This document shows, piece after piece, positions 1-64,000 of a DNA stretch of 64,000 nt. How positions within the stretch are numbered: position 1 is the stretch's first letter; each line of letters starts with the position of its first letter. Under the pieces are notes generated by a model that was given only the letters and a program-made list of their open reading frames with translations, did no database searches and was not told the DNA's origin. Location: positions 32,001-96,000 of the forward strand of contig CAVUPH010000013.1 of assembly GCA_963743305.1 (NCBI GenBank), read 5' to 3'. A program made the translations under genes and the position numbers. The DNA is from an uncultured delta proteobacterium. Lineage in GTDB: Bacteria; Desulfobacterota; RBG-13-43-22.

Positions 1-160
1 GGCCGCCCGTCAGCAGTTCCCGGTAAGGCGCAGGCCATACCAAGCTATAGGGGTGCAGGAAGACCAGCGGCCCAAATAGCAGCAGCGACCAATAGGTGGC
101 CTCCGGTTCCATTAAGGTGTAGGGGGTAACCCATACTTGCTGGATACGGTTTTTTTCCAT
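1..160 (-). CDS. hypothetical protein, N-terminal part (runs off the window)
   Basis: Manual translation from ATG at 160 gives MEKNRIQQVWVTPYTLMEPEATYWSLLLFGPLVFLHPY..., open to the window edge. Confidence 0.5.
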   Translation of the reverse strand, partial: MEKNRIQQVWVTPYTLMEPEATYWSLLLFGPLVFLHPYSLVWPAPYRELLTGG

Positions 161-253
161 GAGGGCAATGTATTAGAAGGGGGTCAGCTTGTCAATTGAT
201 AACCGCGCCCTCAATAGAATCCCCGTCAAAAATGCTATTCGAAAATTCAGTAT

Positions 254-398
254 TGATGGTTTCGCAAAAAGTCGAAAAACCCGTCATTGCGAGCGAAGCG
301 AAGCAATCCCCACCATGGCAACTAGCTGATTCTTGGGGATTGCTTCGTCGCTTCTCTCCTCGCAATGACAACCCGGGGGACTTTTTGCGAACTCATCA
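254..398. mobile_element. MITE-like element: terminal inverted repeats around a REP-like palindrome
   Basis: TGATGGTTTCGCAAAAAGTC ... GACTTTTTGCGAACTCATCA, flanked by direct repeat GTAT (250-253, 399-402). Inner palindrome GTCATTGCGAG...CTCGCAATGAC at 283-369. Confidence 0.7.
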
Positions 399-408
399 GT
401 ATTGAAAT

Positions 409-540
409 AGCTTTCCGATATCTCCTGTGCTCAGACCGACTCGGTCTGCCGACCGAGTCGGTCTTACCCTCGGGCAGTCCCTTAGGCTTTTTTATGCTTC
501 GCGAGTGCCCCCAGGGACATGGAGGTTTTATCGGAAAAAA
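409..540. repeat. palindromic intergenic element with one copy of the ATGCTTCGCG-hairpin motif (488-530)
   Basis: Ends TTTCCGATA / TATCGGAAA are complementary. Internal perfect inverted repeat AGACCGACTCGGTC-tgcc-GACCGAGTCGGTCT. Confidence 0.6.
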
Positions 541-544
541 TTTC

Positions 545-573
545 TTGACTCTTTTGATTAAATAGCTTATCTT
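545..573 (+). promoter_or_regulatory. sigma70-like promoter of the nik/cbi operon
   Basis: TTGACT (545-550), 17 nt spacer, TATCTT (568-573). Confidence 0.5.
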
Positions 574-584
574 ATGTGTCAATG

Positions 585-645
585 CGGCCATGAAGGCCAG
601 TAACAGTGGGAACTGTTATGGAGACTTCATGGCCGTTTTTTTTTT
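585..645 (+). terminator. leader hairpin with U-tract (candidate attenuator) upstream of nikM/cbiM
   Basis: CGGCCATGAAG...CTTCATGGCCG stem with inner TAACAGT/ACTGTTA stem, followed by 10 T. Confidence 0.65.
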
Positions 646-672
646 GCTATTCACCGAGTCTAAGCGATTTTT

Positions 673-1314
673 ATGCATATACCGGATGGTTTTTTAAGTA
701 ATACCATTAACCTGACAACCTTTGGGCTCTCGGGGATCACTCTGGCCTGGTCCTTGAAAAAGGCCAAAGAGGAGATCAGCGACCGGGAAATCCCGCTCAT
801 CGGCGTCACCGCGGCCTTTATTTTTGCGGCCCAGATGATTAATTTTCCGGTAGCCGGGGGAACCAGCGGTCATTTTTTGGGAGCGGCCCTGGCGGCCATT
901 CTTCTCGGCCCCTGGATCAGTTTTATTATTATGTCCCTGGTGCTGGTGCTCCAATGTTTAGGCTTTGCCGATGGGGGGTTGACGGCCCTCGGTTCGAATC
1001 TATTGAATATGGGATTGATCGGCGGTATCGGGGTTTATTACCTTTTTCGCCTGGTTCTGGCCCTGACCTCCAAAACCACCCGCGGCTTTCTATTGGCCGC
1101 GGCGGTCGCTTCCTGGTTTTCGGTGGTGCTGGCTTCCCTGGCCTGCGCGGTGGAATTGGCCCTGTCCGGTACCTCGCCGGCCAAGATTGTTATCCCCGCC
1201 ATGGTTGGTTTTCACGCCTTAATCGGCATCGGGGAGGCGATCATTACCACCGCGATTCTGTCGGCGGTCCTGGCGGCCCGTTCCGATTTGATCCGCACTT
1301 GGAGGACGGCTTGA
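673..1314 (+). CDS. cbiM: ECF-type Ni/Co transporter substrate-binding component NikM/CbiM
   Basis: N-terminal MHIPDGFL signature; AAFIFAAQMINFPV.GGTSGH motif; multiple TM helices. Confidence 0.93.
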   Translation: MHIPDGFLSNTINLTTFGLSGITLAWSLKKAKEEISDREIPLIGVTAAFIFAAQMINFPVAGGTSGHFLGAALAAILLGPWISFIIMSLVLVLQCLGFADGGLTALGSNLLNMGLIGGIGVYYLFRLVLALTSKTTRGFLLAAAVASWFSVVLASLACAVELALSGTSPAKIVIPAMVGFHALIGIGEAIITTAILSAVLAARSDLIRTWRTA

Positions 1315-2216
1315 GCAGGAAAGGGGGACCTTTCATTGGGTTGGGCCTGGCCTTTCTGGTCTTGGGGTTGGGCTTTCCGGTCCTTCTGTCTGCCGGAACG
1401 GTCGGCCCTTTTGTCGCGGATTTTGCCGATACGCAGGAACCCGGCAAATTATCCCTCCAAATCATCCCGGTTTTAGGTTTGAAGCAGGGGGAATTTGATC
1501 AGGATGGGAAGATCCGGTATTTGCCCAGCGGCGACCGGGATACTTCCCTGACCCTGGGTATACTCCCTATCTATGGAATAGCCGAGGATCTCGAAATTTC
1601 CGGAGAGGTGCCGTTTATCTATAACTGGAAAAGCCAATCGGGCCGCTCCGCGCAGGATGGAGGGGTGGGGGACATGGCCCTCAAAATGAAATATCGGCTC
1701 TTTGAGGGAGAAAGAGATGGTTGGGCCCCTTCCGTCTCCACGATTGGCAGGGTCCGCTTCCCGACCGGAAAATACGATAACCTTTCGCCGGATAAAATGG
1801 GTGCGGACGCCGCGGGAAGCGGCGCCTACCTGTTTACTCTGGGAGTCAATGTCGGAAAATGTACCGGCCAATGGCAGGTCACGGCCAACCTCTGGTATAA
1901 CTGGCCCCTGGAAACCAAGGTGGACGGGGTCAAGACGAAGGAGGGGAATTCCTGGTTTTATGCCTTGACCGGAGAATACGCGGTTTCCAAACACTGGTCG
2001 GTCCTATTGGAGTTTTATGGGCAGGAACAGGGGAAGACGGAAATAGACGGTCGGGCGGAGGACCAATCGGAATCCCGGGTGCTGAATGTCCTACCCGGAA
2101 TCGGATGGGACATCTCGGAGAAGATGTATATGATGGCGGGCTGTTCCTTCCCACTCCTGGGCAAAAACAGCAGCTTAACCATTAGCCCGTCTCTTTTTTT
2201 CAATTACAATTTTTAA
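1311..2216 (+). CDS. putative outer-membrane beta-barrel channel (transporter / MetA-pathway-like family)
   Basis: TTG start overlaps the cbiM stop; signal peptide; GVGDMALKMKYRL and RFPTGKY motifs; C-terminal YNF. Confidence 0.7.
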   Translation: MSRKGGPFIGLGLAFLVLGLGFPVLLSAGTVGPFVADFADTQEPGKLSLQIIPVLGLKQGEFDQDGKIRYLPSGDRDTSLTLGILPIYGIAEDLEISGEVPFIYNWKSQSGRSAQDGGVGDMALKMKYRLFEGERDGWAPSVSTIGRVRFPTGKYDNLSPDKMGADAAGSGAYLFTLGVNVGKCTGQWQVTANLWYNWPLETKVDGVKTKEGNSWFYALTGEYAVSKHWSVLLEFYGQEQGKTEIDGRAEDQSESRVLNVLPGIGWDISEKMYMMAGCSFPLLGKNSSLTISPSLFFNYNF

Positions 2217-2230
2217 ATGCCGCACCCTCT

Positions 2231-2548
2231 ATGGAAACGAACCGAATGTCCCCAAAGAAGATTATCCTCGCCGGAATTTTATTGGCCCTGGTGGTGGCCT
2301 GTTTTCTATCCCCCTGGGCTTCTTCCTGGCCGGATGGGCTGGAGCGGGTGGCGGAGAATCTGGGTTTCCTGAAAAAAGCGGATGTCCCAGGGGTCTCGAT
2401 CTGGGAGAGATCGCCGCTACCCGACTATAAAATTCCCGGGGTTCAAAATGAACATTGGGCCACCGGTCTGGCCGGACTGGTCGGGACCCTGGCCGTGGCC
2501 GCTATCGGCTGGGGACTGGCCCGATTATTAAAGAAAAGGGGATCGTGA
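2231..2548 (+). CDS. PDGLE-domain protein (NikN/CbiN-like ECF auxiliary subunit)
   Basis: ASSWPDGLERVA motif, PLPDY motif, two TM helices. Confidence 0.88.
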   Translation: METNRMSPKKIILAGILLALVVACFLSPWASSWPDGLERVAENLGFLKKADVPGVSIWERSPLPDYKIPGVQNEHWATGLAGLVGTLAVAAIGWGLARLLKKRGS

Positions 2549-2554
2549 CCTCTC

Positions 2555-3325
2555 ATGGAACATAGTTTTTTAGACCGTTACAGCCACCTGGGCAGCGTCA
2601 TCCACAACCTGGACGCCCGGACCAAAATCCTGTCTTTTCTCGGTCTGATCGGGCTGACGGTTTTGACGCCGCCCCAGTACTGGCCCATATTCCTGGCCCA
2701 TTTTACGCTAATGGCCCTGGTGCTGATTCTCTCCCGGGTGCCGGTGGGGTATGTGCTGACCCGTTCCCTGATTATCCTGCCTTTTGTCTTGCTGACCGCT
2801 ATCTTCCTTCCCTTTCTCCCGGGAGACCGTCCGGCCGGCGGAACCAGCCTGGGGATCGGGACCGTGACTTTGACGGCTTCAGGCCTTCAGGTTTTCTGGA
2901 ACATCTTCCTCAAGGGCTTCCTCGGCGTATTCGCCATTATCCTGCTTTCGGCCACCACCCCCTTCCCCAGGATTTTGGAGGCCTTGAGGAAATTCAGGAT
3001 CCCGGCGATTTTTACCCTGCTTTTGGGGTTTATCTATCGCTATTTGTTTGTTCTTTTGGATGAAGTCCTGCGCATGAAGCAGGCCATAGAATCCCGGGGC
3101 TATCGGGGCCGGTGGATCTGGCAGGCCAAATCGCTGGGTCGAATGTTGGGCCAATTGTTTCTGCACACTTACGAGCGCGGGGAGCGGGTCTATCTGGGAA
3201 TGATGTCACGGGGCTTTCAGGGAGAAACCAGGAGCCTGACCCCTTCCCGTCTGCGGCCGGGGGATTATCTTTTCCTGCTCCTGTTTCTGTCGGTGACCGC
3301 TCTTTCCCAGCTCCTCTTTCGATGA
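2555..3325 (+). CDS. cbiQ: ECF transporter T component CbiQ/NikQ
   Basis: IHNLDARTK, YRYLFVL and ERGERVYLGMMSRGF motifs. Confidence 0.92.
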   Translation: MEHSFLDRYSHLGSVIHNLDARTKILSFLGLIGLTVLTPPQYWPIFLAHFTLMALVLILSRVPVGYVLTRSLIILPFVLLTAIFLPFLPGDRPAGGTSLGIGTVTLTASGLQVFWNIFLKGFLGVFAIILLSATTPFPRILEALRKFRIPAIFTLLLGFIYRYLFVLLDEVLRMKQAIESRGYRGRWIWQAKSLGRMLGQLFLHTYERGERVYLGMMSRGFQGETRSLTPSRLRPGDYLFLLLFLSVTALSQLLFR

Positions 3326-4099
3326 ACGCCATAGAAATTCGCCATCTCTCTTTCACCTATCCGGATGGCCATCAAGCCCTGAAAGGATTGAACCTGGCGG
3401 TGGAACGGGGGGAATGCCTGGGGTTGGTCGGTCCCAACGGGGCCGGCAAATCCACGCTGCTGCTGCATTTGAACGGCCTCATCCCCAGTCCCAACGGCTC
3501 GGTCCGAATTTTAGGGGAAGTCATCACCAAACAGACGCTGCCCGGGGTGAGACAAAAGGTGGGCATGGTTTTTCAGAATCCGGACGACCAGCTTTTTTGC
3601 CCCACCCTGTTTGAGGATGTGGCCTTCGGCCCCCTGAATAGCCGGGTCCCGGCCGAAGAGGTCCCCGGAAGGGTGGCCCAGGCCCTCAACAAGGTGGGCT
3701 TGGAAGGTTTTGAGCAGCGCTCACCTCATCATATGAGTGTGGGTGAAAAGCGGAAGGCCTCGCTGGCGACGATCCTTTCCATGGACCCGGAGATCATCGT
3801 GTCTGGATGAACCTTCCAGCAACCTGGATCCCCGTTCCCGCAAGGAACTGATCCGCCTGCTGGCCTCTTTTACGGAAACCCGGATCGTGGCCACCCACGA
3901 TCTGGAAATGGTCCTGCAGCTTTGCGACCGGGTGGCCCTGATGGACCAGGGGGTGGTGGTGGCCCTGGGCCTGCCGGAGCAGGTCCTCAGCGACGAAGAA
4001 CTGCTGAAGTCCCATGGGCTGGAACTTCCCGAGATCCTGCGCCTGGTCCCCGCGGAAAAACGACTGGAATTGGTTTCCCGTCTTAAAGACTACTTCTAA
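3322..4099 (+). CDS. cbiO: ECF transporter ATPase CbiO/NikO (one frameshift near 3800)
   Basis: Walker A GPNGAGKST and FQNPDDQLF. Walker B LDEP and the ATHD switch continue in another frame. ATGA overlap with cbiQ. Confidence 0.9.
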
Positions 4100-4267
4100 T
4101 TTCCTTCCTGTTTCCTTAAGAAGATCCCGAGGTTGTCCAAGACGAGGGAAATTACCCTGCCGGCGCGGTTAAAGGGTACCGGTAAAACAACCGATCAATT
4201 AGTTAATTCTGGCCTATCCCTGCCGAAAGGACCGGGTTGGGCCTTCTTCATCTCCGTCTCAGAAAAT

Positions 4268-5775
4268 ATGCCGCTATTCGACAATAAAATCTTTTTCGCA
4301 GATATACTTCAGCGTATATTCCTCCCGAAGCCGTTTCTCTATCCTGATGAGGCCCTTGACGGACTGAATTATTGGCGGGAACGTATGGTACTGGCGGTGC
4401 TGGCCGCCGGAGGTTGGTTGTCGTTGTTAGCCCTGGCACCCGCCTTCTACCTGGCGCTGACGAGGGGACTATGGCTGCTGCTGATCGTCGATATCGTCGC
4501 CTTCCTCATTACGCTTAATCTGCTGATTTCCCATCGTTTCGGACTACGGACCCGGGCCTTGGCCGTGCTGCTGATTACCTTTACGGTAGGGGCGGTTATC
4601 ATTGTTCAGGTTGGATTTCTGAGCGCCGGCCCTGCCTGGCTCTTCTGTTTTTCAGTGCTGGCCGGTGTCTTTTTAGGGCTGAGAGGCGCGCTGGCGGCGA
4701 CCCTGCTGAACGCCGCTACGATCGTTTTGCTCGCTTGGTTCGTCTATCCCGGACAAGCAATGGAGCAGGAGTTTCTGATGTCCACCAGTCGGTCGATCAC
4801 GGCGGGGGCCAATTTCATCTTTCTCAACGGGGTGGCGGCGATTTCGGTGGCCGCCCTGGTAAACGGGCTGCTGGCGTCGAATCGGAAAACCGTTGCGGCC
4901 ACAGCCGCTTTGAAAGAGGAAAAGGCGGCTCTGCTGAAAACCAGGGAAAGCCTGAAGGAGGAGATTGCCGTCAGGAAGAATTCCGAGAAGGCTCTCCAGC
5001 GCAGTGAACGGCAATACCGTTTATTGGCTGAAAATATCAAGGATGTCATCTGGACCATGGACCTGAATTTCCGGTTCACCTATGTCAGTTCGGTGGTCGA
5101 AGCCATGCAGGGCTGGACACCGGAGGAGATGCTCGAATTAACCTTGGAGAACATCATGTCCCCTTCTTCGCTGGGAGCGGTTTTGGAGGTCTTCAACCGG
5201 GAATATGCTCTGGGGCAGCAGACAGGGGAACACAACCGTTCGGCCACAGTGGAACTCGAACTATTCCGGCGGGATGGCTCCAGGCTCTGGACCGAAGTGA
5301 CCGCCTCTTTCATTCTGGACGAGGAGGGCTTGCCCGTGGGCATACTTGGCGTCACCCGCGACATTTCCGAGCGACGAAAGGCCCAGGAAGAAAAAGAAAA
5401 ACTTTTGGAAAATTTAAATCAATCCCGAAAAATGGAAGCTATCGGCAGACTGGCCGGCGGGGTGGCCCATGACCTGAACAATGTCCTCTCGGGCATCGTC
5501 AGCTATCCCGATCTGCTCCTGCTGGACCTTCCGGAGGATAGCCCGAACAGAGGACCTCTGGAGACCATTCAGGAGTCAGGCAAAAAGGCAGCCGCGATCG
5601 TACAGGATCTATTGACGCTCGCCCGCCGAGGCGTGTCTGTTGCTGAAGTCCTCAATCTGAACGACCTCATTCGGGAATATCTGACCAGCCCGGAATTCAA
5701 ACAGTTGGAATCATTCCACCCGCTGGTGGTTCTTGATAGGCGTCTCGATCCGGCGATTAGGAGCATAAAGGCTCA
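4268..5775 (+). pseudogene. membrane PAS sensor histidine kinase truncated after HisKA (no HATPase domain)
   Basis: TM helices, PAS domain and H-box GGVAHDLNN are present. The ORF collides with the convergent gene before any N/G boxes. Confidence 0.75.
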
Positions 5776-7130
5776 TTGCCCATATCCCGCATCAGGCTCG
5801 TAAAGGCCTCCACGCATTCCGGGCATAGTTGCCGGCCCTGTTCCTCTTCAATGATTTCCATGGCCCGCTCGTGGCTCAAGGCCCGCCGATAGGGACGATC
5901 GCTGGTCAGGGCGTGATAGGTGTCGGCCACCGCCGTCATTCTGGCCCAGAGCACTATTTCTTCCCCTTTAATCCCATCCGGATAGCCGCCGCCGTCAAAA
6001 CGCTCATGGTGATGAAGGATGACCGGAAGCAGCGGTTTAATGCTGGGAATCGAACCTAAAATGGAGGCGCCGATAACCGGATGTTTTCGGATGACCGCGA
6101 ATTCTTCCGTGCTGAGGCGGCCGGGTTTCAAAAGGATGTGGTCGGGAATCCCGATCTTGCCGATATCATGCAGCCTTCCGGAGATGCCCAGGGATTCGAT
6201 TTCTTCCGGACGGGCATTCATATGGGCGGCCATCTTGGTCACCAGCAGGGCGACGTCCTCGGAATGTCCCCGGGTGTAGTGATCACGGGCCTCGAGGGCC
6301 ACGATCAGGCTGGTGATGCCGGCGAGCATCATTTTTTGTTCCAGATCCAGCCGCTCCCGTTCCTTGAGCAAAAGGAGAAAATGGTCCGAGATCAGTTTCT
6401 CCACGGTGATGACCGCCTGTTCCAGATTAAAGGGCTTGACCAGATAGCCCGCCGCGCCCCATTGCAGCAGTTGCCGCATGACGGCCCGATCGTTATTGGA
6501 GCTCATGACGACAAAAGGAATGGTGCCCAGATCGGGGTCCCCGTGAAGTTTTCGGCAGAGGTCGAGCCCGTTCATCCGGGGCATACCGAGGTCGCTTAAG
6601 ATCAGGTCCGGCCGGCGCTCCGCGATCCGTTTTAAGGCCTGTTTTCCGTCTTCCGCCTCCATGACCTGAAAACCCGCCTCTTCCAGGGCCTGGGTTACCC
6701 GTTGGCGGATATTCGGCGAATCGTCTACCACCAGGACCAGGCGGCTGCGGTGAAATCTGCTTTTCTCGAGGACCCGTTCGATGGTTTCGTTCAGAAGGGC
6801 CTGGGCCTCCGATTTGGAAACATAGGCGGCGGCCCCCACATTGAAGCCCTGTTCCACATCCCGGTCCGTATCCAGGGAACTGAGGATGATCACCGGGATA
6901 CTCCGGGTGACGGGATCGTTCTTCAACTGGGCGCAGAGGCCGAACCCGTCCAGACGGGGCATTTCCACATCGGAGATGATCAGGTCGAAACTCCCGGAAA
7001 AGGCCTTCTCCAGCCCCTCCCACCCGTCTTCCGCCTGAGTGACCCGGGCCCCGAATTTCTCCAGTTGCCGGGTCAGGGCCTTGCGGATGATCGAGCTGTC
7101 ATCGACGATGAGTATCTTGGGTAAATTCAT
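5757..7130 (-). CDS. tandem-REC HD-GYP cyclic dinucleotide phosphodiesterase
   Basis: Two receiver domains (ILIVDD...DVEMP; VLVVDD...DLGMP), LHDIGK, HHHERFDGGGYP. Confidence 0.92.
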   Translation of the reverse strand: MNLPKILIVDDSSIIRKALTRQLEKFGARVTQAEDGWEGLEKAFSGSFDLIISDVEMPRLDGFGLCAQLKNDPVTRSIPVIILSSLDTDRDVEQGFNVGAAAYVSKSEAQALLNETIERVLEKSRFHRSRLVLVVDDSPNIRQRVTQALEEAGFQVMEAEDGKQALKRIAERRPDLILSDLGMPRMNGLDLCRKLHGDPDLGTIPFVVMSSNNDRAVMRQLLQWGAAGYLVKPFNLEQAVITVEKLISDHFLLLLKERERLDLEQKMMLAGITSLIVALEARDHYTRGHSEDVALLVTKMAAHMNARPEEIESLGISGRLHDIGKIGIPDHILLKPGRLSTEEFAVIRKHPVIGASILGSIPSIKPLLPVILHHHERFDGGGYPDGIKGEEIVLWARMTAVADTYHALTSDRPYRRALSHERAMEIIEEEQGRQLCPECVEAFTSLMRDMGNEPLCS

Positions 7131-7289
7131 GATCAGGGGTCTGGCCGGGAACGGTCCTTTCCACCGGAACAATCAAATTACGGCATCGAATTATTCTCGG
7201 CAGTTTGAAATGTTTACTTTAATCGGATGTCCTTTAGTGTCGCCCGGCACTCTATAGCAGTCTCATAATTGAAGCAACCTCATTTAGTC

Positions 7290-7319
7290 TTGATTTTTTA
7301 TACGCCAATGGCGTATAGT
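7290..7319 (+). promoter_or_regulatory. TA promoter with palindromic operator
   Basis: TTGATT...TATAGT enclosing the perfect inverted repeat TATACGCCA-a-TGGCGTATA (7299-7317). Confidence 0.6.
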
Positions 7320-7324
7320 TGATC

Positions 7325-7405
7325 ATGCGTTTTATCGAAACTCCTATAGCGCAAATAAAGCTGCTAAGTAAGCTGGCAGATGAGGAGTTCCATGGAAAAA
7401 AGTAA
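7325..7405 (+). pseudogene. internally deleted RelE/HigB-type toxin
   Basis: 26-aa ORF MRFIETPI+AQIKLLSKLADEEFHGKK matches the typical N- and C-termini of HigB-2-like toxins. It overlaps the antitoxin start. Confidence 0.7.
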
Positions 7406-7682
7406 ATTCAACCGGTTGGTAGAAAGCATAAAGCAGGCCGGAAAAATAAAGCGGGGCGAGTTAAAACCGGAGAGAGAATTTCGTTTCAGCCCGGCCGATA
7501 TTAAAGAAATCCGATTGAACCTGCGTAAATCTCAGGCGGAATTTTCTCTGATGATCGGGGTAAGCGTCTCCACGCTTCAGAATTGGGAGCAGGGCCGGCG
7601 GGTCCCGGAAGGGCCCGCCCGGGCCCTACTTAAAATCGCCGCCGAAAAACCAGGGGCGGTTATAGAGGCCTTGAGTGGTTAA
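7392..7682 (+). CDS. XRE-family HTH antitoxin (HigA-2/NadS-like)
   Basis: SQAEFSLMIGVSVSTLQNWEQGRRVPEGPARALL; GAGGAG RBS. Confidence 0.88.
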   Translation: MEKSKFNRLVESIKQAGKIKRGELKPEREFRFSPADIKEIRLNLRKSQAEFSLMIGVSVSTLQNWEQGRRVPEGPARALLKIAAEKPGAVIEALSG

Positions 7683-8071
7683 TGGGGACTTTCTTCGGCT
7701 TGGCCCTATTCGTCGGAGGAAAATAGCAGGTAATAATTCACCGAATTCCCAACAGGGCAGAAATCCACCGACCTTTGATCACCTCCCGGTCGACTTTTCG
7801 TTTTGAAGATCTTACGGGATTCGATTCCCCGGCCCGTCACGTGGTGCAAGGCCCCGGGGACGTTCGGGCGAACACTAATCGAGGCTTGCTTTTTTCTTAA
7901 GTCCTTTTTACAACCACCGGCAAGTATATTCAGAAACTACGAACCCCTGTCTCTAATAGGATGTCCCCCTTTGTTCGATCCCGGACCTGGGAGCCGTACA
8001 CGGAAAAATGGGACAGCAACCGGTCACCGGCCTTCGCCCCTTTGACCAGCCATGTTAAGTATTTCTTGCGC

Positions 8072-8090
8072 TATTCGCGAATTGCGAATA
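8072..8090. promoter_or_regulatory. palindromic operator upstream of the HTH/NTase pair
   Basis: TATTCGC-gaatt-GCGAATA, 10 nt before ATG 8101. Confidence 0.55.
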
Positions 8091-8100
8091 TAAAACGGCC

Positions 8101-8612
8101 ATGAATCTTAAACCCCAGGACATCTATATCCTTTTGAAGCTCGTCGCACTGGGTGAAGGCCAGTGGTCTTATGCATCCGTGGCCGGCGATCTGTTCATGA
8201 GCGCCTCCGAGGTCCATGCCGGCATCAAGCGCGCCAGTTGCCGCTCGCCTGATGCATTCGCAAGGCGGACGCCCCTGAAAAAATCGCTGGAAGAATTCCT
8301 CATTCATGGCGTCAAGTATGCGTTCCCGCCGGACCATGGCGGACTGACCCGGGGCGTTCCTACGGGATATGCGGCGCCGCCGCTCAAGGACATCATTTCC
8401 CAGCCGAACGAACCGCCCCCCGTCTGGCCGGATCCGGAAGGCAATACCCGCGGCTATGAATTCTCGCCCCTGTACAAGACCGTCCCGAAGGCCGCATTAA
8501 AAGACAACAACTCTATGAATTGCTGGCGATCGTTGACGCCATCCGCGACGGGAGAGCCCGCGAAAGAGAAATCGCCATCAAGGAACTCAAGGCGCGATTG
8601 GGATCAGGATGA
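8101..8612 (+). CDS. winged-HTH protein, putative type IV (AbiEi-like) antitoxin; frameshifted
   Basis: MNLKPQDIYILLKL...EFLIHGVKYAFPP. The C-terminus LYELLAIVDAIRDGRARE lies in another frame after ~8505 and ends in an ATGA overlap with the next gene. Confidence 0.7.
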
Positions 8613-9324
8613 TCAATACCAGAGACATCAATATTCGGATGATCATCGCCGTGGCCAAACGTCTCGGCGATCTGAGGGACAAGGTCGTCTTCGTCGGGGG
8701 ATGCGCCACGGGATTGTTCATCACAGATCCCGCCATGCCGGAAGTCCGGGCCACCCAGGACGTGGATGTCATTGTCGAGGTCGCCTCGCGGATGGACTAT
8801 TACCGGCTTGAGGAAGAACTCAGGATCAGGGGCTTCAAACAGGACATGAGTGAGAATGCGCCGGTCTGCCGCTGGCTGGTGGATCGGATCAAAGTCGATG
8901 TCATGCCGACTCAGGAAGAGATCCTGGGGTTCTCCAACCGCTGGTATCTGCCCGCCATCAAGAACGCGGATCAGCTTCAATTGGAAGACGACCTGACCAT
9001 CAAGCTGGTCACGCCTCCCTATTTCCTGGCGACCAAGATCGAGGCCTTCAAGGGCCGCGGCGGCGGCGATTATATGGCCAGTCACGACATGGAAGACATC
9101 ATCACGGTCCTGGATGGCCGACCGGAAATCGTTTCGGAAATCAGAAGCTCATCGGATGATCTGAAGATTTTCTTATCCAGAACTTTCGAGGGCTTTTGGC
9201 AAAGGATGAATTCCGCGATTCGATTCCCGGCCATCTTCCCCCCGATCGTGCAAGCCAGTCACGATTGCCTCTGCTCATGAAATGCATCGAGGAGATATCA
9301 AAGATTCATGATTCTGTGCGGTAA
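8609..9324 (+). CDS. nucleotidyltransferase, AbiEii-like putative toxin; frameshift near 9188
   Basis: VFVGGCATGL, RATQDVDVIV, ATKIEAFKGRG and SHDMEDI motifs. Tail DSIPGHLPPD..SQSR is in the shifted frame. Confidence 0.78.
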
Positions 9325-9549
9325 AATTTGCATTGGGTATAGTGCGGAGTGCAGAGCGTAGCGTTTAAAAGACATTTATCGGACACTAAAACGCCTACCG
9401 CAAAGGAACCCCCGCCGGAGGCCGGGCATTTCTTCTTTTGCTTCTGTCTTCCCTTTGGTCATTGTCTCCATACCCCCTGACAGAGTTGCTTACTCGTCTG
9501 GGATTTCCTTGACAGCTACGGGTGGAGCCGCTATGATCTTGGTGATGTC

Positions 9550-10470
9550 TTAGAGGTGCTGGTAGTTGTCTTTCAGCCATCTCAAGTAGTAGCCAGTACT
9601 GAACAAGTAGTCCTCGTTGAGCTTTGCCTTTGCATCTATGAACGCGCATACGGCATATATCACTTCAGGTCTTGATTCCACCTGGAGTATTGAGTAGGAA
9701 AAAGCCAATTTCTCTTCGTCAGTCTCTTTCCCGTCTGACAGAAACTCCACAACATAAACAATCCTTCGGTCATGTGGAACTTTCGGATAGTTCTTGACGT
9801 ATTCAGCCCTCTTCCAATTTTCCATTTCGTTGAACCCATAGTACCTGGCATCTTTCCTACGATTGAGTCCCCAGTAATCCGAAGTTACCGCCTCGTAGTC
9901 TGCGCGCAGTTGACTAAGGATGGGTCTCAACTGTTTTTCGGCGATGACCCTAATTCTAGCGTTTGTACTATGGGACATGGCCCAGAGCTTCCTTAAGGCC
10001 CGGACATCATGAGACGCACTGATGGCAGCGACGCTGACATCAACCAGCAAGGAGAGATCATCCAACAATGCTTGAGTTGACGAAGCTACAGTTTGCGCCC
10101 TCAAGGCTTCCGTTGTTGCAGATTGAGCGATGCGCAGTGCATCTTTGGCCTTAATCTTTTCTTTTTCAGCCTCATCCAGATTCCTCTTGGTTAGATAGAC
10201 ATTTGCCGCCGAAATGCATACCAAGATAATCGAAATACATGTGGAGACAACCAGAAGAACCTGGCCAAAGTAGTTCCAGACCCATTTCTGATGACCTCTG
10301 CAGGTTGGGCAGACTCTTGCAGAACTAGAGATGGACGAAGAACACCAACGGCAAAGCGTTGAGCTGCTTGCTGAATGTTCGGCAATCTCCTGCGTTTCTG
10401 CAGAAGAGATCGCCGTCCCATCAGGCTCCGGATCGTCGTAAAGTAGTCCATTTCTATCTTCCTTACTCAC
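9550..10470 (-). CDS. hypothetical cassette protein: Zn-ribbon, TM helix, coiled coil, unknown C-terminal domain
   Basis: CRWC...CPTC, hydrophobic stretch, Ala-rich heptads. Starts just after an attC core GTTGGGC. Confidence 0.75.
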   Translation of the reverse strand: MSKEDRNGLLYDDPEPDGTAISSAETQEIAEHSASSSTLCRWCSSSISSSARVCPTCRGHQKWVWNYFGQVLLVVSTCISIILVCISAANVYLTKRNLDEAEKEKIKAKDALRIAQSATTEALRAQTVASSTQALLDDLSLLVDVSVAAISASHDVRALRKLWAMSHSTNARIRVIAEKQLRPILSQLRADYEAVTSDYWGLNRRKDARYYGFNEMENWKRAEYVKNYPKVPHDRRIVYVVEFLSDGKETDEEKLAFSYSILQVESRPEVIYAVCAFIDAKAKLNEDYLFSTGYYLRWLKDNYQHL

Positions 10471-10493
10471 TTCTCGTTTCCCCGTCTTCTATT

Positions 10494-10553
10494 GCCCAAC
10501 TGTTGAACTGTGCGGCGCGGCTTATTTGCGTCCTCTCCAGTGATTGTTTGGGT
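10494..10553 (-). mobile_element. integron attC site (degenerate), downstream of mrr
   Basis: Minus strand ACCCAAA-caatca-CTGGAGAGGACGC...GCGCCGCACAG-ttcaaca-GTTGGGC, 2 nt after the stop codon. Confidence 0.75.
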
Positions 10554-10555
10554 GA

Positions 10556-11419
10556 TCATTTCTTGTAGTCTTCGAAGAATTTCTCATCAATTTCGTAAGT
10601 TCGCACCGGGATAAGACCCAGTTCGAGACGTTCGAATATATCGACAAGATTGTCCCCATCTACAAGTTCGATAGGCGGGACCCCATCTCGCCGGGACTCT
10701 TTTTTTGCGTCAAGCGTGAATGTGCCCGTGGTTATGATCAGACCCTTATCGGCACGCCCCATCATCGCACCGCGAAAATCTCGAACATGCGAGGGAGTGA
10801 CGGCACCTTGATATCGTTTACACTGGAAGAGGACGTTGAAGCTCACGAAGGGATTCACTTGGAGAGTACCGACACCGTCAATGCCCCCATCACCGCTCTT
10901 TCCTGTAACAGACACGTGCTGAAACCCAGATTCCCGGAGCAGTCTCTGGCTAAGTCTTTCGAATCCGCTCGGGGACAATGACTTGATCAGTTCAAGGAGT
11001 GCTGTTCTGTAGTCCCTCTCTTCAGTTTTAACGGCCACCGGGTCATCTGCTTGCTGCGCTTCTTGCCTCTTTGTGTTCTTTAACTCGGCACGGCTGCTCT
11101 GGACGCTCTTGAATAGCTCAAGTTCTTTGAACGCGGAAAGGTTTATTGACCAACCCTTGTCCGTAAGGCCCCACACACCTCTCTTCGAGGAATCCAAATA
11201 ATTCGCCCAAACGAGATACTGGCGTGCCCAATGCACTTGGTTTTTCACTCGTGAGAGGCCGTTTTTGTTGACGGCTTCCTGTTCGGCCTCCGTAACCTCG
11301 GCAAGTTCCAAAGACCGGTCGACAATTTCCGAGGCCGTTCCGGACCCACCAGACTCCTTTAATACCTGTAGAATTGGTCGAAAGAAACGGATGAATTCCG
11401 GACCCTTTGCTTGTCTCAT
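10556..11419 (-). CDS. mrr: Mrr type IV restriction endonuclease
   Basis: Mrr_N domain (NQVHWARQYL...SKRGVW) and catalytic GKSGDGGIDG...FQCKRY...VRDFRGAM. Confidence 0.93.
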   Translation of the reverse strand: MRQAKGPEFIRFFRPILQVLKESGGSGTASEIVDRSLELAEVTEAEQEAVNKNGLSRVKNQVHWARQYLVWANYLDSSKRGVWGLTDKGWSINLSAFKELELFKSVQSSRAELKNTKRQEAQQADDPVAVKTEERDYRTALLELIKSLSPSGFERLSQRLLRESGFQHVSVTGKSGDGGIDGVGTLQVNPFVSFNVLFQCKRYQGAVTPSHVRDFRGAMMGRADKGLIITTGTFTLDAKKESRRDGVPPIELVDGDNLVDIFERLELGLIPVRTYEIDEKFFEDYKK

Positions 11420-11433
11420 ATCATCCTCTTGTC

Positions 11434-11498
11434 ACCCAAGACTAAGCTAAGCGGCGTGGCGACTTTTTGCCTCGTCCGTCTTGAGCGATCTGTTAGGC
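11434..11498 (-). mobile_element. integron attC site, at the 3' end of the DUF2442 gene
   Basis: Minus strand GCCTAAC-agatcg-CTCAAGACGGACG...CGCCGCTTAG-cttagtc-TTGGGT. The G of the GTT core is missing. Confidence 0.78.
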
Positions 11499-11749
11499 GC
11501 TGTTTTTCCATTGGTCCACAGTTCATATTCACTCAGGTCAATATCATCACTCCACGAAATACCATAACCTCCCGGATCGACGTGAACAGCATTGAAAAAA
11601 GCAGGGTTCGCAAGTAAGTGAAATTGCGGTCTGGAAAGGAGAGGACCACAATCATAGATTTTTTTAATTCCGCCCTCGAAAGTGACAAGTAGTAGCGCTT
11701 CTCCTATGGTTTTTACAGCTTTAATTTTTGGTATCTTTTCCATTTTCAA
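11447..11749 (-). CDS. DUF2442 domain protein
   Basis: LLVTFEGG..KIYD, FNAVHVDPGGYGISWSDDIDLSEYELW. Confidence 0.82.
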   Translation of the reverse strand: MKMEKIPKIKAVKTIGEALLLVTFEGGIKKIYDCGPLLSRPQFHLLANPAFFNAVHVDPGGYGISWSDDIDLSEYELWTNGKTAPNRSLKTDEAKSRHAA

Positions 11750-11874
11750 TGATCTGCTTTGATACGAGAATAAAGCCGAGATCCTCTCATTCCGGCGGCA
11801 TGGGAGCCGCCTCTGCTAAGAGGTATTCCCAAGCTATTCGCCCTACCCAGCAGAGTGGACTCCCGCTCCCGCGG

Positions 11875-12126
11875 TTTTCGCGTTTCGTGGGTGCTCAGAC
11901 GGGCATGGGATTTTAATACGAAAATTAAATCAAACCCCGCATTCAAGTCTTTGTTTTCGTCGTCATGCCGGGCTCGATCCGGCATCCAGGGCAATGGAGC
12001 TTAACCGGACTGGATTCCGGCTGGAGTTTACCCCGATCTTGAGGCGGGGCCAGAATGACTACCTTTTTCCTGACCAAGCTTTATTTCCATGATCCGCGAG
12101 TGCCCGCCCTGGGCATGGGGGTTCAA
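11875..12126. repeat. cluster of intergenic palindromic elements
   Basis: Two ATGCTTCGCG-hairpin motif copies (11875-11916, 12083-12126) flank a GTCATGCCGG..ATCCAG/CTGGATTCCGG..GAATGAC REP-like palindrome (11962-12059). Confidence 0.6.
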
Positions 12127-12196
12127 TCGGTCTTTAAATACGTCAGAGTTTGGATAATTGTTGTTTTTATACCCCGTATTTGGACCGGCCAATAAT

Positions 12197-12236
12197 AAAA
12201 AAGGGGCCAACCCCGCTTCGATGGGGTTGGCCCCTT
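12197..12236 (-). terminator. intrinsic terminator after tRNA-Pro
   Basis: AAGGGGCCAACCCC / GGGGTTGGCCCCTT stem followed by a T-run on the minus strand. Confidence 0.8.
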
Positions 12237-12244
12237 GATTTTTC

Positions 12245-12321
12245 TGGTCGGGACGACTGGATTTGAACCAGCGGCCCCCTGAACCCCATTCAGGTGCGCT
12301 ACCAGTCTGCGCCACGTCCCG
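12245..12321 (-). tRNA. tRNA-Pro(GGG)
   Basis: CGGGACGTGGCGCAGACTGGTAGCGCACCTGAATGGGGTTCAGG...GGTTCAAATCC...CCCGACCA; 77 nt with encoded CCA. Confidence 0.97.
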
Positions 12322-12415
12322 ATAACCAAAGAAGATAACACATTTTAATTTTTTCTGTCAAGTTTTTCTGAAAATAGTCCAATTATTAATGGGTTGCCAA
12401 GACGACGAAAGATCC

Positions 12416-12514
12416 GTCATTGCGACCCCGGACTGGATCCGGGGGAAGCAATCCCGTTCTTGGCAAGTGGCTGAATATTGGGGATTGCTTCGTCGCTTCA
12501 CTCCTCGCAATGAC
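12416..12514. repeat. REP-like palindrome (GTCATTGCGA family)
   Basis: GTCATTGCGA..GAAGCAATCCC / GGGATTGCTTC..CTCGCAATGAC. Confidence 0.85.
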
Positions 12515-12601
12515 AGGTTTAGGGGCTTAATGCGAGTTAATCAAAGACGTACTCCCCAAAGGTTCTTATGGGCCGGACCGGAAATCTCCGGTGAACCGAA
12601 C

Positions 12602-14262
12602 CTATTGTTTCAGAACAGTGGGGAAAAACAAGGAGGAAACACACCCCGGCGCCCGGAAGGCCCCAATGCGGGAATTCCATTGAGAGGGACTGGTGGCGTT
12701 ATAGTACTCTCCGGTGTACCAGAAGGTGCAGTTATCCACCGGATCCACGGTCATAGCGCTGTAATCCCCCCAACGGTTGCTTCCTGTTTGCACTCCGCCC
12801 CCGGCTACCAGGACGGCTTCGCTTCCCAGGACCCCTGGCAGGTCGGATTCCCGGCGGGTGGTATAGCGCAGGTCCGGGAAGATAGTCGATCCGGAAACGC
12901 TATAGCCCAGGGCGATATTTCCGGAACCGTCCAGGGCGATGCTGCCCATAAAGCGGTGGAGGCTGTCCGGGGCAAAGGTCCCTTCCTGGTACAGGAACCA
13001 ATCCCCGGTGGTCCGACGCAGCTCAAACCAACGGATCCCGGCCTGGCCGCCGCCGGCATCCACCGTAAAATTGCCCACCAGGGCTTCGTGGGAGGCGAAG
13101 CGGCGATAAGGCAGCCGCCACATGGGCCATTCGGAGACCGCGTCCACGAGCGATCCGGGGGCCCTTGGGGGATGCAGTCTTGAATGAAGAATCCGCAGAC
13201 CGTATATTTGAAATCGGCAATCGGCAGGATCAGCGGGGCTGAAAAGGTCGAGTTCGCGGTATTGACCCAGTCGGCATGGAAAGAACGAAGTTCCAGACGG
13301 TTGGTGGTGACCCCGTGAGCCGGGAAGTCTTTATTTTTAAAGGTATAAAAATGGCCCGGGGCATTGGCGGGAGGGGGGATCTTTCCATCCACGGTGGCCG
13401 GCATCAAAAAGTTCGTTTCTCCGGTAAAGCGGATGAACTGGGCCGCTTGGCCCAGGAGCATCTTGTCGCGCTCCAGGGCATAGGCGCTGTAGGTCGTTTC
13501 GTTGGCGCTTACATAGTAGGCGTCGGGCCAGACTCCCAGTTTAAAATAATCCGGGCCTTCCGGGAAGGTAAATTCATAAAGATGATAGGCTCCGGTCGGG
13601 TCCGAAGTTCGCGAGACGGCCACACACAACCCGAAGGGCGCGGTTAATCTGAACTGGGCCAGGACCCAGCGGTCAGCCAGGGCGTCGAAGACCACCACCG
13701 GATCTCCGTCATTCGCGGCGGCGCACAGGCCTCCGGCCAGGCTCCACAAATCCTTAAAAAGGGTGGGAGCCTTGATGCGATTCCCCTTTTTGTCGTAGAT
13801 GCTGAAGTAGGTGTCATTGGTCATCTGGACATAGTGGCGAGGTCCCACCGCGCCTATGGGGTCCGGCGGGGTCACTGTGCCCAAGTTTCCAATCCCCTCT
13901 ACCGAAACCTGAGGAGGCGGGGTGAGCTGCAAAAGGAGAGAGGCCTTTTGCCGGACGGGATCATCCGCCGGGGCGGGTGGCGATAAGGCGCCGGTTAAAT
14001 CCGGACGGGGGTTGCGGCGAGGGGGCCGATCTTTTCCCGGGAGGCTGCCGATCCGGTCGGGCAAATCCCGAACCGCCGGACTCAACGCCGGATTTGACGA
14101 GACCCCCACCCAGGGCCCGGAAATTTGGGATGGGGTGATTTGATCTCCGGGATTAGTCTGGGCCTGGGAAAAACCGGATAGCGAGGTCAGGAGCAGGACT
14201 GAGATAAAGATTACCGGAAACCCGCCGTGAGGTTGGCTTGCTTTGTCTGAAAAGAACTTCAT
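12602..14262 (-). CDS. secreted beta-rich hypothetical protein; frameshift near 13158
   Basis: Signal peptide, then PPDP.GAVGPRHYVQM, GDPVVVFD..ADRW and RWGDYSAMTVDP motifs split across two ORFs. C-terminal LFFPTVLKQ. Confidence 0.78.
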
Positions 14263-14523
14263 GGCTCTTCACCAATCTTCCGCGGAGCGATGCGCAGGAT
14301 CAAACAGCTTATTCAATGTGAGGTTCCGTACTCGTACACGTACTCATACACGCTAATCTTCCCTGCAATAACCTGGATATATAATATTCTAGTTTAATCA
14401 TAGCATAAAGCAAGAGGAAGAAAGAATAAAGACGAAATTCTTGACCTTGACAGGAAGGGCCTTGGCTTTTATAGTGATCCGGCAAATAATGTGGGTCATG
14501 GAGTTTTCCTTGAACCAGAGACC

Positions 14524-14610
14524 CAGATCCTTCGCGGAGTTATTCCTGAGCCGTGAAACGAGATCCTTCGCGGAGTTATCCCGCCGCCGGCGGGGCTCAG
14601 GATGACAGAC
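14524..14610. repeat. REP-like element (AGATCCTTCGCGGAGTT tandem units ending CTCAGGATGACA)
   Basis: Direct repeat AGATCCTTCGCGGAGTTAT x2; related to the reverse complement of 38378-38520. Confidence 0.65.
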
Positions 14611-14640
14611 GAAGAGTTTTTAATTTGATCATTTGAATTT

Positions 14641-14784
14641 TGATGACCTCGCAAAAAGTCCAAAATCTGTCATTGCGAGCGAAGCGAAGCAATCCCCACC
14701 ATGGTAACTAGATGATTCTTGGGGATTGCTTCGTCGCTTCACTCCTCGCAATGACAGCGCTGGGGCCTTTTTGCGAAACCATCA
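14641..14784. mobile_element. MITE-like element with GTCATTGCGA palindrome cargo
   Basis: TGATGACCTCGCAAAAAGTC ... CTTTTTGCGAAACCATCA flanked by ATTT/ATTT. Cargo is nearly identical to 283-369. Confidence 0.72.
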
Positions 14785-14882
14785 ATTTTGGACCTTCGTG
14801 CTTTTTTCGGATTTCGTGCTTCGAATTTCTAAATTATAGGTCCTCTTGTTCAAAGGGCAGAGATACATTTTCAGACTTAGGG

Positions 14883-15917
14883 GTGCCGGAGAGTTTGAAC
14901 CAGACCAAATCCGCCCAGGAGAATTTAATAAAGGGAGTTTTAAACCAAGACCTGTGCAGCGCCTGCGGGGCCTGCGTCGGACTGTGCCCTTATTTTACCT
15001 TTTTCCGGGGGCGGGTGGTGGTCGTGGATCGTTGCAGTCTGGCCGAGGGGCGCTGCGGCGCTTATTGCCCGCAACTAAATCCCGGGGATTGGATGAAGCA
15101 GGAGGGGTTGGGTCCGGTTCAGGAGCAGTGGATGGCCCGGGCCCAGACCAGGTCCCTGCAACGAAAGGGGCAGTACGGGGGTACGGTCACCACCCTGATC
15201 CAATTGGCCCTGGAATTGGGCTGGATCCAGGGGGCCCTGTTGACCGGGACCGGAAAGGGCGGGGAGCCCGAAGGGCGGATCTGCCGGACCCGGGCCGAGG
15301 TCCTGGCCTGCGCCGGGTCCAAGTATACCGGGGCCGGCACGCTATCGGCCCTCAAGCCGGCCCTCGAGGCCAATGAGGGGATGCTGGGAGCGGTGGGCTT
15401 GCCCTGCCAGATTACGGCCCTGAACAATATTCACGGCTATCTCACCCGGCAAGGGAGACCTTCTTCGGAGGCGATTTTAAAGATCGGACTTTTTTGCACC
15501 TGGTCTCTGCCTTTGAAAAAACTGCAAGAAAAACTCACGAAGCAGGGGATTCATGATCCGGCGGTTAAATACGACATTCCCCCGCCCCCGGCGGAGGAAT
15601 TCCAGGTTTTCACCCGGAAAAAGATCTATACGCTCCCTTTGACCGAGATCCGGCCCCTGGTCCCCCGGGGCTGTCTGGCCTGCGGGGATATGACCGCCGA
15701 GGGGGCGGATCTTTCCGTCGGTTCAGCCGAAGGGGTGGCGGGCTGGAATACGGTCCTGGTCCGTTCGGAAAAAGGGCGGCAACTCTTCCAGGAGGCCCAA
15801 TCCAAAAATCTACTTGAAGTCAAACCGCTGCCGGAAACCAATGAAGGCCATCTGCGGACGGCGGCCGGGTTGAAGAAATCCAGGGCCCGCGCGCTGAGGG
15901 AGGAAATCCTTGTCTGA
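14883..15917 (+). CDS. FrhB/FdhB family (F420 hydrogenase/dehydrogenase beta-subunit-like) Fe-S protein
   Basis: CSACGACVGLCP, QYGGTVT, AGSKY, VGLPCQ, IGLFC, C..C.D.TAE.ADLSVG. Confidence 0.88.
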   Translation: MPESLNQTKSAQENLIKGVLNQDLCSACGACVGLCPYFTFFRGRVVVVDRCSLAEGRCGAYCPQLNPGDWMKQEGLGPVQEQWMARAQTRSLQRKGQYGGTVTTLIQLALELGWIQGALLTGTGKGGEPEGRICRTRAEVLACAGSKYTGAGTLSALKPALEANEGMLGAVGLPCQITALNNIHGYLTRQGRPSSEAILKIGLFCTWSLPLKKLQEKLTKQGIHDPAVKYDIPPPPAEEFQVFTRKKIYTLPLTEIRPLVPRGCLACGDMTAEGADLSVGSAEGVAGWNTVLVRSEKGRQLFQEAQSKNLLEVKPLPETNEGHLRTAAGLKKSRARALREEILV

Positions 15918-17808
15918 AATCCCGGATCAACTGTTGATGGGCAATGAGGCCATCGCCCGAGGGGCCCTGGAGGCCGGGATCTCCTTCGCGGCCGGTTACC
16001 CCGGCAACCCCTCCTCCGAGATCATCGAGACCTTGGCCCAGGAAGTGAAAAACCACCGGCTCTACGTGGAGTGGTCCATCAACGAGAAGGTGGCCCTGGA
16101 GGCAGCGGCGGCCGCCTCCTTTGCCGGATTGCGGGCCCTGGCCACCATGAAGCAGAACGGGGTCAACGTGGCCTCGGACTTCATCACCAACCTGACTCTC
16201 TCCGGGACCGGGGCCGGTCTGGTGCTGGTGACCTGCGACGACCCCTCGGGTCTTTCCAGCACCAATGAGCAGGACGCCCGGTTCATTGCCCGGTTGGCCG
16301 ATCTGCCGCTCCTGGAGCCCTCCTCCCCCCAGGAGGCCCTGGAGATGACCCGCTTCGCCTTTGACCTGTCGGAATCCATTCACAACCTGGTGGTCCTGCG
16401 CAGCGTTTCCCGCCTCTCCCACACTCGCCGGAATTGCCGGGTAGGGGAATTGCAGCGGGAGGATCCCCGGCCGGTGGTTGATCTGAATAAATTATTCCAT
16501 ACCTTCCCGGTCATGGCCAGGCACCAGGTCATGCATGACAAACTCAGACAAGCGGCGGAGGCCGGGGCGCAGTCCCCCTTTAACCGCTATGAGGGGCCGG
16601 ACCGCCCCGAACTGCTGATCGTTACCTGCGGTTCCGGGTGGGATTACAGCCGCGAAGCCGTGGAACTGCTGGGCGTCGGCGACCGGGTCGGGGTGGCTAA
16701 GGTGGGAATGACCTGGCCGTTGCCGGTCGGTTGGCTGAGGCCTTATCTGGAGCAGGCGGGTAAACTCTTGTTCATCGAGGAAGTGGACCCCTTCCTGGAA
16801 GCGGGGGTCAAGGAATGGGCGGCCCAGATCGGCCCGGAAATCGGGACCCGGGCGTTTTACGGTAAGGAGAGCGGCCATATTCCCCAGTGGGGGGAACAGA
16901 CCCCGGACCGGGTGATCGAGGCCTTAACGAAAATCCTCGGCCTGGACTATCAGTCCCGGGTGCCGGATTATCAGGAAAAGATTTCCACGCTGGTTCAGGA
17001 GATGGTGCCGCCCCGGGAATTCGGTTTCTGTCCCGGGTGCCCGCATCGGGCCACCTACTGGGCCGTCAAAAACGCCCTGCAGCTTGACGGACGCGACGGC
17101 TTCGTAGCCGGGGACATCGGCTGTTACACCATGGCTATCGGGCCCACGGGTTTCAATCAGATTAAATCCGTTCATGCCATGGGCTCCGGCCTGGGCTTGC
17201 TTTCCGGATACGGTCAGTTGGGTCCCTTTGGTTTTTCCCAGCCGGTGATCTCGGTGGTCGGCGATTCGACCTTTTTTCACGCGGCCATTCCGGCCTTGAT
17301 CAACCTGGTCCATAACCGGGCCAGGGCGCTCATTCTGGTTCTGGACAATCGGGCCACGGCCATGACCGGATTCCAGCCCCATCCGGGTCTGGAGACCAAT
17401 GTTCTGGGTCAGGCGGTACCTTCCATCCCGGTGGAAAACCTGTGCGCTTCCCTGGGTTTGCCGGTGACCGTTTTGGATCCCTATGACCTGGAGGGGACCA
17501 GCGAACAAATTTTTCAGGCTCTGCAGGAAACCGAGGGGGTGCGGGTCCTGATCCTGCGCCGTGCCTGCGCCCTGGTTCAGGGCCGGGAGGGGGGGTACCC
17601 GTTTCGGATGCGGGTCAATGTCGACCGCTGTCTGGGAGACGCCTGCGGCTGCAACCGCTACTGCTCCCGCGTCTTTCGCTGCCCGGGATTAATCTGGGAT
17701 GAAAAATCGGGCCGGGCCGGGATCGATGAGGTTATTTGCGTGGGCTGCGGGTTCTGTACCCAGGTTTGCCCCCAACAGGCGATTGAAAAAGAGGAGCGGC
17801 AGGTTTGA
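15910..17808 (+). CDS. iorA: indolepyruvate:ferredoxin oxidoreductase alpha subunit
   Basis: MGNEAIARG, GYPG.PSSEI, NEKVALE, CPGCPHR, GDIGC, GDSTFFH, C-terminal ferredoxin. Confidence 0.93.
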   Translation: MSEIPDQLLMGNEAIARGALEAGISFAAGYPGNPSSEIIETLAQEVKNHRLYVEWSINEKVALEAAAAASFAGLRALATMKQNGVNVASDFITNLTLSGTGAGLVLVTCDDPSGLSSTNEQDARFIARLADLPLLEPSSPQEALEMTRFAFDLSESIHNLVVLRSVSRLSHTRRNCRVGELQREDPRPVVDLNKLFHTFPVMARHQVMHDKLRQAAEAGAQSPFNRYEGPDRPELLIVTCGSGWDYSREAVELLGVGDRVGVAKVGMTWPLPVGWLRPYLEQAGKLLFIEEVDPFLEAGVKEWAAQIGPEIGTRAFYGKESGHIPQWGEQTPDRVIEALTKILGLDYQSRVPDYQEKISTLVQEMVPPREFGFCPGCPHRATYWAVKNALQLDGRDGFVAGDIGCYTMAIGPTGFNQIKSVHAMGSGLGLLSGYGQLGPFGFSQPVISVVGDSTFFHAAIPALINLVHNRARALILVLDNRATAMTGFQPHPGLETNVLGQAVPSIPVENLCASLGLPVTVLDPYDLEGTSEQIFQALQETEGVRVLILRRACALVQGREGGYPFRMRVNVDRCLGDACGCNRYCSRVFRCPGLIWDEKSGRAGIDEVICVGCGFCTQVCPQQAIEKEERQV

Positions 17809-17962
17809 TGGACTCGCAGAAAGTCCATCGACAACCCGAGCGCGGTTAAGCGCCGGGTTGGGGTGAGGGTGGGACCATTTGAATTCACTTCAAATGGCGG
17901 GGGAGGGGAAACCCTTCCCCGCCGAGCAGCAAGTCGGTTTTTGACTTTTTGCGAGGTTATCA
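17806..17962. mobile_element. MITE-like element between iorA and iorB, with different hairpin cargo
   Basis: TGATGGACTCGCAGAAAGTC ... GACTTTTTGCGAGGTTATCA. Its first three bases are the iorA stop codon. Confidence 0.65.
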
Positions 17963-17968
17963 AATTTC

Positions 17969-18589
17969 ATGATCCCAGACCTGTTCAAGGAACCGATCAA
18001 TCTGATTATCACCGGAGTGGGGGGGCAGGGTAATGTGCTGGCTTCCCAGGTGCTGGGCCGAATGCTGATCCGCAAAGGGCTGCTGGTAACCATCGGGGAG
18101 ACCTATGGGCTCTCCCAGCGGGGTGGGGCGGTCATGAGCCAGGTCCGAATTTCGGCCCGCAAAACCTATGGACCCATGATTCCCCGGGGTCAGGCCGATC
18201 TGGTCGCCGGTCTGGAACCCCTGGAGGTGCTTCGTACCCTGGGGCCTTACGGGCGTCCGGATATCCAGGTTTTGACCAACGACCGTCCGATTTACCCGAT
18301 CAACGTGCTCAGCGGGAGCTCGGTCTATCCGGGGACGGATAAAATCCATCAGACCCTGGAGGGTCTGGCCCGAAAGGTCTGGTGGCTGCCGATTACCCGG
18401 GAGGCCCTGCAATTGGGCCAGGCCATCCTGGCCAATATGGTCATGGTCGGCGCCCTGATCGGGACCGGTCTCTTGCCGCTGACGGCGGAAGACTTCACCC
18501 CCCTGGCCCAAAGCCTCTGGGATACCCAGCGGGCGGATTTGAATATCCGGGCCATTGAAAAAGGGGTTCAACTGGTTCGAGGCGTATGA
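17969..18589 (+). CDS. iorB: indolepyruvate oxidoreductase beta subunit
   Basis: GVGGQGNVLAS, ETYGLSQRGGAVMSQVRI. Confidence 0.92.
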   Translation: MIPDLFKEPINLIITGVGGQGNVLASQVLGRMLIRKGLLVTIGETYGLSQRGGAVMSQVRISARKTYGPMIPRGQADLVAGLEPLEVLRTLGPYGRPDIQVLTNDRPIYPINVLSGSSVYPGTDKIHQTLEGLARKVWWLPITREALQLGQAILANMVMVGALIGTGLLPLTAEDFTPLAQSLWDTQRADLNIRAIEKGVQLVRGV

Positions 18590-18828
18590 GCGAAAACACC
18601 TCCAGAGCGGGTTCCGTGATCATCTACGGCCGGGACGGCTGACCGTTCACCCGAAAGGCCCTGGAGGCCTACCGACAAAAGGAATGGCCCATAGAATTTC
18701 ATAACCCGGCACTGGAAAAAGAGTTTCTGGAGGAATTCCTCCGGATCTCGCCCGAGCGAAAAATTCCGGTGATCGTGGAGGGGAATCAGGTGCGCATCGG
18801 TTTTGAGGGCGCCTGAAAGCTGCGCTGA
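18586..18828 (+). CDS. glutaredoxin-like double selenoprotein (UXX-star family-like), 80 aa
   Basis: MSENTSRAGSVIIYGRDG-U-PFTRKALEAY...RKIPVIVEGNQVRIGFEGA-U-KLR*. In-frame TGA at 18640 and 18814; ATGA overlap with iorB. Confidence 0.85.
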
Positions 18829-18869
18829 TCCGGCCGGTTCGGGCCGCGACTGATTTTGAATGAAGGCCA

Positions 18870-20090
18870 ATGAAGGGGAAGGTCGTGGAAGAAGGGAATA
18901 CTAGTAATAATAGCAAAAAAGCAGGATCGAAAAAAAAGCCGGTTCTTATCATGGCGGGTGTGGCGCTCCTGGCGGTTATCGGCGGGTACCTCTATTGGCG
19001 GTACGCCCAAACCCATATTTCTACCGATGACGCCTATGTGGCCGGGTCCGTCTATTCCGTTAGTTTCCGGATACCGGGGACCGTGAGCCAGGTATGGGTT
19101 CATGACAATCAACTGGTGGAATCAGGGCAGGAGCTGGTGACCCTGGACCCCGCTGATTATGAAGTGGCCTATAAACAGGCCCAGGCTAATCTGGAAGCCC
19201 TCAAGGCCCGCTGGGGCTCCGCTCGGATGGCAGTCCCTCTGGAATCGGACCAGACCCGGGCCCGGGTGGATGAATCCAAAGCCGGGGTAGGGACCTCTGA
19301 AAAAAACGTGGAAGAAGCCCGGCAACAGCTCCGGCGGCTGCAGGAAGAAACAAAATCCCAGCAGGCCCTCCTGGACAAGGCCACCTGGGATCGGGATCGC
19401 TTCAGCAAACTCTTCCAGCAAAAGGCCATCTCCCGGCAGCAATACGACGACGCCCAAACCCAGTATGAGGTGGCCTTTTCACGTCACCAGGGGTCTCTGG
19501 CCGCCCAGCAGGCCCTGCAAAATTCCATTGCCGGTCTGGGCGAACAGATCAAGCGGGCCCAGGCCCAGGTCGTCTTCGCGGAGACCGGCCGGCAGGGGGT
19601 GAAGATCAAGAAACAGCAACTGGAGGCTGCCAAGGCGGAATTATCTTTGGCCGAGGCCCGGCTCGATCAGGCCCGGTTGCAACTGTCCTATACCCGGATC
19701 CTGGCCCCGGCGCGCGGCCATATAACCAAAAAGAATGTGGAAGTCGGAAATTTGGTCCAGGCCGGGCAGCCCCTGATGGCCCTGGTCCCTCTGGAAAACC
19801 TTTGGGTGGTGGCCAATTACAAGGAAACCCAGCTTACCCGAGTGAAAAAAGGTCAGGAAGTGACCATCAAGGTGGATACCTTCCCGGACAAAAAAATCAA
19901 AGGCCGCGTCGAAAGCCTCATGGCCGGAACGGGATCGGCCTTTTCTTTGTTTCCGCCTGAAAATGCTACCGGAAACTTCGTCAAGATCGTTCAGCGCCTC
20001 CCGGTCAAGATCGTGCTGGAGAAGAATCAGGAACTCCCCCCCCTGCGGATCGGCATGTCGGTGGAACCCACCATCTTAGTCCAGGAATAA
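18870..20090 (+). CDS. emrA: HlyD/EmrA family efflux membrane fusion protein
   Basis: STDDAYV, ANYKETQL, FSLFPPENATGNFVKIVQRLPVKI. Confidence 0.9.
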   Translation: MKGKVVEEGNTSNNSKKAGSKKKPVLIMAGVALLAVIGGYLYWRYAQTHISTDDAYVAGSVYSVSFRIPGTVSQVWVHDNQLVESGQELVTLDPADYEVAYKQAQANLEALKARWGSARMAVPLESDQTRARVDESKAGVGTSEKNVEEARQQLRRLQEETKSQQALLDKATWDRDRFSKLFQQKAISRQQYDDAQTQYEVAFSRHQGSLAAQQALQNSIAGLGEQIKRAQAQVVFAETGRQGVKIKKQQLEAAKAELSLAEARLDQARLQLSYTRILAPARGHITKKNVEVGNLVQAGQPLMALVPLENLWVVANYKETQLTRVKKGQEVTIKVDTFPDKKIKGRVESLMAGTGSAFSLFPPENATGNFVKIVQRLPVKIVLEKNQELPPLRIGMSVEPTILVQE

Positions 20091-20248
20091 GGGACAGGAA
20101 AAAGGATCGAGGAACGAGGATAACGGAATGGTTTTTATACCGGGCAGTGCTTTTGAGGCCGCCATTTCTATCCTTGATCCTTTGACCTTAATCCTTAGAC
20201 TTTTTGTTGGTGCCCTGTCTTTTCACTCTCGCCACCTCTAATACGGTT

Positions 20249-21808
20249 ATGAACAATAGCCCCGCGCCCGTTCCCCAGGTCAATAAATGGCTCATTACCG
20301 TCACGGTCATGCTGCCGACGATTATCGAGATCCTGGATACCAGCGTAGCCAACGTGGCCCTGGGACACATGCAGGGCAGCCTGAGCGCCGGGTTGGACGA
20401 GGTGACCTGGGTCCTGACCTCCTATCTGGTCTCTAATGCCATCATTATCCCCATCACCGGGTGGCTGGCCAGCACCTTCGGTCGAAAAAACTACCTGATC
20501 TTTTCCCTGGGACTGTTTACCGTCAGCTCGCTCTTGTGCGGGGCCGCCCCCAACCTGCAAACCCTGATACTATTTCGGATACTCCAGGGGATCGGCGGCG
20601 GGGCCCTCCAGCCCCTGGCCCTGTCTATCCTCCTGGAGACCTTTCCGCCGAAAGAACACGGCATGGCCATGGCCGTCTATGGAGTCGGAATAGTCTTCGG
20701 CCCGATTCTGGGACCTTTGTTGGGGGGATACATTACCGACACCTGGAGCTGGCGCTGGATCTTTTATATCAACCTCCCTTTGGGCGGGCTGGCCATCCTG
20801 ATGACGTATTTCTTTATCTTCGATCCGTCCTATATCCGCAAGATCCAGACTAAAATCGACTATTGGGGCTTGGCGCTGCTTACCCTGGGATTGGGGGCCT
20901 TGCAGATTGTCCTGGATCGCGGGGAGCGGGAGGACTGGTTTGACTCCACATTTATCATCGGCCTTTCGATTGTGGCCATCGTTTGCCTGGCCTTATTCGT
21001 CTGGGTGGAAATCCGTCAGTCTTCTCCGGTGGTCCGGCTGCAGATTTTTAAGAATCGCTCCTTCAGCACCGGAAACCTCATTATGTTCTTGTGTTTTTTT
21101 GCCTTCTTCGGCAGCATCGTGCTGCTGCCCGTCTACCTGCAGAGTCTGATGGGCTACACGGCCTTTTTAGCCGGGTTTGTCCTCGGCCCCGGAGCACTTT
21201 CAACCTTGGTGATGATGCCTATCGTGGGACGGATGATCGGGAAGGTCGATTCGCGACTCATCCTGGGGTTTGGTATGCTGGTCAACGCTTACGCCCTCTA
21301 TCTCATGTCCAACTTTACCCTGAATGCCGACTTCTGGACCATTATCTGGCCTAGAATCCTTCAGGGCGTGGGGATCAGTTGTTTCTTCGTCCCCCTGTCC
21401 ACTTTGACCTTGTCCAGCATTTCTAAACCGGAGATGGGCAATGGCAGCGCCATATTCAACCTTTTGCGAAACCTGGGGGGTAGCTTCGGGGTGGCTTTCA
21501 TCACCACCATGCTTTCCCGCCGGACTCAGTTTCACCAGCACCATCTGGCCGAGGGCTTTTCGATTTTCGATTTCAAGCTGCAGCAGGCGCTACCGAATAT
21601 CCAGCAGTTTTTGCAGGGAGCCGGGATCGAAGGGACCACGGCCCGGCAGGGATCCCTGGAAACGCTCTACCGGCTACTGCAAAGGCAGGCGGCCATGTTG
21701 GGGTTCAATGATGTTTTTTGGCTGTTGAGTCTTTTTTTTCTCGGCCTGATTCCTTTTATTGTCCTCATCCGCCGGAGAAGGGATGCTATTGCCGGGATCG
21801 GCCACTAA
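20249..21808 (+). CDS. emrB: DHA2 family MFS efflux permease EmrB
   Basis: LDTSVANVAL, WVLTSYLVSNAI, WRWIFYINLP; about 14 TM helices. Confidence 0.9.
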   Translation: MNNSPAPVPQVNKWLITVTVMLPTIIEILDTSVANVALGHMQGSLSAGLDEVTWVLTSYLVSNAIIIPITGWLASTFGRKNYLIFSLGLFTVSSLLCGAAPNLQTLILFRILQGIGGGALQPLALSILLETFPPKEHGMAMAVYGVGIVFGPILGPLLGGYITDTWSWRWIFYINLPLGGLAILMTYFFIFDPSYIRKIQTKIDYWGLALLTLGLGALQIVLDRGEREDWFDSTFIIGLSIVAIVCLALFVWVEIRQSSPVVRLQIFKNRSFSTGNLIMFLCFFAFFGSIVLLPVYLQSLMGYTAFLAGFVLGPGALSTLVMMPIVGRMIGKVDSRLILGFGMLVNAYALYLMSNFTLNADFWTIIWPRILQGVGISCFFVPLSTLTLSSISKPEMGNGSAIFNLLRNLGGSFGVAFITTMLSRRTQFHQHHLAEGFSIFDFKLQQALPNIQQFLQGAGIEGTTARQGSLETLYRLLQRQAAMLGFNDVFWLLSLFFLGLIPFIVLIRRRRDAIAGIGH

Positions 21809-21938
21809 GCCCGGGATAGCAGTTGACAGGCCGAAAAAAAATAAGGTATGATATCGGCCAGATTCGGAAAAAAATAAGCAACTCTGAGAAAGATAAACAA
21901 GCTAAAAACAACGCCGATAACTTTAGAATGAGAAAAAA

Positions 21939-22214
21939 ATGGACCAGGAAGAAGAAAAAATCATTGAGTTGCTTGAGGTGGTCAACGAGGGAAAACCTGT
22001 TTCTCCGTCGCCACCGGACCCCCCTCCCCAACGGCCTGACCTCCAATTGACCCCTGAATGGGAAGAGAAAATCGCCGACCTGGTTCATCGGGAAGTGGAG
22101 CGCCAGGTCCAGTTGACCGTTCAGGGGCGCCTGGATAACCTGGTTCGTGAGGTATTAGCCCGGGAAGCGGAAAAAGCGCTGGCTCGGGAAATAGAAGCCT
22201 TAAAAAAGTCCTGA
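21939..22214 (+). CDS. small hypothetical protein (acidic N-terminus, Pro linker, helical C-terminus) upstream of valS
   Basis: ORF with IIELLEVV, PSPPDPPP and REIEALK. Confidence 0.7.
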   Translation: MDQEEEKIIELLEVVNEGKPVSPSPPDPPPQRPDLQLTPEWEEKIADLVHREVERQVQLTVQGRLDNLVREVLAREAEKALAREIEALKKS

Positions 22215-22329
22215 CTAATTTTTTAAAACCAACGACGAATAGGTTGAAGGGGGGTTAAGGTATTAATCCCCTTTTATTTTAGGGGACCAAAATAACAAGC
22301 GGCCCTCACAGGTTTTCGGAGTGGATTTC

Positions 22330-24996
22330 ATGGACAAATTTCAACTTCCTAAAGGATACGAGCCTCAAGCGGTGGAGGCGGAACTCTATGCCCAATGGGT
22401 CGAAAAAGGGCTGTTTAAAGGTAACGTGGACGACCCCGCCCCCTCCTTTACCATGGTCATTCCGCCGCCTAACGTGACGGGGACGCTGCATATGGGTCAT
22501 GCCCTGAACACGACCCTGCAGGACATCCTTTGGCGCTACTATAAGATGAAAGGCCGAAACGTCCTCTGGATTCCGGGGACGGACCATGCCGGCATCGCCA
22601 CTCAAAACGTGGTGGAACGCATGCTGGCCCAGGAGGGCCTCCGGCGTCAGGATCTGGGCCGGGAGAAGTTCGTGGAAAAGGTCTGGGAATGGCGGGCCAA
22701 ATACGGGGGGCTGATCATCAACCAGCTCAAACGTCTGGGGGCTTCCTGCGACTGGAGCCGGGAGCGCTTTACTATGGACGAAGGCCTTTCCCGGGCGGTT
22801 CGAGAGGTCTTTGTCCGCCTGTACGGAGAGGGGCTCATTTACCGGGGGGATTACATCATCAACTGGTGTCCCCGTTGTCACACGGCCCTTTCCGACCTGG
22901 AAGTGGAACACGAGGGCCTGGAGGGCGGACTCTATCATATCCGCTACGCCCTGGTGGAGGGAGAAGGGGGGGTCATCGTGGCCACCACCCGGCCGGAAAC
23001 CATGCTGGGGGACACGGCGGTGGCCGTTCATCCCGAAGATCCCCGATACCAGGGACTGGCCGGGAAAATGGTCCATCTGCCCCTGACCGGTCGGTCGATT
23101 CCCATCATCGCCGATCCCTACGTGGATCAAAATTTCGGCACCGGGGCCTTGAAAATAACCCCGGCCCACGACTTGAACGACTTTGAGATCGGCCGCCGTC
23201 ACGACCTGCCCAGGATCAAGGTCATGGATGACGAGGGCCGCATGAATGAACAGGCCGGGGCCTACCGGGGGCTGGACCGTCTGGCCGCCCGACAGAAGGT
23301 CCTGGAGGATTTGAAGGGTTTGAACCTGTTGGAGAAGGTGGAGAAATACCAGCACAACGTGGGCCATTGTTATCGCTGCAAGACCGTGGTCGAACCCACC
23401 CTTTCCAAACAATGGTTTGTCCGGGTCGGGCCTTTGGCCCGCCGAGCCCTGGAGGCGGTACAAAAGGGCGAAACACAAATTTTTCCGGCGAATTGGGAAA
23501 AAACTTATTTTGAGTGGATGACCAATATCCGCGACTGGTGCATTTCCCGTCAGATCTGGTGGGGTCACCAGATTCCGGCCTGGTTCTGCCGGTCCTGCGG
23601 GGAGGTCACGGTGGCCCTGGAAGGGCCGGCGGCCTGCGCCTCCTGCGGATCGACCGACCTGGTTCAGGAAACGGATGTGCTGGACACCTGGTTCAGTTCG
23701 GCCCTCTGGCCTTTTTCCACTTTGGGCTGGCCGGAGCAAACCAGGGAGTTGCAGGTCTATTACCCCACCTCCGTCCTGGTGACCGGTTTCGACATCCTTT
23801 TTTTCTGGGTGGCCCGGATGATGATGATGGGTCTGCACTTCATGGGGAAGGTCCCGTTCACCCACGTCTATATCCATGCCTTGGTCCGGGATGCCGAGGG
23901 CCAGAAGATGAGCAAGTCCAAGGGGAACGTGATCGATCCCTTGACCGTCATGGATCAGTACGGGACCGATGCCTTTCGTTTTACCTTGGCCGCCCTGGCG
24001 GTCCAGGGCCGTGATATCAAGCTTTCCGAGGAGCGGATCGAGGGCTACCGCCATTTCGTCAATAAGATCTGGAACGCCGCCCGTTTTTGCGGTCCTCACC
24101 TGGAAGGGTTGGGGCCGGAAGACCTGCAATCCAGTGAGCCGCTGCCGACCGATGAAGTCAACCGCTGGATGATCAGCCGGGTGGGCCGAGTTATTCAGGC
24201 GCTGGAGGAGGGGATTGAAAAGTACCGTTTCAACGAAGCGGCTTATGAACTCTATCATTTTGTCTGGCATGAATTCTGCGACTGGTACCTGGAAATGATT
24301 AAACCGGTCCTCTACCAGGCCGAAGACAGCCGGGATCGGCAGGCCACCCGTCTGACCCTGCTCCGGTGTTTCGCCGCCATCCTGCGGCTGGTGCATCCCT
24401 TTATGCCCTTTGTCAGCGAGAAGCTCTGGCAAACCCTGATGCGGACCTCGGATAGCATCTTGCAGGCGGGTTGGCCCGAGGCCGCTGATTTTCCGGAAGA
24501 TTCGTCCGCTGAAGACCATATGGGCCTGGTCCAGGGGCTTATTTATGAGATCCGCAATATCCGGGGAGAGATGAATATCCCGCCCTCCAAAAATGTTGAG
24601 ATCTGGCTGCGCTGCCCGGGACCGGTCCAAGAGGAACTCATTCAGGGATATCAGGAAAACGTATTGATACTCACCAAAGGGTCCAGCCTTACGTTTTTAG
24701 GAGCCCTGCAGGGTCCACCGGATACGGCTATTTCGGGGGTCTATCAGGGAATTGAAATTTTTATCCCCCTGAAAGATATTCTTCAGTTTGAGGAGGAATT
24801 GAAACGGCTGGAAAAGGAGATTCAAAAAACCAGGAAGGACTGGCAGCAAACGGAAAAGAAGTTGTCCAACGAGGATTTCCTCCAGAAGGCCCCGGCGGAG
24901 GTTATCCAGAAAGAAAAAGAAAAGGTTCAGGTCTCAGGAAAGAAAATGGAAAAGCTGGAAGGGCATGTGAAACGCCTGAAAGCGCTGATGGCCTAA
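22330..24996 (+). CDS. valS: valine--tRNA ligase
   Basis: [35 protein letters not shown]-terminal coiled coil. Confidence 0.98.
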
Positions 24997-25008
24997 CCAA
25001 AAATATTT

Positions 25009-25177
25009 GAATATCCAATTCCAACAAGGAATGTCCAATATCCAAGTAGGGATTTTGGCTTGGTCAATAATCGCGAGCAGATAGGTTTGCCGGCTTGCTT
25101 TCCCTAATCGCCACGGTCCAGCCAGTCGAAGGGTTATCCCTTCGACATTGGAGATTCCTTGTTGGATATTGGAATTC
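25009..25177. repeat. inverted-repeat element built of 7-mer units between convergent valS and proC
   Basis: GAATATCCAATTCCAACAAGGAATGTCCAATATCCAAG ... CTTCGACATTGGAGATTCCTTGTTGGATATTGGAATTC. Confidence 0.7.
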
Positions 25178-25199
25178 GTTTTTATCGTTTTTGGGTAAT

Positions 25200-26022
25200 T
25201 TAAGAAGGCTGCTCCCGCAGTTCTCGGGACCTTCGGGTGGCCGCCTCGACGGCGTTCATCAGGATGCCCCGCAGCCCCGCTTTTTCCATTTCGTGAAGCC
25301 CGGCTATGGTCGTTCCCCCGGGGGAAGTGACCATATCTTTTAATTGTCCGAAGGTCAGGTTGGATTCCCGGGCCAGGGCGCTGGCCCCATACACCGTTTC
25401 CAGCGCCAGTTTCGAGGCTATGGGACGCGGCAGACCCATTTTGACCCCGGCGTCCGACAGGGCCTCCAGGATCACAAAGACATAGGCCGGGCCGCTGCCC
25501 GACAAGCCGGTAACGGCATCGAACAGGGATTCATCCAGGCGGACCGTTTCTCCCACCGCCTTAAACAGGGATTCAGCCAGTTGGAAATCGTCCTCCCGAG
25601 CCGTTTCATTTCGGCACAAAGCGCTGATGCCGGCCTTGACCAAGGCCGGGGTATTGGGCATGACCCGGACGAGGCGGGGAGGGGAGGGAAAGGGTCGGGC
25701 CAGTTGGTCCAAGGTTATGCCGGCGGCTATGGAGACCAGCAGTTTCTCCGGAGACCAGAGGGGGACGAGCGCCTTCAGCGCCTTGGGGATCTGCTGGGGT
25801 TTGACGGCCAAAATCACCACCCGGCTGGGTTCCACTACCGGACCGGCAGTCGAGGCGGTCTGGACACCATAGGTTTTCTTTAAATAGGCCAGTCGATCCT
25901 GCAGGACATCAACCACCCGGCATTGACCGGCCGACAGGGTCCTTCCCTTGAAGGAGTCCCTTGATCAGGGCCTCGGCCATATTTCCGCCGCCGATAAATC
26001 CAACCTGGACTTTTTTAGCCAT
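25200..26022 (-). CDS. proC: pyrroline-5-carboxylate reductase; frameshift near 25942
   Basis: GFIGGGNMAEA N-terminus in the upstream frame; RVMPNTP, SGSGPAY, VTSPGGTT. Confidence 0.94.
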
Positions 26023-26048
26023 CGGTTCCCCCTATCCTTCTTCGGCTA

Positions 26049-26126
26049 TCGTTGGTCCCGTTTATCTCGTTTATTTGGTTTTCAAAACGAAACAAACCAG
26101 AAAAACGAAACAAACCAAATAAACGT
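26049..26126. repeat. 9-mer-periodic inverted repeat
   Basis: CGTTTATCTCGTTTATTTGGTT ... AACGAAACAAACCAGAAAAACGAAACAAACCAAATAAACG. Confidence 0.55.
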
Positions 26127-26149
26127 TGGGCGCTTTGCGCCCTGCGCCT

Positions 26150-27232
26150 TCAAACGGCCGATTTTTCCGTCAAATAATCCTGCTTGTAGATTTCAAAAAG
26201 GGTCATCAGAAAAGACAGGACCACCGGCCCTAAGATAAAACCAAGAAATCCGAAATACATGATTCCGCCCAGAACGCTCAAAAAGGTCAGCAGAGGATGG
26301 AGATTGGCATCCCCTTTCAGCAGAGCCGGCCGGAGGATGTTGTCGGCCCCGGAGATGATCAGGGTCCCCCAGAGGGCCAGGCCGATGGCCATCCAGACGG
26401 AGGAGGCCAAAGCCAGATAGATGGCGGCCGGGACCCAGATGATGCCGGTTCCCACCAGGGGGACAACCGAACTGAAGACCATGCAGACCCCCCAAAAGGC
26501 GGCCGAGGGGATACCGAAGATCCAAAAGCCGATGCCCCCCAGCAGCCCTTGAACAAAGGCCACAATGATGGACCCTTTCAGGGTGGCCTTGATGGTCCGC
26601 TCCAACTGCTCCAGGATGCGGTCACCGTGGGCCTCTTCCAGAGGATTAAGTGCTTTGATTTCCTTTAAAAATTTTTCGCCATCGATAATCAGGAAGAAAC
26701 TGATGAAGAGCGTAATGATGATGTTTACCAGGAAACCGATGAAACCTTTGGCAAAGCCGGTCATTTGGGTATAAACGAAGTCAGACAGGGATTTTACTAG
26801 GTTGCCCACATGGCTCCAAATCTCGACGGAATAGCCATAATAACTTAAAGGCTTCAAGAGCCGGTCCAAGGCGTCAACCTGGGATTCCAGGGCTTTCTCC
26901 AAGGTCCCTTTTTGCAGGCCCTGGGTAATGGATTGATAGAGATCGAAGGATTGCTGGGTAATAACCCCGGAAAGAAGGACCACCGGTATCAGGAAAACCA
27001 GCATGACCAGCAGAATGGTTACCAGGCCGGCGGGAATCCGGCGTCCTCGAAAAACCCTCAACAACTTCTTAAAAATCGGATAAAAAACCAGGGAAATCAG
27101 GATGGAAATGAATATGTCGTTTAAAAAAGGTCTGATGATTAAAAAAAAGAGATAAAGTACTCCGAGGAGAAAAATGATCAAGATAAACTTGGGGACGGTA
27201 TTTTCGTTTTGAGGAAATCGCGGCCAGGGCAT
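26150..27232 (-). CDS. AI-2E family transporter
   Basis: P.VGTGIIWVP, DNILRP, HPLLTFLSVLGG..FG..G.ILGP. Confidence 0.9.
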   Translation of the reverse strand: MPWPRFPQNENTVPKFILIIFLLGVLYLFFLIIRPFLNDIFISILISLVFYPIFKKLLRVFRGRRIPAGLVTILLVMLVFLIPVVLLSGVITQQSFDLYQSITQGLQKGTLEKALESQVDALDRLLKPLSYYGYSVEIWSHVGNLVKSLSDFVYTQMTGFAKGFIGFLVNIIITLFISFFLIIDGEKFLKEIKALNPLEEAHGDRILEQLERTIKATLKGSIIVAFVQGLLGGIGFWIFGIPSAAFWGVCMVFSSVVPLVGTGIIWVPAAIYLALASSVWMAIGLALWGTLIISGADNILRPALLKGDANLHPLLTFLSVLGGIMYFGFLGFILGPVVLSFLMTLFEIYKQDYLTEKSAV

Positions 27233-27256
27233 AAGCTTAAGTCTCTAGCGGTTCGA

Positions 27257-27562
27257 CTATTCGCCGCCGCCGGTCCAGGCCTTCTTGAGACCCTTCCCCA
27301 TGTTCTTGAATCCCTTGCCGATCCCCTGACCCAAGTCCTTGAAGCCTTCCCCGATTTCTTTTCCGCCTTCCTTAATCTTGGCCTTGGGGGAAGAACCGGA
27401 TTTGGATTTCTTTTTGACTTTCGGACCGGGAGATGGGGTGGTCTCCGCTTGAACCGTTTCTTTCCCGGTGGCCGGATCAAGGGGTTGGCTCTGAGCCCAG
27501 GAAAGGGTTGCTCCTAATAAACAAAGGGCGGAAATCAAAAGCAGGAATAACAGCCGTTTCAT
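27257..27562 (-). CDS. small exported protein with Gly/Lys amphipathic repeats
   Basis: Signal peptide; KEGGKEIGEGFKDLGQGIGKGFK. Confidence 0.65.
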   Translation of the reverse strand: MKRLLFLLLISALCLLGATLSWAQSQPLDPATGKETVQAETTPSPGPKVKKKSKSGSSPKAKIKEGGKEIGEGFKDLGQGIGKGFKNMGKGLKKAWTGGGE

Positions 27563-27685
27563 GTCTTTCTCCCTGTTTGGCAATGACCAGCCGGGGTAAT
27601 TTTTTCGAAACCTTCAGGCTACTAAAAATACAATTATACTCGGGTTATTTTCCCTTAGCAACCGGTTTTGAATTATAATAATCCC

Positions 27686-28699
27686 ATGAATCCCCTTTTT
27701 CATCCCCAACTGGTAAACGGCCCTTGGGGAGACCCGGTCTTGTATATCGAACTTAAATTTGACCGGAGGGCCATCCTTTTTGATTTGGGAGAAGTGCGCC
27801 TTATCCCGACCCGGAAACTGCTAAAAGTGACCCATGTTTTTATTTCGCACACCCATCTGGACCATTTCATCGGGTTCGATCATCTCTTGCGGGTTTTTCT
27901 GGGCAGGGAAAAGACGGTTTATTTTTACGGGCCGCCGCAGTTTATCGATCAATTGGAATCCAAGCTTCGGGCCTATACCTGGAACCTGGTGGAAAATTAC
28001 GCTAATAATCTGCTCCTGATCGCCTATGAAATACATCCGGATCGGGTGCTGGAGGCCCATTTCCCTATTGGAAAAGCTTTTCGAAAATCCGGCCTTCGAG
28101 AAACGATCAAGCCCTTTGATGGCCGGCTTCACGAAGAGGAGGCCTTCCAAATCCAGTCCGTATTCCTGGATCACAAAATTCCCAGCCTGGCCTTCTCCCT
28201 GGAGGAACGCTGTCATCTGAACATCCTGAAGACCGGCCTGGCGGAAATGAACCTACCCCGGGGTTTATGGCTGAAAGGACTTAAGGAGGCCATCTGGCGC
28301 GGAGAAAAGGCTGATTTTCCGGTGCGGGTCTGGGGCCAGGACCGGGATGGCTTCCCGGAAGGTACTTTCCCCTTAGGGCGCCTGAAAAAAAAATTGATTA
28401 AAATCACGGCCGGTCAGAAGATCGGGTATCTGGTGGATACGGTCCTCAATGAGAAAACCGAAAAGGACATGGTGAACCTGGCCCGGGGATCGGATCTCCT
28501 GTTTATTGAGGCGGCTTTTCTTGATCAAGACCGGGAGAGTGCCCGGGATAAATGCCACTTGACCGCGGCCCAGGCCGGGAGGGTGGCCCGGCAGGCCGGG
28601 GTAAAACGGATGATCCCCATCCATTATTCTCCGAAATATTCACGGAATCCGGAAATCCTCGAAAAGGAAGCCCTGGACTCTTTTCAGGGACGTATCTGA
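27686..28699 (+). CDS. RNase Z-like metallo-beta-lactamase fold hydrolase
   Basis: SHTHLDH, LFIEAAF, HLTA.QAG, HYSPKY. Confidence 0.85.
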   Translation: MNPLFHPQLVNGPWGDPVLYIELKFDRRAILFDLGEVRLIPTRKLLKVTHVFISHTHLDHFIGFDHLLRVFLGREKTVYFYGPPQFIDQLESKLRAYTWNLVENYANNLLLIAYEIHPDRVLEAHFPIGKAFRKSGLRETIKPFDGRLHEEEAFQIQSVFLDHKIPSLAFSLEERCHLNILKTGLAEMNLPRGLWLKGLKEAIWRGEKADFPVRVWGQDRDGFPEGTFPLGRLKKKLIKITAGQKIGYLVDTVLNEKTEKDMVNLARGSDLLFIEAAFLDQDRESARDKCHLTAAQAGRVARQAGVKRMIPIHYSPKYSRNPEILEKEALDSFQGRI

Positions 28700-28700
28700 A

Positions 28701-28782
28701 GAGACGCCCCATAGCCACCGGTCGGGCGGGTACCCCCCTGCCAGGTTAGGGCGCCAAAAGCTGGCGGCTGTGGAGCCCGTTC
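28701..28782 (-). ncRNA. candidate structured RNA or hairpin element (unassigned)
   Basis: GCTCCACAGCCGCC pairs with GGTGGCTATGGGGC around a 43-nt GC-rich core. G-U pairs favour the minus strand. Confidence 0.3.
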
Positions 28783-28954
28783 TGCTACTGATGGACATTA
28801 ATAATTAATAATCAAGGGGAAAGGCATAAAAAACGGTGGTCGATTATCATTTAGATACTAAACCGCTCTCGGCCGCCCATCCGGAAGGACGAACAACCAA
28901 AAAGGCTTTAACCCGGAGTCGGATTCTGATATAAGGAGAAGGGGAGGATAGCCC

Positions 28955-29296
28955 ATGGAATTCGATCAACGCCCTTGGGGTAATTATCAGGTATTGGCCG
29001 ATGAACCGGATCACAAGGTCAAAAGGATCGTGGTCTATCCGGGAAAGCGTTTGAGCCTGCAGCGGCATCAACAGCGGGCCGAACACTGGTATTTGATTGC
29101 CGGGCAGGCTCTGGTGACCCTGGACCAGGAAAAGGTTCCTTTACAATTAGGACAGGCGGTGGATATCCCCCGGGGGGCCAGACACCGGATAGAGAACACG
29201 GGCCCGCAGGATGTGGTTTTTATTGAAGTGCAGACCGGAGACTATTTCGAAGAAGACGATATTGAACGATTCGAGGACGATTACGGACGGGTTTAA
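28955..29296 (+). CDS. cupin protein, mannose-6-phosphate isomerase type II C-terminal-like
   Basis: RPWG, RLSLQRHQQRAEHW, IEVQTGDY..EDDIER.EDDYGR. Confidence 0.9.
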   Translation: MEFDQRPWGNYQVLADEPDHKVKRIVVYPGKRLSLQRHQQRAEHWYLIAGQALVTLDQEKVPLQLGQAVDIPRGARHRIENTGPQDVVFIEVQTGDYFEEDDIERFEDDYGRV

Positions 29297-29343
29297 TTCA
29301 AAACGGATGCTGGATAAAGACAAAAACCGATCCCGGATACTGG

Positions 29344-30042
29344 ATGAGCGACAATAATTCCATAATGGACCCTACCTACCTCAATCCCACGGCCATCCTG
29401 GACAGCGACCACCCCAGGATTGTGGAATATGCCCGGGAAGTGGCCGGCGAAGCTCGGGATCCGGTGGAACAGGCGATGCGGATTTATTACGCCGTCCGGG
29501 ACGGGGTCCGTTACGACCCATATTATCCCTTTTATCTCCCCGAACACTATCGGGCGAGCAATGTCCTGGCCAGCGGTCGGGGCTATTGCGTTAGCAAAGC
29601 TTCCCTCCTGTGCGCCTTAGGGCGGGCCCTGGGCATTCCCTCCCGAGTGGGGTTTGCCACGGTTCGCAATCACCTGGCCACAAAGCAATTGATAGAATTT
29701 CTCGGCTCGGATCTGTTTGTTTATCACGGCTATACCGATTTCTATCTAGAGGGGAAGTGGGTTAAGGCGACGCCGGCCTTCAATAGAGAGTTGTGCCTTC
29801 GGCATCGGGTTGCTCCGCTGGAATTCAACGGACGGGAGGATTCGATTTTCCAACCCTTTAATCACGAAAACAACCGCTTTATGGAATACCTGGACTTCCT
29901 CGGCACCTATGACGATATCCCGGTGGAAGTAATTGTTCAGGCTTGGGAAGAGGCCTACGGGCTTGATCGGGTCCAAGGCTGGATCGCCGGTTTCGAGTCC
30001 CAGAAACGGAAACGGGATTTCTATCAAGAAGAAGTAATCTAA
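29344..30042 (+). CDS. transglutaminase family protein
   Basis: [28 protein letters not shown]. Confidence 0.88.
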
Positions 30043-30064
30043 GAACAATGGAGGTAGTGGAACC

Positions 30065-30955
30065 ATGGCGGCAACGGCACTGATGGAAACCAATTTCCCA
30101 AACCTGAACCTGGTTAACCGGGGCAAGGTCCGGGATATTTATGATTTGGGAGAGCAGCTTTTGATCGTGGCCACGGACCGGATTTCAGCCTTTGACGTGG
30201 TCATGCCCAACCCCATCCCGGGCAAGGGGCGAATATTGACCCGGTTATCCAAGTTCTGGTTTTCTCACATGGCCTCTCTGGTGCCCAATCACCTGATCAC
30301 CACGGAGGTAAAGGATTTTCCAGCCTCCTGTCAACCCTATGAGGATGACCTGACGGGCCGAAGTATGCTGGTTAAAAAGGCCGCTCCGCTCCCGGTGGAA
30401 TGTATCGTCCGCGGTTATCTTTCCGGTTCGGGCTGGAAGGATTACCAGCAGACGGGCCAAATCTGCGGGATTGCTTTGCCGGAGGGTTTGAAGGAATCCG
30501 ACCGGCTGGACCAGCCCATTTTTACCCCCTCCACCAAAGCGGAGTCCGGGACCCACGATGAAAATATCCCGGTTGATGAGGTGGTCCGGAAACTGGGACC
30601 AACCGTGGCAGACCGGTTGGCCACGGTCAGCCTGGCGGTTTATGAAAAAGCCCGGCGTCTCGGGGAAGAAAAAGGGATCATCATTGCCGACACCAAATTT
30701 GAATTCGGTTTTCAGAACGACGAGCTCCTTTTAATCGACGAGGTCCTGACGCCGGATTCCTCCCGTTTCTGGCCCCGAGACCAATACCGCCCCGGAGGAC
30801 CGCAGGTCAGTTTCGATAAACAGTTTCTACGGGATTATCTGGAATCGCTTCACTGGGACAAGAAACCACCGGCCCCGCCGCTCCCGGCGGATATCATCGA
30901 GAAGACCCGCGCCAAATACGAAGAGGCCCTGCGGATATTTACCGGGTCTGCTTAA
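30065..30955 (+). CDS. purC: SAICAR synthetase
   Basis: [35 protein letters not shown]. Confidence 0.97.
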
Positions 30956-31154
30956 AGCGTCGAATGGAGCGGTCATAGGTTTTCTCCACCTCCGGGGTGA
31001 AATAACAGGCCGGCAGCTCCCCATGGCGGCGATGGTAATGGAGACACTGGCAGCAGAGTCCCTTCCTTTCGCAACCGGCATAGGTGCAATTGCAGTGTGT
31101 TAAGTTTTCCTTGACGTTCGGGCATTGTTCCCGCATCTGGGCGTAGTTCGTCAT
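30939..31154 (-). CDS. small Cys-rich protein (DUF6485-like)
   Basis: [18 protein letters not shown]...GELPACYF....EKTYDRS. Confidence 0.75.
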
Positions 31155-31235
31155 GTGCAGCTCCTCCCGGGAAGTTTTTTGTTTGGGAATATATCATCCC
31201 CTCCTCCCAATATTCAACCTGGAATACCCGGGGAT

Positions 31236-31415
31236 TTAACCCTCCAGGCCCGGGATGGGCGCCCCGAAGCCTGAAAATAGAATGGTATACGGGTCATTGC
31301 GAGGGGCGAAGTGACAAAGCAATCCCCCCATTGAGCTTGGGGATCGTTGCAGGCAAACTGGGGGATTGCTTCGCCTCGCTCGCAATGACAGGCGTGTGCG
31401 GTGGCATTTTCGTAT
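31236..31415. repeat. hairpin-motif copy (31236-31279) plus GTCATTGCGA palindrome (31293-31389)
   Basis: Direct comparison with the other copies in the window. Confidence 0.75.
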
Positions 31416-31446
31416 TAAGTGGTCACCCTGAAAGGAAAAGCGTCCT

Positions 31447-32415
31447 GTGAACACAGTCCAATTTCTGTTCAAAGAAACAACCATTGACTTGAAGGACATT
31501 GACTGGCGGGATACCACCTTTCAAGTCTCCTACGGCCGTTCCCTGCAACCCCTCAAGACATCTATCCAGGTCATCGGGCTTCAGCAGCTTCCTGTCCTGC
31601 AGGAGAGGGGGGGTGAAAGGCTGCGCATTGTTTCCGGGCGCCGAAGGCTTTTGGTCTGGAAACAGCTCCCTCGATCGGACTGCCCGGTCCGGTTGGTTTC
31701 CGCCGATCAGCCGGAAAAGGAACTTTTTCTCTATTGTTTCTATGAAGCGATCGGCCGGGGCGCGCTCAATGTCATTGAACAGGCGGTGGTCCTGGAAAAA
31801 CTGCTAAGGTATTTTCCGGAAGACCGGGTCCTCTCCGACTATCTGCCTTTACTGGGCCTGGCCCCCAAAATGGAAATCCTGCATCGCTACCTGCGGATAG
31901 CCGCCGCCGGTCCCTGGATTTGGCCGGCGGTCGTCGAGGGGAAACTATTTCCGGAAACCCTGGAAGGGATCGACCGGGATTTTCCCGCTCTCCGCGAATT
32001 GCTCGCCTCTGTGCTGATCCATTTGCGGTGGGGCTTCCAAAAACAAAGGGAATTCCTGGCCGGCCTGAAGGAATTGGCCCTGAGGCAGGGGGTCAAGCCC
32101 GAAAAAATACTCAGCGCTCCGCCCCTAATAGAATGGCTGAAAGGCGGGGATTTAAGTCCCCAGCAGCAAGGGGAGGCCATTCGAAAGTTCCTTCACCAAG
32201 CGCTTTTTCCGGTCTCCACGGAAACGGAAAAAGAATTCAACGAAAAACGGGCCCGGATGAAACTGGATCCCCGGACCCAATTGACGCCGCCGCCCTTTTT
32301 TGAAGGTGGAACCTATCGGCTGGATGTGCGGTTTTCAGAGAATAAAGATTTGAAAGCGTCCCTGGATCGGATCCAACGCGCACTCGAATCCGGTTGTTTC
32401 GAAGACCTGCCATGA
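31447..32415 (+). CDS. ParB/Srx N-terminal domain protein
   Basis: L..SI..IGLQQLPVL...RIVSGRRRL followed by a helical region; no adjacent parA. Confidence 0.75.
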   Translation: MNTVQFLFKETTIDLKDIDWRDTTFQVSYGRSLQPLKTSIQVIGLQQLPVLQERGGERLRIVSGRRRLLVWKQLPRSDCPVRLVSADQPEKELFLYCFYEAIGRGALNVIEQAVVLEKLLRYFPEDRVLSDYLPLLGLAPKMEILHRYLRIAAAGPWIWPAVVEGKLFPETLEGIDRDFPALRELLASVLIHLRWGFQKQREFLAGLKELALRQGVKPEKILSAPPLIEWLKGGDLSPQQQGEAIRKFLHQALFPVSTETEKEFNEKRARMKLDPRTQLTPPPFFEGGTYRLDVRFSENKDLKASLDRIQRALESGCFEDLP

Positions 32416-33524
32416 GGGGGGTTGGAAACCGGATGTTCAAATTTGAAAAAATAATTATTCATCGGGAAGTAGCCGCGACCCCCTTAGCTCGAAATATTCG
32501 ACAAGCTTTCAGCGGCTTGCCGCTGGAATGGGTGGATCGGGAGCCGGAGCCCGGGTCGACGAAGATTTCGCTGAGGCAATCGAAGCGAATTCTTTATCTG
32601 ACGGCCTTCCGAGGGCAATTGGTCAAGCCCTGCCCCGGCACTAAGGAGTATATCTGTTGCGGTTATCAGATTCTCAACACCGCCACGAACTGTCCGATCG
32701 ACTGCAGTTACTGCATCCTGCAGGCCTATTTTAACCAATCGTTCATCCGCCTCTTTGCCAACACGGATGAAATATTCGCCCGGCTGAAAGCCTACGTTTC
32801 CGAACGGAAAGGAAGTCCGGTACGTCTGGGCACCGGTGAATTCACCGACAGTCTAGCCCTGGATCCGGTTACGCAGTTCTCCTCCCTGTTGGCCGAAGCG
32901 GTCGCGGGCCATCCCAATTTAGTCGTAGAGTTGAAAACCAAATCCCGGGGCGTCGAAAATCTGCTGCGTATGCCGCTAGTCGAACCCTTCCTGCTCTCCT
33001 GGTCTTTAAACGCCGAAGGGATTATTCAAAAGGAAGAGCAGGGAGCCGCCAGCCTGGTCGAGCGATTGGCGGCGGCGGATGCCTGCCAGAAGAAAGGGTA
33101 TCGGTTGGGGTTCCACTTCGACCCCCTGATCTACTTTCCGGGTTGGGAGGAAGCCTACCAAAATACGGTCAGTCGACTATTTCAACGGATCCGACCCGAG
33201 AATATCGCCTGGATCAGCCTGGGTTGTTTTCGCTATCTGCCGGTTTTGAAACCCATTATCCAAGAAAGGTTTCCTCGGTCCCGTTTTATTCACCAGGAGT
33301 TTATCCCGGCCATAGATGGAAAAAGACGTTACCCCCAAACCCTGCGGGTGGAAATGTACCGGCGGCTGGTCGGATGGATCAGGGAGTACGCGCCGGAGGC
33401 CATGGTTTATTTGTGCATGGAGAGCCCCGTGGTCTGGAAAAAGGTCTTTGGTTTTATCCCCGGATCCGGCTATCCGACTTTGGCCGAGATGCTCGATTCA
33501 CGGGTGGGAATAAAAAGCCCTTGA
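32412..33524 (+). CDS. spore photoproduct lyase family radical SAM protein
   Basis: NCPIDCSYCILQ, GTGEFTDSL, ELKTKS, SWSLN, GFHFDP, YLCME; ATGA overlap with the upstream gene. Confidence 0.88.
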   Translation: MRGVGNRMFKFEKIIIHREVAATPLARNIRQAFSGLPLEWVDREPEPGSTKISLRQSKRILYLTAFRGQLVKPCPGTKEYICCGYQILNTATNCPIDCSYCILQAYFNQSFIRLFANTDEIFARLKAYVSERKGSPVRLGTGEFTDSLALDPVTQFSSLLAEAVAGHPNLVVELKTKSRGVENLLRMPLVEPFLLSWSLNAEGIIQKEEQGAASLVERLAAADACQKKGYRLGFHFDPLIYFPGWEEAYQNTVSRLFQRIRPENIAWISLGCFRYLPVLKPIIQERFPRSRFIHQEFIPAIDGKRRYPQTLRVEMYRRLVGWIREYAPEAMVYLCMESPVVWKKVFGFIPGSGYPTLAEMLDSRVGIKSP

Positions 33525-33545
33525 CCGTGACGATCAAGGGCTTCT
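33512..33545. terminator. terminator hairpin between convergent genes
   Basis: AAAAAGCCCTTGA-ccgtgacga-TCAAGGGCTT. Confidence 0.6.
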
Positions 33546-33588
33546 CGGGCGATCCCCGGGCAACCTGGGGTTAATGGAAAAATAGAAA

Positions 33589-34476
33589 CTACTTGCCCTT
33601 GCCGGTCAAGGCGGCCGGGTTCATCGTCACCTTGGCTTTTTTGAGGGCCTGTTCAACGAACTCAGTGACTTTGGCCTCCTGCTTTTCCCGGAGGACCTGT
33701 TGGGTCACTTTATCCTTAATGGTTTCGAAAGGCTCGGCCACCGCCTCTTTTTTTTCATCGACCTTGATCACGTGAAAACCGAATTCCGTTTCCACCAAGT
33801 CGCTTACTTCTCCGGGTTTTAGAGAAAAGGCCGCTTGTTCAAAGGCCGGTACCATGCTGCCTTTGGAAAAGAATCCCAATTCGCCGCCTTTGGATTTCGT
33901 GCCGGGATCATCGGAGAATTCGGCAGCCAGCTTGGTAAAATCCTCTCCGGCCTTGACCTTCTTCAGCACTTCCTCGGCTTTTTCTTTCAGCTTCTTCTTT
34001 TCTTCATCCGTAGCCCCTTTGGGAACCTGGATGAGGATATGGCGGGCTTTGACCTGTTCGGGCGATTTAAACAGGTCCGGGTTTTTGTCGTAGTAGGCCT
34101 TGGCATCTTTTTCGGTTACCTTGATTTTGTTGAGCACTTCTTTTTGCAGGTACTGAACAGCCAGAAAATTATTGGTGATCATCTCCAGTTGGCCTTTAAT
34201 CTCCGGTCGTTTGTCAAAACCTTTTTCCCGAGCCAAACCGGCGATGACCATTCCCTGGACCGTTTGCCAGAGGAGGGTGGGTTTGGCCTGAGGGTTTTTA
34301 TCAATCTGCGCTCGTTGCTCGGCATCATAGTAACTGAGGATCTTATTGAAATCGGCCACGGTAATGGTTTTGTTGCCGATCCGGGCGACTACGTTGGGGT
34401 CCTGGGCGAATGCCGGATAGGCCAGTCCGGCCAGCATTAAGGTAAAAATCCCCAAAATCTTGAGGTAGATCTTCAT
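33589..34476 (-). CDS. parvulin-type peptidyl-prolyl isomerase (exported)
   Basis: ARHILI, SDDPG...GGELG.F, FEQAAF.L, TEFGFHVIK. Confidence 0.92.
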   Translation of the reverse strand: MKIYLKILGIFTLMLAGLAYPAFAQDPNVVARIGNKTITVADFNKILSYYDAEQRAQIDKNPQAKPTLLWQTVQGMVIAGLAREKGFDKRPEIKGQLEMITNNFLAVQYLQKEVLNKIKVTEKDAKAYYDKNPDLFKSPEQVKARHILIQVPKGATDEEKKKLKEKAEEVLKKVKAGEDFTKLAAEFSDDPGTKSKGGELGFFSKGSMVPAFEQAAFSLKPGEVSDLVETEFGFHVIKVDEKKEAVAEPFETIKDKVTQQVLREKQEAKVTEFVEQALKKAKVTMNPAALTGKGK

Positions 34477-34569
34477 AAAAATTCTCCTTTTATTAAAAAT
34501 AGTTTTCGGACCTATAGCACAATTCCGATGCCCTGAATATAAAAAAAGCGCCCGGATCGATCTGTCGAT

Positions 34570-35268
34570 TCACAAACGCAGCGCCCGGCGATTCTTCTCG
34601 AAGCGCATCTGCAAAAGTTCCACCAGGAGGGCAAACCCCATAGGCAGATAAATATAGGCTTTGGGGACGTGCCGGTGCAAGCCTTCCATGAAGATCGTGA
34701 CCCCGATGGTGATCAGGAAGGAGAGGGCCAGGATTTTGAGGGCCGGATGACCCAGAATGAATTCCCCCACCGGTTGGGCATAAATCAGAATGGCCAGAAA
34801 AGAGAGAAGCACCGCCAGAATAATGACCCAAAGGTTATTGGTCAACCCTACGGCGGTTATGACCGAATCGATGGAAAAGACGATATCCAACAGAACGATC
34901 TGGGTTACGACAGAGGTAAACCCCCCCATCAGCGTTCCGGCGGCCACCTTCTGTTCCTCTTTAAGTTCGACCGTGTAATGAATTTCCCGGACAGCCTTGT
35001 AAATCAGAAATAATCCGCCGCCCAGCAGGATCAGGTCCCTGACGGATAAATCCAGTACCAGCGCCTCGGTCAGGTTGGCCAGGACCAGGACCAGCCAGAG
35101 CATCCCGATCCTGGCTGCCAGGGCCAAACTGAGTCCGATCAGTCGGGCTTTTCGGCGTAAGGTTTCCGGCAGGCGGCCGGCAAAAACAGCGATGACCAGC
35201 ACATTATCTACGCCCAGGACCAATTCCAATCCGACCAGTAGGGCCAGAAGCAGGATGGCGTCAGTCAT
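34570..35268 (-). CDS. TerC family membrane protein
   Basis: LELVLGVDN, DIVFSIDSVITAVG, PKAYIY. Confidence 0.92.
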   Translation of the reverse strand: MTDAILLLALLVGLELVLGVDNVLVIAVFAGRLPETLRRKARLIGLSLALAARIGMLWLVLVLANLTEALVLDLSVRDLILLGGGLFLIYKAVREIHYTVELKEEQKVAAGTLMGGFTSVVTQIVLLDIVFSIDSVITAVGLTNNLWVIILAVLLSFLAILIYAQPVGEFILGHPALKILALSFLITIGVTIFMEGLHRHVPKAYIYLPMGFALLVELLQMRFEKNRRALRL

Positions 35269-35297
35269 CGAGGATTACCTCCAAAACCAGAGCGCGA

Positions 35298-35534
35298 TTA
35301 CTCCGACTTTTCGGCTGTTTCCGATCGGGAAGCCTGGGTTTCCAAGTCGGAAATCGGTTCTTCTTGCCCGGAGGCGGCAGCTTCCGCCGTGGCTTCCAAG
35401 GGGGATTCCGGCTCCTCTTCCCCGGAGGGTTCCCCTTTGTTCAAGCGACGCTGGCGCTTGGCCTCCTGTTTTTTTTGGCGGTTCAGTTCCTTGTTCCTTT
35501 TGCCGCTCTTATAGAATCCGGCGCGAGTTGCCAT
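35298..35534 (-). CDS. small protein with basic N-terminus and acidic tail
   Basis: KSGKRNKELNRQKKQEAKRQRR; GGAGG RBS. Confidence 0.65.
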   Translation of the reverse strand: MATRAGFYKSGKRNKELNRQKKQEAKRQRRLNKGEPSGEEEPESPLEATAEAAASGQEEPISDLETQASRSETAEKSE

Positions 35535-35677
35535 CGGAACCTCCTTCAATCATAAATTTAAAAATCAATGTGGAAATGAGGGTAACTAACGGTGGGATTG
35601 TCGGTGAAGCCGCCGTTCAGGTTCTAAGAGTCCACATCGTTTGGCTGCCTGTTCCCCAGGCCGCTTGGGTTTAGTCC

Positions 35678-35768
35678 CCTTGAATTCATTTCAAATGGCG
35701 GGGAGTCACGCCTAAGCGTGACTCCCCGCCGAGCAGAAAGTCATTTTTGGACTTATTGCTCGATCATC
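35678..35768. repeat. partial copy of the element at 17806-17962
   Basis: Shared TTGAATTCA.TTCAAATGGCGGGG-hairpin-CCCCGCCGAGCAG.AAGTC. Confidence 0.65.
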
Positions 35769-35859
35769 TTATCTTAAATGAATGATGATAAAAGAATATT
35801 GATGATTAAGCAAGGGGAAAGTAGAAAGGGAGTGGTGGACAGTGAAAAGAATTTCGAGG

Positions 35860-36369
35860 CTACCGTTCCAGGGCTACGACCAGGGCGGTGGTCAGCTTGA
35901 CGATATCCTCATCGCTCTTTCGCAACCTTTTGGACAACAACTGACTTAGTCGAAAAAGAATCTTCACGCCCATGACCGGGTTTTGATTGAACAATCGGAA
36001 GGAATTTTCCTTGCTCAATTCGAGCATCCGGCAATCGGTGGAAGCGGTGACGTTGGCCGAGCGCACGTCATCTTCAATCAGTGCCATCTCGCCCAGCGTC
36101 ACCCCGTCTTCCGATCTCAGGCGGTTCATGATTCGTTCCAGAATGTCCGTCTGATCAATGGGCAGGAGCAGGCGTTTGGTGACTTCCACTTCGCCTTCAA
36201 GTAAAATATACATCTTCTCCCCGGGTTCCCCCTCGGCCATGATCACCGATCCGGCCGGAAATTCCCGGGGGAGGGAAGCCCCCCAAACTTCCGCCAGTTC
36301 CTCGTCCTGCAGGTCCTGGAGAATATATATTATTTTCAGGGTGTTAAGATCAGGATCGGGCCCTTTCAT
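35860..36369 (-). CDS. stand-alone cyclic nucleotide-binding domain protein
   Basis: EGEPGEKMYILLEGEVEV, GEMALI....RSANV. Confidence 0.88.
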   Translation of the reverse strand: MKGPDPDLNTLKIIYILQDLQDEELAEVWGASLPREFPAGSVIMAEGEPGEKMYILLEGEVEVTKRLLLPIDQTDILERIMNRLRSEDGVTLGEMALIEDDVRSANVTASTDCRMLELSKENSFRLFNQNPVMGVKILFRLSQLLSKRLRKSDEDIVKLTTALVVALER

Positions 36370-37602
36370 TTAAAAGCCCCTTCCCGTTGGGTGAATCTGC
36401 GGTTGTTCGGCGATGACCACGGCCACTTCCTCCGGGGAAAGGATATGGTCGTCCGGGGGATTGATCCGAAAATTTACTTTGTGGATCCCGAAAAGGTGGG
36501 CCTTCCCGGCCTCATTGAATTTTCGAAAAATAAACTCGTCAATCGCCGAGTGCTCCCCGGACAATAAGTCCTCCAGTTTAAGCCGCTGGCCCTCCGTGAA
36601 TAATCCGATCAACAGGGCCTGATTTCGTTCTTTGATATGGGCGGCGAAGACCTTAAGTTCAGCGCCCTTAAAACGGGCGGGGATTTCCAGGGCATAGAAA
36701 TTGGGGCCTTCCGGGGAAAGAAGGGTCTGCAAAACCTTGAAGAGGCCGGCTGACTCGGTGGCACTGGCGATCAGGGCGCTGTCGTATTCTCCGCGAAGGA
36801 TGATGTCCTCCACATGGGCCCGCTCGAGATGCAGGCGGTTGTCCGGGTAAAGGATTTCGGCGCAGACTTCGATTTTCGGGTTCAGGGATTTCAAGGCCAG
36901 GGCGGCTTGCAGGGTACGCTGGTCCACCTGCTCCCGGGGAGGATTGTCCACCCGGTCGGCCAGGATAACGGCGCGCCGCGCCTGCCCCAGGTTGGCCTTC
37001 AAAAGGACTTCTTCCCGAGTGAAATCTCCCCGGATATACTGGAGAGGATGTCCCTCGAATTCAATCTTGAGGGCCTCGAATTGTTCCGGCGGCAGGTTGT
37101 TGATCAGGATGACGACGGTCCGCCGGTCTAACCGGGAAAACAGGTTTTTTAAAATCTGATTTCCCCGGTAATGCCAGCCTAAAATGATGATATGATCATG
37201 GGCCAAAACACTTTCCAAACCCCGTTCCCTCCTCATTTTTCGTTCAATAAAAACCGAGGCGATGGTCGCGGTGGTCAGGGAGAGGAGGATCACTCCGGAC
37301 AACATCAGCCCCACCCCCAGCAGTTTTCCCCCCAGGGTTCGGGGAACCACATCCCCATAGCCCACCGTAGTGATCGTTACCGCGGCCCACCAAAGGCCCT
37401 GCCCCACCCGGGCACCGAAGTCTCCGCCGGCGGTTTCATTGAGGGCGAACCCCAGGGCGCCCAGCAGGATCACGACCAGGACTCCTCCGATCAGGAAGAA
37501 AATCCTTTCCTGCTTCAAGGTTGTGAGAAATACCGTCAAGATCGAGCCCAGGTCGTCCCGGGCGTCTTTCCAGCGGAGGAGGACTCCTTTTCGGAGCGGC
37601 AC
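36370..37602 (-). CDS. 2-TM potassium channel with RCK (TrkA-N) domain
   Basis: Filter TTVGYGD; HIIILGW Rossmann-like RCK domain. Confidence 0.92.
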   Translation of the reverse strand: MPLRKGVLLRWKDARDDLGSILTVFLTTLKQERIFFLIGGVLVVILLGALGFALNETAGGDFGARVGQGLWWAAVTITTVGYGDVVPRTLGGKLLGVGLMLSGVILLSLTTATIASVFIERKMRRERGLESVLAHDHIIILGWHYRGNQILKNLFSRLDRRTVVILINNLPPEQFEALKIEFEGHPLQYIRGDFTREEVLLKANLGQARRAVILADRVDNPPREQVDQRTLQAALALKSLNPKIEVCAEILYPDNRLHLERAHVEDIILRGEYDSALIASATESAGLFKVLQTLLSPEGPNFYALEIPARFKGAELKVFAAHIKERNQALLIGLFTEGQRLKLEDLLSGEHSAIDEFIFRKFNEAGKAHLFGIHKVNFRINPPDDHILSPEEVAVVIAEQPQIHPTGRGF

Positions 37603-37616
37603 CCTAGATTCTTTCT

Positions 37617-38147
37617 TTACAGATTATCACGGACGGCCTTGATCAGCTTCTGGATTTCTTCGGCGTTCAGCTTGCCGTCTTTTCGGAAGACCAATTTCCC
37701 GGTCTTATCAAAGACCAGGATATCGCTGCTATCATCGGCTATCTTCCAACTGGTAACCAATACTTTTTTTAGATCCCGGACATAAATGGTTCTGGGGTAG
37801 CGCTTCTGCTTTTTTTCCAGAGCGGAATTTATGGCAAAATTGGGCATCCAGGTGGCGGCCATATTAATAATGCCCCAGGATTGATATTTGTCCAGGGGAA
37901 ATTTTTCCTTGTCCAGCGCCTCGCTGGCCGGGTTGTTGGTGTCTTTTTCATCCGGATCGACATAAAATAGGACCTGGACCTTGCCCTGCAATTCTTCACT
38001 GCTCCAGGGTTTCCCGTCCAGTCGTCCCCCCAGTTTTTCCTTTAGTTCCACCTTGGGGGGAATTTCGCCGATTTCAAGGGCTTGGGCGGTTTGGTTTATC
38101 AGAAAGACACTCAACACCAGAATCAACCATTTTGAGAAACGCTTCAT
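37617..38147 (-). CDS. YtfJ family periplasmic protein
   Basis: PWSSEELQGKVQVLFY; signal peptide; GGAGG RBS. Confidence 0.8.
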   Translation of the reverse strand: MKRFSKWLILVLSVFLINQTAQALEIGEIPPKVELKEKLGGRLDGKPWSSEELQGKVQVLFYVDPDEKDTNNPASEALDKEKFPLDKYQSWGIINMAATWMPNFAINSALEKKQKRYPRTIYVRDLKKVLVTSWKIADDSSDILVFDKTGKLVFRKDGKLNAEEIQKLIKAVRDNL

Positions 38148-38377
38148 GCCGGACCTCCTTAATGTTAGATGGGCAATTATTCTTCCTGGACCTGTCGGAG
38201 GTATTATTAGCATAGAAGAGAAAAACTGAAAAGGTCGTTTTTGGAAGAGGGGAAGGGGGGCGAACTCCTCTGAAAACTGAATTTTAAGCAATTTCGATGA
38301 TTTTAGTTGATCAAAGGGCTATAATATGGGAAAATAATATGTTGTATTCGGTAGTGGGTCCGCAAAAAGTTCCTTTT

Positions 38378-38520
38378 TGTCATCCTGAACCCTTCGCCTG
38401 TCACCCTGAGTCCTTCGCCTGTCATCCGGGGCGAAGCGAAGGATCTCGAATTTCGGCTCAGAGTAAACCCCGCGAAGGGTCTCGGTGCATGGCTCAGGGT
38501 AAACTTCGCGAAGGTCCCGT
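38378..38520. repeat. REP-like array (TGTCAYCCTGA.nCCTTCGCC units)
   Basis: Three tandem TGTCATCC/TGTCACCC units followed by GCTCAG.GTAAAC..CGCGAAGG x2. Confidence 0.65.
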
Positions 38521-38550
38521 AACGTTAGAGGGAAAGGAATTCTTAAAAAT

Positions 38551-40305
38551 ATGATGAACGACGAAGATCCTTTGGATAAAGAAGAATCGGCCGAACCTGG
38601 GCCATCGGAACACGCGGTTTCGGATCAGGTTCAGGCGGCGGCCCAGGAGAACCCCTTGATCGAGCCCGAGAACAGGCTGCCGGAGATTTCCCTGGAGGAC
38701 CTGTCCGAGCGATTGCAACAGGCGGTGGCCAAGGCCGGCTGGAGCAGCCTTTTGGCGGTCCAGGCTAAGGCCATTCCTTACCTGCAGGCCCGGCGGGACT
38801 TGATGATTCAGTCTCAAACCGGGAGCGGCAAGACCGGGGCTTATCTCTTGCCTATCCTGGACCGCATCGACCCGGGGAAGGCCGTCTGCCAGGCCCTGGT
38901 CCTGGTCCCTACCCGGGAGTTGGCCCATCAGGTGGCCAGAGAAGCCGAGATTCTGGGCAGCGCCATGGGAGTCCGGTCCATCGCCGTTTATGGCGGTGTG
39001 GGCTATGGGCCGCAACTGGAGGCCTTCCAGCAGGGGGTCCAACTGGTGGTCGGCACGCCGGGCCGGGTGCTGGATCATCTGCTCAAACGCTCCCTTTCGC
39101 TGAAACATCTGGAGGTCCTGGTCTTTGATGAGGCCGACCGCCTCCTGTCCATGGGTTTTTACCCGGACATGAAACAGGTCCAGGAATACCTCCCCTCTCA
39201 GCCCATCAACGGCTATATGCTGTCGGCCACTTTCCCGGGCTTTGTACTGCGCCTGGCCCACGAGTTTCTCCATCAGCCCGAGTACCTCAGCCTGAGTCGG
39301 GACCAGGTCCATGTGGCCGGGACCGACCATTTCTATTATGTAACCCCGGGCATGGAAAAGGACCGGGCCTTGATCCGGATCATCGAGATTGAAAACCCGG
39401 TTTCGGCCATTATTTTCTGCAACACGAAAAGCAGCGTGCATTACCTCACCGTGGTCCTGCAGCGTTTCGGCTACGATGCGGATGAGCTGAGTTCCGACCT
39501 GGCCCAAGGGGCGAGGGAAAAGGTTATGGCCCGGGTTCGGGAAGGGACGTTGCGCTTCATGGTGGCTACCGATGTAGCCGCCCGGGGCATCGATATCCAG
39601 GAATTGTCCCACGTCATTCAGTACGAGCCGCCGGAAGATCCGGAGATTTACATCCATCGAGTCGGGCGCACCGGACGGGCCGGGGCCAGCGGCGTGGCCT
39701 TGTCCCTGGTCACTCCCCTGGAAGAAATCAAGTTGAAACAAATCGCCCGGAAATTCGGCATTGAACTCCAGGAGCGCCCGCTACCCGCGGATGCCGATGT
39801 GGAGGCGATCGTTTCCCAACGGGTTACCGCCTTACTGGAGGCGGATCTCCGCTCGCGGGACAGCCTGAAGGCCGAGCGCATGAAGCGTTTTCTTCCGCTC
39901 GCTCAAAGTCTGGGGCAGGGAGAGGATGAACTGGCCCTCCTGGCCATGTTGTTGGATGAATATTACCAGAAAACCCTCCCGGCTAAGCCGCCTCAACCTC
40001 CACTGGTCAGGGCCTCCGGGTCCGGTCCCAGGCCCGGGAAGGAAGGGCGGGGCGAACGGCCGAGGAAACGGGACCGGGGGCGATCCCGGAAGGAAAATAG
40101 CCGTTTCCATCCGGAGACCTTCCAGTCTGGGACTCGATCCGGCTCAGGGCCATTTAAGTCAAACGACCTGGACGCCGGCTGGAGTTCGGCCCCGCTCTTA
40201 AGGCGGGGCCGGAATGACTTCCTTTGGGCTAATCCACTAGTTCCCAATTTCAGGCACGCCCGCTCTGGGCATGAGGATTTATTATGCAGACTCGTCAAGA
40301 TTTAA
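38551..40305 (+). CDS. DEAD-box RNA helicase (true stop possibly near 40100)
   Basis: [30 protein letters not shown]; basic tail. Confidence 0.93.
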
Positions 40306-42068
40306 GAAACTTAGCCATTATCGCCCATGTGGATCACGGCAAAACCACCCTGGTGGATGCCATGCTCTGGCAGAGCGGGGTATTTCAAGAACACCAGGCC
40401 GTGGTTGACCGGGTGATGGACAGCATGGACCTGGAACGGGAAAAAGGCATCACCATCATGGCCAAAAATACCGCCGTGGTCTATCAGGGGGTAAAGATTA
40501 ATATCGTGGATACCCCGGGTCATGCCGATTTCGGCGGGGAGGTGGAAAGGACGCTGAACATGGTGGAAGGCGTCATGCTCCTGGTCGATGCCACCGAGGG
40601 CCCCTTGCCGCAGACCCGCTTCGTTTTGGGCAAGGCGCTGGAACGGAGGCTCCCGCCGATCGTGGTGATCAACAAGATCGATCGAACGGATCGACGGATC
40701 AACGAAGTCCTCGATGAAATATATGACCTGTTTATTGATTTAGAGGCGACCGAAGAACAACTTGAATTTCCGGTGCTCTATACCAATGCCCGGGCCGGCA
40801 TCGCCTTGAATGATCCTGAGGGGCAGGAAAAGAACCTGAAAATACTTTTTGAAGCTATCTTGAAAACGATTCCGGCGCCGGCTTATGATCCCGAGGCCCC
40901 TTTGCAGTTCCTGGTCACCAACCTGGACTATAGCGACTACGTGGGTCGGATCGCCGTCGGCAAGGTGGTCAACGGCCGGCTGCAGAAAAGGCAGCAGGTT
41001 GCCCTGCTGAAAAATGGCGAGGTGGCGGGGCAGGCCCTGCTCAGCCAGATCTTCAGCTATGAAGGACTTAACCGGATCGAACAGGAAACCATTGAAGCCG
41101 GAGATATCGCCGCCGTGGCCGGGGTGGCCGAGGTCTTTATCGGCGACACCTTAGGCGATCTTCTTGATCCCCGGCCTCTGCCGACCATCACGGTGGAACA
41201 ACCCACCCTCTCCATGGTTTTCTCGGTCAACACCTCGGCGCTGGGAGGTCGGGAAGGCCACCTGTTAACCTCCCGCCACATCAAAGAGCGGTTGGATAAG
41301 GAATTGCTTTATAATGTCAGTATCGGGGTGGAGGCGGCGGAAAGTCGGGATTCTTACAAAGTCAGCGCCCGGGGAGAGTTGCAGTTGGCCGTCTTAGTGG
41401 AAATGATGCGCCGGGAGGGCTTTGAACTCTCCCTCTCCAAACCCGAGATCATCACGCGAAAAGTAAACGGTCAGTTAATGGAGCCCCTGGAGTTGGCCGT
41501 GGTAGATATCCCCGAGGAATACATCGGAGTGGTCAGCGAAAAGCTTAGCGCCCGCCGCGGGCGGATGACCAAAATGATCAACCACGGATCCGGCCGGGTC
41601 CGTCTGGAATTTGAGATCCCCTCCCGGGGGCTGATAGGATTGCGGAGCCAATTCCTAACGGACACCCGGGGCACCGGGCTCTTCAATACCCTGGTTACCG
41701 GGTTTACTCCTTATGCCGGGGCCATCCCGGCCCGGCCCAATGGGGTCCTCATCTCCGACCGCCCCGGCAAGGCCGTAGCCTATGCCATCTTTCATCTCCA
41801 GCCTCGGGGGACTATTTTCGTCAATCCCGGGGAACCGGTCTATGCCGGCCTGATCGTGGGGGAGAATTCACGAACCGAAGACATGTGGGTCAATATTACC
41901 AAAGAAAAAAAACAGACGAATATCCGGGCTGCCAATACGGACGAGGCCCTGCGCCTGGTTCCCCCGCGACGCTTTACCCTGGAACAAGCCATGGAGTACA
42001 TCAATGACGATGAACTGGTTGAGATTACCCCGCAATCCATCCGTCTCCGGAAGATAAGAAATAAGTAA
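40284..42068 (+). CDS. typA: translational GTPase TypA/BipA
   Basis: [45 protein letters not shown]. Confidence 0.97.
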
Positions 42069-42230
42069 AGAAAATCCCAGAACTCCCGAAGAATACAGTA
42101 AACCCTCCAATCCCGGGGCGCGCACTCGCGAAGCCTAAAAATAACGGGAAGGGGAGGCTTGGGCCTCGCCGGCCGGGCGAGTGAAGTCGCCCCCGCCGGG
42201 AAAGAGTCTTTTCGGAGGAGGAGCTGGGAA

Positions 42231-42446
42231 ATGGCTGATAAAGTTTTGATTTTTCTTTCAGCGGCCTTTATTCTCTTGGTCGTTTGGGGTGGGGAGCCCC
42301 TGAGCTCCTTTGTCGATCCTTTTGTTCAAACACTTGACCGGATCAGCGCGCCGGCCCTCGTCCCGGAAGGGGCTTCGGTCAATAAGAGTCCCTATCCACC
42401 CCCGGTGTTTAATCGACGGGTTTTTCTGCCGCTGATTAATAAATAG
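42231..42446 (+). CDS. small exported peptide ending VFLPLINK
   Basis: GGAGGAG RBS, signal-like N-terminus, PYPPP, terminal motif. Confidence 0.55.
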   Translation: MADKVLIFLSAAFILLVVWGGEPLSSFVDPFVQTLDRISAPALVPEGASVNKSPYPPPVFNRRVFLPLINK

Positions 42447-43435
42447 TGATTCCCCGAAAATTCCGCCATCCCCTTTTATTGTTGATTTGGCTTTGTTCGC
42501 TGAGCGGTCCGTCCCCGCTGCCGGCCTTTTCTTTACAAACTCCGGCCAGTCCTTATTCGGTCCATCTTCCGCTGCTGCTGAACGAATTTCAACCGCCCGC
42601 GCCGCTCATCGGTTGGCTGTCCTACGTAAATTATTATCGGGAGACCGCCGGCCTTCCGCCCGTCAGTGAAAAACCGGAATGGAGTGCCGGGAACCGCAGC
42701 CATGCCCTCTACATGGTTCGCAATGACGTCATCGAGCACGACGAAGACCCCGGAAACCCCTGGTACACTCCCGAAGGTCGAACTGCCGCCCGGAGCAGCA
42801 ATTTAATTGTTAGTTTTGACGTGCAGGCCACGGATGAATGGGCCATCGATGGATTTATGCAGGCCCCTTTTCACGCCTTGGGAATTATCGATCCCCGACT
42901 TTTGCAGGTCGGCTATGGGAGTTATCGGGAAGCCGACGGGCAGTACGAGATGGCGGCGGGGTTGGATGTCATTCGTGGAATGGGTTTGGTCGCGCGAACC
43001 CCTTATCCAATTTTTTGGCCCGGAAACGGGGTTTCCGTCCCTCTTTTCTCCTATTGGGGAGAACACCCGGATCCGCTCAGCAGTTGTCCCGGCTACAGCG
43101 CTCCCAGCGGACTTCCCATTATCCTGCAGCTCGGACCCGGGATGCTGACCCCTTCAGTTTCGGCATCGTCCTTGTCGAGCAACGGCCAATCCCTGGAGCA
43201 TTGTGTCTTTGATGAAACCAGCTACGCCAACGGGGATCCGGTTCAGCAGGACCTGGGAAGAAATATTTTGAATGCCCGGGACGCGGTTATCCTGATCCCG
43301 CGGCAGCCTTTGACGCCGGGTTCGACCTATAGCGTCTCGATCACGGCCAATGGGCAGGTCTACGACTGGGTTTTCAGCATAGCGGTCAGGGCCGGGGATT
43401 CCAGTAGGAGGGTTTTTTCAGGTTTCGTCAAATAG
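42446..43435 (+). CDS. CAP (SCP-like) domain exported protein
   Basis: VNYYR..AGLPPV, H..YM....IEHDED, APFHALGIIDP; VHLPLLL motif after the signal peptide. Confidence 0.82.
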   Translation: MIPRKFRHPLLLLIWLCSLSGPSPLPAFSLQTPASPYSVHLPLLLNEFQPPAPLIGWLSYVNYYRETAGLPPVSEKPEWSAGNRSHALYMVRNDVIEHDEDPGNPWYTPEGRTAARSSNLIVSFDVQATDEWAIDGFMQAPFHALGIIDPRLLQVGYGSYREADGQYEMAAGLDVIRGMGLVARTPYPIFWPGNGVSVPLFSYWGEHPDPLSSCPGYSAPSGLPIILQLGPGMLTPSVSASSLSSNGQSLEHCVFDETSYANGDPVQQDLGRNILNARDAVILIPRQPLTPGSTYSVSITANGQVYDWVFSIAVRAGDSSRRVFSGFVK

Positions 43436-43461
43436 GTAATAAAATTGAAATGAAAGAAATT

Positions 43462-43538
43462 TGGTGCCCCTGGCCCGACTTGAACGGGCGGCCTACAGAT
43501 TAGGAATCTGTCGCTCTATCCTACTGAGCTACAGGGGC
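43462..43538 (-). tRNA. tRNA-Arg(CCT)
   Basis: GCCCCTGTAGCTCAGTAGGATAGAGCGACAGATTCCTAATCTGT...GTTCAAGTC...GGGGCACCA; 77 nt. Confidence 0.97.
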
Positions 43539-43668
43539 TTTAGAGATTTCAAGTGGTACGGGAAGGATACTACCACAAATCGGTTGAAATAGAAAGGATT
43601 GGAAATCAAAAAGGCCTTTGGGGTGGAAGTCTTTATAAGCCGAAAATACCGACGTACCCGACGCCGCC

Positions 43669-45175
43669 TTACTTCGGACCGAAGGCATCGGAGCGGTCTT
43701 CAGGGACCACCGCCTCAAGTTTAACGGAACGGGGTTTAGGCGGACGTTTGACGACCGGGGGTTTTTTCGCCTTATCTTTTTTCATCCGGCTTTCTTTGGC
43801 GATCAGGTCCCGCAACTCCTTGATCCGTCCGTTGGCCTCATCATTGCCGGGCTCCAGCTCGAGGGCCTTGAGCAGATCGGCCATGGCCCTCGGATAGTCA
43901 GCCCGGGCTATTTTTATCTCCGCCCGTTCGGCATAGGCCGGGGCGTATTTGGGTTCCAGTTCGATGGCTTGATTGAAATCCGCCAGGGCACCCTCCAGGT
44001 CCCCTTGCTTCTCCCTGAGTTCACCCCGGGCCGTAAAAGCCTTGTGATTTTTGGGAGAGATTTCAATCGCCCGGTTGAAATCCGCCAGGGCCCCGCTGGA
44101 ATCGCCCAATTCCATCTTGATCTCCCCCCGGTTGCGGTGGGACCCGCTAATGTTCGGATTGATGGAGATGGCCTGGTTAAAATCCTTCAGGGCTTCCACC
44201 AATTTGTTGTCTTTAAATAGGATGACTCCCCGGTTGTGGTAGGCGTTCCAGGCCCCCCGAGGATCCTGGGCGATCGCCTGGCTGTAGTCCTTCAGCGCTC
44301 CTGTCGAATCGCCCTGCTTGGCCTTCAAGAAACCCCGAAAGTTGAAGGCCTGGCTGAAAAGTGGATTGAACTCGATCGCCTTATTGTAGTCGAGCAGTGC
44401 CCCTTCCGGATCGGACAGCCTTTCCTTCAGCCGGCCCCGGGCGAAGTAGGTGTTGGCCCCCCGAGGATCCAGTTCAATTGCCCGGTTAAAATCAGTTAAG
44501 GCGCCATTCAAATCGTTGGTCCTGAGCTTGACCTGTCCTCGGTTGTGGTAGGCCCCGGATAGCTTGGGATCGATACTCCAGAGCCCGGGAATGATCCGCC
44601 AGCGCCCCTTCCACATCATCCTTTCGTAGTTTCATGTAGCCCCGCATGGTATAGGGTGGGGCGTAATCAGGATTCAGCTCGATGGCCTGGTTCACGTCGA
44701 CCAAGGCGCCCTCATAATCCTCCATCAGGTATTTCAGTTCCGCCCGGTTGGCGAAATAGATGCTTTGGCTCTGCCGGGTAGCCTTCAGTTCAAGAGCGCG
44801 GTTGTAATCCGCCAGTGCCCCTTTGAAATCCCGCAGCCTTTTCTTCACTACGCCTCGACCGTTATATGCCGAGGCATAATTCGCGTCGAGTCCGATGGCC
44901 CGGGTGTAATCGGTCAAGGCCCCGGGCAGATCGTGATTCCTTTCCTTGGCCACGGCGCGGAGGCGGAAAAAAGTGGGGTTTTGGGAGTTTAGATTTATGG
45001 CCCGGCTGAATTCGGCGATTGCGTCTTCGAACCTCTTCTGGTCGAAATATTTAAGACCCCGGTCATAAAAAGTGTTCGCTTCCTTAGAGGATGGGGTCGT
45101 CTGCGCCGACAGGACCGGACAGAATCCGATCAACAACCCCCCCAAAAAAATCACCAGCAGAATAATTTGCTTCAT
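43669..45175 (-). CDS. exported tetratricopeptide repeat protein; frameshift near 44580
   Basis: Signal peptide and about 12 repeats of AY.NRG......GD..GAL.DY..AIEL.P across two ORFs. Confidence 0.88.
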
Positions 45176-45256
45176 TCTTTCTCCGCTGACCCGAACTTGA
45201 ACATCCTTCACCTTACAAATGCCTTTCGGCGAAAGGCTGATTTAACTGAAACCCTT

Positions 45257-45500
45257 TTAACCCCCACTCCCCGCCTGTGGGGAGCCCGCGAAGCATGGAA
45301 ATAGAAGGGCAGACCTAAAGCCTAAGTTTTTGACTTCAATAATTAATAATCAATTGTGACAATCTCGCAAAAGTCCAAAAACCTGTCATTGCGACCCCGG
45401 ACTTGATCCGGGGGAAGCAATCCCTACCATGGTAACTAGCTGATTCTTGGGGATTGCTTCGTCGCTTCACTCCTCGCAATGACAGCGCTGGGGACTTTTT
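45257..45500. repeat. hairpin-motif copy (45257-45303) and degenerate MITE with GTCATTGCGA palindrome (45385-45483)
   Basis: CTCGCAAAAGTCC ... GGACTTTTTGC around a palindrome with the same spacer as 283-369. Confidence 0.75.
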
Positions 45501-45531
45501 GCTGGTTATAGAGTCTATTTTTGTATTAAAC

Positions 45532-46338
45532 CTATTTCCTTAATGCCCGGGCATAGGCAAAGACGGCCTGGACGTAGTTATCGCAGTGGTTATAGGCGTA
45601 TACGGCTTTCTTTTTCTTAAGGGGGCTTTGGGTGGACCAACCGAATGTCTTCAGATAGTTGGCCATGCTGGCGAAGGCATCGGTCAGGTTGAAAAGATCC
45701 ACTTTTCCGTCTCCGTTGCCGTCCGCCCCGTATTTTCTATAGGAGGAGGGCACAAATTGCGGTATTCCAAAGGCCCCGGCCCAGGAGCCCTTCACCGAGA
45801 GGGGATCCTTTTTCTGTTCCCGGCCGATCAGCAACAGTTGGCCGAGTTCCGCTTCGGCCCATTCGGAACGCCGGTTTTCAATGAGGGCCATGGTGAGCAG
45901 GCTGTTGAAAACAGGACGGTTTCCCGTAAACCGGCCGAAGTTGGTCTCGATGCGGAGAATGGCCACCAGGACCTCCCGGCCCACTCCGTAAGCGGCCTCG
46001 ATTTTTCGGAGGATACGTCGGTTTTCGCGGAGTATAATTTTCCCTTGCTTCACCGACTTTTTGGTGAGCAGTCCGAAGCCCCGTCCAGATAGTTCAGGCT
46101 TTTCCCCGTACGCTCGAGAATCTCCGGGTAAAGCGTTACCCGGTCGTCTGAAAAAACGCGGGAAAGCTCCTCCTCCGTCAAGCCCCGGTCCATGAGCTTT
46201 AACCGCAGTCCATCCAGCTTTTCGACGCAGGGGTGAACAAGAGTCGCCTCTGTAGAAGTACCGGCCGCGACGACCAGGAAAACGCCCAGGAAGATGCTAA
46301 CGATTTCAGATGCCCTCAGCCTTTCTCCCTCCCTTCAC
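45532..46338 (-). CDS. lytic murein transglycosylase, MltB family; frameshifted near 46082, start uncertain
   Basis: ILRIETNFG, GSWAGAFGIPQFVPSS, DGNGDGKVDL, YNH...YV. Confidence 0.85.
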
Positions 46339-46827
46339 AAAAACTCCGTTCATGTCCACTCCCGGATATTCGTCTCGGATGCCGGCCATCCGATCGGAGG
46401 CGACCGGGAACCGATTCGACCATAAGCTGTTCGCCTATCATAGCCTCATGACGGGAATTCTTGTCAAGCCGAAAAAGTTCAGGATTCTATCAGACAGGGA
46501 AGGAGCCCGGCCCCGCACCCGGCCTGGAGTTTATCCAGCACATGAAGCGCGACCGGTTGACAGTTCTTATTGTAATGGTGAGAAGATTTTCATAGGGGTG
46601 TCCTATTCTTCGGGACGTCGTAAGCCAGCTTGGGGGATTGCTTCCCCCGGATTGAGTCCGCGGGAAGCAATGACGGTTGGTGAGTATCAGGGACTATTAT
46701 TAACGAACCTTCGGGCGGGTTGCCAAAAACTCTTTCCCCTGCTCCTCTACTGGGCAAGGAAAAGGGGTAGGCAGCAGGGCTTAATAAGGGTCTGTAAACA
46801 AATAACCTTGACAAAGCGACACTACAA

Positions 46828-46894
46828 CCGTTCGCCCTGAGCTTGTCGAAGGGTGAACGATACGGCCATGCTTCGACAAGCTCAGCATGAACGG
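46828..46894. repeat. REP-like palindrome
   Basis: CCGTTCGCCCTGAGCTTGTCGAAG ... CTTCGACAAGCTCAGCATGAACGG. Confidence 0.75.
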
Positions 46895-46955
46895 AGATAC
46901 CGCGCCATTGTACAGCTTATTTCTTGACGAGTTCTAAGGGTCTTCCTTCAGGAAT

Positions 46956-47252
46956 CTAAACAGATTCTACAGGAAAGGGCTCTCCCATATCGGCAAAGGA
47001 GAAAGCTAAAAAAATGTGGTGACCGTCATAGTCCAACACCCTCAGGTCGTCTGTCTCGTGGAGATCGCCCATAACGACGGAGAAATGCGTTCCATATTCT
47101 TTCTTTACTTTCTCCAAAGAAAGCTCGTAAGCGATGAATTTTTTGATGCCCCGGGCTTTCAACTTATTTACAAAATTTGGATCCGTTAAAGAATTATACG
47201 AGGTTAGAATGAGAATCGGACCTGTTCCGGTGAAAATAACTCCTGCTTTCAT
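46956..47252 (-). CDS. hypothetical cytosolic protein
   Basis: Clean ORF with GGAGG RBS; MKAGVIFTGTGPILILTSY...LRVLDYDGH. Confidence 0.8.
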   Translation of the reverse strand: MKAGVIFTGTGPILILTSYNSLTDPNFVNKLKARGIKKFIAYELSLEKVKKEYGTHFSVVMGDLHETDDLRVLDYDGHHIFLAFSFADMGEPFPVESV

Positions 47253-47505
47253 AACGTGCCCTCCTTTTTTTGTAAGTTATTAAAATAAAATACTTTTATT
47301 TAAAATACGTCCATAAAAATCTTAAGTCGACTACTCATTAAATGTCAATAAAAAAATAGAGCCGCGGCGTACATTCTTATGTGGTCGGGGTTACCAAAAT
47401 CCCTCCTCCGAACGCTGCGGAAATGATACCGATTATCCTCTATTTCCCTTTTCCTAAGGTTTGGGATAAAATAATAAAAAAATTCAGCCAAAGGGAGGCC
47501 CCATT

Positions 47506-47961
47506 ATGAATCATAAAGACACGTCCCTTTTAACAACTTTGCTGGTTGGTTTTATTGCCGGTTTCCTGTCAACCCTGATCTTTCATCAATTGACGCTGGC
47601 CTTGTTATGGAGCATCGGCCTGGCGCCCTTCGGACCTTTTCCCCTGGCCGCCACCAAACCATTCGGGGTCCCCGCGGTCTTTTCCCTGGCCTTTTGGGGG
47701 GGCATCTGGGGTATGGTCTTGGTCCTGATTCAGGGACGCTTTCCCCGGAAAGGCTATTGGCTGTCGGTTTTTATGTTCGGAGCCATTTTAACTTCCCTGG
47801 TTGCCCTGTGCCTGGTGTTGCCGCTTAAAGGCAAGCCCCTGGGTGGCGGCTGGCATCCGGCTCTCTTGCTGACCGCCTTCCTGATCAACGGCGCCTGGGG
47901 GATCGGAACCGCCCTGATCTTTAGGGTCCTATCCAGGCGGTCAGGTGGTCGGCGCGACTAG
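47506..47961 (+). CDS. hypothetical 4-TM membrane protein
   Basis: GGAGG RBS; PFGVP...SLAFWGGIWG. Confidence 0.8.
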   Translation: MNHKDTSLLTTLLVGFIAGFLSTLIFHQLTLALLWSIGLAPFGPFPLAATKPFGVPAVFSLAFWGGIWGMVLVLIQGRFPRKGYWLSVFMFGAILTSLVALCLVLPLKGKPLGGGWHPALLLTAFLINGAWGIGTALIFRVLSRRSGGRRD

Positions 47962-48035
47962 GAACCAGGAGTGAAGAACCGTGAAGGGTATTGGAAGGCG
48001 GCGCATAATTAAATTCATCCCTGGTTCTCAGACCG

Positions 48036-48210
48036 TCAGCCCCTGACACAGCGGACCGGATAGCGGTTGGTTTTGTAATAGCTCAGCAGGTAGGCGCCGT
48101 CGAGTACCAGAATTTAGGCGTTTTTCGTGTCTTTCTCGAAAAGGGTGGAGGCGACCCGGGACACGTAACACATGTGGCCGGCGGTCAGGACGTTGGGGGT
48201 GCCCAGAGCA
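48036..48210 (-). pseudogene. fused relics: molybdopterin oxidoreductase fragment plus DUF1566 C-terminus
   Basis: One frame reads ALGTPNVLTAGHMCYVSRVASTLFEKDTKNA*ILVLDGAYLLSYYKTNRYPVRCVRG*. Confidence 0.55.
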
Positions 48211-48219
48211 AACTCCTTT

Positions 48220-48421
48220 TTAGTCCCCGGTCTCGGCCAGGTCGGAGATCCCGAACTGCAGGACCCGAACGAAACTCAGCATGGCCCGGACGTTTTTTTC
48301 GACTACCGGCATCCCCTGACCTTTTCCCTTCAAGTCCAGGAGCAGGATTTCCAGTTGATCGATGATTACGCTTCATTTCGGCCGGATCGGCCCCGGCCCC
48401 GGTTTCGATTGGTTTCTTCAT
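48220..48421 (-). CDS. small helical protein downstream of paaK; frameshift near 48368
   Basis: Shifted frame reads IIDQLEILLLDLKGKGQGMPVVEKNVRAMLSFVRVLQFGISDL; aligns with 63240-63419. Confidence 0.65.
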
Positions 48422-48425
48422 CGGC

Positions 48426-49751
48426 TTATCCCTTCCGGTTATCTTTAAAGCGTTTTGATTTTAAGGTGTAGCGCGGGAGGCCTCCAGGGGGTACCGGCTC
48501 GATCTTGAAACGGAGGTTGGTCTTGGTCTTGAGCCGTTCCGCGATGCGCCGCTTAAAGCCTTGGAAGACCTCGATCCCCATTTCCTCCCGGGGCTCCACC
48601 TTGAGCGTGATCTCATCCATCACGTCTACGCGTTCCACCCAGATTTCATATTCCACGATTTCCGGGAACTCCCGCCGGACGATTTCTTCGACGGTCACGG
48701 GGGTAAACAGGACTCCTCGGATTTTCCGCAGGTCGTCGGTCCGCCCTTCGACCCCGGAGATCATCCGGGCCGTTCGCCCGCAGGGACAGGCGTCGCTTCC
48801 CCGCCGGACCACATCCTTGGTGTTGAAGCGGATCAGGGGAAAAGAGCGCCGCCCGAGGGGCGTGATCACCGCTACCCCCAATTCCCCCGGGCCCACTTCC
48901 CGGGTCAGGGTTTCCATGTCCAGGATTTCCACCAGGAAGAAAGGCTCCAGGAGGTGCAGGCCCCGGCGTTCGCCGCACATGGCCGCCCAGGCGCAGGGCT
49001 CCGTACCACCGATGTGGTCATAGACCTCGGCCCCCCAAATTTGCTCCAAACGGTTTCGAGTGGCCGGCGGTAACGGTTCCCCGGCGCAGAGCATCCTTTT
49101 TATCCCCAGGGTCCTGGGGTCGATCCCCTCCCGGACGGCTTCCTCGGCCAGATGCAGGCCGTAGGTGGGGGTATTCAGGAGGGCGGTGGCCCGGACTTCC
49201 CTGATTTTGCTGATCCGGCCCCGGGTGTCGAGGGCGCCGCCGGGAACCACCTCGCAACCCAGCTTTTCGGAGGCGTAATGGCCTTCCCAGAAGGCGACAT
49301 AGACGTTGTAGCCGAAGGGGATAAAGACGCGGTCGGTCTCCCGAAATCCGGCCATCCAGAGGATGTGGCACCAGATTTCGATCCGCCACTGCCAGCTCTC
49401 ATAGGATTCCGGGACGTACACCGGCCGGCCTGTCGTCCCCGAAGTCTGGCGGAAATGAGACACCTCGGTCAGGTCGACGCCCAGCATCTCTCCGTAAGGA
49501 AAGGGCTCCTGACCTTCCTGCGCTTTCCGCAGTTCTTCCTTATCCAGGAGGGGGAGTTGCCTGACCGCCTCCAGACTCCGAATTTCCTCGGGAAAAATGT
49601 CCTGGTATTTACGCCGATAAAAGGCCGAGTGATCCTTGGCATATTGAAACATTTGGCGGAAGTTCTTGAGTTCAATGGCTAACCGTCTTTCCGGTTCCAA
49701 AGTTTCCAGCAAGGGGTTCCAGTAATTGCTTCTCTGTTCGGTCATCTCCAA
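48426..49751 (-). CDS. paaK: phenylacetate--CoA ligase family protein
   Basis: QTSGTTGRP, AGEP, DHIGGTE, IRFNTKD, GRTDDL..IRGV. Confidence 0.88.
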   Translation of the reverse strand: MEMTEQRSNYWNPLLETLEPERRLAIELKNFRQMFQYAKDHSAFYRRKYQDIFPEEIRSLEAVRQLPLLDKEELRKAQEGQEPFPYGEMLGVDLTEVSHFRQTSGTTGRPVYVPESYESWQWRIEIWCHILWMAGFRETDRVFIPFGYNVYVAFWEGHYASEKLGCEVVPGGALDTRGRISKIREVRATALLNTPTYGLHLAEEAVREGIDPRTLGIKRMLCAGEPLPPATRNRLEQIWGAEVYDHIGGTEPCAWAAMCGERRGLHLLEPFFLVEILDMETLTREVGPGELGVAVITPLGRRSFPLIRFNTKDVVRRGSDACPCGRTARMISGVEGRTDDLRKIRGVLFTPVTVEEIVRREFPEIVEYEIWVERVDVMDEITLKVEPREEMGIEVFQGFKRRIAERLKTKTNLRFKIEPVPPGGLPRYTLKSKRFKDNRKG

Positions 49752-49931
49752 GGATCCTCCTTCGGGCTAATCTAATAAGGCGGTGCCCGATAAAAAGTGG
49801 TCTCTCCAGACCCGGGACGCCACCTCGTATTTTAGGGATACCCCCCTAATCAAGGGGAAGCACAAAAGTCTATATAGAGAACATGAGGTCTTGGTATAGA
49901 ACAAAAATTTTCGCCGGTCAAGTAAAAATTA

Positions 49932-49966
49932 TTGACAAGGGGCTGAAGACTGGGGTACAGAGTACC
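49932..49966 (+). promoter_or_regulatory. promoter with candidate GntR operator
   Basis: TTGACA (49932) with GGTAC-aga-GTACC over the -10 region; a gntR gene lies in the operon. Confidence 0.4.
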
Positions 49967-50035
49967 AAAAAGCGGAACACAAAATTCCTTTCAAGCGTCC
50001 AGAAATTCGAAGGGCTTTCCGGGTCAGAGCAATCC

Positions 50036-50576
50036 ATGGTCGAAATAAAATTCTTCGGGCGGGGGGGGCAGGGGGCGGTGATCGCTTCCCAGATACTGGC
50101 CAAGGCCTATTTTCTGATGGGCTGGTATCCCCAGTGTTTTGCCCTGTTCGGGGGCGAACGCCGCGGGGCGCCGGTCTTTAGCTTCCTGCGAGTGGATGAA
50201 AAAAAGATCCTCCTCAAGTGCGAGATCATCAAGCCCGACCAAATGATTTTTCTGGCTTCCGATTTGCTGGAAGAAAGGGAAATCGAACGCCTGCCTGAAA
50301 CCGAACGGCCTGATTCTAATCAATAAGACCCAACCCCACCAACCGGCCCTACCTTCCAACCATTTTCGCCTGGCCCAGGTGGATGCCCTGCGCGTTGCCG
50401 CCGAACAGGGGTTGGGAAGCATTATCAATACAGCCATCCTGGGCGCCTACTGCCGGGCCGCCGGGGATGTCCCGCTCACCTGCCTGGAAGAGGCGATTCG
50501 GGGCACGGTGCCGGCCAAGGTGGAGGCCAACGTGGCCGCGGCCCAAAAGGCCTATGAGTTGACCCATATGTTTTAA
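50036..50576 (+). CDS. 2-oxoacid:acceptor oxidoreductase gamma subunit; frameshift near 50293
   Basis: GRGGQGAV, FGGERRGAPV, INTAILGA. Confidence 0.9.
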
Positions 50577-50586
50577 AGACTTTTAT

Positions 50587-50661
50587 TCACCGCCCGCTTC
50601 GCTCAAGACGCAAAGGGCGCGAAGAAAAAATTCCTTGGCGTCCTTTGCGCCTTGGCGGTGC
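50587..50661. repeat. 9-mer-periodic palindrome; half copy at 53574-53601
   Basis: CACCGC..CAAGACGCAAAGGGCGCGAAG ... CTTGGCGTCCTTTGCGCCTTGGCGGTG. Confidence 0.7.
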
Positions 50662-50674
50662 GAAAAATATCTCT

Positions 50675-52418
50675 ATGGATATTAAAGACATCGAACAGAT
50701 AGCCCCCGTTTCCCGGGGGTCCACCGAGATTTTCAAGACCGGCCAGTGGGGATCCGGGAAGCCGTACTACCTGGAAAAAACCTCTCCCTGCCGTCAGGCC
50801 TGTCCGGCGGGTATCGATATGGCCCGGGCCTTGGCCGCGGCCGCCCTGGGGCGGTTCGACGAGGCCTTGCGGATCGTCCGGCAGGACAATCCCCTGCCGG
50901 GTGTCTGCGGGCGGGTCTGTTACCACCCCTGCGAGAAGGAATGCAACCGCCAGGATTTCGATGAGGCGGTCAATATCCGCGGTTTTGAACGGTACCTTTC
51001 CGACCACGGACGAGTGGACCTGGAAAGGGAGGTCCCGCCCGAAATGAAAAAAGAGCGGGTCGCCATTGTCGGTTCCGGCCCGGCGGGCCTGAGCGCCGCC
51101 TGGCAGTTGGTTCGCCAAGGCTACCCGGTTACCATCTATGAGGCCCTGCCCGAACCGGGCGGGATGCTGCGCTACGGCATCCCGGAGTACCGTCTGCCCA
51201 AAGAGGTACTCCGGCGGGAAATCGGCTTCATCCGCCAAAGGGGAGTGGAGATTCAAACCGGGGTCCGGGTGGGTCGGGAGATTTCCCTCAAGGAGATAAG
51301 AACTAAATCCCAGGCCCTGTTCATAGCCGCCGGGGTGCCGGGGTCGCGGCGGTTGGGGATCGAGGGGGAGGGACTTCCGGGGGTCATGGAAGGGATCGCC
51401 TTTCTGCGGCGGATCAATGGGGGGGCATCTCTCGAAGTGGGCCGGAGGGTAGCGATCATCGGCGGCGGGAACACGGCCATGGATTGTGCCCGCACGGCCC
51501 GGCGTCTAGGCGGCGAAGAGGTCACGGTAGTTTATCGGCGGTCTCGGGCCGAAATGCCGGCCCTGGCCGAAGAGGTGGCTTCGCTGGAACCCGAAGGGAT
51601 TCGACTGCTGCCGCAGGCCGCTCCGAAGAGGCTGCTGGCGGAAGGGGGCCGGCTATCTAGCCTGGAATGTTTAAAAATGGATTGGGGGGCGCCGGATGAC
51701 CACGGCCGGCCTCGTCCCGTTCCGATCGCCGGATCGGAATTCATTTTACCGGACCGATACGGTCATCATCGCCGCAGGTCAGATCGCGGAGGCCGGGTTT
51801 GTGGGGGAAATCGGTCTGTCCCTGGGCGTCACGGGTTTGATCACCGTCGACCCGGAAACCAGGGAGACCAACGTGAAGGGGGTATTTGCCGGCGGTGACC
51901 TGGCCGGGGAGCGGTCCTTCGTGGCCGACGCCGTAGCCGGCGGCAAACGGGCGGCCCTGGCCATCGCCTGCTTCCTGGAGGGCCGGGATGTTCAAAAAGA
52001 ACTGGAACGTCTGCGGATCGGCTCCGGGGCAGCAATCGCTTTCGGACCTTTTTTGGACCCGGGAAAGAATCGGGCGGACTTGCAAAAAGTGGTCCCCTTT
52101 GAAAAAATCAATACCCTTTGCTTCCCCTTGGCCGGTCGCCGGTCCAACCCCGAGCAGCCGATGCCGGAGCGATGGCCTCGGAGCTTTGAAGCGCTGAGCG
52201 GCGGACTGGACCCGGCGCAGATGAACGGGGAAATTTCCAGGTGCTTCAAGTGCGGCACCTGTGTCCACTGCGACCTCTGTTTCCTGCTCTGTCCGGATGT
52301 CTCCATCGAGAAGATCGGCGGGGAGGGCTACCGGGTCAATCCTGATTATTGCAAAGGCTGCGGCCAGTGCGCCGCCACCTGTCCCCGGCAGGTGATCGAG
52401 ATGGAAGGGCCGGCATGA
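50675..52418 (+). CDS. GltD/NfnB-like FAD/NAD(P) oxidoreductase fused to a delta-type 2x[4Fe-4S] ferredoxin; frameshift near 51752
   Basis: PC...CP, CGRVCYHPCE..C.R, GSGPAG, IGGGNTAMD, and C-terminal CFKCG.C..C..C...CP and YCKGCG.C...CP. Confidence 0.87.
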
Positions 52419-53566
52419 GGACCTTGCTATCCGGAAACGAGGCCGTCGCCGAGGCCGTCCGTCTGGCCCGGGTGCCGTTCGTGGCCGCCTACCCGATCAC
52501 CCCTCAGACCCCGATCTATGAAAAGCTGTCCGCGATGGAAAACGAGGGCAGGCTTCCCGGGACCATGATGCGCACCGAATCCGAGCATTCGGCCATGGCC
52601 GCCTGCGTCGCCGCTTCCCTGACCGGGGTGCGGACCTTCACCGCCACCGCTTCCCAAGGGCTGGCCCTGATGCACGAGATGCTGCACTTCGCCTCCGGGA
52701 ACCGGGTCCCGGTAGTCATGGCCAACGTGAACCGGGTCCTGGCCGTGCCCTGGGCCTTCGGCAGCGACCAGACCGACAGCCTTTCCCAACGGGATACGGG
52801 CTGGCTGCAACTATACTGCGAGGACGGGCAGGAGGCCCTCGATACGGTCCTCCAAGCCTACCGGATCGCCGAGCAGGTCATGCTGCCCGTCATGGTCTGC
52901 CTCGACGGTTTTTTTACTTCCCATTTCATCGAACCCCTGGAGATCCCCGATCAGACCACGGTGGATGCTTTCCTGCCCCCGCCCAGCATCCCCAACCGGT
53001 TTGACACCCAAAATCCCGCCTACCTCTCCAATGTGGTCAGCCCCGCGCAGTTCATGCGCTTTCGGCAGCGGAGTTTCGAGGATATGGAAAAGGCCCGGCC
53101 GCTCATCCAGGTCGTCGACGAAGAATACCAACGCTTCTTCGGCCGGGGCTACGGGCTGGTGGAGGCCGTGGAAACCGGGGAGGCCGAGATCGTCCTGGTG
53201 ACCAGCGGGGCCATGACCGGCACGGCCCGGGTGGCCGTCCGGGCGTTGCGGGACCGAGGGGTCCGGGCCGGACTGCTGAAGATCAAGGCCTTCCGGCCTT
53301 TTCCCAGAGAGGAGGTCCAGACCGTCCTGAAGGGTGTGCCGAAAGCGGCGGTGGTGGACCGGAATATTTCCCTGGGCAAAGAGGGGATCTTCTGCCAGGA
53401 ATTGAAGGCCGCCCTTTACCCCTTGGAGCGGCGTCCGCAAATCACCGGATACATCGCGGGACTATGCGGCGACGATGTCTCGCCGGAGACCCTCGAGGAA
53501 CTGGTACTGGAAACGCTGCGGAGCGACCAACCGCCACCGGGGCCGATCTGGGTGCGGAAGGATTGA
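52415..53566 (+). CDS. 2-oxoacid:ferredoxin oxidoreductase alpha subunit (PorA/PadG-like)
   Basis: SGNEAVA, AYPITPQT, ESEHSAM, TASQGL. Confidence 0.92.
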   Translation: MRTLLSGNEAVAEAVRLARVPFVAAYPITPQTPIYEKLSAMENEGRLPGTMMRTESEHSAMAACVAASLTGVRTFTATASQGLALMHEMLHFASGNRVPVVMANVNRVLAVPWAFGSDQTDSLSQRDTGWLQLYCEDGQEALDTVLQAYRIAEQVMLPVMVCLDGFFTSHFIEPLEIPDQTTVDAFLPPPSIPNRFDTQNPAYLSNVVSPAQFMRFRQRSFEDMEKARPLIQVVDEEYQRFFGRGYGLVEAVETGEAEIVLVTSGAMTGTARVAVRALRDRGVRAGLLKIKAFRPFPREEVQTVLKGVPKAAVVDRNISLGKEGIFCQELKAALYPLERRPQITGYIAGLCGDDVSPETLEELVLETLRSDQPPPGPIWVRKD

Positions 53567-53601
53567 AAAACTTTCACCGCCAAGACGCAAAGGGCGCAAA
53601 G

Positions 53602-54471
53602 ATGGAAAAAGAATATTTTCGGTCGGGTCATATGGCCTGTCCGGGGTGCGGCATGGCCTCCACCATCCGATTGGTGTTGAAGGCCCTGGGTGAAAAGACG
53701 GTCGTGGTCATCATCCCTTCCTGCGTCGGGGTCATCAGCGCCGCCTTTCCGAACAGCACCCTGACCGTACCCTGTTTCCATTCGGCCTTTGAGATCGCGG
53801 CCCCGACGGCGGCCGGCATCGCCCAGGCCTTGAAAATTCAGGGCGACGAGGAAACCACGGTGCTGGCCCTGGCCGGCGACGGCGGGACCTTCGATATCGG
53901 GTTGCAGTCCTTGTCGGGCGCCGCCGATCGGAATGAAAATTTCCTCTACGTCTGTCTGGACAACGAAGGCTACATGAACACGGGCATTCAATCCAGTTCG
54001 GCCACTCCCCGGGGGGCCTGGACGATGACCACGCCGGCGGGCCGGAGCGGGAAAAAGAAACACTTCATGGAAATCATAGCCGCTCACCGTCTTCCCTATG
54101 CCGCCACCGCCTCCATCGGTCAACCGCTCGATCTCCTGGAAAAGGTCAAGAAGGCCAAAGCAGTCCGAGGGACCCGCTTCATCCATACCCTGGTCCCTTG
54201 CCCGACCGGCTGGCGGATGCCCGAGGACCAGAGCGCCCGGTCGGCCATGCTGGCCGTGGAAAGCCGGATCTTCCCACTCTATGAGATCATCGACGGGACC
54301 CGCTACCGGATTACCCACGAGTCCCGGGGCCTTCCGGTCAGGGAGTATCTCAAGCTGCAGGGCCGTTTCCGCCATTTGAGTGAAGAAGCGATCGAAGGGA
54401 TCCAGCAGGAGGTGGACGAAGATTGGGAGCAGCTCCTGGTCCGTACCCGGGGTTGTTCCCCGGAGGGCTGA
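53602..54471 (+). CDS. 2-oxoacid:ferredoxin oxidoreductase beta subunit (TPP-binding)
   Basis: GHMACPGCG, GDGGTFDIG, DNEGYMNTGIQ, PCPTGW. Confidence 0.92.
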   Translation: MEKEYFRSGHMACPGCGMASTIRLVLKALGEKTVVVIIPSCVGVISAAFPNSTLTVPCFHSAFEIAAPTAAGIAQALKIQGDEETTVLALAGDGGTFDIGLQSLSGAADRNENFLYVCLDNEGYMNTGIQSSSATPRGAWTMTTPAGRSGKKKHFMEIIAAHRLPYAATASIGQPLDLLEKVKKAKAVRGTRFIHTLVPCPTGWRMPEDQSARSAMLAVESRIFPLYEIIDGTRYRITHESRGLPVREYLKLQGRFRHLSEEAIEGIQQEVDEDWEQLLVRTRGCSPEG

Positions 54472-54478
54472 TTAACCT

Positions 54479-55153
54479 ATGAAAAAGCTGGTAATCCGCG
54501 ATAGCGACACTATCCGGAAGAAGGTTTACGCCCATGTTCGCGATCGGATTCTGGCCGGAGAGATATCTCCCCATCAGCGCCTGATCGAGACCAAGATCGC
54601 GCAGGAGATCGGGACCTCACGGACCCCGGTCCGGGAGGCCCTGCATAATCTGGAAGTCGAAGGGCTGATCGAATCCATCCCGCGGGTCGGCTACCGGGTC
54701 AAATTTTTAAATCCGACGGAGGTGGAGGAGATCTGCGCCATCCGAGCCACTATCGAAGAGATGGCCGCCGACTGGGCCATGAATAAGGCCCCTGGAAAGC
54801 TGGTGTCGGAACTAAAGAAAAATATCGCCCAATCAGAGAAAGCCATCGCCCAGGGGGCGATTAAGGCCTTTGTGGATCTGGATGCCCAATTTCATGAGAT
54901 TATCGCCAGACTCAGCGGTGGTCACCGTCTCCTGGAACTGGCCCAGACTCTCCGGCGCCATATGCTGCGCTACCGGATAGAGAGTATTTATACGCTGGAT
55001 AACGTCAGGCGGGCCATCGACGGACACAAAGGCATTCTCCAGGCGATCGAGAAGGCCGACCGTCCGGGGGTGGGACAGGCCATCATCGCCCATCTGGAAC
55101 AGTCGAAGCGGGATATTCTGCGGTATGCGTTTAAAGAACACCATGAAGAATAG
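54479..55153 (+). CDS. GntR (FCD) transcriptional regulator
   Basis: GTSRTPVREAL, D.QFH, H..I..AI. Confidence 0.92.
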   Translation: MKKLVIRDSDTIRKKVYAHVRDRILAGEISPHQRLIETKIAQEIGTSRTPVREALHNLEVEGLIESIPRVGYRVKFLNPTEVEEICAIRATIEEMAADWAMNKAPGKLVSELKKNIAQSEKAIAQGAIKAFVDLDAQFHEIIARLSGGHRLLELAQTLRRHMLRYRIESIYTLDNVRRAIDGHKGILQAIEKADRPGVGQAIIAHLEQSKRDILRYAFKEHHEE

Positions 55154-55271
55154 GGGTTATTCCCCCCTCACCCCAACCCTTTCCCCCGGGGGGGCGAGGG
55201 AGGCCCGGGGAAACAGCCCGAAACACCAACTTTTCATTGATAATGGGACAGTTGGGTTTGGTTAGCTGGCT

Positions 55272-55769
55272 ATGATGGGACGATCTTTTTGGCCAATTTT
55301 TGACCGGATCCTTGACCTGCTGGCCGCCCTGGCCGGCCTGATCCTGGTGTTTATCGTCGGGGCCGTTTGTTACTCCATCGGCCTGCGCTATCTGTTTACC
55401 CGGACTACGATCTGGATCCTCCAGACCACCGAATATGCCCTGCTGTGGATCGTTTTTCTTTCCACCGGCTGGCTATTGCGAGAGGGGGGTCACATTACTA
55501 CCGATATCCTGACCAGCCAGCTCCCCACGCGGGTCCGACGGATCCTCGACGGCGTCATGTGTATAGTCGGCGGACTGACCTGCGCGCTCTTGGTTTATTT
55601 GGGGCTTGTCCATAGCTGGGACTGTATCAGCCATCAGGTGACCGATGTCCGGGCCGTGACCGTTCCCAAGGCGGCGGTCTTCTTTATCATTCCGCTGGGC
55701 AGCCTGCTCCTGACCATTCAGTTCCTGCGGATGGCCTGGGATCGTCTGGTCCGCCGGATCGAGGACTAG
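55272..55769 (+). CDS. TRAP transporter small permease DctQ
   Basis: 4 TM helices, GHITTD; context. Confidence 0.85.
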   Translation: MMGRSFWPIFDRILDLLAALAGLILVFIVGAVCYSIGLRYLFTRTTIWILQTTEYALLWIVFLSTGWLLREGGHITTDILTSQLPTRVRRILDGVMCIVGGLTCALLVYLGLVHSWDCISHQVTDVRAVTVPKAAVFFIIPLGSLLLTIQFLRMAWDRLVRRIED

Positions 55770-55772
55770 CCC

Positions 55773-57092
55773 ATGGAATGGTATACGATTATTTTTTTAT
55801 TGTTCGGGGGCATGGTCCTCTTGCTGCTGACCGGACTGCCCATTGCCTTTGCCTTTCTGGTGGTGAATATGGTCGGGGCGTATTTTTTTCTGGGGGGGAT
55901 GCCGGGACTGATCGGGGTGGCGACCGGAACCTTCACTTCCATTACCACCTTCACCCTGCTTCCCGTACCTTTTTTCATCCTGATGGGAGAACTCATCTTC
56001 CATTCCGGCTTGGGACTGAACGCCGTCAACGTGCTGGACAAATGGCTGGGCAAGGTCCGCGGGCGGCTCTCCATCCTGGCCATCTTTATGGGGGTCATCA
56101 TCGGGGCCCTCTCCGGCTCCACCATCGCCACCTGCGCCCTGCTGGGGACCATCCTGCTTCCGGACATGCTGAAAAGAGGCTACAGCAAGAACATGAGTCT
56201 CGGCCCGCTCATGGGCGTCGGCACCGTGGACGCCCTGATTCCCCCCAACGCCCTGACCGTGGTACTGGCCAGCCTGGCCGGCATCGACGTGGGGCAACTG
56301 CTCATCGCCGGCATCCTGCCGGGCATCATCATGTCCGGCCTCTATCTGGTCTACGTCCTCACCCGCTGTCGCCTCAAACCGGAAGAGGCGCCGCTCTACG
56401 ATGTGCCGCCCGTCCCCTGGAGGGAAAAGATACAAGACACCATCCAATACCTGCTGCCCCTCAGCCTGATTATTTTTATGGTCATCGGTTTCATTTTTCT
56501 GGGTATCGCCACCCCCACGGAGGCCGCCGCCTCCGGGACTTTGGGGTCCTTTATCCTGGCCCTGGCCTACCGGCGATTAACCTGGGAGCTATTCAAGAAG
56601 TCGGTGTACGGGACCGTGAAAGTCACGGTCATGATCTTCATGATTATCATCGTTTCCAGCACCTACGGTGAAATACTGGCCTTTACGGGTGCGGCCTCCG
56701 GAATGACCGGATTCATGACCCACCTCACCGTCCCCCCCCTGATGATCGTTATCGGTATGCTGGCGCTGGTGCTGCTGCTCGGCTGTTTCATGGAAACGGT
56801 GGCCATTATGATGATCACCATCCCCATTTTCATGCCGGTCGTCAACGCCTTCGGTTATAATCCGATCTGGTTCGGGGTCCTCCTGCTGATAGCCCTGGAG
56901 ACCGGGCTGATCACGCCTCCTTTCGGGGTGACCCTTTTTGTCATGAAGGGGGTGGCGCCTCCGGAGGTGACCATGGCTGATATCTGGAAGGCGGTTACGC
57001 CGTATGTGTTGATCGATATTTTGTGTATCGCCCTGGTCCTGGTCCTGCCGTTTCTGGCCACCCTGGTCCCGGGGCTGATGGGGATGAAGTAA
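55773..57092 (+). CDS. TRAP transporter large permease DctM
   Basis: VPFFILMGE, LIPP, ATPTEAAA, ITPPFG. Confidence 0.92.
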   Translation: MEWYTIIFLLFGGMVLLLLTGLPIAFAFLVVNMVGAYFFLGGMPGLIGVATGTFTSITTFTLLPVPFFILMGELIFHSGLGLNAVNVLDKWLGKVRGRLSILAIFMGVIIGALSGSTIATCALLGTILLPDMLKRGYSKNMSLGPLMGVGTVDALIPPNALTVVLASLAGIDVGQLLIAGILPGIIMSGLYLVYVLTRCRLKPEEAPLYDVPPVPWREKIQDTIQYLLPLSLIIFMVIGFIFLGIATPTEAAASGTLGSFILALAYRRLTWELFKKSVYGTVKVTVMIFMIIIVSSTYGEILAFTGAASGMTGFMTHLTVPPLMIVIGMLALVLLLGCFMETVAIMMITIPIFMPVVNAFGYNPIWFGVLLLIALETGLITPPFGVTLFVMKGVAPPEVTMADIWKAVTPYVLIDILCIALVLVLPFLATLVPGLMGMK

Positions 57093-57174
57093 GGAGCGGG
57101 GAGAGGGCTGTGGTCGCCAAACTCGAAATTCGAAATGGACCAAAATGACTGAATATCAAAAAAGGAGGTAGATT

Positions 57175-58164
57175 ATGAAAAGAAGTCTGATCTTGACGTG
57201 GGTGTTGGCTCTGGCCGTTTGGGCGGGTACGGCGGGATGGGTGCAGGCGGAAACCTTGGTTCTCAAGGCAGTGACGGCCTGGCCCAAAACCGCCAGCGAG
57301 TACAAGGCCTTCACCACCTTTACCGAGCTGGTCGAACAGATGGTGGCCAAGAAGTATCCGGGTGAACTGAAAATTCAGTATATCGGGGGTCCGGAGGCGG
57401 TGAAGACCCCGGACCAGGTGCAGGCCCTGCAACGCGGTATGGTGGATATGGTTTTCACCACCACGGCCTATTATGTCTCGGTTCTGCCGGAAGTGGACGC
57501 TCTCAAGCTGTCCGACTGGACGCCGGCCGAGGAGCGGACCAACGGCACCTGGGCCTTCATGAATGACCTGCACAAAAAGCTGGGGTTGACCTACCTGGCT
57601 CGGCTGGGGCTCGATATTAAATTTCACCTCTACCTGAAAAAACCCATTAAGAGCGCCGATCTCAAGGGACTCAACATCCGGGTTTCCCCCATGTACCTGC
57701 AGATGATCAAGGGCCTGGGAGGCAATCCGGTAGTCATTCCGCCGACCGAGGTCTACGTGGCCCTGGAACGGAACGTGGTCGACGGCTATTGCTGGCCGTC
57801 CACGGGCATCCGCGATTGGGGCTGGGACAAACAGACCAAATACGTCGTCGATCCCGGTTTTTACGGGGTACCCAATCCGCTGCTCATGAATCTGAATACC
57901 TGGAACAAGCTGCCCAAGAAGCTTCAGGACCTGTTGACGGAAGCAGCGACCGAAGCGGAAAAGAAGGTGGTCGTCCAATTTGAGGAACTCGCCAAAAAAG
58001 AACGCCCCCTCCTGGTGAAGGAAGGGATCCAAGTCATTGACCTGCCGGCGCCGGAAAAGGAAAAATTCCTCAAGGTGGCCAACGAAGAGGGCTGGAAGGA
58101 CGTGCTGCAAAAGAACCCCAAGACCGGTCCGGAATTGAAGAGCCTCCTGACCAGGAAGAAGTAA
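57175..58164 (+). CDS. TRAP substrate-binding protein DctP
   Basis: Signal peptide; DLKGLNIRV, EVYVALERNVVDG. Confidence 0.92.
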   Translation: MKRSLILTWVLALAVWAGTAGWVQAETLVLKAVTAWPKTASEYKAFTTFTELVEQMVAKKYPGELKIQYIGGPEAVKTPDQVQALQRGMVDMVFTTTAYYVSVLPEVDALKLSDWTPAEERTNGTWAFMNDLHKKLGLTYLARLGLDIKFHLYLKKPIKSADLKGLNIRVSPMYLQMIKGLGGNPVVIPPTEVYVALERNVVDGYCWPSTGIRDWGWDKQTKYVVDPGFYGVPNPLLMNLNTWNKLPKKLQDLLTEAATEAEKKVVVQFEELAKKERPLLVKEGIQVIDLPAPEKEKFLKVANEEGWKDVLQKNPKTGPELKSLLTRKK

Positions 58165-58280
58165 AGCATGGGCCGAAAAGTCCAGGGTGGTTCATGTCAC
58201 CCGGAGGCCTTCTCCCGAACAGGCGGCCATCTTCCCTTCCGGGGGGACGGGTCATACCGGATATCTCTTGAGAGAAGAAA

Positions 58281-59662
58281 ATGGAACAAAAGATCAAAGA
58301 ACAATTGATCCAAATCGTGGGTAAGGGAAACGTGTCCGAGACCCTGGTAGATCGGATCAACTGTTCGCAGGATTTTTCAGAACACCGCCACCTCCCGGAG
58401 GGGACCGTCTGGCCGACTAGCCACGGAGCAGGTCTCGGCCGTCCTCCGACTGGCCAATCAGAAAATAATCCCGGTCACCCCCCGGGGGGCGGGCACGGGG
58501 GCCACGGGTATGGCCGTGCCCTGCCGGGGGGGAATCGTCCTCGACCTGGTGCGGATGAATAAAATTCTGAAGATCAGCATTGAAGACCGCTTAGCCGTGG
58601 TCCAGCCGGGGGTAGTCTACGCCGACCTGCAAAGGGCCCTGGGCCGCTTGGGGTTTCTTCTTTCCGCCTGATCCGGCCTCGGGCAAGGTGGCTACCCTCG
58701 GCGGAAACGTGGCCACCAACGCCGGAGGAATCAAAGGGGCTAAATACGGCACCACTAAGGATTATGTCCTCGGCCTGGAGGTGGTGCTGCCTGACGGACG
58801 GGTCATGCGGACCGGCTCCAACTGTATGAAGTCGGTCTCCGGCTACGGCCTGACCCAACTCCTGGTGGGCTCCGAGGGGACCTTGGGGGTGATTACCGAG
58901 ATCCGGCTTAAGATCAATCCGCTGCCCGGCGCCACATCTACCGGTTTAGCCGCCTTCGACCGCTTACGGGACGCGGGCCGGGCCGTCACTCAAATCATGT
59001 ATTCCGGGATTATCCCCAGTGTCTGTGAAATCCTGGACCGCCGGACCATCGAGCTTCTTCTTCGGCATACCGAAGTGCATTTACCCCCCGCGGAGGCGGT
59101 CATCCTGGTGGAAACGGACGGCTATACCCCGGAGGAGACCGAATTTCAGATGAATAAAATCATCGAGGTTTTTCAAAAGAACCGGGCGGTCCAAATCAAG
59201 CAAGCCGCTTCGGCGGCCGAAGCGGAAAGTCTCTGGTCCGCCCGCAAATCTCTGGGCAGCGTGATTATGCGCTTAAAGCCGAACTTTTTGGTGGAGGATG
59301 TGACCGTTCCCATGTCCAGAATAACCGACCTCCTGGAAGGGATTGAGGCTATCGGCGGCCGCTATGGCCTGGACTTGGTCACCTTCGGCCATGCCGGCGA
59401 CGGCAATCTTCACCCGCACGTCATGTACGACGGCGCCAACCCGGAAGAAGTGAGCCGGGTGTATCAGGCGGCGGCCGATCTCTTCCGGCTGACCTGTCAA
59501 CTGGGCGGAACGTTAACTGGAGAGCACGGCATCGGGTTGAGCAAGGCCCCTTTCATGTCCCTGGAGCACGATCCGGTGGCCTTGGAGATGATGCGCACCC
59601 TGAAGCGGGTTTTTGATCCTCAGAATATCCTCAACCCGGGAAAGATGGGGCTGGAGGTTTAA
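58281..59662 (+). CDS. FAD-linked oxidase GlcD-like; frameshifts near 58420 and 58655
   Basis: RGAGTG, PDPAS, GSEGTLG, HAGDGNLH, GEHGIG, DPQNILNPGK across three frames. Confidence 0.88.
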
Positions 59663-60782
59663 ATGGCGGGCGGCTCGACTCTCGGGGAAAAATACCGGGA
59701 TCAGATTTCCCGTTGTTCGCGCTGCGGATTTTGTCAGGTTTCCTGCCCGGTCTACGGGGCCACACTCCGGCCGGCGGTCAACCCCCGGGGGAAGATGCTT
59801 ATTTTAAAGGAGCTGCTGGCAGGGAGGCTGGACCTTCGGCCAGGACCTGCGGGAAGTTTTCTATCAGTGTACCCTTTGCGCCAGTTGCGCCTCGAATTGT
59901 CCCGCCGGGGTTGATGTGGCCGAGGTCCTCCTGGAGGTCCGGAAAGAGATGGTCAGGACGGGGAACGGTCACCCGGTATTCGAAGGGTTGCAGCAGAGCT
60001 TGGCCGGGCAGCCCAATATCTATGGTGAAGAGCGGGGGGATTATTTCGGAAGGGAAAAGAACGAGTCCGCCGAATACGTTTTCTTTGTCGGCTGCGTAGG
60101 TTCATTCCGGGAAATCGAATCCACTCGGCAAATCCTGATCCTTCTGGACCGACTGAAGGTGGATTACACCTTGATCGACGAGGTCTGTTGCAGCGGCATC
60201 CTGGAAGAGGTCGGTTACCCGATCAGCGCGGATCGGGTCAGGGAAAATTGTCAGCGCATAGTTAAGACGGGGGCTAAAACCGTCATTACCGGCTGTCCTT
60301 ATTGCTTTCGGACTTTTAACCGGGCCCCGGCTTACGCGCCGCTCCGGGACCGGGGGATCGAGATTATTCATCTGACTCAGTTCTTGGAGGCCTTAGACTT
60401 CGGCATCACCACGAAAAAAAGGATAACCTATCACGATCCCTGCGACCTGGGGAGGCACTCAAAAATGTACGCCGCACCCCGCCGGATCATCCAGCGGATT
60501 GCCCCGAACTTTGTGGAAATGGTCCACAACCAGGACCAGGCCCTCTGCTGCGGTGCGGGGGGCGGGATGCGGGCCGCTTATCCCGGGACCTCCATTAAAA
60601 TGGCCGGCAATTGTCTGCGGGAGGCCACGGATTGTGGGGCCGATATCCTTTTGACCAATTGCAACTCCTGTTTACACAATTTGTCCAATGCCCAAAAAAG
60701 ATATTCCCTTTTTCGGAAAGATAAATTGCACATTTATAACTTGGGCCAGTACCTTAATCTCCTTCTGGATGGGGCCGGCTGA
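59663..60782 (+). CDS. (Fe-S)-binding protein, GlcF/HdrD-like with CCG domains; frameshift near 59837
   Basis: CSRCGFC...CP, CTLCASC...CP, TYHDPCDLGR, CCGAGGG. Confidence 0.88.
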
Positions 60783-60846
60783 ACCCGGAAGCGGGTGTTT
60801 TTCGGTTGACAAAAGGACGAGATTATTTATAGCGTTACCCCAAACA

Positions 60847-60861
60847 GTTCATCTGGTGAAC
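60847..60861. promoter_or_regulatory. candidate IclR operator
   Basis: GTTCA-tctgg-TGAAC immediately before iclR; same TTCA-N5-TGAA core as 61767-61789. Confidence 0.5.
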
Positions 60862-60865
60862 ATTC

Positions 60866-61663
60866 GTGTCAAGAGATAAAAAAGAACCTTTTTATAACCG
60901 ATCGTTGGAAAGGGCTTTACAGATCCTCAATGCCTTTACCGGTGAGAGGAAACTGCTTACCCTTAGTCAACTGTCAGAGATCCTGAGTCTCTCCAGGGCT
61001 ACGGTTTTACGATTGTGTTCGACACTGGTCAATTACGGCTTTCTCAGTCAGGATCCCGCCTCTAAGGAATATTCTCTGGGCCTTCGATTGTTCGAGCTGG
61101 GGAGTATCGTCTTACACTCATTTTCCCTGAGAAAAACGGCCTCTCCCTTTTTGGACCCATTGCACCGGAAACTGGGTAAAACGTTATTCCTGGCCATCTT
61201 GGAGCAGGGGCAATTGATCTACATAGACAAGAGAGAGGACTCGCACAACCCGATCACCTTTACCTCGAAGATCGGCACCCGCCGCCCTCCCTATTGGGGC
61301 ATGTTGGGACCCATGCTCATGGCCCATTTGCCTGACTCGGAAGTCGAATACCTGTTGGAGAAAAACCCGCTCCAGGCCACCACCAAAAAATCGTTTACAA
61401 AAAAAGAGGAGTTTAAAAAATGGCTCGGCCAGGTGCGCGAGGACGGGGTTGCCGTCGATGTGGAGAGGACCTTTGACGGCATTACCGGGGTAGCCGTCCC
61501 GATTCGTGATTTAAGGGGGAAGGTGGTGGCCAGCTTAGCCGTCTGTTTCATTTCTTCTTCGGTGGATGGCCGGGAATTGAGGCGGATCATCAAAGAAGCC
61601 CAGAAAACGGCTCTGAATATTTCCAGGGAAATAGGCTACCCCGAAAAGAAGCTGGACTTTTAA
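60866..61663 (+). CDS. IclR family transcriptional regulator
   Basis: RSLERALQIL, YSLGLRLFELG, GVAVPIRD. Confidence 0.92.
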   Translation: MSRDKKEPFYNRSLERALQILNAFTGERKLLTLSQLSEILSLSRATVLRLCSTLVNYGFLSQDPASKEYSLGLRLFELGSIVLHSFSLRKTASPFLDPLHRKLGKTLFLAILEQGQLIYIDKREDSHNPITFTSKIGTRRPPYWGMLGPMLMAHLPDSEVEYLLEKNPLQATTKKSFTKKEEFKKWLGQVREDGVAVDVERTFDGITGVAVPIRDLRGKVVASLAVCFISSSVDGRELRRIIKEAQKTALNISREIGYPEKKLDF

Positions 61664-61766
61664 AGGAATTTGGTGTCCGGCCCAAAAGTTCATCTTTTTA
61701 CCCCATCCCCTTTTTTTTGCTTGACAGGATCGGAGGAAAAGATGATAGGATTCATTCACCGAACAA

Positions 61767-61789
61767 CTAGTTTCATTAGATGAAACTAG
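61767..61789. promoter_or_regulatory. candidate IclR operator upstream of the second paaK
   Basis: Perfect inverted repeat CTAGTTTCAT-tag-ATGAAACTAG. Confidence 0.6.
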
Positions 61790-61816
61790 GAAAATTGAGC
61801 GAATCCGATAGAGGTC

Positions 61817-63161
61817 ATGATGACAATTTTGGAAGCAGACAGCGAAAAAATATTGGAACCCCCTGATGGAGCGCCTTCCGCAGGAGCACTTGCGCGCCCT
61901 TCAGCTTCGGAAGTTCAAAAAAGTCCTTACCTGGGCCTATGAGCGGTCAAAGTTCCATCGCCGCCTGTATCAGGAAGCCGGGTTGGAACCGGGAGATATC
62001 CGGACTTATGAGGATATTCCAAAAGTTCCTAAGGTGGAAAAGTCGATGATGCGCGAAATCCAGCGCAAAGACCCTTTCCCCTACGGGGAAGCCCTCTGCG
62101 TCCCTTTGGAAGAGGTGGTCGAATTTCGGCAGACCAGCGGCACCACGGGACAGCCGGTATATCAGCCGGATACCTGGCAGGACTGGGAGTGGTGGGCCGA
62201 ATCCTGGGCCACTATCCTCTATGCCCAGGGGTTTCGCAAGACCGACCGGGTCTTCCTGCCCTTCGGTTATAATGTCTTTGTGGCCTTCTGGGCCGCTCAC
62301 TACGCGGCGGAAAAATTGGGTTGCGAAGTGGTGCCCGGAGGGGTTTTGGACACGGCCGCCCGGATCCTCAAGATTCAGGAGCTCAGGGCCTCGGCCATGA
62401 TGGCCACTCCGAGCTATGTTCTGACCATGGCCGATACGGCTAAAAGCCGTTTGAACATCACCCCTTCCAAAGACCTGACCATCAGAAGGATCGTCTGCGC
62501 CGGTGAACCCGGGGCCAGTATCCCCGGCACCCGGAAGCGGATGGAAGAGGCCTGGGGAGCCAAGGTCTTTGATCATGTAGGGGCCACTGAAATCGGGGCC
62601 TGGGGATTCGAATGTCAGGAGCAATCCGGGATTCATATTAATGAAGCCCTTTTCCTGGTGGAAATCGAGGACCTGATCACCGGGAAAACAATCACCGCTC
62701 CGGGCCAAAGAGGGAAAATGGTCATCACGGCCCTGGACCGTATGGCCCAGCCCTGTATCCGCTTTGATTCCAAGGACGTGGTGGAATGGGCCGGGGCCTC
62801 TTGTGCCTGCGGCCGGACCTTCCGATTGTTTAAGGGGGGGGTCTCCGGTCGGGCCGACGACATCACCAAAGTCAAGGGGGTGTTGCTGTCTCCATCGGCC
62901 ATCGAGGAGGTGGTGCGCGGTTTTCCCGAATTGGCAGATGAATATGAGGTGCTGGTGACCAAGAAGGGCGATACGGACGAAATTACCCTGAAGGTGGAAA
63001 CCTCGCCGGGCCAGGAAGGGAATCAAAAAGAAATCCTGGCTCGTTTGAAGGACCGGTTGAGACTCCAGACCAACTTGAATTATCTGATCGAGTTTCATCC
63101 TTTCCAAAGTCTGCCCCGGCCCGAAGGCAAGGCCCGGAGGTTTAAGGATTTGCGGAAGTAA
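61817..63161 (+). CDS. paaK: phenylacetate--CoA ligase family protein (probable extra A near 61850)
   Basis: QTSGTTGQP, AGEPG, DHVGATE, GRADDITKVKGV. The YWNPL N-terminus matches the paralog. Confidence 0.88.
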
Positions 63162-63239
63162 AAAGCAGTCCCATTTTCGTGTTTCGCGGCGCCCCACAGG
63201 GGCATTGGGATTTAAAAGGAAGAAAGCGGGGGGACACCC

Positions 63240-63419
63240 ATGAATCAACAGGAACGTGAAGGCCTTGAAAAAATGAATGACCGAATCCAGATCATCAAAA
63301 AGGCCGCTTTGGAATTGAAAAATCTATCGGAGGGTGTCCAGGCCGCGGAATGCAATGCGAAGCGGATTCTGGCCAGTATAAAAATGCTGGAATTAAATTT
63401 CAGCGACCTCCTGGGGTGA
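63240..63419 (+). CDS. 59-aa helical protein downstream of paaK (below the ORF-track cutoff)
   Basis: MNQQEREGLEKMNDRIQIIKKAALELKNLSEGVQAAECNAKRILASIKMLELNFSDLLG. Confidence 0.72.
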   Translation: MNQQEREGLEKMNDRIQIIKKAALELKNLSEGVQAAECNAKRILASIKMLELNFSDLLG

Positions 63420-63627
63420 GCTCATCCTTAAGAAGGATTTTTCCCCTTGACAATCTTCCTTCTTCGGTAAAAATTATACTTTCAAAAATAACTATAATGT
63501 GATTACCAGATAATCAAATAACTCTTAAAGAAAGGGAGGTGAGATAAGGTTTAAACTATGGGGCGTCCTGTGAAACGGTAGGTTTAAACGGTTTCAGTTG
63601 ACAAACTATCACTTAAGGAGGTTGATC

Positions 63628-64000
63628 ATGTTTAAAAAGGGGTTGATTTTTTTTATCGGAAGTTTTTTTATGTTTTCCTTTCTTCTGACCGGGGGCGGTT
63701 TTTCCCAAACCAAGCCGGTTACCCTTACCTATTCCACTTTCTTCCCGGCCACTCACACCCACACCCTGCTCTCCAGCGAATGGGCCAAAGAGATTGAAAA
63801 AAGGACCAACGGTGCGGTAAAGATTAACCTGTTTCCCGGGGCCACCCTTACTCCGCCCAATCAGGCCTACGACGGCGTGGTCAAAGGCATTTCCGATATC
63901 GCCTTGTCGGTCTTCAGTTACACCCCCGGCCGTTTTCCCCTGATGGAACTCATTGACATGCCCCTGGGATACAAGTCCGCCCTTCAGGCCACCCACCTGT
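63628..64000 (+). CDS. TRAP substrate-binding protein DctP, partial
   Basis: AAGGAGG RBS; LTYSTFFPATH, EIEKRTNG.VKI.LFPG, YTPGRFP. Confidence 0.88.
   Translation, partial: MFKKGLIFFIGSFFMFSFLLTGGGFSQTKPVTLTYSTFFPATHTHTLLSSEWAKEIEKRTNGAVKINLFPGATLTPPNQAYDGVVKGISDIALSVFSYTPGRFPLMELIDMPLGYKSALQATHL

Follow-up and report, generated by a model that had tools for sequence, protein, structure and literature searches.

The three minus-strand genes studied here, DUF2442, mrr and ORF306, lie near a tRNA-Pro gene of an uncultured delta proteobacterium and are separated by two imperfect inverted repeats. Are these repeats the attC sites of an integron that has lost its integrase, and can the mrr gene between them still move? 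The initial annotation had read the block as a decaying array of gene cassettes, fixed in a tRNA-linked defence islet. We followed up this reading in the window, that is, the whole stretch of 64 kb that was analysed. Two attC sites that rank first in the window, the absence of intI and the occurrence of Mrr relatives in cassettes lead us to conclude that the locus is very probably a minimal CALIN with two attC sites, carrying DUF2442, an intact Mrr and ORF306, and free of intI within the window. Feature positions are collected in Table 1.

Table 1. Positions of the cassette array and its neighbours in the window
Feature	Position	Strand	Remarks
PDC-M21A/B, candidate defence pair	8101-9280	+	PADLOC E 5e-28 and 7e-73; frameshifted
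ORF306, third cassette gene	9550-10470	-	306 aa; without known family
attC of mrr cassette	10494-10553 (60 nt)	-	R2 22.1 bits, E 0.004; R' GTT intact, R'' shifted by one A
Complete mrr gene cassette	10500-11439 (940 bp, crossover to crossover)	-	complementary 8-nt ends
mrr gene	10556-11419	-	Mrr_N and Mrr_cat; intact; own ribosome-binding site
attC of DUF2442 cassette	11434-11498 (65 nt)	-	R2 30.6 bits, E 3e-5; R'' intact, G of GTT core absent
DUF2442 gene, first cassette gene	11447-11749	-	antitoxin-type, DhiA-like; Pfam PF10387, E 5e-9
Terminator-like hairpin between tRNA and array	12201-12236		15-bp stem, T-runs on both strands
tRNA-Pro(GGG), neighbour	12245-12321	-	about 500 bp upstream of the array

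The attC sites and the cassette genes

For the detection of attC sites we used two covariance models of our own, both made without window sequence and both giving rough E-values. Model R1 comprises 11 of 16 candidate sites from arrays beside intI (loci L014, L081, L082 and L087-L089); three dfr sites with other spacing and two near-duplicate Thiodictyon sites were left out of the alignment. Model R2 is built from 38 R1 matches in 28 chosen loci, and its alignment, which was fitted to the model, shows covariation, with 143 cells of two-sided changes versus 53 in shuffles. Applied to both strands of the window with filters off, R1 returned five rows, the best two of which are 11434-11498 (26.7 bits, E 2e-4) and 10494-10553 (15.3 bits, E 0.15). 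R2 puts the same two sites first, followed by a match of 11.8 bits (E 1.3), and an arm-profile scorer ranks them first and second among 638 tiles (24.4 and 21.9; next 14.2). Both are full-length model matches on the strand expected for minus-strand cassettes; for 11434-11498 the top strand is the minus strand and the recombining bottom strand the plus strand. The model alignments place the L box and both extrahelical positions, with one or two mismatches per site, and both lengths fall in the attC range of 55-141 nt. The attC anatomy that the initial annotation had seen in the two repeats is thus borne out by covariance scores that are the top two of the 64-kb window. Deltaproteobacterial attC sites are a known class (PMC8352920).

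Might the repeats be chance hairpins, REP elements or terminators instead? Their folding energies do not differ significantly from those of dinucleotide shuffles (z -0.55 and -1.45), and folding, which had been proposed as a check, lends the sites no support. A strict core regular expression yields eight rows in the window, neither attC among them; R1, the strictly independent model, scores the site at 10494 weakly (E 0.15); and repeats that we take to be REP-like are common in the window. On the other hand, precisely these two sites, which occupy gene ends on the correct strand, come first with three scorers, both lie outside the listed repeat families of the window, and the context of homologous loci, described below, includes crossover-anchored similarity, an array at locus L010 and further attC-flanked copies. 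We therefore consider such an origin highly improbable. No third attC was found on either side of the array with filters off. Rfam reports two tRNAs only for the window, a comparison with plasmid DNA matches pieces of mrr and DUF2442 and no attC, and the DNA of 9300-9560 gives chance matches only.

The mrr unit has the make-up of a gene cassette: a single ORF lies between the crossover and an attC, and its 5' TTRRRY is complementary to its own R''. It begins with TTGGGTGA at 11439 (11432-11439), and the 8-nt complement, TCACCCAA (10548-10555), stands immediately 3' of the stop codon, in agreement with the complementary ends described at the outset. This cassette boundary is conserved in relatives.

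The genes had been described as co-oriented and poorer in GC than their surroundings. All three are encoded on the minus strand, and at third codon positions the description holds: GC3 is 0.39 for DUF2442, 0.54 for mrr and 0.52 for ORF306, below all 13 chosen chromosomal genes (0.63-0.82). Total GC amounts to 0.44, 0.51 and 0.48, respectively, and to 0.554 for the whole window; the value of mrr is not below that of two of the 13 genes.

The DUF2442 ORF does read into its attC, by 52 of 65 nt, such that the last 16 codons and the stop codon lie within the site. An overlap of attC and stop codon is reported to be usual (PMC11511950). Homologs of this protein number 636 (best 90% identity); 115 have a recognisable domain end, and 37 of these carry the tail motif that is attC-encoded in the window, 21 with the complete tail end. 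From these protein tails we infer that the homologs concerned probably read into attC sites as well. DUF2442 is the antitoxin domain of the type II toxin-antitoxin (TA) system DhiTA (DUF4160/DUF2442; PMC8198452). Unlike in the system described there, no DUF4160 toxin precedes the gene in the window, and the C-terminal tail is attC-encoded. The six frames upstream of the gene gave no Pfam match, and in a profile search the one part of the upstream ORF to match was its first 38 residues, which are repeat-derived.

ORF306 has 20 homologs (best 84% identity). The protein shows a CxxC-CxxC zinc-ribbon-like motif, a hydrophobic helix, long helices and a helical C-terminal domain, and its predicted structure is all-helical (pLDDT 78). 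Family searches in Pfam, NCBIfam and PADLOC returned nothing, Foldseek gave no PDB match at E<=0.001, and the best Atlas matches (0.84 and 0.79) are without name or weak. It is most likely a membrane-anchored accessory protein, for which any role would be a guess. Compared with the closest homolog, its C-terminus shows a frameshift near 9565. By eye, 9 of the 20 homologs share a short tail, which could be attC-encoded; an attC of ORF306 itself was not found with filters off.

As annotated, the outer cassettes lack their far boundaries: there is no third attC on either side, and the 5' boundary of DUF2442, the complement of its own R'', was not found. DUF2442 and ORF306 each miss one cassette boundary in the window, and for their homologs the comparison covers the protein tails.

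Mrr and its relatives in other genomes

The protein matches Mrr_N (E 2e-20) and Mrr_cat (E 2e-30) in Pfam, mREase_IV in PADLOC (E 2e-20) and, by structure, MspJI (4f0p, E 4e-4). Residues D181, Q199 and K201 are invariant in all 34 aligned sequences, which were chosen from the 120 matches listed. Judged by its domains and PD-QxK residues, it is an intact type IV (modification-dependent) restriction endonuclease. The winged-helix Mrr_N, the Mrr_cat domain and intact PD-QxK residues are shared with EcoKMrr (PMC12707154), which differs from the window protein in that the latter is cassette-borne and belongs to a tight clade of 287 aa, 75-94% identical and mostly found on short contigs. Phages contribute two distant matches only. 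If transcribed, the winged helix and PD-QxK nuclease would restrict incoming DNA with foreign methylation; no sigma-70 promoter was found on the minus strand between the tRNA terminator and mrr.

Genomes were scanned for relatives of Mrr, and of the related stretches, at least 591 in number, the best 80 were taken as loci. Their flanks were scored with one locus left out at a time, and the maximum of 160 within-gene controls served as threshold. Among these best 80, an attC-like site is present at a flank in 19 loci and at both flanks in four. At the 3' side, 13 of 78 loci are positive, and among control gene ends 5 of 322 (p 9e-7; the loci are not independent); on the wrong strand the figure is 10 of 160. 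Nine of the 12 closest loci in this set have no scoring attC at either flank, and several of these nine retain the GTT leader or part of R''.

An intI or a fragment of it is found in four of the 80 loci (L010, L014, L036 and L047). L014 is a complete integron, whose integrase protein is 42% identical to IntI1. L010, with an Mrr 79% identical to ours, carries a truncated intI and an array with eight same-strand matches above 15 bits, one of them directly after mrr (15.3 bits). In L004, L005 and L011 the DNA similarity to the window begins at the GTT crossover and is preceded by unrelated DNA. L011 holds an attC-flanked mrr, an orphan HigA-like gene and a toxin-less DUF2442 that reads through its own attC, without intI. 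Eroded R'' ends are seen in L001, L003, L004 and L005. Neither the DUF2442 nor the ORF306 gene of the window has a match in the 80 loci. Homologs of the array genes had been expected in cassette arrays, and for mrr this is what we find: in other genomes the Mrr lineage of the window is carried about in integron cassettes.

Integrase, tRNA and neighbourhood

Pfam detected no tyrosine recombinase in any of the 256 stop-to-stop frames of at least 90 aa, and a tblastn search for intI remnants, in which three IntI and one XerC were the queries, had no match below E 1. The window is thus free of intI, as had been claimed; it extends 9.3 kb to the left and 52 kb to the right of the array. By definition, a CALIN has two or more attC sites within 4 kb and lacks an intI in the vicinity (10.1101/030866; 10.1101/2022.02.28.482270). 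Here, two sites identified with our own covariance models lie 880 bp apart on the same strand; intI is absent within 4 kb, as is an intI pseudogene within 10 kb (9.3 kb on the left), and the intI beside the array that marks a complete integron is missing. The integrase-less array of the initial annotation therefore stands for the 64-kb window, which is part of a contig of 295 kb. We counted in its favour the covariance E-values below 1, reached at the two sites alone, the contexts of homologs, the low GC3 and the DUF2442 tails; against it, the hairpin energies, the weakness of site 10494 in R1, the nine of 12 closest loci without attC, and the absence of a promoter.

The locus resembles published CALINs (10.1101/2022.09.11.507474) in its two attC sites on one strand within 4 kb, its co-oriented low-GC genes and the lack of a nearby intI or pseudogene. 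It differs from typical ones in that the two cores, as assembled, are defective and neither outer boundary is present, which places it at the eroded end of the class. That study lists 2961 CALINs in 21,105 genomes, the smallest size class, with 1362, being the commonest. The SALIN and attG insertions it describes are likewise chromosomal cassettes without intI or attI; unlike these, the window has two attC sites rather than one, and no clean G/WT junction was found.

The link to the tRNA did not hold beyond proximity. A tRNA-integrated genomic island is recognised by a duplicated tRNA 3' end together with an integrase. An origin of the block in such an island, inserted at tRNA-Pro by an integrase of the phage type, could account for the tRNA 500 bp upstream on the same strand, for the defence and TA remnants between 7300 and 11750, and for tRNA genes within 3 kb in 5 of the best 80 Mrr loci, one of them a tRNA-Pro 43 bp in front of mrr. 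However, the 3' end of the tRNA has no duplicate in the window (23 nt, up to three mismatches; one 10-mer at 2487 only), there is no integrase, a hairpin terminator separates tRNA and array, and PDC-M21B has a host-like GC3 of 0.73. We regard the island as an unlikely source of the block.

The defence islet stands in a loose sense, since PDC-M21A/B, a regulator and an AbiEii-like nucleotidyltransferase, and a HigA/NadS-like HTH gene adjoin the array. These neighbours, remnants of defence or TA systems between 7300 and 9300, lie on the opposite strand and carry no attC; PDC-M21A/B is convergent with the array.

The segment 9335-9480 was considered as an IS91/ISCR oriIS end, on the basis of what is presumably the oriIS motif, and was rejected: it shares a single 8-mer with ISCR1 that occurs in four unrelated loci as well. 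IS91 proteins have no real match in the window (best E 0.017, over the PDC-M21B gene).

Core defects and the history of the array

All 37 scored training rows retain the G:C core pair, which fails at both sites of the window as assembled, in agreement with the damaged cores noted initially. In 11434-11498 the G is missing at 11440, where relatives L004, L005 and L011 have it, and R2 aligns this site with a gap at the core C. In 10494-10553, one A puts R'' out of register, also according to the alignment of relatives, and the core C:G pair is lost. For IntI1, a G1 mismatch between partners reduces attC x attI1 recombination by a factor of 10^3-10^4 (PMC2811028). With both core pairs failing, excision of mrr by an IntI acting in trans should be poor and the gene effectively fixed, if the host integrase and attC x attC recombination behave as IntI1 does with attC x attI1.

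Are these defects real? Frameshifts split at least four conserved genes outside the islet (cbiO near 3800, POR gamma near 50250, a pyridine-nucleotide oxidoreductase near 51680 and a FAD oxidase near 58630), about three more genes look split, and PDC-M21A/B contains about four frameshifts, three of them in short homopolymers. A tblastn count with the proteins of the locus, which has low power, gives one site in the window. Hence the assembly or the genome is indel-prone, and the single-base core defects could be assembly errors. The sites would then be intact and recombinogenic, and the array a live cassette reservoir for an IntI encoded elsewhere in the genome. The frameshifted conserved genes, the nearby shifts in short homopolymers and the fact that each defect is a matter of one base all fit this explanation. 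Yet the visible rate outside the islet, about one shift per 8-14 kb, is far too low to strike both cores by chance; mrr and DUF2442 have unbroken reading frames, although the adjoining PDC-M21 genes suffered about four shifts; the missing G lies outside any homopolymer; and the close relatives L001, L003, L004 and L005 have eroded R'' ends too, and both outer boundaries are absent here. We hold the live reservoir to be the less probable case. In view of the background rate, the clean mrr and the eroded ends of relatives, real decay is favoured, with a considerable share of doubt.

As to its history, the array of DUF2442 module, mrr and ORF306 would have been assembled at attI by IntI through bottom-strand recombination at G/TT. 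Loss or rearrangement would then have separated it from intI and attI, and both outer boundaries and the toxin partner of DUF2442 may have eroded afterwards. TA cassettes are lethal to cells at high levels of excision (PMC13108822), and a loss of the toxin once IntI had gone is therefore plausible. Alternatively, the array could owe its place to an IntI that inserted it at a GWT (attG) site of the chromosome, just downstream of the tRNA, and not to a local integron. This is a published route for small CALINs (10.1101/2022.09.11.507474), no intI pseudogene is nearby, and several relatives (L005, L011) begin at the crossover, preceded by AT-rich DNA that is unrelated, with intI absent over 10 kb. 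Against it, the 5' end expected for a first cassette (the complement of R'') and the last attC are not visible; attG insertion is possible and, in our judgement, somewhat doubtful.

Two-site CALINs and restriction cassettes are already known, and the locus is a genuine leftover element of a widespread kind; as the class is common, one more changes little. Restriction systems of types II and IV are described as prevalent in integrons (10.1101/2024.07.02.601686). The anti-phage cassettes of sedentary chromosomal integrons described there are, like the mrr unit, small single-gene defence systems; the window differs from them in having no integrase platform, two attC sites instead of more than ten, and a host other than Vibrio, which the gene content suggests to be anaerobic and deltaproteobacterium-like. 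In the literature searched, which excludes most subscription journals, we found no work on DUF2442 with integrons, none on a CALIN combined with a tRNA and a defence island, and none, by title or abstract, on an mrr cassette in a CALIN.

The minimal CALIN described here clearly illustrates how an environmental bacterium can receive a chromosomal type IV restriction enzyme by way of an integron cassette, and the cassette-borne Mrr clade is a candidate set for anti-phage activity. Should the core lesions prove real and be repeated across the clade, the locus would gain weight, as it would then mark a route from mobile defence cassette to fixed gene. Tentatively, we may go one step further and take the core defects as real and the locus as a domesticated defence cassette, in which the integrase was lost, then the TA toxin that guards against excision, and core lesions locked an intact mrr in place. 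The same path may have been repeated in the Mrr clade, for instance in L011 (attC-flanked, no intI) and in L004, L005 and L001/L003 (cassette scars with eroded attC). If this is true, integrons would repeatedly have supplied Desulfobacterota/Nitrospirota-like bacteria with type IV restriction genes that became fixed in the chromosome.

Frameshifts across the window, and gene remnants beside the array

Single frameshifts break conserved metabolic genes near positions 3800, 50250, 51680 and 58630 of the window, and further metabolic genes are probably split in the same manner at 13200-13330, 44500-44630 and 59800. The window is indel-prone, and thus any pseudogene claim made within it is weakened. 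About four frameshifts, two of which compensate each other within 30 nt, are found in PDC-M21A/B, a candidate defence pair of a regulator and an AbiEii-like nucleotidyltransferase that adjoins the integrase-less cassette array and is also present at a locus in another genome (L022).

The HigA/NadS-like HTH gene is another orphan antitoxin. It is preceded by a short stub that looks like the N-terminus of a RelE/HigB toxin; the stub has no Pfam match. Pfam likewise gives no match for a short stretch whose motif is similar to the N-terminal part of REP-associated tyrosine transposases. The histidine kinase stops past its HisKA domain, without an ATPase domain, and overlaps the end of the convergent response regulator, a situation that is due to either a deletion or a misassembly.

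Features in the neighbourhood of the array and intergenic repeats (window coordinates)
Feature	Position	Strand	Source
Histidine kinase	4133-5803	+	
Response regulator	5757-7172	-	
HigA/NadS-like HTH gene	7330-7682	+	
Transposase-like stretch	7790-7880	-	
PDC-M21A/B	8101-9280	+	PADLOC
Unexplained stretch	9335-9520		
Palindromic intergenic repeat families	276-404, 12421-12549, 14662-14790, 45390-45518, 31290-31390; also ~11960-12060		

The place of the third attC and intergenic repeats

An unexplained stretch of 190 bp occupies the place of the third attC, which would belong to the last cassette gene. It contains a 28-codon ORF with a Cys-Gly-Arg-Arg motif at its end; its interpretation as an IS91 end was unsupported. 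The palindromic intergenic repeat families are REP-like, and the region 11880-12090 is closely matched by a stretch of another genome.

Loci of Mrr relatives in other genomes

At L076 (1177-1297), a tRNA-Pro is followed after 43 bp by the start of an mrr relative on the same strand. Two perfect GCCTAAC...GTTAGGC palindromes at L004 (7102-7195), each of 37 nt, are too short to be attC sites. In a deltaproteobacterial integron (L014, 8748-9098), a small ORF sits between intI and the first cassette. L011 (9980-11770) carries a parallel integrase-less array, with no intI within 20.9 kb, in which mrr is followed by an attC, an orphan HigA-like gene and a DUF2442-like gene that runs through its own attC. 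Downstream of a truncated intI, L010 (8195-14312) holds an array with eight attC matches, including an mrr cassette 79% identical to that of the window.
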